DNA from: Yuukianura sp. NJ FZ-2021
Lineage: Eukaryota
Length of the DNA: 64,000 nt
Direction: 5' to 3'
Assembly: GCA_046563655.1 (NCBI GenBank)
Contig: CM102286.1
Span: forward strand, 7,812,001-7,876,000
Shown: positions 1 to 64,000 of the stretch, in pieces
Layout: each line of letters begins with the position of its first letter
How positions within the stretch are numbered: the stretch's first letter is position 1
Program-made: the position numbers and the translations under genes
Notes under the pieces: model-generated
Told to the model about the DNA's origin: nothing
Database searches by the model: none
The model's input: only the letters and a program-made list of their open reading frames with translations

Positions 1-791
1 AACAACTCTGGAAAACGTTCAGGCGTATAAGTCAGTATTCCAAGGAAAGTTGGATCTGGAGCGGGATAAATTTTGAACACAAATTTTGTAACAATTCCAA
101 ACGAAGAAGCTACGCCTCCGCGTAGAGCCCAAAATAAGTCCGAATTTTTATGTTCATTGACGACTAATGGCAGACCTTGAGCTGAAACCATGGTCATTTC
201 AATAATATTGTCACTCATCAATCCATATTTTCTAACGTAGAAACCAACTCCACCTCCAGTAGCTGCTCCAGCGACTCCCATAGTTGGGCAAACTCCGTAT
301 GGCGTAAACACTTTACCTTGTTCCCAAAGATCCCAGGCCAATGGTGAATTTAAATATCCCGCCCCGATAGTAGCCGTCATTGTGTTTTTATCGATTTTCA
401 ACATTGTCAATTTTTTGACATCGACAATTACAGAGTTGGCGTCACCGAATGAAAATTTTTCCAGGGAATGTCCACCTCCTTTTGGAACAAGGCGAATGTT
501 AAATTCTCTTGCGCAAATTACAGTTGTCATCACATCTTGGTCGCATTCGACAACAATGTAGGCCATTGGGCACTTGTTTCCAAAATTTGCTTGCCATTGG
601 TAGTTCAATTCTTTGTAAATTTGAGGAGAATCCTTTTCAGTCACAATGCTGGAAGGTTTCACGCCAGCATTAGTTAGGCAAGTAGCAAACAAACTGTAGT
701 CACCTTGGCTTGGACTTGCTCTGGTTGCATAAATTGTTACTCCAAAATTATACAAAAGTGATACGAGAAGGCTGGTCAAAGCTAAAACCAT
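1..791 (-). CDS. Secreted FAD-linked oxidoreductase, berberine bridge enzyme (BBE)-like / VAO-PCMH family; 3' end runs off the window
   Basis: My translation from ATG 791 is open to base 1 (263 codons, absent from the ORF track). It has a hydrophobic signal-like N-terminus MVLALTSLLVSLL and motifs PMAYIVV, PKGGGHS (His108), TIGAG, YGVCPTMGVAGAATGGG (Cys168), RKYGLMSDNI and DLFWALRGG..SFGIVT. No intron in the visible CDS. Confidence 0.93.
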   Translation of the reverse strand, partial: MVLALTSLLVSLLYNFGVTIYATRASPSQGDYSLFATCLTNAGVKPSSIVTEKDSPQIYKELNYQWQANFGNKCPMAYIVVECDQDVMTTVICAREFNIRLVPKGGGHSLEKFSFGDANSVIVDVKKLTMLKIDKNTMTATIGAGYLNSPLAWDLWEQGKVFTPYGVCPTMGVAGAATGGGVGFYVRKYGLMSDNIIEMTMVSAQGLPLVVNEHKNSDLFWALRGGVASSFGIVTKFVFKIYPAPDPTFLGILTYTPERFPEL

Positions 792-3700
792 TCTAATTTT
801 CTACAAAAGGAAATTTTTTGAAAAAAAAAAAACTTCGGGAAAAATGATTCTCAAATAGTTTACTATTTGACTAAAATAGATATCGGTCATTGCAAGCGAC
901 TTTGTAAAGATTTGAAACACACTTTTTGTAGTAAGAACAAAAGGAATTGTTCAAAATAAGTAACCCAAGGTTATGGAAAGTTTTCGAAATCGATTATGCC
1001 AAAGCATAACTCAACTTAGTATTGCCTAGGCACAATGCAATGCCTTTATTCAGTAATCCGCTTCTGCGCATGCGACGTTTTAAATTTGACTAGGGCTTTT
1101 AAATTGGATTGGACCTTGTCTCTACGGAGCCTAGAAATAACTAATTGGATGAGGCTCTTAGGAAGTAGGAAAAGACAAGGCGGATTTAAGCTTAGCCTTT
1201 TGCCTGGAAATGATGATGGACAGCAAGACAAGAGCATTGAGTTGGCTAGGGAAAGTGGAATGCTGCCCAGCACTTTTGGGGTTGGTGCATTTTGCAGTAG
1301 TGTTAAGGCAGCTAAGTGGAGGCTGAGAGAGCTCCAGATCATATATCTATCTCTCGTGTAATCTTCTTATCTGTCCAGAAGGGCCTGGGATCCTAGTGAA
1401 GGGCCAGTCTCTCTAAAAAGAAAAAGTCCACCATCAACAATGTGCGGAGGGGAAAGTGGAAAAGAGAAAGTGGCGGGAAAAGTCTCGACGGGTCAATTTT
1501 TGAATAATGAGAATTTACGAGGACCTATTTTTATGGTGACGGAGAATAATAAGGGAAGTGGAGGAGAGAAAGTAAAATCTCCAGAGGTTTACACATTTTT
1601 TAGCTTTCTCGGCACAGCAGAATTTTTTGGCTCGTAGAAAACTGTGGTATTCTTGCGTTATGAAAGGAACGAAGGATATTTTTTTTGGTTCAAAATGGCT
1701 TCACATAATAATAATAATATCTTTTCCATTCCAAAAGGGAAAGGAAGACTTTTGGAAAAGAAAATTTTGGTGGTGTTGTCGCTGTGTGCCAGTCGTTAGT
1801 TTATTCCAACTGGAGATATTCTGGAGAGTGTGCAAGTAAATCATGATGAACGCCGTCGCGAATATTGTAGGTCTCCATATCCTGCTTATGTGGAATAAGG
1901 AAGGGAAAGGCGCATGAATAGGCGGAGAAAGCAGGAAAAGTAGCTTTCTCCTTTTCTCATTTTATATAATGCCACTTTACACGATTTCTCAAGGGAATTT
2001 ATAGCTGCCCATCCTAACTTTCGAGAATTTCCCCTTTCCCTACGTCGTTCTCGAATATGATTGCATAAGAATAAGGAAAAACGTCTACCATATCTTCTAG
2101 AATCCATAGTCTTTCTAGTACTTTTTAGTCGCTCTTGCCAAAAGCACCATAACCCGCCTACCAAAGCATCTTTTACCCCTAGGCGCAATTTTCAAAAACC
2201 GAAATTCAAATTTGGTAAATTCTTTTGTCGTTACATTACAGTTTCGGTTGATTTTCATTTTTGAAATTAGGCAATTTGTACTGCTGAAGGAAAAATGAAT
2301 TTATGAAATTCAGAAAGCAATGACGCATGAAGAGTAAGCGGAAATGCCTAGGGTGTCGAACAAATCAGAGTCCGCTTAACGTAAAACTAAAATTAATGGA
2401 GACCCAGTCTCAGTAATTGTACAAATTGTAAGAATTGTGGACAGGCTCATTTTTTAACTTTTGAAGTAAACAGAGAAGAGGCTTTTTTCTTATAGAATTC
2501 GGTCTCAAAGTCCGAAAAGTCAAAGTCATTCCGCCCGGTGTGATGTGATGTGAGTTGCCTTCTTGAAAAGGAAGATTTCATTGTTGTGGCAACAATGAAA
2601 CATCTCCTACAAGTATTGTAGCTGAATTAGGCAAACACATGTCTAGAAGTCCAAGTCGGACTTCTCTTCTGAACTGCTTCATGGACCCCCTCCCCCATAC
2701 ACTACACTGCAATCCATCACTTTCATTTCACATAATAAGGGGAATGTCATTAGACCAAGAAATGGAGGCTTTCCAACAGAAACGAAAAACGAGTAGAGGC
2801 AAAACGAATATTACATTTCCAAAACACATCTCATTTCCCTCATTTTTTCTTCTTCTTCATTTGTTACCATTTTCTGTCCAAAGTAGAGAGGCTAGTTGAA
2901 AGCATTTTGCTTTTTTCATTTTCAAAATCCAAAAGTTTTTTTTTGAACATGACAGATCCTAAAGTGTGTAACTGACAATGAAAATTTATATCAATTTGCT
3001 TTATGCACTCAAATTCAGAACCAAATGATCACTTTGCAAAAGGGACGTTTTGACTTTTTTTTTACAGAAAAGCAAAAGTTTCAAAAAAAAATCACATACA
3101 ATAATAACATAGCTAGACTTCAGAGAAACCATAGATTGGGAACTTTCTCTTTTTGGCCATTTTATTTTGGGCCTTTTCACCTCTGACCATTTCACTTTTG
3201 GAAATTTTGGAATTTTTTGAAATAAATTACATGAAATCATTTCTCTGTGTCTTTATATAAAGTTGTTTTAAAAAAACGAATCTTTTCAAATTCGTTTTTG
3301 AAAGTAGAAGGAGAGCAAGCAAAATCTGGTCAATGTTGACTCAGCAGGGTGATGTACTTTGCTTTTGTTTTAAAAAAGTAGCCAGTTTCCCTCTGTTGTT
3401 TAATGTAACATGATGATCAAAATTCATGAAGATTTGAACAAATATTGAGTTTCAGTAGTAGCTGGACATGCTAAGGGTTAGACGGAGTTTCATTTTGTGA
3501 AAATGTATTTATTTTGGTAAGCTACTGAAGCGAAGGATGGAGTGGCCGGTTAGAGTACTCTGAGATTATTATTATATTTATAGAAGCTAAGTAAGTTGAC
3601 GTAAAACCAAAGGAAAAGGAGCAGGAGGGTTGGGAGTCTTGCTGGTCGCAAAAGATAAACGAATTATTTAGGAGGAATTCTCTCCAGCTTCCTTTTTGTA

Positions 3701-6700
3701 TTTTTTTGAAGAAAGTCCTGTCCACTTTCCTGAATTTCAAGTCCGAAGCCAAGGAGGATAATGACGGAGAATGAGGATGTTCTTGAAAGAGAAAATAAAA
3801 CAAATTGTAAACAATGGAGAGAGCCTTCGACGAAAGTAATTCAGTCGTGGAGAGGGTTTCTTCGTTTACTTTTTATATTCTGTTTGCTCATCCTTCTACC
3901 TTGGACAGTGTAACTACATTACATTACCTCTTCTTAGGTTTGGTTAAGCGAAAGTAAGATGGTGAGTAATGCAGGCAGGGAGGGAGAAAGCCTATCCTAG
4001 ACACATGATGCTTGCTAATTGTATTCTCCGCATCAACCCTTTCTCTATCCGCTTCTATTAATCCCGAGCTAGAATTAAGTGCAGTGAAAGCTACTTTGAA
4101 AACTTTTCATTAGCACGGGAATATAAAATTTTGAGGCGCTAAACCCAAAAATTTTCATGAAAACATTTCACTTTCGTGTCAAAAATAAGCAAATTTACAT
4201 GCAAACTTTCACCAAAACTCAAAAAATTTGATTACAAAAATGCGTCAAAAATGTCGATTTCTCAGTTAGAGCTAATGGAACCGCGCTCCGTGACATGCTT
4301 CAGACTTGCCTAGAAAAAAACGGCGCACTTGGATTATGAATGAGCACAACTAGGAATAGGAATGTAAAAAATTGACGTTGCGCAGTCACTAATGCTAGAT
4401 TTAGAATCCGCATTGGGAATTTTCTTCCAGAAAGATAATTTAGTGACTGATTTAAAGTGGGCTTGTTAGTGTTTGTCAGTAGAATAGGTTAGGCTAGTTG
4501 AAAACCTAATAATTCTTTGACTCTAATAACTTGATATTTTGAGACAGAAAGCAATTGTTTTGAGCAGCAGGGAGTTGAAGGCCTGTCCCTGGAAGGAAGT
4601 GCAGACTAGGAATGAGGGAATAGCATTACACTTATTCCTTAGAAAATAGACAAAAAATTCAAATAAATCCCTGTCTGTGTGTGCCTTTTCACTGATTCCT
4701 TTGAAACTTTTCTCGGAACTGCCTCTCGTTCCATATCCCACTTCCATGGTATTCGTACCAAAAGCAATTCAAGTGTATTATCATAATTTTAGTATCTCAT
4801 ACATATTTAACTCAGCTCACTTCTCCAGTCAATGGGATTTTCAATCTGAATTATTCAAGGAGTAGATCTCATGCTGCTTTGGAAAACTGGAACGTCAAGG
4901 CTTCAACTCTAAACTTGGAAATATTTTCCAAAAATCTCACAACCTACACAAACAATCCAATTTTGGCTATTACAAAATCCTATTAAATTTTAGAACAGAA
5001 ATAAATCCAAGACAAAAGTCCTTCGGATTCAAAGAACACAAGCCATAGTAATATTTGATAGACAAGCGACTAGGTAATGGTTAGGTTTGTTAAGATAACG
5101 AGATCTGGTTATATCCATATATGTTAGGCGAAATTGTGGAATCGTAATTGAATCTTTTTCCAAGTCAAATGAGTCCAACTATATATGAAGATCAATAGAG
5201 TTTTGATTGAACAAAGAATTTCTTGATCATTCCGCTCTTCGTTGACTTTCTCCCGCGGGAATTTTTGAAAAGAAAGAATCACAGTGATGATGAAACCGAA
5301 AAAGTACAGAAAGGGAAAGATCCACAGAGATCCAAAAATAGTAGATTCAAGGAGCATAAGAATTCTTCGACTTTCTTCTTTTTTTGAGAAGGCATTTTTG
5401 GAAGTTAGAAAAAAATGGAGGAAAATATTATTCGAATTCCAAAAGGAATTTTCTCAATAAATCTGCCCTAAAGTTTCCTTTTTCATACAAACGGCTATAT
5501 ACGCTTCTGCCCTGGCTTCCTTATTATCATCCTTCGCTTTCTTCTCTGAAAAACTGACTTGACTTTTTGGAAGCTTTTCTTCTTCCAAATGCATAAGGAA
5601 AAGAAAAGATTTTTTTCCCATTTTTTGGCTGCCATTTCTTTTCCATATATCAAATAACTTTCTCTTTTTTCTTTCCATCTTCCGCCTCCATCGACCTTTC
5701 AGCAATTTGATTCCTTCAGTTCCATTTTTTCTAAAAATCCTAAATTCACTGTAGAGAACGACGAAAGTAAAAAATAGGAAGCTTTTTAGTCGCTTTGAAA
5801 CAATTTTCTCACAGTGCTTTTGACTTTCTTTTTTTTCCCTCGTCTTTTTGGATAACTCTTCGAAAATGGTTTTATTTCAATTTGGACTCAATTTAATATT
5901 TGTTCAAAAAATACTTTTTTCAAAGAAAAGTTGTAAATTTGATTGAGAGCTTGAAAGCTCTTGAGCATTTTTTTCCTTTCTAAAAAAAAAAGTAGAAAAA
6001 GAAAGGTTTTTTCTTTCACAACTTATTTGTAACTCTTTAAGTTTTTTTTACCGTCAAAATGGTGAAAGCAGGAAAAAGTTCGCTATTTCTTCGATCCATT
6101 TTGAAAAATTTTGTCTTGGACAAGACACACTTCAGGATTTCACCTTTGGGTTTTTTTTTATTCGGCGTACCGAAGATGGAACAAGCGCCGCCTAGGGACA
6201 TTAGGAAAACTTCGTGGAATAAGTTTTAAAAAATTCAATAAAATCCAAATGCAATTTTTGAAAAATGAAAGTAACAAAAAACATCAAGTTTTTCTTTAGT
6301 ATTTTCAAAACTTAGGATCGAATCAACGCTAAAAGTAAAACTTTATTTGCTTCAGCTTCAATTTCAAATTAGGTTATTTAAACTGAGGGAATTTTTTGTT
6401 AAGTGTTCAAATCAGGAATGCTTCCTACACCTTGTCGATTTTGTGTTAGATTCGTTTTAGGCTGGATTAATAAAAAATATTTAGTATGTTCGGAACATTT
6501 CTCCATTACCATCGGATTGTTTGTCACTTTTAATTATGTTAATCAAAACGCTCGTCCACTGACTAGCAAAGGGAAAGTTATTTGAAAAAGTTCACTGGAA
6601 AGAAAGTTTTGTGGTCGTGAGGTTGGCGCGTTCCTTTGAAAAAGTTTCTTTTTCTGAATCAGTTGAGCATTCTTGTCACGTCCAAGACTAATGCCTTGCC

Positions 6701-9464
6701 GCACCCTAATTTGCAGAGGAGGTCACTTGACATTCAAGGGATTGACATTCAGTGAGGGAGGTCAACTTTGACAGTCCCTTTTTCTGTCGTGTGCGGAACC
6801 TCTCGCCAAGGCCTTTCATCTTTTACGTCCTGAATCTAAAATTGAGTCAGTCAACCGAAACCTTTTATGCTCCTCCAACAACCCATCTTCCCAAGTTAGG
6901 CTAGCCGAACCTACGTTATTCCCTATGTCCAACTACACTTCCGCTATGCTGCTTCCCATCAGAAAAAAAGCACCAAAAAAGGATTTTTTGTAACTTTGCT
7001 TTCTCCAGACACTCCGAACTGAGTAACATGTATAGTCAAAAAGTTCGAATTGTGACTAGAATTTACAAGTAGAAGAGAAAAGTTTCCTTTTGATGAATTT
7101 CAAAGTTACAATTCGACAGACGGACTTCTCAAAGCAGTTTTCCTTCCATGAATTAATTACAATTTCCAATAGGAATTTTGTTTAGAAAAAAGAAAACCAC
7201 AGTCGATGCATCAAAGCTACAATTTTGGTAATTCCGGTTGGGGAGTATACTTTCCATTTCCTTTTTCCAAATGAACCCAAAAGTGTGCCGCCCGTAATTT
7301 TGAAAAGTTGTTCAAACGTTTTTGAAACTTTTTGAGAAAAAAGAGCGGGATGAGTAAATGACTTTTGCTAATTGCATAATGGGGAGAAGCATCCTTTCAG
7401 TATTTTTTGAAAAGTTGTGTTTCAAAAGGAGGGCAATTGCTCAAACGTAGATCCCAAGGAGGAGGCTCAGCGGAGAGTATTAATAATAAATTGGTTTGTG
7501 CGTTACGGTCCAGTCACTGCAGTGCTGCTGGACGTTGTTTTTCCAAAACCTAAAGTTTTTTTTCTGAAGCTTTGGTTCCATTTGCCTCCAATCGTCTAGC
7601 TATGTAGCAAACCTCCTAAAGTTTACCCGCCTCAAAACAAAATTGCCCGGGAATGATAAATTGCTTAATTTACAAGAGGCTCAGGTGGTCAATTACTTTA
7701 CACAATATAAATCGGCTTCTCTACTTGATGTGATGGGGAATAACAAAAACGGCGTTGACAAATTGATTCCTAGCACATTTTGGAATTGACGTAACACTCT
7801 AACTGCTAAAGGAAGCCAAAAGAGGTCCAAAATACTCGTAACTTCAACGATAGTTTTTTAACCTGTCGATTTTATTTTGATGTTAACTGGAATATATTTC
7901 TGACTTTCGAAAATAAACGAAAATCGAACGATACGCAAATTTTTCCTGTCGCCTGTTGTCTGTATCAGTATTTGTTTTCCTATGATTTCGGATATGTTCT
8001 GTTTTCGGTTTATAAGTTGAGTATGAACCAAACGATTATGGATGAGAAGTTCACTTTTACGCGTTTTATGTGTAGACATTAGTTGTTGACGGTACTCTTT
8101 GACGCCGTTTTCGACTTCAACGCCATATTAGCTTATAAAGGTGTGAACATGAAAGAATTTTGAACAATTTTCTAGTTTGAGCATGCTGTGTGAAATGAAA
8201 TAGTAACTAAGGCACTTCCCTACTGTATGGTAAACTTATGCAGTAAACGAGGCCTGTGTGTTTTTGTGCATTTAATGCATGTAAGGTATCGTATTACACC
8301 TCATACATAGACCATAGACCCCTAATCTGCTATTCAATGTTTGAAATATTCAACAGAATATTTTAAGAAAAGGTAGCTTTTGAACTTCTTGTTTCAGGAA
8401 ACACAACGTGGCTCAACACCATGCCCAACCCCAACACAACATTGTTTCTCCATTTTAAAAAGGAATAACAAAATTTACCGCCAAACGCAGTTAATGTATT
8501 TTAAGGCAGGAAAACTAAAACTGAACTGCAGGACTAAATTTAACACTTGTCAAGTCTTGTTAAGTTTTAACTCTTGGTTGTGAATCATTTACACTTGTTA
8601 ATAGCATTCGAAAATATTCTTCAAACAAATGCCTGTTCATACTGCTTAGCTATTTTAATAATACTGTTACATAACTTTTATACATCGGAGTAGTAATGTG
8701 TACTGTAAAATTAATGTTTTACTTTCTACATTTTTATTTGTCTACCACTCTGAAACTACTAATACAACTGCTACTCTGATGAGAGTTTTATTTTTTGTCT
8801 TGAGGAAACTGACCTTCGTTAAAGTGTAGATCAGCTCAGAATTCTCCTGCTGAAGAGAGATGAGAAATTATTTAGAGTTATTCGAACCCTAGTATTTTTT
8901 AGTCTACTCCAAAAAGTAGGTCAGGGATGCAATGTGTTCGAGGGGTTCAAAATGTATTTATCCTAAACCTGGAAAAAGAGGAACATAATGACTGAGAAAA
9001 TGCGTTGCCTCCAGTCAAACAAGTTGAAGCAAAATTCGACTCACAGATCTTTAAGGGTCCTGACAAAACCCTCAGCAAGTCAAATTGCCGTCCGAGGACC
9101 CTTATTTTTTCATTTCTGATTTGGATCTTTTGAAAATTCTTCTCAATTCTTAGAAAAAGGGTGAAATTTCAAACTATATTTTTATGTTCACCAAATAGTT
9201 ACGTTTCGAACAGCCCTCGGCTTAAACCTTACCAACAAATTTCCACAACTCAATCTAACAAAAAACAACACATTTTAAAGAATGTATTGTAAAATATATA
9301 CTACAATTAAGCAAGGTTATCAACTAACAATTTTTTTAAACGAAAAAAAGTGTAATATACATAATAGTCTGTTACTTTTTGTTATGTTGGTGTTGTGTAT
9401 GTAGTAGTTGTACTTTATGTTTGTATGTGTGATAATAGCTGGCTTTATGGCCTCCACATAAATG

Positions 9465-9520
9465 TGTAATTATGATATGCATATGTGTGCATAATAATAT
9501 GTAAATGCAAATAATGCATA
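9465..9520. promoter_or_regulatory. POU/octamer site cluster upstream of nub exon 1
   Basis: ATGCAAAT at 9505-9512 within ATATGCATAT, TGCATAAT, ATGTAAAT and TAATGCAT variants. Confidence 0.4.
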
Positions 9521-10192
9521 GGATACAAGCAAACCAATTGACTTAAAATGAGCTAGATTAGGAAAACTAAAAATAGTATACATCAGTAATCATGAGGACG
9601 ATATTTTAAAAACCATGAGAAACAGAGTTGATTACAAAACGTGAAATTTGATTAGATGTATTTTTTATGCTAAAAATCACAAATTGGTTACGCTGTGTCT
9701 ACTCCTGTTATCGAACTATTTAACAAGTAGTTTAACTAAATTTCTCTACCTAGATTGCCGAAGGACGTATGTATAATTGTATTTAAATGTTCTCCATACC
9801 TATTTGTTTACTTTGTGATTCCTTTATCTGGGAATTTGCTTGATTTTGGCATTCTACATTATTCATCTCCCGCCTACTTATCAACTCCCTATTCTCCTCA
9901 TCAGGCCTAAAAAAGAAAAACAATGATGATAATAAAATATTAAAATTGATGCAGACAGCTAGGGAATACAATGGCCAAGAATTTAAATCCACGACCCAGT
10001 TCCTCCCTCAAATTGCCTTCATTACAGTGCCAGTTTGTGTTGAAACATTACTTTGTTTTGTGATTTTGATTTTTATTCCTTCGATTTTTTTTAGTTTTGG
10101 TTTCCCGTTTGCGATTATTTTGGACCCAGCAAAATTTTTTGCGGAAGTTTTGTTTTGCAAAATTTGGCACCCTGGACTCGTACCAAGAGTTT

Positions 10193-10284
10193 ATGTCCCT
10201 ACTCCTAGCCCCGCCGACCTTGACGCCACCGCCGGACCTCCAGCCACCCAGGATGGAACGCAGAGGAAGGCCGAGGAATATTCT
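10193..10284 (+). CDS. nub: nub coding exon 1 ([30 protein letters not shown], ends phase 2)
   Basis: GC-rich patch with ATG at 10193 and consensus donor CT|GTAAGT at 10285; phase matches the 17836 exon. Confidence 0.65.
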
Positions 10285-13200
10285 GTAAGTAGTGCATGCT
10301 TTTTGAATTTATGCTTTTTATGATACAATTTCAAAGAAATACAAAAAGGTTCGGTATTTCACAAAATTTGCGGAAGAATGATTACACTGAACCTACTACT
10401 AGTATATTTGAAATTTACTCAAGCACTAATAGGTTCAAAATGCAAATGAAACTTACTCATGCATCTGAATCATGTTCAGTATTCAGATGCAAAAGGTTAA
10501 TAATCACCTTATTACTAACTAAGCTGACGTTATCCGTAGAATTTCACTTAATTTTGAGAAAAACATATAAAAATTTTAAAGAGTAAAAGTGCACATTATG
10601 TTTAGATATTTTGAACGACATAAAATAAAGTGAAATGAAATATGCTTAGAAAAGTGTATGCTGAGAATTGAGATACGATAAAAGTTGATGGTAAAAGTGA
10701 GTGTGGGTATAAAAAGATCGATCATTTTTTGGAGTGAAAGTTGCGGGAGAAGGCGTAGGGTGGTCCCCTGCCCTAAGAAAGTTGTCACTTCAAATTGACA
10801 GTTCGTGGAAATGTCTCCTGGCGGGGCTTCCGTTTTTCATTATTCTTCTGAGTTCTCCTCGAACCCCTGCAAACTTTCTTCCATGATAATAATTTTTTAA
10901 AAGTCTATTTCGATTCTCAGCAGAGTGCAGCAAAATTGACTCAATTTGAAAATACAATTGTGCATAAACTTCAAAAAAACAACAAATATTATAGGCGCCT
11001 CGATATCAATTTTCCAAATTTTTCATAACATATTTCTAGAAAGTTTCTAAAATTTTACATTAGCTATAACAACTTTCTTTTAAATTGCACATTAAATCCA
11101 AAGCAGAGTAATTTCACAGTAGGGTTTAAGGTCCACTTGACTTGGGTACTAAAATTAAAGAGTCACTTTCTCTTTATATTCGTCCAAAAAACAAGAGAAT
11201 AATACCTTGAGTTTCCAAGTAGAAACCTCATTCCGAATAGTAGGGTTCCAGATAACAGAATCGAAAAAAGCAGGAATTCACACTGTAGCTTAGAGCAGCT
11301 CCAAATCTTAAACTCATCGAGCTTACGGTACTCACCTGCCTAACTTAAATTAACTTAACCTAACATAATATAAACGCAACCAACGTAAGGTAAAACTTTC
11401 GGTCATATTGGCATGCAACTATGACTTTCACCGAATTATAACGTATGTTTCGGTAAGACTTTCCTCCAGAAGTAGCTTGGAGGGGTTGTAAGGTTAGGTC
11501 CCTATTAGGGAATTTACGGTAGTTGGTAACTGAGGAGTAGACTTAGCATTAAATTGGTATTATTGATCACTCAGCTGGAGGCAATTAATTAGAGGAGTTT
11601 GTGACTGTGGCGGTGTAGGGACGGGGACGGCGGAAGGAGGCGGAATGAAATGAAAGGCCCATTATGAGACTTTCTCTTCCAGTTGTAAGTAGCATTAAAC
11701 GTGAATGATTATCATGTCCTGCCAAGAGGGATCAGGAATGAAGCAGAAAGGGAATTTCATATTTCTTTTTCTATTATTTCTTAGCTCATTTCTTCTGCAA
11801 CTGACCAAAGAACAAGGAACGGAAAGCACAACGTTCCCCTCAGCTTTCACCAGTACTATTATTAGGCACCAGATATGCCTTCTCGGCATCCATGTCATTA
11901 GAATGGAATTAAGAAGTAAAGCGCTTCCCCAGGGCTCCTTGGCTTTTGCGCAATGCGAAACTACTTTTCCTAAAAACATAAACCCCGCTTTGAACAATAT
12001 TTGGAATTTAAAGCCAGTTTGAGTCATAAATCAAATATATTTCAAAAAAATTCTTGTTTGATTTCTTTTTCTTCCGAATTTCACATTTTTCTGGCCTAAG
12101 AACGCGATTTGGATCGTCGGCGCATCATAATTGCTTCTTCTGCGCATAAAAATTGCTGCATGGTAAAATCTCGAAACGAGGTCGGTAGAAAGCTGTAAAA
12201 AAAGCGCGACATCTTAATTTGGAATTTTTCTTGTGCCTCATCACGGATTCTCGGGCAGTGGCTGTGATTGTGTTAATAAGAAGAGGAGAGAAAAGTCTTG
12301 GTTCCATAAAGAAAATGTTGCGAGGGAGAGAGCGAGAGAAAGCACTTTGTGTGAGCCCTTAATTTCGTGCAGAATTTCTTTTCGAGACTTAAGGTTGTGG
12401 GGCTCCTCAGAAGTTATAATGTATGGCCACCATTATGAGTTTTGGAGTGTGCTGAATAAGTTATACACTTTACGTACATAGTACTTCCTTCCCTACTCCT
12501 CTAGCATATTAAATGGCATCAAAAGTCTTAGATGGAGCCTTGGTCATTCCTTCCAAAAAAGCAGGCACTAAGACGCAGTAATAAGGGCTCAGAAAGTATA
12601 AAGAGAGAAAGTGATGGAGAAAGCAGCGGGAAAGTGAGCTTAATAATATTATATTAGTAGACAGTGGGGAACGGAAAATTCCTTTTAGTTTCTCCCGCTC
12701 CGAATGGATTTCATCCGCCTCCTACAGAAAAAAATAATAATCAGGCTTTACGAATTCAAGTGCACGTTCGGGTGCCTCCTACTTCATTAACGCCATTTCC
12801 ACTTTCCCACCAAAACCTTCAGAATTCATTCCCCTCAGTCACAAACTAATTCAAGCCACCTCTCCACCTACGCAAACAATTTCTGCCCTAGCATGTTTCT
12901 GAAAAATAAAATGGGTTTGAAAAAATAAAATAATTTTAAGAAAATGGCCTGTTTTAGGTTGATTTTAAAACCTTAGCCGAAAATCAGCTACGAAAATTTT
13001 CTTGTCTATCTGTGTGGGAGCTGAAACCTTATTGAATATGTTGTGTTTTAAACAACTTGAAATGTTATCACGCTACATGATTCATGCTCACAGGAATGCT
13101 TGACTAAAAATAAAAATTCTCGCACGAAAGGAATAGTCATGAGTGTGCTTTGTTATTTGTGAAATGATAACATAAGTTAGTTGGTTTCTTATTGTTTGTA

Positions 13201-16200
13201 GTGCATGGAAACTTGTTTTGTTAGCTTTTCTAACTTAAATTTCCCCTTTTAAGTTGCTATTTCAGTTTATGTTTTATGATAACCTTTGACTAACTTAACA
13301 CAGTACAAGTTGGAGTGAAATCTTAAAGGTGTGACTCTAATTTCTAGTTCTACATAATAAAATAAAATAGTAGTATGTAGAGTACATACTACTAAAAATT
13401 TTGTTTGGAAAATAGTTTAAAATGCAGTAACATTCGAAAATGGTTTGGTGAAAAGCTGTTTGTTAAACTTTCAAACCAGCCAAGTGACGGTTTACTGTGA
13501 GAGGAAGTGTATTAGATATTCGCAAGATGGCAATCTGCGCAATCCCGCATTTCGAGGAACTGAGGACGGGGTTGGAAAGTGGGATTAAATAAAAAATTGA
13601 ATAGAAAGTGGCACCCCTTTCTTTTGAGGCGGAGAAAGTTCCAGGATTTTTGAAAAAGTTCCTTCCAGGTAGTTCAAACTTTGTTGTCAAGAGGGCCATC
13701 AAAACACTCCAGCACCACAGTCACAATCACAATCCACTTCAAATTGCTTTTTTCCTTCAAAAGTGCTTTAGTGGCTTTGTTCTGCCGAAACTCCGGACGA
13801 TAATCATAACGAAAACTTTGAGAGTTTACAATAACGCATTTCTGAATAAAAATGGTTTCCCTTCCGGAAAATCTTCGAGAACAGGCAATTTCAATTTTCT
13901 CAGTATACGTATTGTAAATGGCGGAAATTAATTTAAAAAACAAACTTTTGGAACGGGGAAATCCAATCTCATTAAATTTGCAAACTCCGGTGCTTCACCT
14001 TTAACCTTTCGAAGTAACATTTGCGAAAAATGGGAAAATTTTGGCACCGAAGTGCTCTTTTTTCCATTTCCGCATCTTAATGGGACTTGTAATTATTTAA
14101 ATCCTATTCAACATAACGAGAGTGAACGAGGCGAAATATTGTTAAGACTCAAGAACTACTTCCGGCCTTCCAAAATTTATGTTCACATTAACCCGTGCAT
14201 ACAGTGTTGTGGTTGTGTGTCATGCATCGCCGATCCATGATTTGCCTACAGATTGACCTTTTGATCTCGTTCAAACCAGAAATTAAATCAGTTTAATTGT
14301 AATTTTTTTGAAGTTGTGCTGAATTGGAGCCAAGTCTAAATAAGAGTTACAGTGTGGCAGTTAGTTTGTAAAGTTGAAGAAATTAGTAGAGCGCGAAATT
14401 GTACGGAATGAACATGAAATTAAAAAGTTGTTAGGCGGAAGAAGCTACTGTGATTATGAGCAATAGGGAATCTGTTGAGGTTTTGTGTTGGCATGCTTGA
14501 CCGCTCAACGCTTTCACACTGCATATTATACAAAAGTATCAAAAGGCAGTTAAGGATAATGAAAACAAGATTAGTGGTTACACTTTTCTATGAATCGCAT
14601 TATTTTTTAACTTTTTAAGATGCTCTGTACGCGTACATTTTCTAAATAATAAAGAATTTTGTTGTTGTGTTGTTGGTTTTTGAAAGTATTAGCGATGATT
14701 TTTGAGCGATGCTTGAGTCAATTAAAACCAAAATTTCTGAAAACAAAGCTTTTCTTTTATTAATTTGAAATTAGATGGCAAATTGTCTAACGGGCTATCA
14801 AGTTTAATTATACGTTTGACGTTGGACAAAAAAAAATGAGTTTGAGCATTGATCTGATTTTACTGATATGGTTAACCTAAATGTTGAAATTTTTTGAAAA
14901 ACTTTCGTGACTTTTGACCTTTTTGACTTTGTTCAAACGAAATAATTGTAGTGAACTTTGATATAAATTATATTAAAGTTCAAAAAAGTTTCCCGTGGTG
15001 GTACTTTGCACGTTTACGAGAAGCAGAAGAAAAGTAGGAGATCGTGCTGAAGTTGAGAAAGGCGATTTCGTTGTTTGTGAAGATCTTAATAAGCAATTTG
15101 TTTCATTAGCAGAAGAGAAGTATTATTATGGCGCAAGAAATGTTTCATTTTGGAATCTTGAACTAACGGTAATTTGTTGTATGGATGACAATGAGAAATG
15201 GGATCGTTACAATTGATTTCTGGTTTGGTCAAGGGAGGAACACGAGGAGGCGGAAACCAATAACTTAGCACAAACGTATGCGGACTTCATTTACACGCTG
15301 CAATATCTTACGCCTCACCACATCTCTGCCAAAAACAAAACAAGGTTTTTGCCTAAAAATCCAAATCTTGAACTTTTTGAATAACATAATGAAAATATTT
15401 TTTCAGAAAAACTTTCCACACATAAAAAAAATCGGTTTCCTTTCCTTTTTGCGTCACGTTTTTGAAGTGAACGCAAGAAAAGACTCTCGTGCTCAAAAAT
15501 CATTTTTGACCGAAAACTATTTAAACCTAATTTAACAACAGCATATTAAAACTATTTTTTAAGTGTGAAACACTGATACAGACGTTTTTTGAACTCGAAG
15601 AAATTGTTTGCGTCATTTTCAAAAAAAAATCCTTTTTTTATGAGATTTCAAAAATGTGGGCTGAAGCATGAAAGTTTGACCTTGACCTTTACTTTACCTT
15701 CAAGTGACGCCACATCATTCAGAGTAGCATCAATATTTTTGAAATTTGACCTGGACCACGACATCCTGCGTGTGGACAGCTTGGAATTGACTAGCAGTAG
15801 ACTGGTTTATTGGCGAAATTTATTACCATGGGCTGCTGATGAGGTAGGAAGTAATGAAGAGCGAAACATGAGAAGATGGTGCCAAGAAGTTGGAGGAAAG
15901 AAAGACTACGGCGTCAATTTTAATGGCTTCGTCACAGAAATAATGGGATCCAAGATACCCTGCGAAAGCTTTTCTTTTCTTTGTCACCAACTTAGTCCTT
16001 TGCAATTACAATTTCTGCGTAACATGAATTTACGTCAACTTCTGAGAATGCTAGTCTTCGCGGCAACAACATCAACTAAACTTTATTAAAAAAAAAGTTT
16101 TATGAATTTCTCTAGTCGAAATTTGGTGAAAAGTAAACAAAAGTTAGTTTTTTCTATTGCAACTGGATTGATTATGATTCCTTTGGTAAACAGTACTTTC

Positions 16201-19200
16201 TCTTTTTCAAGCTTCCGAGAAAGGAGAGGAAACCGGGCGTGTTGGTCCTTCTGGGAGAATGCTGCCGGTTCGAATCCTCCGCTACTTCCGGTTATCTAAT
16301 GAACTAATGGAATTAAAGCTTGAAAGAAGAGATTGGAGCTTCTTAAACCCTCGGCCTGTCTATCTTTGATTTAGGAACGAACTCCAGCGTCCAAGTTCTG
16401 CCTTCAACTGCCTCCAAGAGTCTTTATACTTGAATGGTTCCCTCTGTTTTTGTTCCAGACGGAAGGAGCTCCCTGATTCTCTTAGCCACGGACTACTGCT
16501 GGTAAATGCTGAACTGCGATAGGCGGAATGAGCTTATTCATTGAGTCAACCTCCGGAATGAAAGGGAGCCAGGGTGCTGGAAGTATTTGGTGCTGGAAGT
16601 ATTTCTTCCTATCTCTGTCTACAGATAATTTTCACACTTGGGGAACTTCACTACTTTCACTTTCTCAAAGGAACAGACACTGGGCGCTTTCTCTTTTTTT
16701 TTTTGATTCCGCAGAACTTAGACTTATCCACAAGCTTTCCAGTGAGGAGAGCAAAGCAAACGAATACAAAGCAGGACTCTGGTTTCTATTGTTTAATTTG
16801 CCTAATGGAAAACACAGTACGCCTCCGCATTAAAGTCAGTCTGAAATGTTAGGGGTATACTTTGAAATTATACACTCCACAAAAGCCGTGCCAAATTGAG
16901 TTAGAACCGAAATTCGGAATTCAATTAGATTTTCGGACTGGCTTTTGCAAAGTCCTCAAAGCAAATGCAGACTTCACTTTGGATACATCTTCACATTTGA
17001 GCGGATTAGGAAGCTTTGGTAGTTAAAAACATTAGGCTTAACGACAAAAAAAAATGAAACCGAAAATTTGGACAGACGGTTCTTTTATTACATTTTCGCC
17101 TGTAGCGTAAATTTTGAAAAAAAAAAGTCATCGGAACATAAAAATGAATGAGTTTATGTAACGTGTCGGCAAACGTTGAGGTAGGTTTGTTTTTGTGTTT
17201 GATGACACTAGAGTTGTGGCAAGAAAAGTTATAGATGTGATTGTTTTCGACAATTTTGAAAAAATTCGAACATGGAAAACGGCATTTTATGAGAACTTTC
17301 GAAGCATTTACTTTTTTATTAGAAACCACAAATCAAAGAATAATTCGACGTTTCCTTCTGTGTTTTGAATCATTGCATGATGCATCTTCCGTCTAATTCA
17401 ATTGTCTCTTGTTCCGTTATGTTCCACTTTCCTGCTGCATTTCCAGGTGGATCTGGATATAATCCGGATTGTACGTAAGGAAATAGCGGAGAGACAATGG
17501 ACATCATTGAATAATTGGTTCGATTGATCCGCTTGTGGTTTTAATTCATTTGTTCCAGTTTGAGCCTCTTTGTTTCTCATTCCTTATTGTCTTCAGAGCA
17601 CCCGTCATCGGATGTGGTTTCTTTTGAAAACAATGCCCAGTCCAAAAAATGCTCTACTGGCAGCATCAGCTGCATACTTTGAAGCAGTTTTTAGTTTACG
17701 ATAAAATGAAATTTTTTTGGAAAGAAAATTAAAACATAAAGGGCAACAACAATAAAATTTAACTGTGTAAATGCATAAATTGTTTATTTTAACAAAACGT
17801 AACAAAGATTCATATTCATCTTCTGTTGATTGCAGATCCTATGGAAAAGAAAACAATGAAAGTGAATGGATATTGCTGTGTCTGGAAAATCATCGAAGAC
17901 AAGGTAAGCCTGCATCTCCTTGTTTAAAAACTTTTTTAAACTAACGCATCTGTTAAGACTTCAAGGTTCATTAAGTTGTTCTGCGTTCAAATTGTCCAAA
18001 AATTGTGACAGTTCCCTCAAATTATCCAAAATTTATTGTAACTATTCCCGCTGAATGAGTTGTTTGGATTTCAAAAATTACGAAGTTCATGAAAAATATG
18101 GAGAAACAATTACAATTAAGAACTAAAAATCCTAAAACGCTTTTCCGTTCATGAACATTTGAACCTAGGAAATTTGTAGGACCCAAAAATTTTACTTGGT
18201 GTAATTAATTCATGTTAATTAGAATTACATCTCTGCGGAACTTCAAATGAATTACAAACCCCAAAGTCACGAATTCGGAAGGTTTAGTAAAGGAATGTCA
18301 TTCGTTTAGTTGCAAGGAAATGTTGACAGTAACAAGTTGAAAGGCCCTGACAAGGAATGACTGACACAAGTTTATAGCATCGGAGACATCTTCACAACTT
18401 TTTAAACACATTTTAATTCCCGCTTAAGTTTGTAAATACCTCTGTTTGCATACTAAGGAAAACCAAAATTATGTGCTTAAAAAGCTTCGGCCTGGGTATG
18501 AGAATCAGATTACATTAGATTTTCAATTTCTTAACGTGGCTTAGATGAGGTGGCAAAAATAGAGCATTAACTACTACGTCAGTTTTCTTTTCAATTTTCA
18601 ACGTACACCTACAGATTCAAATTTGTAAAATGCTAAAAAAGACCATTTCATTTTCAAAATTTGTAAAATCATGTTGCAAATCCTTCTGATTCAGAACAGA
18701 CTTTATCAAAGTATTACTAAGAAGTTTCTGTTGCAAAAATAATTAAGACTTAAAACTGCGTAACGATGCTGTCAAAGTAATAAGAAGATTACTACGTTTA
18801 CTACAAGTCAATAAACTGCAAATTAGGAATTGCGGGCACTGCCAAAATACGTTAGACGAGGTCATCGTCCTACTTAAGCCGTAGAATCTCATTAAACATT
18901 TTTTGGCAGGATCTTTTGAATTGATGAATTAAAGAAAATGGAATTGATATGGTAAATGTTGTACACTCAAACAAATGAGGGTTTTGACGAATGAAATGAT
19001 GAATCTGACGCTCTATTAAGAATGATGCGTTCCTTGGCTCACATTCCCCTAATTGTTGAGACAATGGAATTTTCATCTTTAGTTACAAGATGTGATTCTC
19101 ACGGTACAACAAGCGTCTCAGTCCCATGCCTTTTGTCTTTGGCACGTTTTAACAGTTTCTAGTTGAACAATGAAGATGATCAAAGTGTGCTTGGAATAAT

Positions 19201-22200
19201 GGGAGCCTAATGATTAAGTATATGAGATCCACTTCCTATTCTTTTGCTGTCTGTCTATCATTAGTACAACCACTAAAAAAATAATAAAAAGTGTTATTAA
19301 AAACTTTTCGCAATAATTATTCATTCCTTATACTGCCTATTTTTCATGCACTACAATGTTATGTTTCTGGTCCAATTTCTACTTGTTAAGATTGTACGGA
19401 TTTTACGGTTCAAAAAATACCAACTAATTAACGTCCATCTTATACCATCTTTTAGCGCTGCAGCAGAACAAACTTTTTGTTTTGGTAAATTCCTTTGCCA
19501 TTAGCATGAGTGGAGGTCGTTGACCTCAGACGGAAAATGATTTACTCCGCTTTTGAAGGGCGTGGTGTGCTGTCAATTTGTTGTCGTTGAAATATTGATG
19601 ATTAGTTTGAAAAGTTATTGAAAATTTGAAGCTTAAAATTAATTATTGCCTGATTTTAAGCATCGTCTCGTTGCTCGTAACTAGAAGTGGGCCTAGCCCG
19701 AATGTTAACTTGAATTGCAAAATTTTTGAGAAAAAAAAACGGAGTGGGTCTGAACTGTGAACCGGAAGAGAGGGTTTCTACAAATTTAATGGTTTTCATT
19801 ACTCATGTTACACATGTATGTTTCCACATAGGTAGGTTTTTATTGTTGTAATTAGTTACATTACAAAGCGTTGGATAATGTACACGTTGAACCACTTTTT
19901 ATACAAAAGTTACAAACATGAACACCAAAAACTGAGATTCAACATAAAAACTTAACAATCTCAGCCTTTGGTGGAAATTTTAAATTTTAATATTGATTAT
20001 CATTATTTGCACAAAAATAATAAATTTTTGTTACAAAATATCAAGAATGAAAGCAAATCAATTCAAGTTTACCGGAGTAAAACCTACTGCATGGAATTTT
20101 TTCAAGCATTGAAAGCTGGAAAGGTGGAATGGGAAAAGTTGGAGAAAGTTTTTGAATAGACATGCGCGATTTGCATAGCGGTTTGACTGTAAAAAAGTTT
20201 AGAATGGGCGTGACCTGAGTCTATGAAATCCTTCTGATTCGCCTGAAAATGATAAAGTGGATGTACAAGGAAGGCTTCGAGGCGGAAGACTTCCTAAACG
20301 TCCCATGCACAATGTACACAAAAAGTCTATGCAAATCCAGCGCCTGTGTATTTTAGCATATGCGTGTATCTTTCCATTCGGAAGAGTGAAAGCACACGCC
20401 TTTCAGACAGAGAGAAAGTACGCAGAAATGTATCGAACCCTCCCATTTCAAATGACGCACGGAGAAAGTTATTGATTTTGAAATTTAGTTTGCAACTTTA
20501 CAAGTTTTTGTGTCTATAAGTTCCAAGTTTATAGCGATGGATTTGAAATATTTAATACCCACGGAAATCCTTCACTTTTTGTCCAATTTTTTATTCAATT
20601 TTTTTTCTGAAATGCTTTGAAGTGGCTTGATTACAGTTCCCATTTACTTAAATTTTTACGTGCAAAGAGCACATTACCTTTCAAAATGAACATGAATAAT
20701 CAATTTAAAGTTGTATTTTCCTCTTATAATTTTTTGTTGCTAGAAATGCATTAGTGAAAATGATTTTTTAAGCATTTGCTTTTTTTTAACAATCATATGG
20801 AAATACTCGTTTTTTTGGCGATTATTTTGCTTTTAAAACCCGAATTTTTAAACCTTGGGTCTTGGGAAGCTACAACGGAAAGCTACCAATGGGAGTTTTA
20901 TGAGATCGAGAACGCTAACAATTGCAAAAGTCAATCTTTACTCGACAATAAAGAAAACTTCATGCTAGTTTTCCGTGTTTAAGAAGTTCCTGAAAGAAGA
21001 ACATGAAAATTTGAAATAATAAAATATAAGAAGTTTTTGCATGCCAGTGACAGACACGTCCAAACTTTGACCTTTTAAATCTCTCAACTGCATTTCACTT
21101 AATTATGAAGCAAGAGTAAATAAAAATGAATTTAATAAACCATTCAAAATTTTAAAGCCTCTGTATAACAAAACGAGCATGTGAAACTAGCGTAAGTTAG
21201 AAACGGAATTATTAAACGGCACAAACTTGACCTGCCATAAGGTAGTCTGCTTATAAGAGATGTGCAACCCATAGTAGCAAACAGACCGACAAACGCGCCA
21301 AATGTATAAAGTGATTTTTTGTTTTACATGAACTGGTCAATGGCCATGACAGCTCAAAAAGTCGTAAAACATTAAGAAATGCACGGAAACACTTTCTTGC
21401 CCGTCGGTATCACTCAAACGAATTGCAAAAGACAAAGGTTACTTTTTTTGTGTAGTGTGTGAGGGAAAATTAATATTAAAAAAAAACTAAAGATGAGGAA
21501 TGAGTCGTAATATTTTTTCAATTCCATTTTATATTATCCCGTTTTTTGCAAAATTCAAAATAAAATCGCAATTCCAAAAATTGTTGATTTAGCCAAATTG
21601 AGGATGTGAACCTTTTAATAATAAGTGAATTTTATTTACTGACGATTTTGCCATTTCCCTCATCGCGTCCTGTTTTCCACTTCATAAAGTAGTGTTTAGG
21701 TGAGGGAAATCTATAAATTATCAGATTGTAATTTGCACTGAAGAGTAAGTGCATATAACAATTAAGGTGGTGGGGATGAGGCTGTTTAGTAAGCAGAAGA
21801 AGTGGAATGAAGCAATTTGTTCGTCGTCAACTTTTTATGTTTTTTGGCTCCTTTCTTTTTTGGAATTGTTGAGTACTGAAGGAAACAGGGCAAAAAATAA
21901 TAAATTTCTGACGGATGAAATGTTCCTCCTCAACGTGGCAAAGTGCCTTTGAACTGTTTCCCACAACTTAGAATGCACGGATAATACAAAAAGACTTCGC
22001 GTGCTGCTGACCTTTAAGTGTCTTACAATCCATTTGCATGATGCATAATAATTAGACTTTCCAACTCTTGCTTTTAGATGCAACAACGTTACGCTTTGCT
22101 ACTCACATTTCAAAGTTAAGACTCAGATGGAAAGGCGACCTTTGAACTGAACCCATCAATCTTTACCTAAAAAAATATTTCATTATGCATTTTTTTCAGT

Positions 22201-25200
22201 TGTCAAAATTTGCCAAAAGTGGACAAAAAAGAAATCAACACGATGAACGCTAATAATATTTAATTTTTTTCGCATTAGTAACTTAATCATGCCTCGCGAA
22301 AAAATGATATTTTGAACTAAAATTAAGTTTTCCTGGTCAATGGTCATGTCTGACGGGAGTGAATTTAAATTTTAGCAAAAATGGTATGAAAATGTAGAAA
22401 AATTTTGAATTTCGTTTGAATTTAGCTTAATTTGAAATGGAAAAAGTTACACCACAGATTATTTACAAATTATTGGAATGGAAATGATATATGTTTCACA
22501 TTGTTTTATTTTTTAGTTACTTGTCCATTTCGTATTCCAAATTTCACACAAAGGTAAATTAGAGTCATTAAGTCATGCTCTGAAGGATGGAATTGAGTTC
22601 ATTTCAAACTTGTTTTAGTTTTCAGTATACATTTTGTGTGTAAACTTTTCTGTCAAATGTCAAGTTCAAGTTTCAGTACAGTTTTAATCGCACGTCATCT
22701 AATCATCTCTACCATCACGTCTCATATTGTGAAGTCCAAGGGGCTCATTTTCTTAGCTACAAATTATGAGGGAGGTGACAAACACGGTGAAGATGAGCTA
22801 CTACCGTGTGCATAAAGTCCAGTTCCTTCATCAACTTCCCTGCTAATCCATGCACTACTTACTAATTTTGAATTTGGAGGGAACGAAGCATAACCAATTT
22901 GTAAATGGACCAAGTTTTAAATTTCGTGGGGTTTGGATTACACGGGAGCACAAAGAGTAATTTCTTGACACATCTTGACATTTAAATTAGCCACTAAGTT
23001 TAATTTAAACGCAAAGTAAAGTTTAAGTTGAAATCTTTAAATCTTTGAACCTTCCCGCGCACAAACTCCCCCATTCATTTACGCCTATGAAATTTACAAG
23101 GATCTTTTTACGAGATGAAAAATGAGATTTTCTTTGACACGCACTAAAAACCGTAGGATGAGCAACAGTTGTGCAGGAAATCATACCATAAATCCCCAAA
23201 AAATTTTGAAGGCTAAGGACCCTCTTTTTCAAGTGCATTTAAGAAAATCATTAGCAGTTCAGTGTGGGTTAACTTTTTGGAGTAAATAATCTGCGCGTCT
23301 CCAAATTTTCAAAAACAAAACGGCTAATAGTTTTCAATTTTTGAAAAAATACTCATTTTGGAGTGTTATTTATTCTAAGGTCAAGTATATTTTCAAAAAA
23401 AAAAAAGTCCAACTCTTGTTTTTTTTAAATTGGAAATAGAGTGAAGTTAATTTGGAACTGGAAGGGGTGAATTACTTCAAAAATGAAAATACATTTGAAA
23501 TTTTTCCCGTCCCTTCAGATGATGTGTCATTCTTGACTTTTTTAAAATTTGGTTTAATTTGGAGAACCCTGACTGTTTCGAAAGCCTATTTTGGAAAAAT
23601 ATTTTTTGGATAAGCAGTCGTTCCCCTCCTCTCTTTTAAAAAAAAAAGTACTTCAAAAATGAAAAATACTAATTTAAAATTTTTGGAGTGTGCCTCTACT
23701 ACTAAATATAGGGTGTTCATTTTAGTCTCAAGTGGGAAGATGGGGAGGTCAGAAGGCCATTCAGCTCGATTTTGGTTTTGATTAGGTGGATCCTTCCTTA
23801 ATGTTCCGAATTCATGCATGTCCAACGCAAATATAACTCTACGGAGTCGGTCCAAAACAAAAAAAAATCGAAAAAGTCAAAGTGAAGTAGTGGAGAGGTG
23901 ACGTTTGAACCGTGTAAATAAGTTCTAAACGACACATTCGTGATTCCTTCTCATTCATTCTTGGTGAAAGGTGTCTGTCAGATGTTGCAGTCACGATACT
24001 TTCACCGCATTTTATCCATAGTCTATTCCTATTCAAGACGAATATGGTAGTCAAAAATTTTAGGCTTGCGGTTCCAAAATTTATCCAAAACATTCGAAAG
24101 GGGAGCGGCAATTCTAAGAAAAAAATCCCTTAGTTCACTCCTTTGATTTTTGATGAACACCATAAAAATCCAGTCAGTTGTTACTGTTTTGAAAGTTTTT
24201 AAAACATTTCCAAGGTCAGAAACAAAATAAGGCTCAAAACAAAATTACTTCCACACCACCGCGTTTTGCGTTTTTTTAAAACATTTTTTTAAACAAGGCT
24301 TCTCGTTATACGCCCGAGCTCAAATGTGTGGCTCCTGCTAACAAGTTGTCCGAGCCCTTTCAAAAAAAAATTCAGCATCAGGCAAAGGATCTCCTGTTTT
24401 GGGTTTCTAATATTTTCTTAAATTTTTCTTTAAATGTTTTCATCTCTCTCTCAAAGGATTGCTGGAATTGAGTTAGGTTAAGGTTTTTCCCTAACCTAAC
24501 CCTAAACTAAAAGGAAGAAGGAGGTTAAGATTTATGTTTTAAAAAGGAAAACCTCAAGGATGAGAGTCATCTGGCAAAAAGGAGAAAAGAAGTGGACTGA
24601 TAAATACCTTTGTTCTCAGGTATCGAATAAATGAGGCTTCAGTTACTTAATATTTAAGGCTCACTTTGAGTTCTCTCGACCCTTGATTTTTTAAATTTAA
24701 AAAGAGGAAACCAACTTTTAAAAAAGGTTTGAAAAGCGGGCATTTTTGTTGCTCGCCTCAACCTAACCCTAACCTTCCACCTTTTGCATAATATCTGATT
24801 AGGAAGGAGAAGTGTAGGTGTGCGTAGCACTTAAGTATCCATTCCACTTCTGTATCCCTTTCTCTCTCCTGAAGTCAGTGTAAGGGGTCGGTACTTAAGA
24901 CCTAGATCTTCAAAAAACCTAACCTTAACCTACTCAACAATTCCTGTCTAAACCTAACCTAGTCCAAGGCTCACCGCATCTTTTGGCGTTTTGGAATGAA
25001 GGTTAGGGTAGGAGTACCCTTAAGATCACTTTCCTCTGCATAGCATTATCATACTCATCAAGGGCTCTCTCCTCATCTTCTGCGTTGGAAGAGAGTGAGA
25101 GTCCAAGGGTACACATTATGTAATGTTGTAAAAAAACGAAGATAAGTACTCCCACATCTGCCTCCTGATTCATTTACCACCCTGCAGGAGCAGGGAATTG

Positions 25201-28200
25201 ACGGATAGACCCACGAGCTAGTCTTCGCAGCTTCAGATCCAGCGGTCGACGGCCGCCCAAAGCAAAGACCCTGGTTAGGCAAAGCCATAAGTGCTAGGCA
25301 AAAGCTTGAAAAAAGGAAGAAATGGGCATTTTTTGGGTAAGAACAGTGAAGTTTGGTGGTGTGGAGAGTAGTGGAGAGGCCTAATAGCGTTTGCGCTGGT
25401 TCGGACGGATGGTCAGTCAGGATTTTAGTGTGGGATGAGGCTGTGGAAGACTCTATCTTCACTTGTTCCTCCTTTGGATTGGACGTTGTTGGTCCAAGAG
25501 GTCAGAGTCCCGGTTTTCAAAAGAAAGTGAAAGTACTTTCTTCAGCATAGCCTTCCATCAGACACATGTCAAGCACAGTAGTCACAAGTCATTATTGTCA
25601 TCTGACACACTTTTATTCCGGTGAGCTGCAATGTTAGACACTTCTAAAAAAGCTTAGAGCTAAGAAGAAAGTGAAAGTTGGAAAAGTGAAAGCATTTAAC
25701 AAACTGTTGACAAAATTATTCAACTTCGGCTGCCAAAAACTCAAAAATTCCAAAATTGACAAAAGCATTCCAGATTCTCCAGAATTCAATTTGTCACTTT
25801 CTCCAAGCTGAAAATTTGAATTTTCGCACAAGTCGAATAACCATTTCCAAAAACTGATTTTTTTTTTGATGTTTTGTTTTCAACACCCTGAGAGACTGGT
25901 CTCACATGGTTATTTCTGGTAATCTCCTAATTCCAGCAGAGGAACCAATAGACTTTTCAGCCCGGGGTATGAAAAGAGTCATTGATCAACACCAGCAGCA
26001 GCGTCTGGCTCAAATTAGCACCACGGCCAACCTCCACCTCTCCACCAATCACCTTCCAGTTGGTCTCCTTGGCCCTGGTCAACTGCTTGGGCAGGTCAAT
26101 GGAGGTCACCATTTATTATCTCCTGGGTCCGGCATGGAACGAAGTCTCAGCAGTGGTTCCAGCAGTTCAACTGCCAGCAGCAGTAGTCCAACGAGCGGAC
26201 AGAGTCATTCCAGTACTTCAAAACTAGCAAAACTGTCCGGCTCACAGCAACCGCATCACATTCTCCTCATGAATAACAATAAGCTGAGCTCCAGTTCCAG
26301 CTCCAGCGGTAGTCACAAACGCAAGAACTTCAATAATAACAACAACTCCAGTCAGAACAATAATATCAACAATCATCTCAATCTTCTACACAATCCGAAT
26401 ATGCTACTCTCTCGACTTATTTTGCCAACTTTACCGACAGCAGCCCTTGGCCCAGTGGCCAACTCCAGAGCTTCTCCACCCTCTGCAATGATCCATCACG
26501 GTCAAGGTCAAAGGTCAAATTCACCAGGAAGCGAACTCAGCCAAGAGTCACCACCGAATCATCGCTCCCACAACCATCACCACCATCATCATCACCGACA
26601 TTCTCAGCAACCCCATGACAACTCTTCAGATGAGGACGAAGAGCCGAGGGATTTCAGAGGTAAATTCAAAATTTCTGAAAATTTTCAACAACCACTTTCC
26701 GCTCGAGTGGATTTTTAATCAGAGCAGTATTGTTGTTTTGAAATTGCCCGAAACTTTTCCACCCCCACGCGTAATGCTCTTATTCACCCACGCAAAAACC
26801 TCAATAGTTTTGTCAAATTTTGATTTATTCTAAAGTATTTTGAGGTTAAAATTTTGATTGCTACCTTTTCATGGTAGGAGGGCAGAGGTTAGGGTCACTC
26901 TTGTGCTGGACAAAGCCGTTGGACCCATTGTTACGCTACGGATTAGATATGCTTCCATTATGTTCAGAAGCCATAGGCAGGCAAACGTTTTTCGAAAAGC
27001 GTAGGAGTAGTGCAGGACAGATTTTATTATCATAATTTTGTTCCCCTCTGCTTTGCAACCCACGCTATAGTAAATTTGGTTAGGTAAACAAAAGTCCTAT
27101 AGTTACTCCCTCCATACGAACGTACTTCTGGGTTTTGAACAATTGTCAATTGAGTAGTTCCAAAGTTCGGAATGGATTCAATGCTCCACTTGGATGAAAC
27201 AGAACAAACTTTTTCTTTCTGTCATGGATTATTACGTAAAGGTCCAAATCAGTCTAGATGTGTTGAGGGTGAACTGATTTTCTAAATTTTTGAAAAAGCA
27301 CTCTGTGCTTGAGTGATTGAATTTAAATTCATGCGGGGGTGGACTGGAGAGCTCACAACTACGACATGCTGTAGAAGGGGATGATGAATTTTTGGAAGAT
27401 GAGAGGACGGATGGAACTTATTTTTGGGGTTGAATCATATATTCAATTTTTAGAAAAACGGAGGATTTGAAATTTTGGAATAATGGTTTCTATGGTCTAA
27501 TATTACTCCCACACAAGGGAAGGGGGGCCCTTTAAGTAGATCTCTGCATGCAAGGACCTATTCAGATGAAAACCTGCTGCTAAAAGTGGGGGACTTCATC
27601 CCTGTAGAGATTACATGCGGGATGCAGGGTTCCCTTTTTTCTAAATTTCTAAATGAGCGAAATGTTGAGGCTAACTTGGAACTTTAGAACAGTTCCCTGA
27701 CCAACCCTAAAGTAAGTACCCTTGACTGAGCCTTTTGTTTTGGTGGTGCCTTTACAATCTCTAAGGGCTCCTATGCTCCAGACTAACTTAACTTAACGTA
27801 CAAAATAGATTTCTCGCCTTATTGCCTAAAGTTCCCTTTGTTCTTGCCTAAACAAGGGGCTTAACATTTTCATTTCAAAATTTCAAAATTAGACGCTTTT
27901 CGGTCTAAACTCTCTTCCAGATACAAAACGGCTTTCATTTTCACCAAATTGAGTATTTTCCACTCGCCTCGTTTGTGTTAGTTAAAAAAAAACAGCTAAA
28001 TTTTATTAATTGAATTAATACTTTTATAGTACAAAGTCTCGTAGTTCTTTACAGGAAAAATGGATTGATAAGGTTTTGCGATGATATTTTTAGTTTAGAA
28101 TTTAGGCAGTAGTGTTTTAATGTAACATTTAAAATTTTCATGAAAGCCTCAAATCTTTTGTTGAATACGGGAAATTGGAAAACTTAAGAGTCAGTTATAA

Positions 28201-31200
28201 ACGTGTAGTTGCCCGGATGCAGTAATAAATTCCAGCTGAATTAATTACGTATTAACCAAAGGGTGCAGCTAATTTCAGAATTTACGAAGTATGGACGGAA
28301 GACAGTTAGATTTTTAAAAATACTTTCAAAAGTTTATAACCTCCGTTTGCCGAGATTAAGGAAACATTTTAAAAAGTGCATCTTGTCGAAAAATCAAGAA
28401 AAACGGAGGGAGATTGTAGACAGAATTTCCAAGAACTTAAATATTGAAATGTTGAGGCCCTTCTAAAAGGCTTCAAATCCCTTCAAAAAATTTCAGAGGA
28501 AGTTGAAAACAAATACCTTCCTTCTGAAGGATGAAAATGAAGTAAAAAATTTCGAGATGAAATGGATGATGGCGGTTTAAGGCTCTTTTTAAGACTTTTT
28601 TCAAGGGTTCTCAAATGAACAGGAATAGTCCACTATGATGATGTGAAATGTAAATGTGCCTTGGCTCATTTTTTTTAAGAAAAAGAGTTTTTGAAAAAAA
28701 GGAAGTTTTTGAAGTGTAGGAAGACCTTGACCGCATCTCACGCAACCTTAAGGAAAAAAGGCCTTTGTTAAGGGTCTTTTTGGGTGTAGAAATTTAGTTG
28801 GTTACAAGGGAAGAGCATTAAGGCCTCCGTTTCTGACTAAAATGGAAAATTCTTATATTTATTCCGTTTTCTTGGATGATTTGGTGAGTTTTTTCTCGTC
28901 CAATCTTCTTAGTATTTCGTTCTTTCAATTTCTAAACCCATTTCCCCCTTTTTTCCTCAGATCTTTCTTCTTTCAAAATACAAAATTGGTTTAACAAAAA
29001 GATTTAAAAAATAGTTTTTCGAAAAGTTCAAACAAGAAACGGGTTTTAGCAGTTTCTAACAGGTTTCATACTAATCCATTTCCATACTTGCACACGATGC
29101 CTAAGTTGTATTAAAACTAAAAGAGAAAAGGATTTTAAAACAAATTTTATTGAAAATTTTTTTACTCTCAATTTCAGGCTGGTTTGTTTTTTTAACTTGT
29201 AGCTGAACCTGAAAAAATAAATAAATGTTTTGGTCATCTTCAAGAATTGGATTAGAGGGCTCCTTTGAATAGACTTTGTTGAGGAGCAATTTGAAAGGGA
29301 AAGTAGAGGAGATGCTAGTCAAAGTGAAAGTGAATGCAGTGGAAAAGGATTCAATAGAATTTCGAAATATTCTAGTAAAAAAAGAAAAAGAAAAACCCGG
29401 CCTTTGATCTTTCTCTTTTTGTCCGCATTTTGGTCCAAGTTCTTCCAGTTTCCAATTTTCTCTAAATTTCAATTGAACATGCAAAGGGAACTAAGGGTTT
29501 GGGTGAGCAAGTAGCGGAAGAACCAAAGTAAACACAAGTCCATGAAGTTGGAGCATCAGCGATTTTGAAGTTTCGTTTTTGGTTTATGGGAGCCTTGAAA
29601 TCTGTTTGTTCCCTTCATCGCATCTTCCCAAATTTACATTATTTCATTCTATTCTGAATGTGATTGATTATACACTTCCCTTATTTTGGGGTGAAACTGG
29701 GATTTTTTTTCAACAACAACAAAAATGAAACTGAATCTTGCAAAGGGCTTGAAAAACTGTTGAAAAGTAATGTTCAACTGGGCATATCCGAATACGGGAA
29801 AGCGTTCGTGTTTAAAATGGTTTGCGTGTATGTAAATGGAATGTTCTGTATTTGTAATACAGCCGAATTAGTTGGCCAGAACATAACTGGCAGCTTGAAA
29901 TTTCAGTAGTGGCTAATTTACTGTGTATTACAATAACTTGTAATTTCAAAAATCCACTTGCATCGAAAAAGTAAAAAAAATGACACGAATCATTTGTCTA
30001 CTTCTTTGGTTTTTTAAATTTTATTAAGTACATTCTGTACGATAAGTGCAATTAAGCATCATGTCAGCACAAAAGACCAAACAGGTTATTTGATCCAATT
30101 TCTGCATTTGTACAAGTCACTCAAGGTTTCTCACCAGTTTTGCTAACTGAATAAAATAATGTATTATGTACAACTACAGTTCTCACAATTAAACTTTTTA
30201 GTTTGATTGTTCTTTTATGTTGTTAACTATGCTTTTTCATATAAAGTGAGATTATGAATTTAAAAGCTGCAATCACGTTTTGATAAAATCTTCAACCCTG
30301 TATGTCTCCTTTGGTTGACTAATTTTGTTGAATATCTTGTTTATCACTTCTTGCATGTAAACGAATGTAGCTCATTATGAAAACTCCATCTCCAAATGGA
30401 TATTAATTTTTCTACTCACGCAAAAGGTAAAATAAGTTATTACAATGAAGAAGGATTTGATAATGAAAAATATTACTAAGAATATTCTGGGGAATATTTT
30501 ATGAAAATTAAGTTTTTTTTTAAAGAAATATTTCATGAAAATTAAGTTTTTTTTGAATATTTTAAGAAATATGGTAAATTATAATTATAAGATTTTTAAA
30601 TTTGAGGTTACACATGTAATACAGCTCCATTTAAATGAAGCTGCTCAGTTGGCGTCTTATAAATATGAATTGATATGAATAATTCAGTTGCATTTTTACA
30701 TGCACTTGAAGCTTAAGTGCTGAAGGACACCAAAGGGTTCGTGTAGCCTTGACATGACGTGACAGAACTGAGGCGTGGTGAAGTGGGTGTTGAAACATTT
30801 CCAAATTTTGGATTTTGAACAAAGCGACTGCAGGTTAGAAAACGTTTGGAACAGGAAATTTAAATGGTCAATTTAACATTACTTTCTATTTTTATGTCCG
30901 TTTATAAAACAAGTATTTAGTAATGATTTGAGCAAGGGAAAGATGGACGTCATGCTAGGAGCTGAAATTGGTTTTGATCCTTAAGGGCTCTTGTAAAACA
31001 AAATGAATAATTTGAAAATTATACTTTTCAAATTCTTAATCTTAAACAAAAGCCTCTGGAAATTAAGTTCCTTCAAAAAATCCTTAAATGATACAGACTA
31101 CACCAAATGTTGTATTCCATACAGGAAGACGTCATTCATCACTGCCCAGTTTAAACTTTGTGCTCAACTTTGACACGAAGATTTGTCCAAAAGTTAATGC

Positions 31201-34200
31201 AAATAGTTTCAAAACTTTTTAAAACAAAAAGTCTAACCTTTGACACAAAAACCTTAAAGCCAAAAATGTTGGTTCTATTTAATTTCATAGATTAAAGAAA
31301 AGTCTGAAATTCGCATCAAGAACTTATCCTAAAAAGCAGTTTTTTTTTTCTTTTTGTGATATAATAAGTTTGTAACTTTGGGGGGAAAATCTTCCCGAAA
31401 ATTATTAGGGGTCAAACATTTTGCGGTCATGAAATAGTAAAAAGTTACATGTAAGATACATTTGGATGCGGGTCTCGGATCTCTTTGTCAGTGTTTTTGA
31501 TCTTGACCTTTGACCAAAATATGAAAAGCAGGGAGCTTATCCCATGATTTCCAAGTTGAGACTTTATCGAAAGATGTGATGAGACAGGATCCTCTGGAAG
31601 TTGAAGGATTTCCTCGTCTAGAAATGACGTTCCCTTGTTTTCGTCATTCCATTTCATTTTCCGTATCTATGGAAAGAGACTGGTTTCCCCCTCATGGTTT
31701 TCTCCATTTGAACCAAAACGAGGGAACTCGTAAGCCCATTTCCTCGTAATAGAAATAAATATTTCCTCGGCTGGACTATTCAACTGGACGCTGCAATGTG
31801 CATTAAGTCTCCTTCGTCATCAAATGACTCCATGCATAAAATAATAAACTTTTTCTACGTGACGAAGCTTCGATTCTGCAGGAATACCCGGGAATTTACT
31901 CCTACGCAAGTAACTTTCTTCGACTATGAAAAGCAGAACCTTGTCGGCTTCATTTTTCTCAAGAATTCTAATGTTCTGGAGCATAAATTAGGGGCGTAGG
32001 AGAAGCCAAATCAATTTCCGAAACTGGGAAAAGGCAGTGGGGAGGTGGGGTAGTTTGAATGTGTGATGAAGATGATGTTTTGGGTCTTTTCCCTACCAAA
32101 GACTGATGAATCCCTAAAGTTGAGTCATCAGAATTTGCCTTTCCCGGAATACTGGGAACAGAACAGCATCCTAACCTAGACCTTGTTCTTCCCTCTCCTG
32201 AGCTGGCTCTAATCAAATCTACTTGGACATTCGTAGTCACCCATGCATATTATATGGCAGAGAGAAAGTTAGGAACAAATACTTAGTCATCTTCAGACCC
32301 TAAAGTACAGCAATTCCTTACTCTCCGCAACAACCACTCACCCTCTGTTCAAAAACCAGATTGAATTAGGTGCGCAACAACATATAATTTTCTCAAATTT
32401 CCTCAATCTGCCTTCTTTTCATAAATTTTGATTCCAATTTTATCAAAATTTCCACTCTCAAATCCTTAGTTTATAATTCCTATTTCTTGCTCAATTGCAA
32501 ATGGGGTCACGCAAACTGCAGAAAAATCAAAAATACAAAAAAATCGGTTTTTTAGTTTCTTTTTTTTTTCATCTGACGCACACTGCTTCTTGTTGGGAAA
32601 AAAATTAACTTTGATTTGGTTTTTATAACGTAACTGCCGGGTTTAAGTGAAAAAGCTGAGATTTGGAGGCGGCAATTTTGAAAATCTAAATTTTAGAGCT
32701 AAGAAGACGCCATGTTGTGGACTTTAAAACGGGAGTGTGGAAGGGTTCCAAGATGTTGGAGTGTTTATAGACAGTGTGGGGCTATAAATAAATGAATACG
32801 TGATGATGTGAGACGTTTACATAACCAAGGGAGCATATGAAAGTGGAAAGGGTTGGTTCCTCCTTTTATCCAATGGCAGAGAAAGGGAGGGGAAATCTAA
32901 AAGTTTAAAATTCAAAATCCCCCGGTTCCTTTCCATCCATATGTAAATCCCTACCTCCTTTGCATAGAAATAGACTTCGAACGGAGAAAGTAGCGCACCG
33001 AGAAGCTCACACCTCCGCTTTCCAGCTTCGGCGCAAGCTTCAGCTCCTCCCAAACACTCTATTTCCAGTAGCCGTCGGTTCCAGTCAACCACAAAACCTT
33101 GCCAAAGACATTTCTATTGTCAAATATTATAAATACAGAGTCTATATTCCATAACGCAGACTTTCTCTCCCATCAAACCAGACATGCGCTTTCCATTGTC
33201 TCCGTTTCCTCAATCTGACAAGCCAGCGAGTTCACTTTCCAAGGGCCCTCCTCGGCTGAAGGTACCCGATTAAATTGATATTCAATGAGCTTAAGGGACC
33301 CCTTTTTCCTTGGCAAAGGGTTACAAAAAACCGGGAGAACAAAAAAGCGGGCATCGCGTAGGGCTCGAGCCCTGTCATCTGTCGGAGTGCAAATGAGAAA
33401 TCTACGCCTTCGATCTTGAAGGCTCGCGCTATGGCACGTGACTCTGACTCTGCCTCATCTCTTAATGTCATATCAATAATCTCCTAAAAATGAAACCAAA
33501 TTTCAAAAAATCGAGCGATTTTCAATACTTGTCCAAAATTTTATGTAGTGCAAGCAGAGCTCGTTTCAATTCAAAAAGTTACCCTCCCTCTCAATTTTTG
33601 GACTTTACAAAAGAAAGTTGTTTGGTTATTAGAGGGACGTGTGCTTACTCTTGAAACTATTTCCAAAGCGCTTTCAAATCTTGAATGAATGTGAATGATT
33701 GATAAGACAGATTGAAATGTTTGTATTATGAGGCATTCAACGTCTCAGAATCAAGTAGAGGTTCAATGGACTTTGGTACTTTATACACTACTACTCCTCT
33801 GAGCAACAAAATTACATAAAATGAAAAACCAAATCAAACACAAAACCAACTTCAACCAAAACGTAACTGTCGATCGTGCCTCACATTTCCACGTAAGGAT
33901 TCAAGCATTACACCAACGTTACATAAAATGGCGCGCGTTTACTTTTCCGCGCGTGCGCATACGTTTGTTGAAGGTATTCATTAAGACGCAGGAGGTGATG
34001 AAAGTCATGCATGTCGTCGAACCCTAAATTTTCTCTTTTTGGGGGGAAATGACGTGTTTTTGAACTGCCTTTGAGTTAGGCTGGGCTTATAGGAGAGTCT
34101 GAAGAGCTTTTCCCTTCAGAAATGCCTTTCGTTTGCTTGAATAGAAAGAGAAAGCAAACAAGAGAAAATCAATTTGGCTCGATTATTTTGACCAAAGTGT

Positions 34201-37200
34201 GTTTTTGGGGTGAAAAGAAGAAGTTTTAGGGAATATTGGACACATGCACTCTCCGCTTGCTTTTCCTACTATACAGTATTCCGGAACTTTATTCTGACTA
34301 ACCTAACTTATATACTAAAGTAGGTTTGGGTGTTTGCATCGGACGTAGTCGGAGGCATGTGGGAACGCCAGAGCCGCATTTTCTCCTCTGTCACACACTA
34401 CAGTACTAACCGTGTTGACAACAAGAACTTTTTTCACTTTCTTCTTTTTGCTTATTGCTAAGCATTAGAGTAAGCCCCCCTCCCCCCTCCTGCCGAAAAA
34501 ACAAGTTTCAGAGGGAGTTGCGGGTATTTCAAAAAAATATGAAAAAAATGAAAAAATTGTGGTGACCAATGTGATCGTTTTTTCTACTTTTCCTATTTTC
34601 TGCTTTACCTAAAAGCACCCCGTCACTTCCAGATGTTGCTTCCAAACTTTCTCTTTTTCTTATTCTTTTGCCTATTTCTGCCATAGTCCTCACCTCACTC
34701 AAGGGCCCCCGAAACTCCTTTAGTGAAAGGTTAGTTGCAAGGGAGAGGGAAAGCGCTGTAGTTTACATAGACATGATTAGGTTATATATATTACGTCTAT
34801 GCGTCTAACATTGACTATGTTTATGGCGGAACTTCTTAAGGAAATCCGTTACTGACTCCTTGTACATGCATCACTTCTGGACAGGAAAAAACTTATTCCA
34901 GACAAAAATTTTCATTCAGCCTTTCCTTTTCCATGTCCCCGGTCTCTGCCCAATTCAATCTCCCTCTTTTATTACATTACACAAACAATTTTTTCCTATT
35001 TCCGTAAAATTCTGGAATAATATTGAGCCCTCCAGATATTTACTTTCTCCAAGTGGAACTGGGACTAAGGGAGCTTCTGGTACAGCAAGAACGGAGCACA
35101 AGCTAACGTTGTTCGGCCTTTCCGGTGGAAGTCCCTTGCCAATTTTGTTATTCATACTTACACGAGGGAACGCTAGGTTGCTTTATTATTTCCGCCAAAT
35201 TTCAAATTTGAAAGCATGGGTCAAATTTATGACCTACGGTTCTTGTACTAGCAGAAATTTCAAACGCCTAATTAAATGTGCACAGATTTTAACTAACACT
35301 TTGATTGTATAAAAATTCTCAATCGTGATCGCTGTGCACAAATTTTGAAACTTTTGTTACACTACTCAAATTTAAGATTTGGAAGTTTTTGCACTTTCAG
35401 AAATTCTGGCTCCTGGTTCAAATATTTTTGAATTTATGGTTTGTTTGAAATTCTGAATTTTGGGGCACAGGCTTGGAAAGCTGAATCATGGCACAAAAAT
35501 CTCAAATCGGCACTTTTAGATATGAGAAAAATGCAACCACAATCATGTATTACACGCAGGATGACTGGAAAATTATAATGTAGGAAAACATGCATCAATA
35601 GACAAACAGGGTTGATACATAATTTTGTCCACTTTGTAAAAACTGCGCCGAAAACTAAAGTGAAGTTTGGAGAAAGTGACATGCAATGTGGCATGTGGAA
35701 ACGACTCAATTTTCCTTTGAATTTGGTGCGATGAGTTGTTTCCATGTTATGTTTAGGAGAACATTACAAGTTACGAAGGGGGTTTCTGGAGAATGATCGT
35801 ATAATAACATAATGCAAACAATGAGGACAACTTTTCTCCAATTTTTGAAAAAAAAATTGTGGATTCAAGGAATTGCTGTGTGGTGGTGTAATTTGTAGGA
35901 ATCTCTTCATGAGGGAATAGACGGATAATAAATATTTTAGATTTGAAGTTCCCACATGCTCCTACTTAATAATAAAAGTTAGAAACAGAGTGTATACACA
36001 ATTCAATTACAAAACGAAAAAACGCCAAGCTAGTTCTTTTATTATTCTCTGCTTCTATCTCTTTCTGAATAAGTAAACAATCAACGTAATATTTCTGTGG
36101 ACTCTACACAATTCTTGTAATCTTTGGACCAGATTACTTTCCTCTAGAATTCTAAAACAGAATTCCTAGAAGTTCAACAGAAAAATAAAAACATTGTTCT
36201 GTTAAAGTTGACTTGAATACAACTGCTGAAATTCACATTTTGCTCTAAACTAATTCATATTTCAAAAGAAACTCCACCAACAAAAAACTTGCCAATTCTG
36301 CCAAAGTTTTAGAAGAAAGAAGGTTATAAAAGTTTAGCAAAAATTTCATACTCGCCAACAATAAAATAAGAAATTTAATCCGTCAAAGTTTTAAAATTAT
36401 TATAAACGAAGCTCAAGTTTTTTTTAAAGACATTGCGTTCCGTTGTTCTTTTTTTAATAAATATACAACCATTAAGTTTATAGTATATAAATATGGTTTC
36501 AACTTAATCAGATCTTTACTGACGCCTTTGACGCGAGCATCAGTATTTTTCAGAACACTGAAAATTGGTAGCAAGTCTTCCAAAAACTCCAATGGCAAAT
36601 TGTACGCCAATTGCTGACTTGACAGGATTCCAATCCCTTTCATGAAGGTTTCGTCTAATTTTGCAAATATTTGGTTGCAACTCTGCATTTTATGTGTAAG
36701 CATCATCATTATTCCTCGGCGCAGCACAGAAATTTCGTACTCAAATTGGAACAGGTCCTGAGATTCTGGAGGTTTTATAAAAAAAAAAATAATTTTACTG
36801 TTTCATTTATCGAAATTTTAAAAAAATATACAAATGTTACCTATGTTAGAAAATTTTGCGTTTAGAGGTTTTAGGTTAAATTTACGCTAACTCACCTTGG
36901 ATAAAATCCTCAACTATATTTTTGAGTAGAATTAACGCTTTTGGATCTGTGTTAGGGCGTTGCGTTGGATTTGTTTTTCTCCGAAGTGTTTCCGATTGTC
37001 GATTAGCTCGTTCTACAATTAGCCTAGTCGGTGGATTCCTCCTTTTCAAGTTCAGACCTATTAAAATTTAGCTTACAATTAAGCTTTCTTTAGTTTTCAT
37101 CGTTGTTTCATTTTACCTATGATTTACACTATGATTTTTTAAAAATATTTTGACTACACTGACCACTTACGGATTGAATCCCAAATATTGCGGGGTTTTA

Positions 37201-40200
37201 AAGGAATTTCCAATCCTTTTGCAAGAAAGAACAAATTTGTTCGATCTTCGTACTTTGGTACGCCTGGCATTTTGGTTATCACTAAAAAAAATCAAGTGGA
37301 GAAACTTAAAATATGTTTCCGTTAATTCAAATTTTTTAAAACGTTAACAAACTCACAACGCAGGGTACAGGAATGGTGTTAATTATTATAATTACTGTTG
37401 TATTGTAATCGATGGTGACGTGATGTGTTGCTGTGTGGTTGAAGTTTAAAAAAGGACTAAAGTAATTAAAAGTCCACATTAATAAGCTTATAGGGTTAAC
37501 CCTATATATTGGTTCTGGAACTTTCTCAATTCTTAATGGGCTTCCTTAATTGTCACACGAAATTAAGGCTTTAAAAACGGGTAACTACGTCTTGTATCAA
37601 CTGTAGACAGAGTTGCACATGCAGCAGTTCTCTCCAAACTTAAAAAACTATGTTCCGATGCAGTTAGTTTGCAGTGTTAGCACATATCCCCTTCAACATT
37701 TGAATGACCTCAGTGACTTTCAAAACTTTGCATAGCGAAAAACGACATTACATTTTCTTTTAGAAATCCCACTGTGAATATTTTCTTAAACTCAATTATT
37801 CCCAGGCATTACAATTTTTTTTATTTATAGAAGTTATATTCAAAGTAATCAAAATATTGGTAATGCATGAGTCAGAATCAGGAGACAGGAAGGAGTTAAG
37901 TATAGTAATCTTTATCACTGTTTTAACTAAAGTAGTAACTTAACAGGAGCTTTAAAACTATCAAACGTGTCTTATCAAAGCCTTTTACAGTATAATTGTA
38001 AACCCCAAGTTTAAGACAATTTTACCTTACCTGAAACCTATTTATTGAAGAATTTCAAAAAAATTAGAAACAAAATTTCCAAAATTGCATTTAAAAATAG
38101 GTTGGGAAACCCAGAAATTGCACAACGAATTCGCAAATGTGGTAAGCGTTTTTTTTTTTCAAAATAAAATTGATTCAGAATTTTTCTGTTTGTTTCGGAT
38201 GAAAGCCATTCGTTGTGCCCCTGGTTCAAAGGACTTGAATTTATGAAGACTGAATAATATTAAATATAAAAAGGTTTATGATTTCCATTTTCATGCTCAA
38301 CATTTTTTCGGGGGAGCAAAAAAAAAAAAGAATGGGGTCAAAGTCAGTAATTCAGACTAGGGTAGAGTAAATTTCAGTAATGGTTTCTGGGCACATGGTG
38401 CACTGGCATTACTTTTTTTTTCTACATTAACTGGTTCTTTTCATTGTTCAAAACGCTGGAACACAATTCATTCTGTCCAGACTCTAAATCTACACAAGTG
38501 TGAAGTCACCGTAATTGATGAATTTTATATGGCAGGCTATATGATGAATCCAAAAAATTTGGGTGTCAAAGGGTTTGCTACACTTTTCAGAAGAAAAAAA
38601 TCTCTTTCAAAATCATTTCATAATTATTTTTCCAGTGCCATTTTTATTTTAATAGCCCTTTTTGGAAAAATTGTTGCATTTTTTGAATAAAAATCAAGCA
38701 AGGTAAATTTCGAACGGGTTTTATTTTTCTTTCCATTGGTGTGTAACAGCTTTTCATTTCTCCACTTTTTTTTTCTTAAAAAACTGAAAAAAGTGCTGAA
38801 ATATGGGTTGTTAGTGTGGCGTAAAACAGGAAAGAAAATGGTTTTAAATCAGATCCACAGCTGGTAACATCCGAATACATATGTAGAAGGGGTCCAATTT
38901 CATGTAACTCCCGAAATCCCCATAAGACATCATGATGTACGAGATTTTTTTAGTCAGAGATCTCACCCCTTTGAGACACTAAAGGACTCGTGTGCCTCAC
39001 CCAATTCAAGCAACAAAAAATATCAACCCTCTCGAGCACACTTTAACAATTTTTTATAGCAAACGTATAAACAAGCCACTTTTTAACCATAAGCTCCGCC
39101 TTGTTTTAAAATTTAAAAAAGTCAAAGTTCAAAAAGAAGTTTTTCAATGCCGAAAGTAGGCCAAAGGCGATAAAATTTTATTTAGAAAATCATTGGAAGG
39201 TTAAAAATAAAAATTTGAGATGCTCGCGATTTTTTCTTCAAAACTTTAGAGTTTTTTGTTCAACTTTAGTAGTCAAAAAGGATTCCGAAAACGAGGTTTT
39301 TTTCTTGAGAATTGTGAAAAATGTTAAAACTTTTTCGTTCCCATAATATTTCCATTTCCAATTTCTATTGAAAAATTTTGATGAGTTTTGAAACCTCTCC
39401 CGTCGACGATTTTCACATTTGGAGAAAAAAAGTTTTACCTTTCTTCACTTCTTTCTTCAAAATGCGAAGAAAGTCCGTTTTCTTTTGAAAGAAAAATACG
39501 TGGAAAGTGTATGTGTCAGAGACAGATTCTTGGAATATTTCTTTTTCCAACTCCATTTTCTTTTTATCGCGAAATACAAAATGGAGGCGTTTTTTGAAAC
39601 CATTTCTGAATGCATATTCAGCACACACAAGAAAGTAGTTTTCCTTCCACTTTCAAATAAGAGCGGATTTCATTTGAGTTTATAATGGAAGAAAGTACTT
39701 GGAAGGTTTAATGCAATCACTGGACCACACACCAAATTCCAAAATCCAATAACTCCTATATGTCTGTCCTTCTTCCTGGAAGGAAAAGGAAAGTGGACTT
39801 GCGTCCATTTCTTTCAAATTCAAAATTCCCTCCTCCGTTTTTGAGCTGGACATTCAAAGGAAATGACTTTTGTCCATGCAAGGCTTTCTCCCCTTCTGCA
39901 ACGAACAGTCTTTTCCACTTTCACTTCCTTTTCGTCCTCCGTGCCTCATTCAAGTGAACTTTGAACTCTCGGGAAGTGTTGGGCAATTGAATCCATCATT
40001 TCCTTTGTACTTTCCCACCTTCCAACTGCATCTCCCTTTCCCCACATCATTTAAATGGACTTTATTTGCTTTGATGCTTCTTCCTTTTGGGGTTTCAAAC
40101 TTTTACTTGCTTTTTCAACTGAAAATGCGGCCTAGCTTAACCTAGCTTCAAAAATATCTTTGCTCAAAAAGCGAAAATTAATACAAAAATTTGCAAATCC

Positions 40201-43200
40201 GAATACCTCTGTTGATTTTTTTGACAAAATTGTTGTGAAGCTTTCAACTCCGGATTTTCTTTTCATTTCAACATTTCGTGAATCTTAATTTTGAAAACAA
40301 AATTTGAATGTTGCGTTTTGCAGTGAAAAAGACTCTCGAAGAGTTTGCTGGTTTAGGCAAACGCACGTAATTTGAATGGCTTCACCCTCGCAGTCTGCCA
40401 CCTTCGCAGCTTCAGCTTTTCACCTTTCTTCACGCATTATTTATGTGAGCAGTTTGAAATGTCCTTTGTGTGGGATTTCTAAACCTGGGGATATCCAGGT
40501 TACTTTGTCAATGGACCATACGGAATGCATAGTGTGTCAAATGAAACAGTGAATAGTAAAGGACTTTGAAGCGTAGGTGGATGGAGTAGGGGAAACTCCG
40601 GGTAGAATTGAAAAGAATAAGAATGGAAGTTGGAAATGAATCAGAACCAAAGAAACACCTTTTAATTGACTCAATTCACATTTCAATACTCACAGCAGTA
40701 CTCCAACTGAACCCGAGGTCTGTTTTAATAGGCTAGGTGTTATTTCTGGCTTGCCCGTGACCTATGATTTTAAATCTTAACAATACATAAGGTATACTGC
40801 CAATGCCTAGAAGTGACCCTGATCACACTCCTCCGTTTAAAACTTGAAGCGGAACTTTTGTTTACAGCCATTAGACTCTGCAAACCTACCACTTTTCAAT
40901 GACTCTTGAAATCTTGAAATTTATTTCATAACTCAAAATTTTTGCAATTGTCTGGAAAACACTGGAGCAGGTCCGCTATGAAGTTAAGGTGACACATACT
41001 CCATGTTATGCTGATTTATACGTGCTATTTTCTTGCTGTTATGCTAGGTTTTCTGAAAAAGTCGATATAACTTGACCCTCGTCTACTCTAGGTTTGAGCG
41101 GATGATGAAGTCCGAAGTGTCGAATATAATTAGACGCCAGGAGGAGAAAGCTTTCTCTCAGCCCAGCGATTTCTGGTTCCTTTTATCCCTCCAGCCGCAT
41201 TTCCAGCAGCGTCCAGCCTAGCCTTTCCCCGTTTGAACTTTCCCTCACTTTCCGTTTTTTCCATTGAGCAGACGAACACAGAAGAGAGCGGGAGTCAATC
41301 GATACTGGGGTGTCGGGGGAGGTCAATTGACTCAAGTCCAATTGAAGCAGACCCACAGCTCTTGTGCCAGCAGCCACCGAAACTCCAATTCTACTCCGCT
41401 CCAGTCCAGTTCCAGCGAATCCACTCCAGTTTTCTATGTCCAGCTGAAGCTCTTGTGTCATGGACATGTTAGGAGGTTAGAAAAGAGTAGGGAAATTGGA
41501 GAAGTGTGGTGGTGGAGAAAATTAGGGCCAAAAATGGAAATACCTCACTCGATTATGTCAACTTTACCCGGCGATTGGAAAGTGGCAGTCAATATGCTTT
41601 ATTGTGGAAGGAGGCTTTAGATTTTAGGCCTAACCTAACCTAACATTTCATTTTCCGATCAAAGTGGAAATTGGGAATTAGATGGAAAATGGATCTAATG
41701 CTACTCTATCGCTCAGTCGACTTTCCCAAAGGAAAAGGAAAATTCATTTGAACCTAAGAAGTGAGGCGTGTAATTAAAACTCCATTGTTTGTCTTATTTC
41801 ATTTCAAAAGGCAACAGGGATTTACAATTCAGTTAGGATTTACAACAATTTCAATTTCAGATTCGTACTAACCTTACCCAAAAAAATAGTAAAGACTCAA
41901 AAAAATATTGAACTTGAGTTTTTTTTTATAAAAACAAAAGGCACGGACGCTTCTTGTTCCTTTGTTCCGAAAACCAAAGCGTCTATACCCTTGACCTTTC
42001 AAACTTGAACTTGCACTTTGAAAAACTTGAAAAACCAATTTTGTTAAAGTAGCATTTGGATTTTTAAGTGTTTTTAGAGGAAGTGTCATAATTCATTTGC
42101 TGACTCGACGCACGACATGCAAATATTAAGTTTTCAACTTGCCCATTGTTTCGTAACTTTATGAGTCAAGATCATAAACAATGCAAATTCTTGCTTTTCG
42201 AGAGTTTTAATTTACAACAACTCGTTTTCTTCCGACAAAAATAATTAGCAGTTTTCCAAATTATGAGTTTCTTGAATTGTTGAAACGAAACTTTGCATTT
42301 TGAAAGCGGGATTTGAGCAAGAAAGAACCAATTTTTAAAAAGTAATTACAGGACTGATTCTTTTGTTCTTTTGTGAAAATAAACAGATACATTTTTTTCA
42401 AAAGGAAAACGCAGGCGCCACCGCTTCCTTAAGTGCTGCTTTACAGTTATGTCAAAGGTACACATGCGAAATACTCTTGACCTGCTTGACATGTGGTGTG
42501 GTCTTGCGCAGACGCACTTCTTCGGATTGGAAATTCAATAATTCCTTTGCCAACTTCTCAAATTACTTTTAATATTTCCGCATGACAATTTCAAATTCTG
42601 GAAAACGGGCAAAAGAAAATTGAAGGGTATGGCTGCTGTACTTTTTGAAACCTGACTACCACCACTTAAATTTGAAGAGTAAAATATTCATGAGCATATG
42701 TTAAGGCCCTCGATGTTCCGAAACGGCTCATGCTAATGCATATAATTTTACAGTTTCTTGGAAAAGTGTGAGCCCTTCTGGTTTAGGTTTTGGGTCCTTT
42801 ACCTTCCTTAACTGAAACCATAAGGGTACGTGTCCTTGAAAAAAAGATCCTGGCTGTATGTTTTTTGAAGGGATAAGGTCATGAGGTCTTGGACTCAAAC
42901 AGTTGTCAGGCATACTAAAAGAACTTGTAGTGTTATTACATGCAAAAGATTTGAAAAAGCAAACAGTTGTGTCCAGAATTTTGGACTTGGGTAGCCAAAA
43001 GTTGTGAAAATAGGAGGGAGGATATGCATTTTCAAGAACACACATGGAGGAAATGCTGGACTTGGAATAATTAAGGCGAAAAATCTGCTACATAAGGTCG
43101 TTTTTACAAAATTTTTGGAAAATGATGCTCGACATATGTAAAGCATCAAAACCATTTCCTCTCAAACACTAGCGTTCAATTTCTTACTTTGCCCTGCCAA

Positions 43201-46200
43201 AATTTTGAAGTCCAGAAATTTTATAAACCGTAAACTTAACAGTTTGTCGCAAATAAAAACAGCAGAAGCTTGTCAGAATTTTTGTCTAAAATCTTGAATT
43301 TATAACAGCGTTTGATCTGCCAAGGCCATGGTAAAAATTTTGAATGCTCTAGGAGGGAAAACTCAAAGACAAAGTTTTAGAGATGAGGCTTACTTTGTTT
43401 ACTTAAGCTTTCCTATATCTTTCAAATTTCCCCGCTTTGTTTTCAAACTGAAGATTTCTTTTTTTAGAGAAACGTCCCCTCTTTGGCCCTTGATTTAAGT
43501 TCCCCCTGTGCCCCGAAGATGACTTGATTTGAAACTACGCGGGTTCTTTTGAGTGACCATAGTGTTGTCGGAGAGTCCAGAATGCCCGGGAGATGATAAT
43601 GCGGGGTCGTCGAAGGCTGAGGTGCCCGCATTCCTCGTTTCCCAATTCCAATCCCTCAAAGATGACAATGTTTTATGCATTTTCTTTATTTCTTTTTACT
43701 TTAGGAGGAAAAAGGACGTTTCTTTTTCTATTTGCTTCCTTTCAACCATTTCCAATTTCCCTTATTTCCCAGGAACCTTTTTCCCCATTTCCTATTCTCT
43801 CTGAATGTAAATTCTCTGTGTATACATACTTTTCCTTTTTTCCAAAGTTACTTATGCACGCAGGAAAAAAGATCAAGAGACCAAAGACGCATCTTCTTAC
43901 CAAGTCTAATTCTTCCATTTTCTAATGTTTGTCCACTGCTTTTTTCACAAGTCTTCAAAAAGGGAGGAAAAAATAGAGAGAAAAACACCTCATTCTCTAC
44001 TTTTTTTTTTTTGGAAAAAAATTCAGCGCCATTCAAAATCCAATATTTGCCGCAAAATCTTGAATTTCTGACCATTTGAATTGTTCAAAACATCGGCAAA
44101 TTAACAGTTCGTTTTAATTTAAAAACAATGCTGTGTTTTACGTAGCTTTTATAAGTATCCGATGAAAAAGTGCATAAAACTTTGAAGAATTTTTCTTTGG
44201 TGTTGAATTTTGAAAATAATTTACTGCATACTATAAAATCTGGTTTTTAAAATTCAAAAAATCGAGTCCCCGCGCTCCAAATCCAATTGGTGGATTGGTC
44301 CGCTTCTGATTTGAAAAGAAAATGGAAATGAGAAGTTTGGTAGTCGTATGGCCGTCGTGTAACGGAACTGCTAAAGATTTTACAACTAAAAAGAATCGTG
44401 TGACACTGTAGAGCCGTTGTGAATTAATCGTAGTACGAAAGGGGTGATTTTTTTGTTATTCATCAAAATCTATTTAAAATAGCCAATGAAGGGCCTGGGA
44501 AGGGAAGAAGGGGGTTGAAAAATCAAAATCTGAATGGGAAGGCAATACGATGTGTGTGAGTCCTTACTTTTGATTATGTATGAAGGGCCCACTGTACCCC
44601 TTCCTTTCCATTTCAATCTTCAGCTTCAATGGCGGTAGATCGCACGCGAGTTTTAGAAAAAACTAATGTAAATGAACGTTATGGGTGCTAGATGCCAGGG
44701 AGCCCTTAGACTGTAGTCAGGGAGCCCTTCCATTGTGGTCCTTCGGAGATAAGTACACGCTTGGGCTTCTTTTCTTTTGGAATGAAAGGGTGCAAATTTT
44801 TTGGACTAAGATTCAATTCAATTTTTTATTTTTCAATTCAACTGCCAATCTTGCTCAGTAATTTTTTTAAACAAAAACGTCTATACACAAGTACTAAAAG
44901 CGGTTGACTATTATTAGGTGGATTGATCTCTAGCATCTAGGTTACGTTTTTTAAGTTAGGTTATGGTCTGGAGGCTTTAAATTTTTGAAGTATTGTGTTC
45001 CAATTCTCAAGGAGTTGAAGCAAGCAAAAGTAGGGGATCAGTCAACGGCTATTCCCCAACGTTTAACCCCTTTTGTAATTGAAAACTTAAGTTTTATACA
45101 AAGTCTTTGTTCCCGCAAAGTTTTTTGAAAAATACACGATCCAATTCTCAATCAGAAAGTGACATTGACGATTGACAAAGATTTTGAGGAATTGAGACGT
45201 CGTTTGGTCGCTGTTTCTTTTCTGTTGTTCAGCTTCTCCCCTTTTTCTTTTTCAAAAAAGGATTGAAAATTTTAGAATTTTTTAAAAACCGAACCTGAAA
45301 ATTAGATTTTAATACCACTGTGGGTGATGGGTTGCGTCAGATTACACTGACATTCATGGGTGGTAGGGCGCGATATTTAAAAAAAGAAGTTGTGAACCAA
45401 GTTTTTTAGTTCCCACCACCATGGATTTAATTTTTTACATTTTGAATTATACATTTTTTTCTTTCATAAAAAAGTGTAATTCAATTTTTTTTTTGAATCA
45501 CAAACGAACCAACCATATTGATGCGTTTGGCCTTTTGTATTTCCCTCCAGAATGGATTATCCATGGGCATATGGCGCCTTTATTTGCACCAACTCATTGT
45601 CAGTTCTGATTGGATGAAACATTTATTCGTTGGTGGCAGGCAAAAGCAATTTCGAAATCAAAATGGCGCTGAAAATTTCCATTCTTTTTAAACCTTGGTC
45701 ACCTTGGGGTCGTTGACCTCTCAGCGAAAAATGTCCTCGGCATTGTCAAGTATCCATGGTTACTAGGCCCAACGACAGGTTGCGTAATTGGATGCGCATC
45801 GAAGCGTTAAATTAACATGTCACTAGCAGCAAGAATTCTTTTCAATCTGGATGACAACCACAATTATTTCCTACGTGAATATTCTCCCGCGCAGAAAAAA
45901 TGACGCGAGGAAGACGAATTCTGCAAATGACATTCAGCACATGCGCACAACTTACTGCACTACACTATATGCCGTAACGACAGGAAAAGAAGGTGTGGAT
46001 GAGCATAAAATCCCATCAGGGAAAGTGAAAATTCCTAAAAATCCCGCGTTTTTAGAATAAGGGAAAAGCCAAAAAGCCTTTTACCTCTGATTCCTTGAAT
46101 CGTAAATGGATCTCACAGGCAAAGGGGGACTCAGTGGCGCTACTATTCGAAACTTGTACTTTCCCTATACATAATGTCCGGCACTGACTAGGTTAGGCAC

Positions 46201-49200
46201 TGGACTTCCCCTTCTCTTTTTACAATCCTCCGAATGCATGTATATGTACATTTTAGGATCCAAAAAAGATGTCCCGAGAGACCACTATATTAAGAGATAG
46301 AGTCCCACAAGAGATCTACTTTGGTCCAATATATTCTGGAAAGACAACGCAGCCTTGTGCTGGACTACTGGACTCCTCTGGACCGCCTGGATATGAATAT
46401 ATAAGTTCTGAGACTTTCCTGAAGGATTTTTTGAGAAAAAAGAAAGAAAGAAATCCCTTTGACTTTTTCTCTAAAGTTTCAATAGAAGAAAAGCAGAAAA
46501 AGAAGGAAATCCATTCCAAAAATCTATCCATCCATTCTAAAAAGAACATCATGAATCTCAATGCCCATTTTCAAAGTTTTCGATAGCTTTTTAGGTTAGG
46601 GAACGAGCATCTTTAGGCTGAAGGTAACCTTTTTCACTTTTTTGGAAAGTAAAATTATTTTCAAAAAAAAATGCACAAATTCCCTGACTATTTTTATCAA
46701 ACTCTGAAATCAAAGTTTGCCGCATTTTCAAAAATTTGTAATTACTCGAAAAAAAGCAGTTGAGCGTTCCACTTTACAAGAAGAAATTAAGATTTGTTTA
46801 ATTTTTTTCCCACTCTACGTTTTTTGTAGTGGTTTTTGCGGCAACATACGCAGGACATTGACTTTTCAAATTTCACGATCAATGTTATGCTACCTCGTAA
46901 AAAATACATAGATTGTCCTGGTTGGTCAACGTTTGTAAACTCCATTTCCTGTTTCTGAATTTCATCTTTTGGATTTTGGAAGGATCCAACAAATGAATGT
47001 TTAAAAGGCCTATTAGGAAAAATTCAAAAGTTAATTTTTGAATTACAGTAAAGTAGCCATACCAATTCACTTTAACTTCATTCATCCTCATTTCGTCACC
47101 ACAGGTTCTTTCGAAATTTTTCAAAAAAGTTCATTGTTGACACCAGGAGTTCCCTATTGTGATTGCCCTGAGAGGGGGACTTTGAAAATGGTCTCCCGGA
47201 GCGGCTTTCCGCAAAATTCTTTAAAAAATGGTCCGAACCTCTTCAGAAACGTTGATTTCCGATCTGCTGCTTCTAATGCAACTCTTTCATTTAAGAGAAG
47301 ATACAAACCTCATCCTTAGGATTGGTCCACTTAAAAGTTGATCAAGCGCTAGCAATCGGTGTTCAACTTTTTCAAATCTTTCAATCGGTGTTCAGCTTTT
47401 GAGACTCTGTGCTTCAAGAGGTTAGAGTCATTCATTTCCATGTTATGTACAGCCAGCTTCCTTCAAAAAGTTGAGGTCACTGGTGCAGAAAGGCTTGAAC
47501 CGCAAGCTGCCGTAAGACGCAAAGAAGATAAGTTCTCCAGCGCATTTCAACAATATTGAAGATGCGTTTACGTCCTTTCCGTGTTCAAAATTACGCTTTT
47601 TTTTAAAAACGGTTTGCGGCTAAGCCTCTTAATCGATTATAATTTGACATTCTGCGTGCACATTTTGAAATTCAAAAATTCTGAAATCCCAAATGATAGG
47701 TTTATTAGACAAAAGGTTAGACAGCGACAGCTTTTCAACAGCTTTTGCGTTTAGGGCGGAGTTGACTGATGAGCTGCCAATGTAAATTTGAAAAGTTTCA
47801 GCTGCCGCTTGAATGCGCTAAAAAATAAAACCGAAAAACTTTCATCTATTATCCACTTTTTCAAAAACCACCGCCACTCTGTCATTATTACCTCTTTGAT
47901 CCTCCTCAATTAAGAACTAATGAGCAGCAGCAAGCGACTGGGCATGTCCAGAACACTGAAACGCAAGTATGGGCGGATGACACGATAAGTGATAAAAAGA
48001 AGCTAAATGGCGCAACGCTTTGGCACCGTGTGCTTGTCCCACCGTTGCATGCCGATCAATCGTTGTGATTCGTAATCTAAATGACTGAACACGGCGCATG
48101 CGCACGGCATCATTAATTATACGAATAGGTGCTTCGAATGCAGGGAAAGGCTTAGGTTAGCCACCTAATCTACAATCGTGATTGGCCACCGCTTGCTCCA
48201 CCCCTCTTATTTGACTACGTAATTTTTTGTGGCTATAAAGGGTTGAAAACTTAGAGTTATGCATGATGCATGTTCTGAACATCAGCATATGTGTGAATAG
48301 AGTACATAAAGGGGGAAAGGTGTCAACATAATGAGCAGCTTTAGGTTAGGCCTACCCTGGCCCTTAAGGGTCCCCGAGACAAAAAATACCGTTGGCTCAA
48401 GGAACAACTGCTTAGGTTATGGACGGGCGAAGGAAGTCGTATCGTAAGCGTGTGCTTCTTCGTACAACACTTTTTATGATGATCTTGTGCAAGATGATGA
48501 AGAAAAAGAGTTAAGAATTGCTACGGGTGACAGGGAGCCGTTGAGCCTAAGCTTCCGTTTAAGAAAAGGGCCCTTAGAAATATGGATTCTATTATGCATC
48601 TTGGTCTTAAGGATCCTTGGTCCTTGTTCAAGTACCCCCCAGTACCCCTCCGGCCGCTGTTGTGGCTTCGACTTGAGCATTTTTATCACACATTTCCAAC
48701 TGGGATTTTGAAAAGAACGGGTCTACACTTTAGGATTTTTGGTTACTCATTTACATCCTAATGGAACGGGGAGGGCCCTTCTCTATTTTTTTACTGCGGG
48801 AGGGTTTTTTAAGGAGGGGGTCCTTTGGTGTGGTACTTCGGAGGGAGACACACCGAAATTCGGAGTAACAGTATTCCTTAGTCACCGAATATCCAAGAAC
48901 TACACCCTACAACAATTTTCATAATTTTGAATCATTCCACATTTTGAATTGGACTTGGAAAGGTTATGGACAAGTGACAAAGTCTATCCGAATTTAACCT
49001 AGTGCTACTGCTACAAATTTTGGAAATTTTTGCAAAAAGGAAACTTTTTAAATACTGTTCTACATAACTGTGGTGAATTAAGTGTTGGCGATTACAAGTT
49101 TAGTGGATGAGAAAAACTTTCTCCAGTGAAAATATTGTAAATTGAAAACTTTTTTGTGCAAATTGTATTGTAAATCTGAATGACCAAGCATTTCCGAAGG

Positions 49201-52200
49201 GAGCTTTCTAATGTGTGCTCCAAACTAAAGATAATGAAAATGAATGTGATACGGCGAAGATGTGCTGGAATTGGAGGTAAAGCGTAAACTTTGGTTCAAT
49301 TAATTGAAAATTAACACTTTCACCAATAATTACAATTAACCTAACCTAAGCAATTTAAATAGAAGTTCGCACCTTGCTAATTGAATTGTTTAACAATCAT
49401 TTCCTGCATATATACTTTCAAATCCGAAAATTGCAAATTGCTATAAAGTTTATTAGAATTTGAAAAATGTTTCGATTGAGTCAATTTCAAAACGGTGGAC
49501 AATTGTTTGAAACTGAAGTGCTGTCAATTTTGAAAAATAAAACATTTTAGAAAGAAAAGTCTTCTAAAAAATGAATGTATATTAATTTTTTTCATTTTTT
49601 TTTGTTGATTTACAGCTGAACCACTGAAGCGTCTCGAGCGAAGTTTAAATTCTCCAGCCACAGGTTGGTAACAGTTTGCTTTCTCCACTTTCTTCCGGAT
49701 GACTCCTTAGGTCATGCCTCCACTTGATACATTTTTGATAGTCTAAATGCACTTTCCAACCCTCTGACGGAACAGTAGTCCTACGATAACATCATCTCCC
49801 ATGATTGATGCTCAGAGTACTCCCCTACCCTAGTCAAAATCCAAACAATTTTTGAGGGGAAAGTTAGAATGCATGTGTTACATAATAACGACACTGATTT
49901 TTTTAAGTGCTCTATCTCCACTACTCCAGCTCTAGAATACTATTTCTGAGTCACAGAAAACAAATTCAAGGGCCCCATTCCCTCCCTTTACACATTTTCA
50001 CTCAAATTATTATAAAAACTACTTCTGTCATATAGTAACAATAGAAAATGTTCAATTTTTTAGCATAATAAGAGCACAAAATCACAAAAAGGGACATTTA
50101 CATATACGGACTAAATAGAATTTTTCACGTATTTACGTGCAAAGCACAAGGGGGCACAAAAATGAAAAAAAAGTGTCCCTCTTTCTATTATTCTTATGAG
50201 ATTTTGAGGATCTGTGGAAATTGAATAGAAATAGGGAAATAAGGGAACGTTATACGAAGGATTTCCTACTTTTCCACCAGCATCTGTGTCATTTCCTTTA
50301 CATAAAAAACACTTTTTCAGGGAAAAAAACGAAAAAGTAAACATTGGTCCTTTTCATTTCAGTTTTGCGCAATTTGAATTGCATATTTTTCTGTTCGTTT
50401 TTGACGGATCTTCTATTTAAAAGACTCATCCATCATTCCTTTATTCACTTTTTTTTTTTTCAAAAAAAAATAGTTCAAACTCCCATATCCTCCTTGCTGA
50501 GCGTCACATTTCACCCGAAACAGGATTTTTCGGTTTCTAACATAAACCGTTAACTTTTTTTTCAAAATGTGTCACACTAAAAAAAAAGGGCCAGTGAAAA
50601 CTGAATTTGAAATTTTGAGATGTGCATGATGTGAATCGTAATTTGAGGATTTTGTGCACTTCGGCAATATTTTTCAAAAGAGAGATCAATTAGAATCGGA
50701 GATTCCGTTTTTACTTATACAAAAAGATGGTTGAAATTCGTCATAGCCTAATCCGAGTTATAACTGGCAAAAAAATAGTTTGAAACGCTTTCAAAAATGG
50801 TGTGTAATGTATAAAATTAAGTTCAATTGAACCTAAGTTTTTGAAATTCGGATTTTTACAAACTCAAAGCAATTTATCAGATTCTTCCAGCCTACGCAAC
50901 TTTTTATAAACTTGTTAGTCTGTAAAGAAACTTCATGAAGATGATTTACGATGGCGAAGTACGGCAGGAAGATTCAGAAGAGGAAATTCGGGTATGTAGA
51001 TGAGCCGAGCAGAAATTGTTAGTCTTCTGGGCGTGGCTTGGGGATGTTTTGTCGTGTGTATTCCTTAGAAGGGTTGTGCATGTTTTTTATAGGGAAGGTG
51101 GAGATGTGAATAATTTGAGGACTGTCGCTGCACAAGGGAAGCCCAATGACTATGATTCAGTTGGATTTAAATTAACCCCTTTGAATTTGGTGTCTATTCA
51201 CAATTTAAATTTATGCGGGAAGCATTCTGGCCTTCCTTGGGCATCAAGCTCCCATTGCGCGCATTCACTTCTTCAATTATTTAATAAGCTTAGAGCCTCT
51301 CACTTGCCCCAACCCACCAAGGAAAGGGGTAGACGCAAAACCCGGGTATTTTTTTCAGCGGGAGCCACTAAATCCTTTAAGGTTCTTCGAAATCCTATCA
51401 ACTCCGCACTACAAAATTTTGTAACGACAGAATCCGCAATTTCAATTAATTACTTAAATTGTGGGCAAATTTAAGGCTTTACAGTTAACATAATTCTGGT
51501 GAGAAAAAAACTTGAATTTTTTTAAATAACTTTTTATTTCAAAAACTGTCACCGATTTTTAGTTTTCCTAGTTGGTATTAAAAATTTTGTAACGCAGATA
51601 CATGAATCATAAACTTTGAAAAACATTTTTATTTGCAAATCCTCTTGTTTAAAAATTTTCGCGTTGAAATTTTTTTGGACAAACTCTTCTGTTTTTAAAA
51701 TTTGTAGACAAATTTATTTTGTCAGTGTAGTAGAAGTTTTCCAAAAAAAAATGCCTTGGAAGGGTAAATAGCGAGTTTTTTAATTTGGAATAGTTGAAAG
51801 CGAAACCATTAGCGTGCGTTTGGATTATTCGATATTTTTGTAGTCACACGGGTTGAGGTAGGTTTTTTGAATTTGAAAAGAATATTTGTTCAGAATAAAA
51901 AATTGAAATGAAGGGTTTTATTTTTGGAAAGATGAAAGCTGAAAGATTATTCTTTGGATTTGGGAGGCTGCAAGCTCACCTTCAGCAGCAGTAGATTCTG
52001 AAGTCCCGATCAAGGCCTAGAAGTACCTCATATCTCACAGATCAACGTCATCATCCCAATCATCATCTCCCCATTCCAAGGGCCCTACCCCTTCAAGTCC
52101 TCTTTCTAAAATCAGCTACCAACCAACTGTAAATATGTACGTAGGCACAAAAAAGTTTTGTTACTGTCAACCCCTTTGCTTTTTTGGACCCGTGGAAGGC

Positions 52201-55200
52201 ATCAGGTTTAAAACTATTTATCATATTTCTGCATTCGGTCCCTGCCACTTCTATTTGTTCAGACTATAGCAAAGTACACACATCTTCCGCAAGGCAACCA
52301 ACCGAAACGAGTCCTTCCTAATTTAATGCTCGCACAACGCACAACAGCAAAAAATTAGAAGAAAAGAAGTCGTTTCAAATTTTAAAATAGGCGCTGCATG
52401 TGTCTCCTCTTTTGAATTCCTTTTTTAGTTGGATGCATTAGCATTATTATTTATTATTCGGACTCGCTAAAGAAATAAATGGAATAAAAAAAATTGAAAA
52501 AGTCTAGAACCATTTTCCCACTCGTCGGAAGCAACGGCGGCAGCAGTCAGTAAGTGGCCGAGTCAAAAACACTTTAAAAAGTTTTTTTTTTCATTTTAAA
52601 ATGACGGATGAGGTTTTTGACTTTTTGTTAATGGCTTCCAACCATCTTCATATTAGGCGACGCTTCCATTGTAGTAAATTTTAAATTTTGAAATTGGCAG
52701 TCCGTTTTTACTACTTTCTTTCTATCAAAACCAAAAAGTTAGAAAAGCTTTTAGAATTTCAATTTTAATTTCTTTTCGTTTTATTTTGTAACATTGTGTA
52801 GCGTCCAGCAAAAAACACAACCAGTAGGCCAGAATTTGAGCAATTGAATATTTTTAATGGAACTTTTTGAAAAGTAGTCGAAGGTGGATTTTTGTTTGAT
52901 TTTCAAAATAAGTGAAATGGAAAAGATACTGTGGGAGTAGGACTGTTCCTAAGTTATTTTCGATTTTGACTGGAACATGTCATGATTACATCTTGAATGT
53001 TGAATAAGGTTTCTTCCGTCTCACCGAAACTTTTCTACCATTTTGGGTTAGTTTGAACATGACAAACTAAAAAAATACTTTGTATTTTCTGAAAAAAAAA
53101 ACTTTGTAAAAAGATTTCGTGAAGGGAAAAATACAGGTGCTCAACAGATTGAAATTGGGGGGAAAAGTTCCATAGAATTTAAGTTTAAAATGAATCCGAA
53201 CCTTTTCCAATTTCTTTTCTTTACCTCAACAACTCCTTTCCCAGGAATATTATTAATATTTTACCAATGACTCAACAAATTTCACTTTGAAAATGAATTT
53301 TCTATTTTTTAAAAGTGAAAAAGGAAAATGTCAGTCACATTTAAAATTTTCAAAACTCCACCCACATTTTCCATTTCTAAAATAAACCGAAAGTTAAAGA
53401 TTCGTCTCAACCAGCCATAGCCAGTAAGCCGTCAACTAAAATGTGAATGGGCGAATATCTAGGGAATATTCAATTCATATCTCTCAGAATATTCCATCCC
53501 ATTTGATATCCATGACTTTATATGTCCACATTTCGAATCAAATGTACAGCTACGTTTCGAATTCTGCGTTTTACGGGGAGAAAAGTGGTAATGGACAACA
53601 AGCATAAAAACGTTATGAATATTTCACCATATCTTTCAAAATTTTACAATTTTTTGAGAATTCTCACTAACGATTTTGTACGATTTAAGAAGTTGCTGAA
53701 CGGCAATGGTAAATGTATAACCGAGTAGGTTCAAACTCTAAAAACATTTTTAGCGGTTATTTTTGAAATTCTCTTTTTTTAAGGTTGAATTATTAATTAA
53801 CTAATTAACCAATTGACTCTTTTTTTTTTAATTTTTTACATTTTAGGCATTAGACTCCAATTAATAAGACTAAAGAGCTGTAGCAATTAGTTCTCATGAG
53901 TTTTTCTAAGCAAATAGCAGTCTATTTCAAAGGAAAAGAAAATATTCTTTGTCTGCTGTCTCCCATGGCATTAGTTCGGAGGAGAAAATGACCATTTGCG
54001 TCCAGCTTTTAGTCCAAGCGTAGCTTCTGGCTACAATGTATTATATTCAGCGTTTTCTTTCACATGCTAAAAGGTTCTGCAACGTAATACTGCTGACAGT
54101 CTCCAGTATTTTCCCCTCGTCCATTTCCACTCTTCCAGGAAAGATTCTTCGCCTACAATCCCAATCGTCATTTCCTGCTAATTGACTTGCATTTCATTCC
54201 CCTCCCCTCAAACGACTTTCTCCCACCATCCCTCCTTCCCAATGCAATTTAATTAAATTTTGAATCTAACGAACGCCCATTGTCTCTTCCCTCTTTCTGC
54301 CCATGCGCTCTAGAGACTCCAAGCCTCCAAAATTCCGTAACGCCTAAAAATCTAATCTGTTCCGCTTGACTTTTTCTAAAAAGTTAAGAAAAGTTTGGAA
54401 ATTGAGGCTGGATTGGATACTTTAGTTTTCCCTTGTTTACAAAAGGACGCGACTTTTGATAAATGATGTCGTAATAAAGTAGAAGTGTAATAAGCTCTTG
54501 GGATTTGGCAGTAGATGATAAGGATTGAAGGGGTTTGGGAAATGGAAGATCGAAAGCGGGAGTTTTCAAACGGCTAGGCGAGTATTCTAAACAGATAAAC
54601 ATGTATTCCGAGAGGCATCTTAAGTCCATGTCCACTTCCAGGAACCAGGAAGTGGTTTCGAGGCCGCCCGCCGGATTTTTTGGGATCTTGGAGGATATCT
54701 CCATACGTTGAGAAGTTCCTTCCTGCTGACCACAAAGCACGGAGAAAGTCCAGCCAAATTTATTCCGACTTTCACTTCTTTCGGTTTTTATCCTTAACGG
54801 GAGGGGCGTTTAAGCTGCCTATGCTCAACACGCTGTCAACAGTTTAAGCATTTTGCTCATACACCAACGTTCCCCTCTGCGTTCTTTTTCTCCCGCTAAA
54901 AAACGGAATATTTTTGGCTGCATAAAGATGTAAGTTACACAGGAGGGCATTTTGGAAAAAGTGTCACGTCCCGCTGACCTCCCTTTTCTTCGTATCTTCA
55001 CTCCCGTGGCTCAACTTATGGGAGTTTCCCTGGAGCCTTTCTTCCTGCCCTAGGTTTGCATTGCTAGACGAAAACCGGGAGAATTTGAAAATTTGACTGG
55101 CAAACTTTCTCCTCCAGACCGCCCGCTTCTCAATATGCAGGAGGAACTGGTGCATGCGATCCAGAAACTTTTCTCTTAGCTTCGCACGCCATTCAATTCT

Positions 55201-58200
55201 CCCTATAGCTCTACAAACCTTGCTTAAATGCATAAGGTCATTGACCTCCACTAGCTTTAACATTTTAAACATGCAGCACAATTATGATCAAACTGCTGAA
55301 TTGTGCAGTCGGAATCTATGATTTCAGCAAAATTGACTGTTTTAAGTTTGCTCAGTTGACACACGACGCCCAGAAGCAAAATTGTGTCATGCTTGATAAG
55401 CGTCCGAAAAAGTTAAGGTCGAAGTCAGCCAAAAGTTGTCATCAAAAAGAAATTGCTCTTTTTCTTGGATTATCATTGTCATGACGGTGAGTGGATTCTT
55501 GGATTCATGAGAATTAGGGACTTTGGTTCCAATCAAATTGTCACTTGAGATGGAACTGATGCTGGCCTCAAGAACGCGATGGACGACGCTACAGTCATAA
55601 TTCATAATTGCATCAAAGTATTTGAAGCTTCCTATGCTGCCTTCCATCAAAAAGAAAAGTGAAAGTGAGGCGTGATTTTTCCTGGAAGTGTCACCGTTAG
55701 GTATTAGTGGATCCATTCACTTTCAGGAAAAAGGAGACAGGAAAGCATCTTCTCCAGGACAAAATTTCCTTGATAATCTCTCTCTGATTTTGGAAAGCTG
55801 TCATGACCATAATGGAAGATTTATCGTCATTTCTCATAAGCGAACTTCTTCCTTTGGATATCCTACCTTGACACACAGGGAAAGTCCTGTCACTTTTTAA
55901 GGAACGCCAGAGACACTTTCTTCCATGTCTATCCTCATTTTCAAATCCAATTTAGTATTTCAAAATGGAGGTAACAAAGTCCCGCCAAACTCAAATCCGC
56001 CTGATCTCGTTTCATTAACTTACTCTACTTTTCACCAGAGTTCGCAAGTGTCGGGAAACCAATTTTTCATTCCGAATTTTCCGTGCTTGGCCCAGAAGGT
56101 TTTGTTTGCAGAATAGGATTTTTCGTTTAGGAGATGGACAGAGAGACAGGAAGGGCTTAGAGGCAAAAAGCTATCGATTTTTTGTGTTTCGTCCATTCGT
56201 TTCCAAAATCTCCCGCCGTGCCCGGAAGCCAAGCTTAAATCCACTTTTGCCATTAACTCTTTGTTTGGCAGTTCAACCATTTTTGGTTACTCGGGCTTTG
56301 AATCACGTCGTAACCTAGGAAAGCTACAAATCAAAGTATCGTCACTTCCTGAAACTTTTTTTTGGAGTCAGGTTTGGTCAACGGTACAAATTTAAGCCTA
56401 ATATTTCCATTCATAATTTCAAAATTTTTGAATTTTGAATTCTAAAATTCTAAAAATAGCTGCAAGCTAAAAAACAGAACTTCCTTCCTGTAAGCTCAAA
56501 GATCTTTAAGTAGCCTGTCATCGCTTGAAGGTATTTGATGTTTTCGTTACATCGGACAAATCCTGTTTTTGAAATGGCGATGCTCTGCCTTGAGGGGTCA
56601 CCGGTTGTTGAAAATTTCCGGACTGTTATGTACGGTAACTCCCGAACCTTCACTTTTCATGAAGCCTTTATACACCAAATTTCAATTGGAGTTATATAAC
56701 CTAACCTAGCTAGACAAGTTCAGAAGTGACTTTTTTCAAGAGTATGGTCCAGGTTAGCGTAGATCACCGTCCAAGAGCGACAAGTTATGGGTGCTGGGTG
56801 GTCGCCATGACCCGGGCAGGGCCAAGTGGGAACAGATGACTTCCAAGTTGATTTTCTCCCATGCCGGAGGAGGGTTTAATCGGATCGGAGGGAATAGATT
56901 TAAAAAGTGGATCCAAATCCGGTGCCTACAAAATGAAGAGTGAAAGTGGTTCCCTTTGATATTCCATTATGTTCAGAACACCAGAACAAGGACTGGGAAA
57001 GTTAAAGTAAGTCTTTCTGGACTAAAGGCGATTCCACGGACACTTTTCCTGGAAAGCTCTTCTGGAAGAAGAAGAGGGTGGTGGGATATTTTGATTGGGA
57101 AATTCTCCCTTTGTTCGTCCTATTCGAAAAAGTCCTTGGATAAGATCAGAAGTTGGACTTTCTCCATTGAAATCAATGCTTTCCTTGGAAGTAGAATTCC
57201 ATCGCATCTTTGACCTGCCTGAACTGGTCACTCTATCAACAAATGAAAGTGTTAGCAAAGGGGAAACAGTCCAGGAGGGATCCCTTGGGACACTGAATTC
57301 TATTCTCTCCAAGTCCATTCCTCTGGACAAAATGAATAGCACCTTCTAGCACTTATAAATTAAATTGAATTTAACCTACCCCATATGGCCACAACCCTAC
57401 CGAAAAAGTACTCACAGAGGTGATTTTGAAGCACTTGGCAATCTTGATCGTAGATTAAACAGTCAATACTGAGCGAAGTGTCGGCGGAGCGGTAGAGATG
57501 GAAAACATAGTGTTTGCCATCAGCAATCAAATCTTCAAGTTTAGTAACTCCATTACTGGAATGCTTTCTTAACAACTTTTACAACTTTTAAATAAAAGTT
57601 TACCATAAAATTTTAAATTAAATACACATTTTAAATAAAACGGGATTAAAACCACTTGGAAAAGGTTTCAAGATTTTCGAAATTTCGATTTCTCGGACAT
57701 TCCTTAGGGTAAGTACGATATCGCACTGTAGCGGATGAATCGCCAGTCCAGAAGATGAATCGAAGTACTTAGAATATAATGTAAATGTTAATCTTATGGG
57801 GAAAATGGGTTCTCCCCACGCATTTCCTATTCTGAACACGTTCAAGCGTAACACTCCAAAGTTCGGGCACTACGGAAAATGTATTTTAATCGATGTATTT
57901 TACATGCATCTTGCATAAAATGGAAGGGAGAGTACTGGGAACCTTTCGTAGAAGTCCAGAAGTGACCAGTATCCCCTCCTGTCCTTGGAATACTAATGGC
58001 CCCCTTGTACAGAAATATTCCAAAATTCAACTAGAATCCTAAACAGCACAAACGTTTTCATTTCCCGGGAAATTCAAAAAATCCTTCCGGCGAAAACCAT
58101 TTTACGTTCCCTACAACTTCTTTCGAAAAAGGGACAAGCGACAACTCGAAACGCACTTCTTCCATGTTTATCAAAAACTTTTTTTTAAATGTCAAACTTT

Positions 58201-61094
58201 TTTTTTTTTTTTGTTTTCCAGACAATGGCATCAACGGTGATCTTAGCGAAGAGGACGAGCGGTCAGGCAGTGAACTGTGTGAGGATGGGGACTCCATGGA
58301 CTCTGACCGAGTGGGGGCCCTTAATCTGGTCACTTCGAATGACCGCTTGTCACATGTCAACAATAACCCTGCGCATCCGCACATTCCCGCCAAAAACGGA
58401 GGTGACAAGGCCAATGGGCATGGACAACTTGGAACTCCACCGGGAATTCCGAATCCTGCCGTTCAAGCTGCAATTGCAGCGCAAGTGCAGCAGGTAATCC
58501 TGCATTCTGTTAATACAGTTAATCCTAATATGAATTAGACACTTGCCGTTAAGTACCTACTTAAGTTATCCAAATCTCGTAACGGTAAACATACCTACTA
58601 CTAATTCAATCAATGCAATGGTTTGAATAATCATAGTATTTGGTCAATACAATTACATGAATGTTGTTGACTTTCTTGTTATGCACATGCATATTGTCAT
58701 CTAGGATTTACATTCTTAGTTTTTTGCATAAAACCTAATGTAAGATTAGACCACACACGGTGATATAGTTAGCCATAGCTTCTGAGCCCAGAAGCAGGGA
58801 TTATGCGGAATGTAAATTAGTGAAAGACTACGGTGGTGGTCCGATAGGGTGGCAGCAATGACCGGCTTAAGGATGCGTTTTCGAACATTAGTCGAATTGC
58901 ATGAAAATAGCAATTTGCATCAACTATTAGATAACTTGAATTAAGGCTATTCTTTCCATTAGAAGAATCGAACTTTCCCTATTACACGGGGAACGACACT
59001 TTGTTAAGGTCAGTTAGTTGTGAGCAGTGCTTGTATGAATACGTTAGAATATTTTAGTCTCTGTCCAGCAGCACTCCAGAATATCGAAAAGAAGTAAATT
59101 AGCACAAATTAGCCTGGAAATTTGTAATTCTTGACAATTAGTTTGCTATTGCTCTAAATATACTTATTGAAAACAGAAGTGAGATTTAACTATTATTTGT
59201 AATTTTTGACATTTCCAGTTGATGAGCATTTCGACGAATCAGCACTTGTATCTCCTCCAGAATCAGTTGACCTCTCCAGGCGGCGTGTCAAGTCCGGAAT
59301 TTCAGGTAAGCGTAAAGTCAAACTAAAACGTCTATTGTAATAAGTTTGTAGTGTTGTGATTCGCGCCAATTTTTTGCTACGAATTAAAGTATATGCGCGT
59401 TGTTTCGTTGTTGACCTCTGCGCATGCGCAAGTTGTGGACTGTTGGAAAATGAAGGAATTTGAAATTAATGTTGAAATTATCAATTGCAGCAAGCGTTTG
59501 AGCAACTTCGCCAGCAACAGCAGCAATCGCTTCAGCTTCAACAAACGATTCAGCAATTAGTCATGTATCAGACTGCTAGCGGTGGAAATCCTGCACAACT
59601 TCCACCATCCCAATCACAATTCTACTTGCAAAATCAGGTGAGCAAGTATTACGCATACGTTTTAAATCTGCCAGGTTTGTTGCATGCACAACTCAGTTTC
59701 TGCTGAAGTAAATTAAACTAAGATGTTAATTATGTTTTAATTAATTACAATCTGTTTTTCACTAGGGTTTATTGCACTCAAGCCTCTTCTCGTCTGCTAA
59801 CTATGCCAACTTGGTCTCTCCTCCACGAAGGTCATCCAATTCCACTGGTCCACTGCCACAACAGTCACAGTCTCAGCAGGTTAGCAGATTCAACTGCAAT
59901 TACGCAATTTGTTATGAACTTTGACTAATTAATAACAAGGTTTTCTGTTTTTTCATCACAGGCTGCCCAAGCTGCTGCAGTGGTCCAGTCTCTTCAGCAG
60001 CATTTGGCAAAGAACAACTCCCAGCATCATCATCATCACCATCACGGTTCATCCCGTCATCACGCATCTTCTCAGCAGCAACACCAACATCCGCCCCAGC
60101 ATCACCATCACCAAATCCAACAAATACAATCACAAGCCAACACTACTGTTTCAGCATCCCCCTCCCCCACGTCTCCACCCCCGCAGACCCAAGTCACCCA
60201 CCATATCAAGTCATCCAGCACACCAAGGCTTATCGTCGACCAAGCCATTGATGAGACAACGGATCTAGAGGAGTTGGAACAATTTGCCAAAACGTTCAAA
60301 CAACGACGCATCAAGCTGGGTATGCTTACGGAATATTTTCATTTTACACTTTACAGTTACCAAACTAACATGAAATTACAATTTGTCGATACTCCAGGGT
60401 TCACCCAAGGAGACGTTGGACTGGCCATGGGGAAACTTTATGGAAATGACTTTTCTCAAACAACCATTTCTCGCTTTGAGGCTCTCAACCTCTCATTCAA
60501 GAATATGTGTAAACTGAAACCACTTCTGCAGAAATGGCTGGAAGATGCTGATAACTCACTCAATAATCCGAGCTCTCTGTCTAATCCGCATACTACACCT
60601 GAAGCCATTGGGCGCCGACGCAAGAAGCGGACTTCCATTGAAACCACAGTCCGTGTCGCCCTGGAACGAGCTTTTCTCCAAAACCCTAAGCCCACTTCCG
60701 AAGAAATCACGACGCTAGCTGATAGTTTGACAATGGAGAAGGAAGTAGTTCGAGTCTGGTTCTGCAATCGGTAAGTACTCTTAAAATTTTAGCAACCAGC
60801 TCTCCTTTGAGCTGCTTTTACACCAATGATCTTGTCGTTCGTCGATTCCTTAGTGACTGTTTTCTCTTTTGGAGTAGGCGACAAAAGGAGAAACGTATCA
60901 ACCCACCGTCGGGATCCCTCGGCAGTCCACCGTTGTGTAGCCCTGGACCGCACTCGAACAATATTCAGCAGCACATGTTTGGATCACCGCATGGTGTCCA
61001 TAATGGACCGTTGTCACTGGTCACGACGTCGTACAATTCCAATCCATCGACACCAAATTCCAATGGTCCCAATATCAGTATCAAACAAGAGTAA
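10193..61094 (+). CDS. nub: Class II POU-domain transcription factor nubbin/pdm (Oct-1/Oct-2 group), long isoform, about 832 aa
   Basis: Manual model join(10193-10284,17836-17903,25937-26659,49616-49663,58222-58493,59219-59305,59491-59637,59766-59879,59962-60319,60398-60770,60878-61094) = 2499 nt. All introns are GT-AG and phase-compatible, with no internal stop. POU-specific domain [39 protein letters not shown] and homeodomain [24 protein letters not shown]. The 3' exons are secure; linkage of the 5' exons is inferred. Confidence 0.85.
16573..16604. repeat. Perfect 16-bp tandem duplication GGTGCTGGAAGTATTT x2
   Basis: Read directly from the sequence. Confidence 0.85.
17836..17903 (+). CDS. 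nub: nub coding exon 2, 68 nt ([22 protein letters not shown])
   Basis: Acceptor ttctgttgattgcag, donor AAG|GTAAGC; phase 2 in and phase 1 out, exactly bridging exons 1 and 3. Confidence 0.7.
24472..25011. repeat. Cluster of degenerate TTAGG/CCTAA telomere-like motifs
   Basis: gttaggttaagg...ccctaacctaaccctaa, caacctaaccctaacc, aacctaaccttaacc, aaacctaacctag and ggttagggtagg within about 540 bp. Confidence 0.45.
25937..26659 (+). CDS. nub: nub coding exon 3, Ser/Asn/His low-complexity region
   Basis: Core of the 270-aa ORF 25906-26718; tandem acceptor ttcCAGCAG (25936/25939), donor GAG|GTAAAT at 26660, phase 1-1; composition typical of transcription-factor regulatory regions. Confidence 0.8.
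30493..30554. repeat. Near-tandem duplication of an AT-rich unit of about 28 bp (aatatttYatgaaaattaagttttttt)
   Basis: Two copies starting at 30493 and 30527. Confidence 0.7.
36413..37270 (-). CDS. Nested antisense multi-exon gene, uncharacterised protein of about 204 aa
   Basis: complement(join(36413-36765,36896-37057,37171-37270)). Start AAAATG, donors GTAAGT (37170) and GTGAGT (36895), acceptors ttaatag and ctccag, both junctions phase 1, 615 nt with no internal stop. A 5' UTR intron (37282-37356, GTGAGT...ttttag) lies upstream. The 3' end is uncertain. Confidence 0.72.
49616..49663 (+). CDS. nub: nub 48-nt microexon ([16 protein letters not shown])
   Basis: Long T tract ending tttacag, donor CAG|GTTGGT, symmetric phase 1-1 and stop-free in the nub frame. 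Confidence 0.65.
55235..55247. promoter_or_regulatory. Perfect IR-1 palindrome AGGTCA-T-TGACCT, candidate EcR/USP ecdysone response element
   Basis: Exact match to the idealised nuclear-receptor IR-1 element, in the nub intron upstream of the 3' exon cluster. Confidence 0.55.
58222..58493 (+). CDS. nub: nub coding exon ([16 protein letters not shown]...AAQVQQ)
   Basis: Poly-T acceptor ttttccag, donor CAG|GTAATC; phase 1-0. Confidence 0.88.
59219..59305 (+). CDS. nub: nub coding exon ([29 protein letters not shown])
   Basis: Acceptor atttccag, donor CAG|GTAAGC, 87 nt, phase 0-0. Confidence 0.85.
59419..59430. promoter_or_regulatory. NRF-1/Erect wing palindrome TGCGCATGCGCA
   Basis: Perfect consensus inside a 185-nt nub intron. 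Confidence 0.35.
59491..59637 (+). CDS. nub: nub Gln-rich coding exon
   Basis: Acceptor ttgcag, donor CAG|GTGAGC, 147 nt, phase 0-0. Confidence 0.88.
59766..59879 (+). CDS. nub: nub coding exon ([10 protein letters not shown]...QSQSQQ)
   Basis: Acceptor tttttcactag, donor CAG|GTTAGC, 114 nt, phase 0-0. Confidence 0.75.
59962..60319 (+). CDS. nub: nub exon: His/Gln tract and start of the POU-specific domain
   Basis: Acceptor tttcatcacag; ends ...RRIKL G|GTATGC. Confidence 0.95.
60398..60770 (+). CDS. nub: nub exon: POU-specific domain, linker and most of the homeodomain
   Basis: ctccag|GG TTC ACC CAA (GFTQGDVG) through WFCN CG|GTAAGT. Confidence 0.97.
60878..61094 (+). CDS. nub: nub terminal coding exon ([10 protein letters not shown]...SIKQE*)
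   Basis: Acceptor ctcttttggagtag completes WFCNRRQKEKR; stop TAA at 61092-61094 followed by TAG. Confidence 0.95.
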
Positions 61095-61170
61095 TAGTCA
61101 CGATCAAGGAAACTGGATGCTGCTAGAAAGTGGACAAAATGGGCGTGGTCAAGTAGTTAACTCAAATAAT

Positions 61171-61214
61171 AGTTCCTATTCAAATGAGATAAGGGGAAAA
61201 GAAATGAGTTCCTA
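61171..61214 (+). promoter_or_regulatory. Paired miR-276 8-mer seed sites in the nub 3' UTR
   Basis: AGTTCCTA at 61171-61178 and 61207-61214, complementary to the miR-276 seed AGGAACU. Confidence 0.5.
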
Positions 61215-62313
61215 TTAGGTGTTAGTACTTAATGATAATTTAGTAAGTGTTATAATGCTCATTGACTCTTTTTTCGATTTTAACACTTATGAAATTGTGG
61301 TTTCATATCGGTTTTAGAAAATTCCAAATCGAAAAACTTAACTCATAATGAAAGATTTAGAATTAACTTTTCCCCATTTCTAAATAATCTTGAAATGCAT
61401 ATCTTATGATGATGAAAATGAATTAATGCGCTGTTAATTCATTTTCAAATATTACAATCATTCCAAGAAGGTTATTCTAAAACTGTTTTCCTGGTACCAG
61501 AGGTTATACATTCCAATCTCCATTTTCTACGATATTATAACGGTAAACGTAAAAGTACAAGTTTCTTTTATTTAAGAATGAATGAATAACGGTTAAAAAT
61601 TGGAGTCACAAAAAGCAGTAACGTTTGAACGGAAGCATCTCTCCGATTTTGTTTTTAGATGAACTTTTTAAAAGTTCGTTGTACAAACCATTTTGTAACC
61701 TTTTGATTTAACTAATTTACACTTGTATTTAATTGACATTTGCTGCGCATCATGGATTCAGGGATTCATGACCCATTTAAGTCAATTTTCAGTTCCTGAT
61801 TAGGAAATCTAACAAATTAACAGCGATTTTAAATTAATTAACATTTCCCGGTGTATTGTTTCGGTACTTTTGCGCTGACAAGGTTAACTAGTAATTTATT
61901 TGTTCAAATTAGCACAAATTTGTTTTAGGTGTGAAAGTGGCAAAATTTCTGTATCACTTATACATTCATAGAAATTCTTGCTAGTTGAAAAGTTCAATAA
62001 CCTTTGACTTCAAAGAATGTCAGCGTCTTTTTTGTACATTTAGGTGGGATTAAGTCCGGATTTTGTGAATGTTTACAAATGGTGTAAAGGACTTGAGTAT
62101 GAGAGTTGATATTCAATTTACTTAAAAGAGTTGTTAAATGTACAGCTAATTTATAATTAGTTTGTATCCACTCATTTTAATTAAATGTAACTTCTATATA
62201 TTCAAGGTAGAAGTAATTTGTCAGTCAGTCGGATTCCATTCATGGAAGGAGTTTTTTGTTCTATTTTTACTAATGTGATATGTAGTCCGACTGATTGGAA
62301 AAGTAATGCACCA

Positions 62314-62442
62314 AATAAAGAAATTATCGTAATTTCCAGAAAAATTGCAACTTATTCACTTTTTTTTTAATTTTAGCAATAAAATCCAAAGTTCTCAAAC
62401 ATTGTATATTTTTGCGTAAAAAGATTCAGAAACTAAAATAAA
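62314..62442 (+). terminator. Candidate nub polyadenylation signals (AATAAA at 62314, 62378, 62437)
   Basis: First canonical + strand AATAAA hexamers I found after the nub stop; an ATTAAA lies at 62180. Confidence 0.4.
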
Positions 62443-62469
62443 TCTTTAAGATAGGCATTGAGCTTCCAT

Positions 62470-63393
62470 TTAATCTTTAAAATCTCTGGATTTGTGAAAT
62501 TTTTCCCTCACCGCTTGCTCCAAAATGACATGGATCTTCTTGCAACCCTCAATGGCTACCCGAATGACGTCGTCCAAGTAGAGTAAGTGCAGTAACTGGG
62601 ATTGTTCCAGGACAATGATTTGTGTATCCGACGGAAGGATTCCAACAGTAAGTTCTGGACACCCCGTTCCTCTCTCGAACGAATTGATATCAATCATTGC
62701 AATGGAATGACTCAAGGTCGCCGTACAGGCCACAACGTAATCCCGGATTGGAATTCCAGCATCAACAAGTGCCAAAGTCGTTGCATTTATGCCTGAAAAT
62801 AACAAATTCCCGTTTTAATTCATTTAAGTCCAGATAATACAATAAAACTTGGAAACAAGGATGTAAGTTATAAGAAAGTACATGCTGCGTAGCTGCCTCC
62901 GTCATCTTGTATCAACTCCACGTAAATGTCCACTTGGGATCCAGGAAACGTATCTTGTACAACGATGTTGTCAATTAAAGAGTTAAGGTTGGATGAAATT
63001 TCAATTGACTTCCGGTCGTTCTTCGTCGACTTCTTCCGCTCGTTTGACGCAAAGCAGGCAGAACTGTATTCACAGTTGATCGTCATTTTGTCTGGGTTGC
63101 CTTGCATTCGCTTCTGAGAATGTCGCACCTGATAACGATTTTAAAAGTACACCGTAATTTCATGGTCTAGTATAATCAAGTAGAGAATTTAATCCAAAAA
63201 ATAAAATAACCTCATGCGGACCATAAACTGCTGCCATCACTTTTGTATTGCCAATACTAAATGAAGCGCTTCCACTCGCTTGGGGATGAAAAATTCCCAT
63301 TTCACATTCAATTTTGCGAAGGTCCAAAGGTGCACGTCCATCAGCTCGTATCTCATGGTCCCAGAGGTCATCGAGATGTGTCCTTAAAGCCAT
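62470..63393 (-). CDS. EXOSC4: Exosome complex component RRP41 (RNase PH-like), 250 aa
   Basis: complement(join(62470-62792,62882-63128,63211-63393)) with introns of 89 and 82 nt (GT-AG). Motifs RADGR, GNTKVMAAVYGPHE, DRKSIE and SQVDIYVELIQDDGGSYAACINATTLALVDAGIP. Confidence 0.93.
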
Positions 63394-64000
63394 CGTTCGA
63401 TGTGGATATCTAAAAGTAAAGTAGATTTTTCCAGTAAATCTCATTAAATTACGATTTCACGCCCAGGAATTTGCATTAACCAGAAGCTGAAATACACTCG
63501 ACAGGATGTCATCTCATTCATTTTCTCATGCGATCACAAGACACTTTAGACTTCAGTGCTTGGTTTCTTTGGTCGGCGTCAGTCAAGCTGACACTACTGT
63601 CAACGTCAACTCAGGATACGTCTTTTCTAGATACGTGTCGACGTGTGATAAGTAGTTAACAATAACGCAAGAAATCCACGTTCAAGGCTCTCCATGATCA
63701 AAAAGTTTATATTAACCGGAGCTAAATCTTAAATTTTTAACAGTAATCGATTTTCGTTTGCCGATTCAACTACTACATTAAATCCCACTTCAGGGAAAGT
63801 AGAACACCTCGGGCGTTAGGTATTTTCGAATTTTGGAAATCAAATTTCCAATTCAAACAAAACAAAAAAAAAAAAAAAAAAAAAACCAGCGGACGCTACT
63901 ATAAAATTGTGCTGCTTTTATAATTGGGTTCTCAAAAACACCGGCGCGCGTATTTTGAACTTATCTTCCAAAACAAGAGAGAAAAACCAATCTGTACTTT

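Follow-up and report, generated by a model that had tools for sequence, protein, structure and literature searches.

Nested antisense within a nubbin intron in a springtail (Yuukianura sp.) is what is probably a real, lineage-restricted, small protein-coding gene, as judged from the DNA sequence. The candidate lies on the minus strand of the window (the whole 64-kb stretch of DNA that was analysed) and is composed of four exons, one non-coding leader exon and three coding exons. The spliced coding sequence of 615 nt comprises 204 codons and a stop, and has no internal stop, whereas the two alternative sense frames contain 20 and 10; introns 1, 2 and 3 each contain stop codons in all three frames. 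GC content is 35–40% in the exons versus 23–25% in the introns. The coordinates, the junctions, the three canonical introns (75, 113 and 130 nt, with donors GTGAGT, GTAAGT and GTGAGT) and the continuous frame had all been put forward in an earlier note on this DNA, and all were recovered on the minus strand.

Domains and closest matches place the host gene in POU class II, as the nubbin orthologue of a springtail and not of a fly. It contains Pfam Pou (1.2e-35) and Homeodomain (1.4e-15) domains, every one of its best-matching solved structures is a class 2 POU (Oct-1, 226 bits, versus 187 bits for class 3), and its best protein matches are ‘protein nubbin’ of Folsomia candida, at 79% identity across 70% of the query. 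Aligning with residues 79–131 of F. candida nubbin is the N-terminal coding exon (25870–26659, plus strand), whose left edge is the limit of the open reading frame (ORF) and whose donor is AG/GTAAAT at 26659/26660. A micro-exon of 48 nt (49616–49663, plus strand, phase 1 to 1), flanked by TTTACAG and GTTGGT, was located by tblastn with Folsomia nubbin residues 130–147 (78% identity over 18 amino acids) and closes, on the 3′ side, the intron in which the candidate lies; the next coding exon spans 58222–58538 (plus strand) behind the acceptor TTTTCCAG. Owing to this conserved micro-exon, the host intron is 26660–49615 (22,956 nt) and not the 31.6-kb gap. The candidate (36038–37508, minus strand) thus sits, as the earlier note had proposed, wholly inside a single plus-strand intron that is still the largest intron in the window, although that intron does not extend over the whole gap. 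The two Folsomia nubbin isoforms retrieved have one common N-terminus, and no short-isoform promoter of nubbin was identified. For a neighbouring RRP41-like exon, the nearest relative assembly encountered is 88% identical.

At the 5′ end of the candidate is a putative TATA-like element, TATATA (37503–37508, minus strand), roughly 150 nt ahead of the first donor, which matches an element reported earlier near 37505 and is the sole TATAWA on the minus strand within 37357–37620; no Inr consensus (TCAKTY) was found. Exon 1 (37357–37480, minus strand) has a 5′ limit guessed from the position of the TATA-like element and ends at 37357, with the donor GTGAGT starting at 37356. It is non-coding for the main frame, as had been claimed, because an in-frame TAA (37381–37379) precedes the main ATG at 37270 without an intervening ATG. 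An ATG at 37479 starts an upstream ORF of 41 codons, which after splicing closes at a TGA (37281–37279) 8 nt before the main ATG. Intron 1 (37282–37356, minus strand; 75 nt, 24% GC) lies in the 5′ UTR and runs from GTGAGT to TTTTTTTTAG (T8-AG), an acceptor that is the richest in pyrimidine among the 11 AGs located 45–250 nt from the donor (16 of 19 positions, with a run of 8). A longer model of 239 amino acids, using the ATG at 37479 and an acceptor at 37252, was rejected, its acceptor being poorer in pyrimidines (8 of 19) than the one at 37281 (16 of 19).

Exon 2 (37171–37281, minus strand; 39% GC) consists of an 11-nt leader and 100 nt of coding sequence, with the ATG at 37270 embedded in CCAAAATGC. 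Its start context, CAAAATG, is found at 36 of the 2110 ATGs in the window and is one that we take to fit the Drosophila start consensus. Intron 2 (37058–37170, minus strand; 113 nt, phase 1, 25% GC) runs from GTAAGT to TTTTAATAG (TAATAG) and has a moderate to weak acceptor (9 of 19 pyrimidines): it is the best of five AGs up to 113 nt, and among the 13 AGs within 250 nt there are 3 with a score of 10, above the 9 of the modelled one. Exon 3 (36896–37057, minus strand; 162 nt, 40% GC) encodes a segment that is basic, contains proline and carries KRR and RRK clusters. It is followed by intron 3 (36766–36895, minus strand; 130 nt, phase 1, 23% GC), which extends from GTGAGT through a T-run to CCTCCAG, the richest in pyrimidine of nine candidate acceptors (14 of 19, with a run of 11). 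The coding part of exon 4 (36413–36765, minus strand; 353 nt including the stop TGA at 36415–36413; 35% GC) specifies 116 whole residues, predicted to be all-helical. Below it is a putative 3′ UTR (36038–36412, minus strand) with polyadenylation-like hexamers at 36379 (ATTAAA) and 36043 (AATAAA), which are weak evidence, such hexamers being frequent in AT-rich DNA.

The predicted product has 204 residues, a mass of 23.9 kDa and a pI of 9.9. Its N-terminal half is rich in proline and in arginine and lysine (pI 10.9), bearing out an earlier description of this half as basic, and the helical character suggested for the C-terminal half agrees with prediction. Structure prediction, which had been proposed as a check, was run with AlphaFold2 from the single sequence of the exon-4 part; the model is helical, albeit of low confidence (mean pLDDT of 53).

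Searches for relatives point to an orphan. No Pfam family matches exons 2, 3 or 4 at E values up to 1, and an exhaustive HMMER search with exon 4 (116 of the 204 residues) returned no credible homologue among 1,835,955,588 representative proteins. Its sole match, a bacterial repeat protein (E of 9.5e-6), was rejected as spurious, the score being a sum over seven repeat stretches; the best single BLASTP alignment of this protein reaches 24.6 bits (E of 0.003 for that one comparison), and the protein also gathers below-threshold Pfam sums for unrelated families. A word-indexed search with exon 4 against proteins of 70–226 amino acids gave no matches, the best ESM Atlas scores (0.79 and 0.77) fall under the lead threshold, and scans of metagenome contigs with exons 3 and 4 yielded pattern matches and no relatives. 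The language-model recognition score is 1244, compared with the 2300 attained by 91 of 100 known-family proteins. No homologue was found even though the annotated springtail proteomes of F. candida and Orchesella cincta were among the collections searched. By these searches the candidate is an orphan, lacking any homologue that could be detected beyond a narrow lineage, in keeping with an earlier remark that no domain could be recognized. Having no detectable family, the gene would be taxonomically restricted, and so either young or very fast evolving; what suggests the label ‘lineage-specific’ is solely the absence of matches, in a poorly sampled clade.

The open frame is kept across the splice junctions more than chance predicts. 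When both strands of the window (128 kb of strand) were scanned blind for ATG-to-stop chains of at least 120 amino acids that cross at least two GTRAGT introns of 45–250 nt, a single model emerged, at the candidate locus. Windows simulated by a first-order Markov process that keeps local composition contain 0.19–0.25 qualifying models each; a length of 204 amino acids was attained by 1 window of 100 in one set and by 3 of 300 in another, under a null that may underestimate the frequency of gene mimics in real intronic DNA. The acceptors of introns 1 and 3, independently of the reading frame, rank first by pyrimidine among the reachable AGs, and 3 of just 16 minus-strand GTRAGT hexamers in the window fall within 462 nt at the candidate, forming the densest cluster on that strand.

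The candidate could nevertheless be a chance look-alike, in which splice signals resembling the consensus happen to precede a 129-codon ORF in untranscribed intronic DNA and are chained with it into an open frame; we consider this unlikely. The exon-4 stop-to-stop ORF of 129 codons is unremarkable alone, as the window is rich in comparable ORFs (it has 69 with 90 amino acids or more), and the plus strand also has one cluster of three GTRAGT hexamers within 600 nt, at 62583. Neither codon usage nor positional composition of the coding type is seen in the candidate, the codon-usage test being weak because its training set, about 1,100 codons taken from three genes nearby, is small and biased in GC. 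With this set, the spliced coding sequence scores a log-likelihood ratio of 0.008 per codon and the exon-4 ORF comes 39th among 68 window ORFs of at least 90 amino acids, while the modelled frame is the best by codon usage among the six frames of the coding sequence itself. GC1, GC2, GC3 and purine at position 1 show no departure from the spread of 50 chance ORFs, so that in codon usage and positional GC the candidate cannot be told from such ORFs. The lack of a homologue, the low recognition score and the low-confidence fold also speak for a look-alike, and models of this kind arise about once per 100 simulated windows, the finding itself being drawn from a scan of very many windows. This 1% rate, however, omits the third strict donor with its best available acceptor, 11 nt before the ATG, as well as the 13-point contrast in GC between exons and introns, the rare ATG context and the upstream in-frame stop, and the real window holds no second model at the same thresholds.

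Splice signals are the strongest evidence for the candidate and coding signals the weakest, a balance that would also suit a real, spliced antisense long non-coding RNA (lncRNA) with a fortuitous or unproductively translated ORF, any function of which would lie in the act of transcribing through the nubbin intron. If transcription begins upstream of 37479, the 41-codon upstream ORF that ends just before the main ATG would lower translation. A run of 204 stop-free codons over three exons at such a GC content is, however, very unlikely in a non-coding transcript, given the stops in the other frames, and the context of the main ATG is favourable; we therefore regard the lncRNA as improbable. Very improbable is that the candidate derives, by decay or strong divergence, from a copied known gene or mobile-element gene (a pseudogene or domesticated fragment); this reading has no positive support, was considered because introns gather insertions, and is opposed by the HMMER and Pfam results above and by the lack of terminal or inverted repeats around the locus and of any match to a transposon or other protein family. 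With its frame intact and its introns in place, the candidate is not a retrocopy. Rfam detected no family in the window.

A short gene nested on the opposite strand, as we propose here, has many counterparts in arthropods. According to the cited papers, nested opposite-strand genes are common in this group, amounting to nearly 10% of Drosophila melanogaster genes (PMC3814207), are often short and young (PMC5174743), and typically arise through the insertion of young duplicates (PMC3814207, PMC5174743). Like those of D. melanogaster, the candidate lies inside one host intron on the other strand, is short, has short introns and has no exon in common with its host; unlike them, it is from a springtail and is known here from sequence. 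Published accounts also describe thousands of species-specific genes in springtail genomes, such as the 3,286 of Tomocerus qinae (PMC8995043), and frequent orphan genes in undersampled clades (PMC6643871). The candidate resembles such orphans in its lack of a homologue, short product, weak codon bias and low fold confidence, whereas usual orphans are annotated, expressed genes and the candidate is a prediction, for which the exhaustive search covered exon 4. Antisense units that modulate their host gene by transcriptional interference are likewise described (PMC5174743, PMC3192792). The geometry of the candidate would permit convergent transcription with nubbin, as in those units, but an effect on nubbin, in the form of interference with the long nub isoform only, is in this case something the earlier note suggested and not a finding. 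Because arthropods have many nested opposite-strand genes as well as many orphan genes, the candidate would be no surprise to a specialist.

If the protein-coding reading is correct, the candidate would be transcribed from a promoter of its own, and its transcript would be spliced in the modelled way and translated into the 204-residue protein. Our preferred guess as to its role, a tentative one based on the KRR and RRK basic clusters, is that the protein is nuclear or associates with nucleic acids. For nubbin, antisense transcription across the host intron would matter only where both genes are active in the same cells and, the host being nubbin, any co-expression would offer a simple test of antisense interference. 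A bolder proposal, which we rate as distinctly improbable, is that the gene was born de novo from nubbin intronic DNA in one springtail lineage and now encodes a translated basic nuclear protein, with its antisense transcription tuning nubbin; if true, this would be a dated gene birth in a basal hexapod, within a conserved patterning gene. Should the candidate simply be real, it would add one unannotated, lineage-restricted gene to the springtail genome, its practical value lying mainly in annotation, and would make a tidy case for how short genes arise and persist in the long introns of developmental regulators.

Carried on the plus strand, the host gene encodes Pou and Homeodomain domains in a protein that most resembles POU structures of class II. 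The top-scoring proteins in the databases are 'protein nubbin' from the springtail Folsomia candida, at 79% identity across 70% of the query, and a class II POU protein from Orchesella cincta; the window accordingly comes from a springtail whose own proteins the collections lack. The N-terminal coding exon, aligning to Folsomia nubbin residues 79–131, ends at 26659 (AG/GTAAAT), and the exon beginning at 58222 follows a 48-nt micro-exon (49616–49663, +; phase 1 to 1) located by tblastn with the Folsomia protein, with 78% identity over 18 residues to F. candida nubbin residues 130–147. Flanked by a T-rich acceptor (TTTACAG/) and the donor /GTTGGT, the micro-exon divides a 31.6-kb gap into introns of 22,956 and 8,558 nt and, being symmetric, could be skipped. 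Nested antisense within the first of these (26660–49615), the largest intron in the window, is the candidate gene, where an earlier note had placed it; the intron edges are set by the Folsomia nubbin alignment.

Two further features of the host locus were observed. Inside the POU-specific domain, at about 60310–60390 (+), is a short, stop-free, in-frame intron through which ORF 59929–60774 reads, adding about 25 residues between KLG and FTQGDVG relative to Folsomia nubbin; Pfam breaks the Pou match in this ORF into two stretches. Scattered through the nubbin introns are GC-richer islands (about 0.40–0.42; 41134–41620 on both strands, 32–34 kb and 54–56 kb) with overlapping 97–127-aa ORFs on both strands and comparatively high codon scores, which may represent regulatory blocks or alternative first exons, or be due to chance.

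Reading the minus strand across 35800–37800 and splicing it by coordinates in a script reproduced exactly the exon boundaries, intron lengths and donors of the earlier model. The leader exon has its 3′ end at 37357 and is followed by intron 1 (37356–37282, 75 nt; GTGAGT ... TTTTTTTTAG), exon 2 (37281–37171, with the ATG at 37270), intron 2 (37170–37058, 113 nt; GTAAGT ... TAATAG), exon 3 (37057–36896), intron 3 (36895–36766, 130 nt; GTGAGT ... CCTCCAG) and exon 4 (36765 to the TGA stop, 36415–36413). The predicted coding sequence comprises 615 nt (204 codons and a stop), has no internal stops and is interrupted by two coding introns, both in phase 1. Each of the three introns holds stops in all three frames, and exon GC (39%, 40% and 35%) exceeds that of the introns (24%, 25% and 23%).

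Upstream of the first donor is TATATA at 37508 on the candidate's strand, the TATA-like element claimed before; no Inr consensus was found. The first exon is non-coding for the main frame, which is closed in the spliced leader by TAA at 37381–37379, with no ATG from there to ATG 37270. The context of this ATG is CCAAAATGC; CAAAATG, which agrees with the Drosophila start consensus, occurs at 36 of the 2,110 ATGs in the window and is unused at the putative starts of three neighbouring genes. Opening at the sole ATG of the putative leader is a 41-codon upstream ORF (37479–37279, −) that spans intron 1 (phase 0) and ends at TGA 37281–37279, where exon 2 begins, leaving 8 nt to the main ATG; it would be part of the transcript if transcription begins upstream of 37479. 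Polyadenylation-like hexamers lie 3′ of the stop (ATTAAA at 36379, AATAAA at 36043).

By itself, the 129-codon stop-to-stop ORF of exon 4 is unremarkable in a window where 69 ORFs reach 90 aa or more, so what needs testing is how unusual the exon chain is. Chains were followed from every ATG on both strands, with GTRAGT donors as the sole exits from the frame and re-entry at an AG 45–250 nt downstream preceded by at least 7 pyrimidines in 15, and the longest chain to a stop was kept. Requiring a minimum of 120 aa and two introns left a single model in the window, at the candidate locus. A looser scan (at least 80 aa and one intron) gave seven, only the candidate having more than one intron, and a stricter acceptor rule gave none, missing the candidate locus as well. 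Upstream of the nubbin coding exons, at 9949–10586 (+), the looser scan also picked up a model of 181 aa with a single strict short intron. At the candidate locus, the longest path in the scan (239 aa; ATG 37479, acceptor 37252) was rejected for its poor acceptor as an artefact of length maximising.

Could such a chain be a chance look-alike? In windows simulated by first-order Markov chains trained on 2-kb or 1-kb blocks, the mean yield was 0.19 and 0.25 models per window; one window in 100 and three in 300 reached 204 aa, and one in 300 did so with three introns. The candidate's donors are three of only 16 GTRAGT hexamers on the whole minus strand and its densest cluster, and one such three-donor cluster is also present on the plus strand. 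Irrespective of frame, introns 1 and 3 have acceptors richer in pyrimidine than any other of the 11 and 9 reachable AGs, that of intron 2 being moderate only. Coincidence is an unlikely explanation; the splice signals and the continuity of the frame make a genuine nested gene, spliced and protein-coding, the probable reading of this sequence.

An antisense RNA that is spliced but non-coding, its ORF being accidental, is less likely still. Within the coding sequence, 20 and 10 stops fall in the two alternative sense frames and none in the modelled one. Trained on exons of three neighbouring genes against the window's non-exonic DNA, the codon-usage log-likelihood ratio of the coding sequence is essentially zero (0.008 per codon), yet the best of its six frames; the exon-4 ORF ranks 39th of 68 by codon score, and neither positional GC (0.44/0.31/0.36 for GC1/GC2/GC3) nor the purine share at position 1 (0.57) lies outside the spread of 50 chance ORFs. 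If translated, the gene would encode a 23.9-kDa protein of pI 9.9, with the basic N-half (pI 10.9, nine prolines) and helical-looking C-half (pI 9.2, predicted helical) described earlier; single-sequence AlphaFold2 gives six helices at a mean pLDDT of 53, and no convincing membrane segment was found (maximum 19-residue hydropathy 1.29). Owing to its basic clusters, a small nuclear or nucleic-acid-associated protein is our preferred, weak guess at function.

Derivation from a known gene or mobile element, as a diverged fragment, is very improbable. Consistent with the earlier claim of no recognisable domain, Pfam, searched up to E = 1, matched none of the three coding exons. No match to exon 4 came from a word-indexed protein search and no relative from metagenome scans with exons 4 and 3; ESM Atlas scores were 0.79 and 0.77, and the recognition value, 1244, fell short of the 2300 that 91 of 100 known-family proteins attain. 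The window contains no Rfam family, and no transposon-like repeats were found around the locus. An exhaustive HMMER search of 1,835,955,588 representatives with exon 4 returned one protein, P0001, a 1,422-residue, bacterial-looking protein built from near-identical repeats; it was rejected as a repeat artefact because its best single BLASTP alignment reaches only 24.6 bits and it also gathers sub-threshold sums for unrelated Pfam families. Absent codon bias, absent homologues and weak fold confidence are expected of a young or fast-evolving gene and equally of non-coding DNA, and so do not decide between the two. The proposed spliced orphan gene stands as gene-like in its splice signals and continuous frame, and as orphan-like in its empty homologue searches.

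At the ends of the window are two other genes. A three-exon gene with short introns (62470–63456, −) encodes an RNase PH/RRP41-like exosome subunit whose best database match is only 88% identical, followed by 69% and 60% from JGI records; the species' own proteins are therefore absent from protein collections. Running past the window start are the first exon or exons (3–800, −) of a FAD_binding_4 gene (Pfam 5.4e-24) with a hydrophobic N-terminus. FAD-linked oxidases of this type are unusual in animals, and horizontally acquired genes have been reported in springtails, so its origin may merit a look.

Transcription of the candidate had been proposed to interfere with a long nubbin isoform only. 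The two Folsomia nubbin isoforms retrieved have one N-terminus in common and differ internally, and neither points to a 'short isoform' that would escape antisense transcription. One account counts just under 10% of the genes in D. melanogaster as nested on the opposite strand (PMC3814207); another describes nested genes as often short and young, ascribing their expression divergence to transcriptional interference (PMC5174743). Orphans are described as especially frequent in undersampled clades (PMC6643871), and the genome report of the springtail Tomocerus qinae gives 3,286 species-specific genes and a GC content of 34.4% for that species (PMC8995043). The candidate, a prediction from sequence, resembles both kinds, and at most it would add to the known nested genes and orphans rather than constitute a new kind of system.
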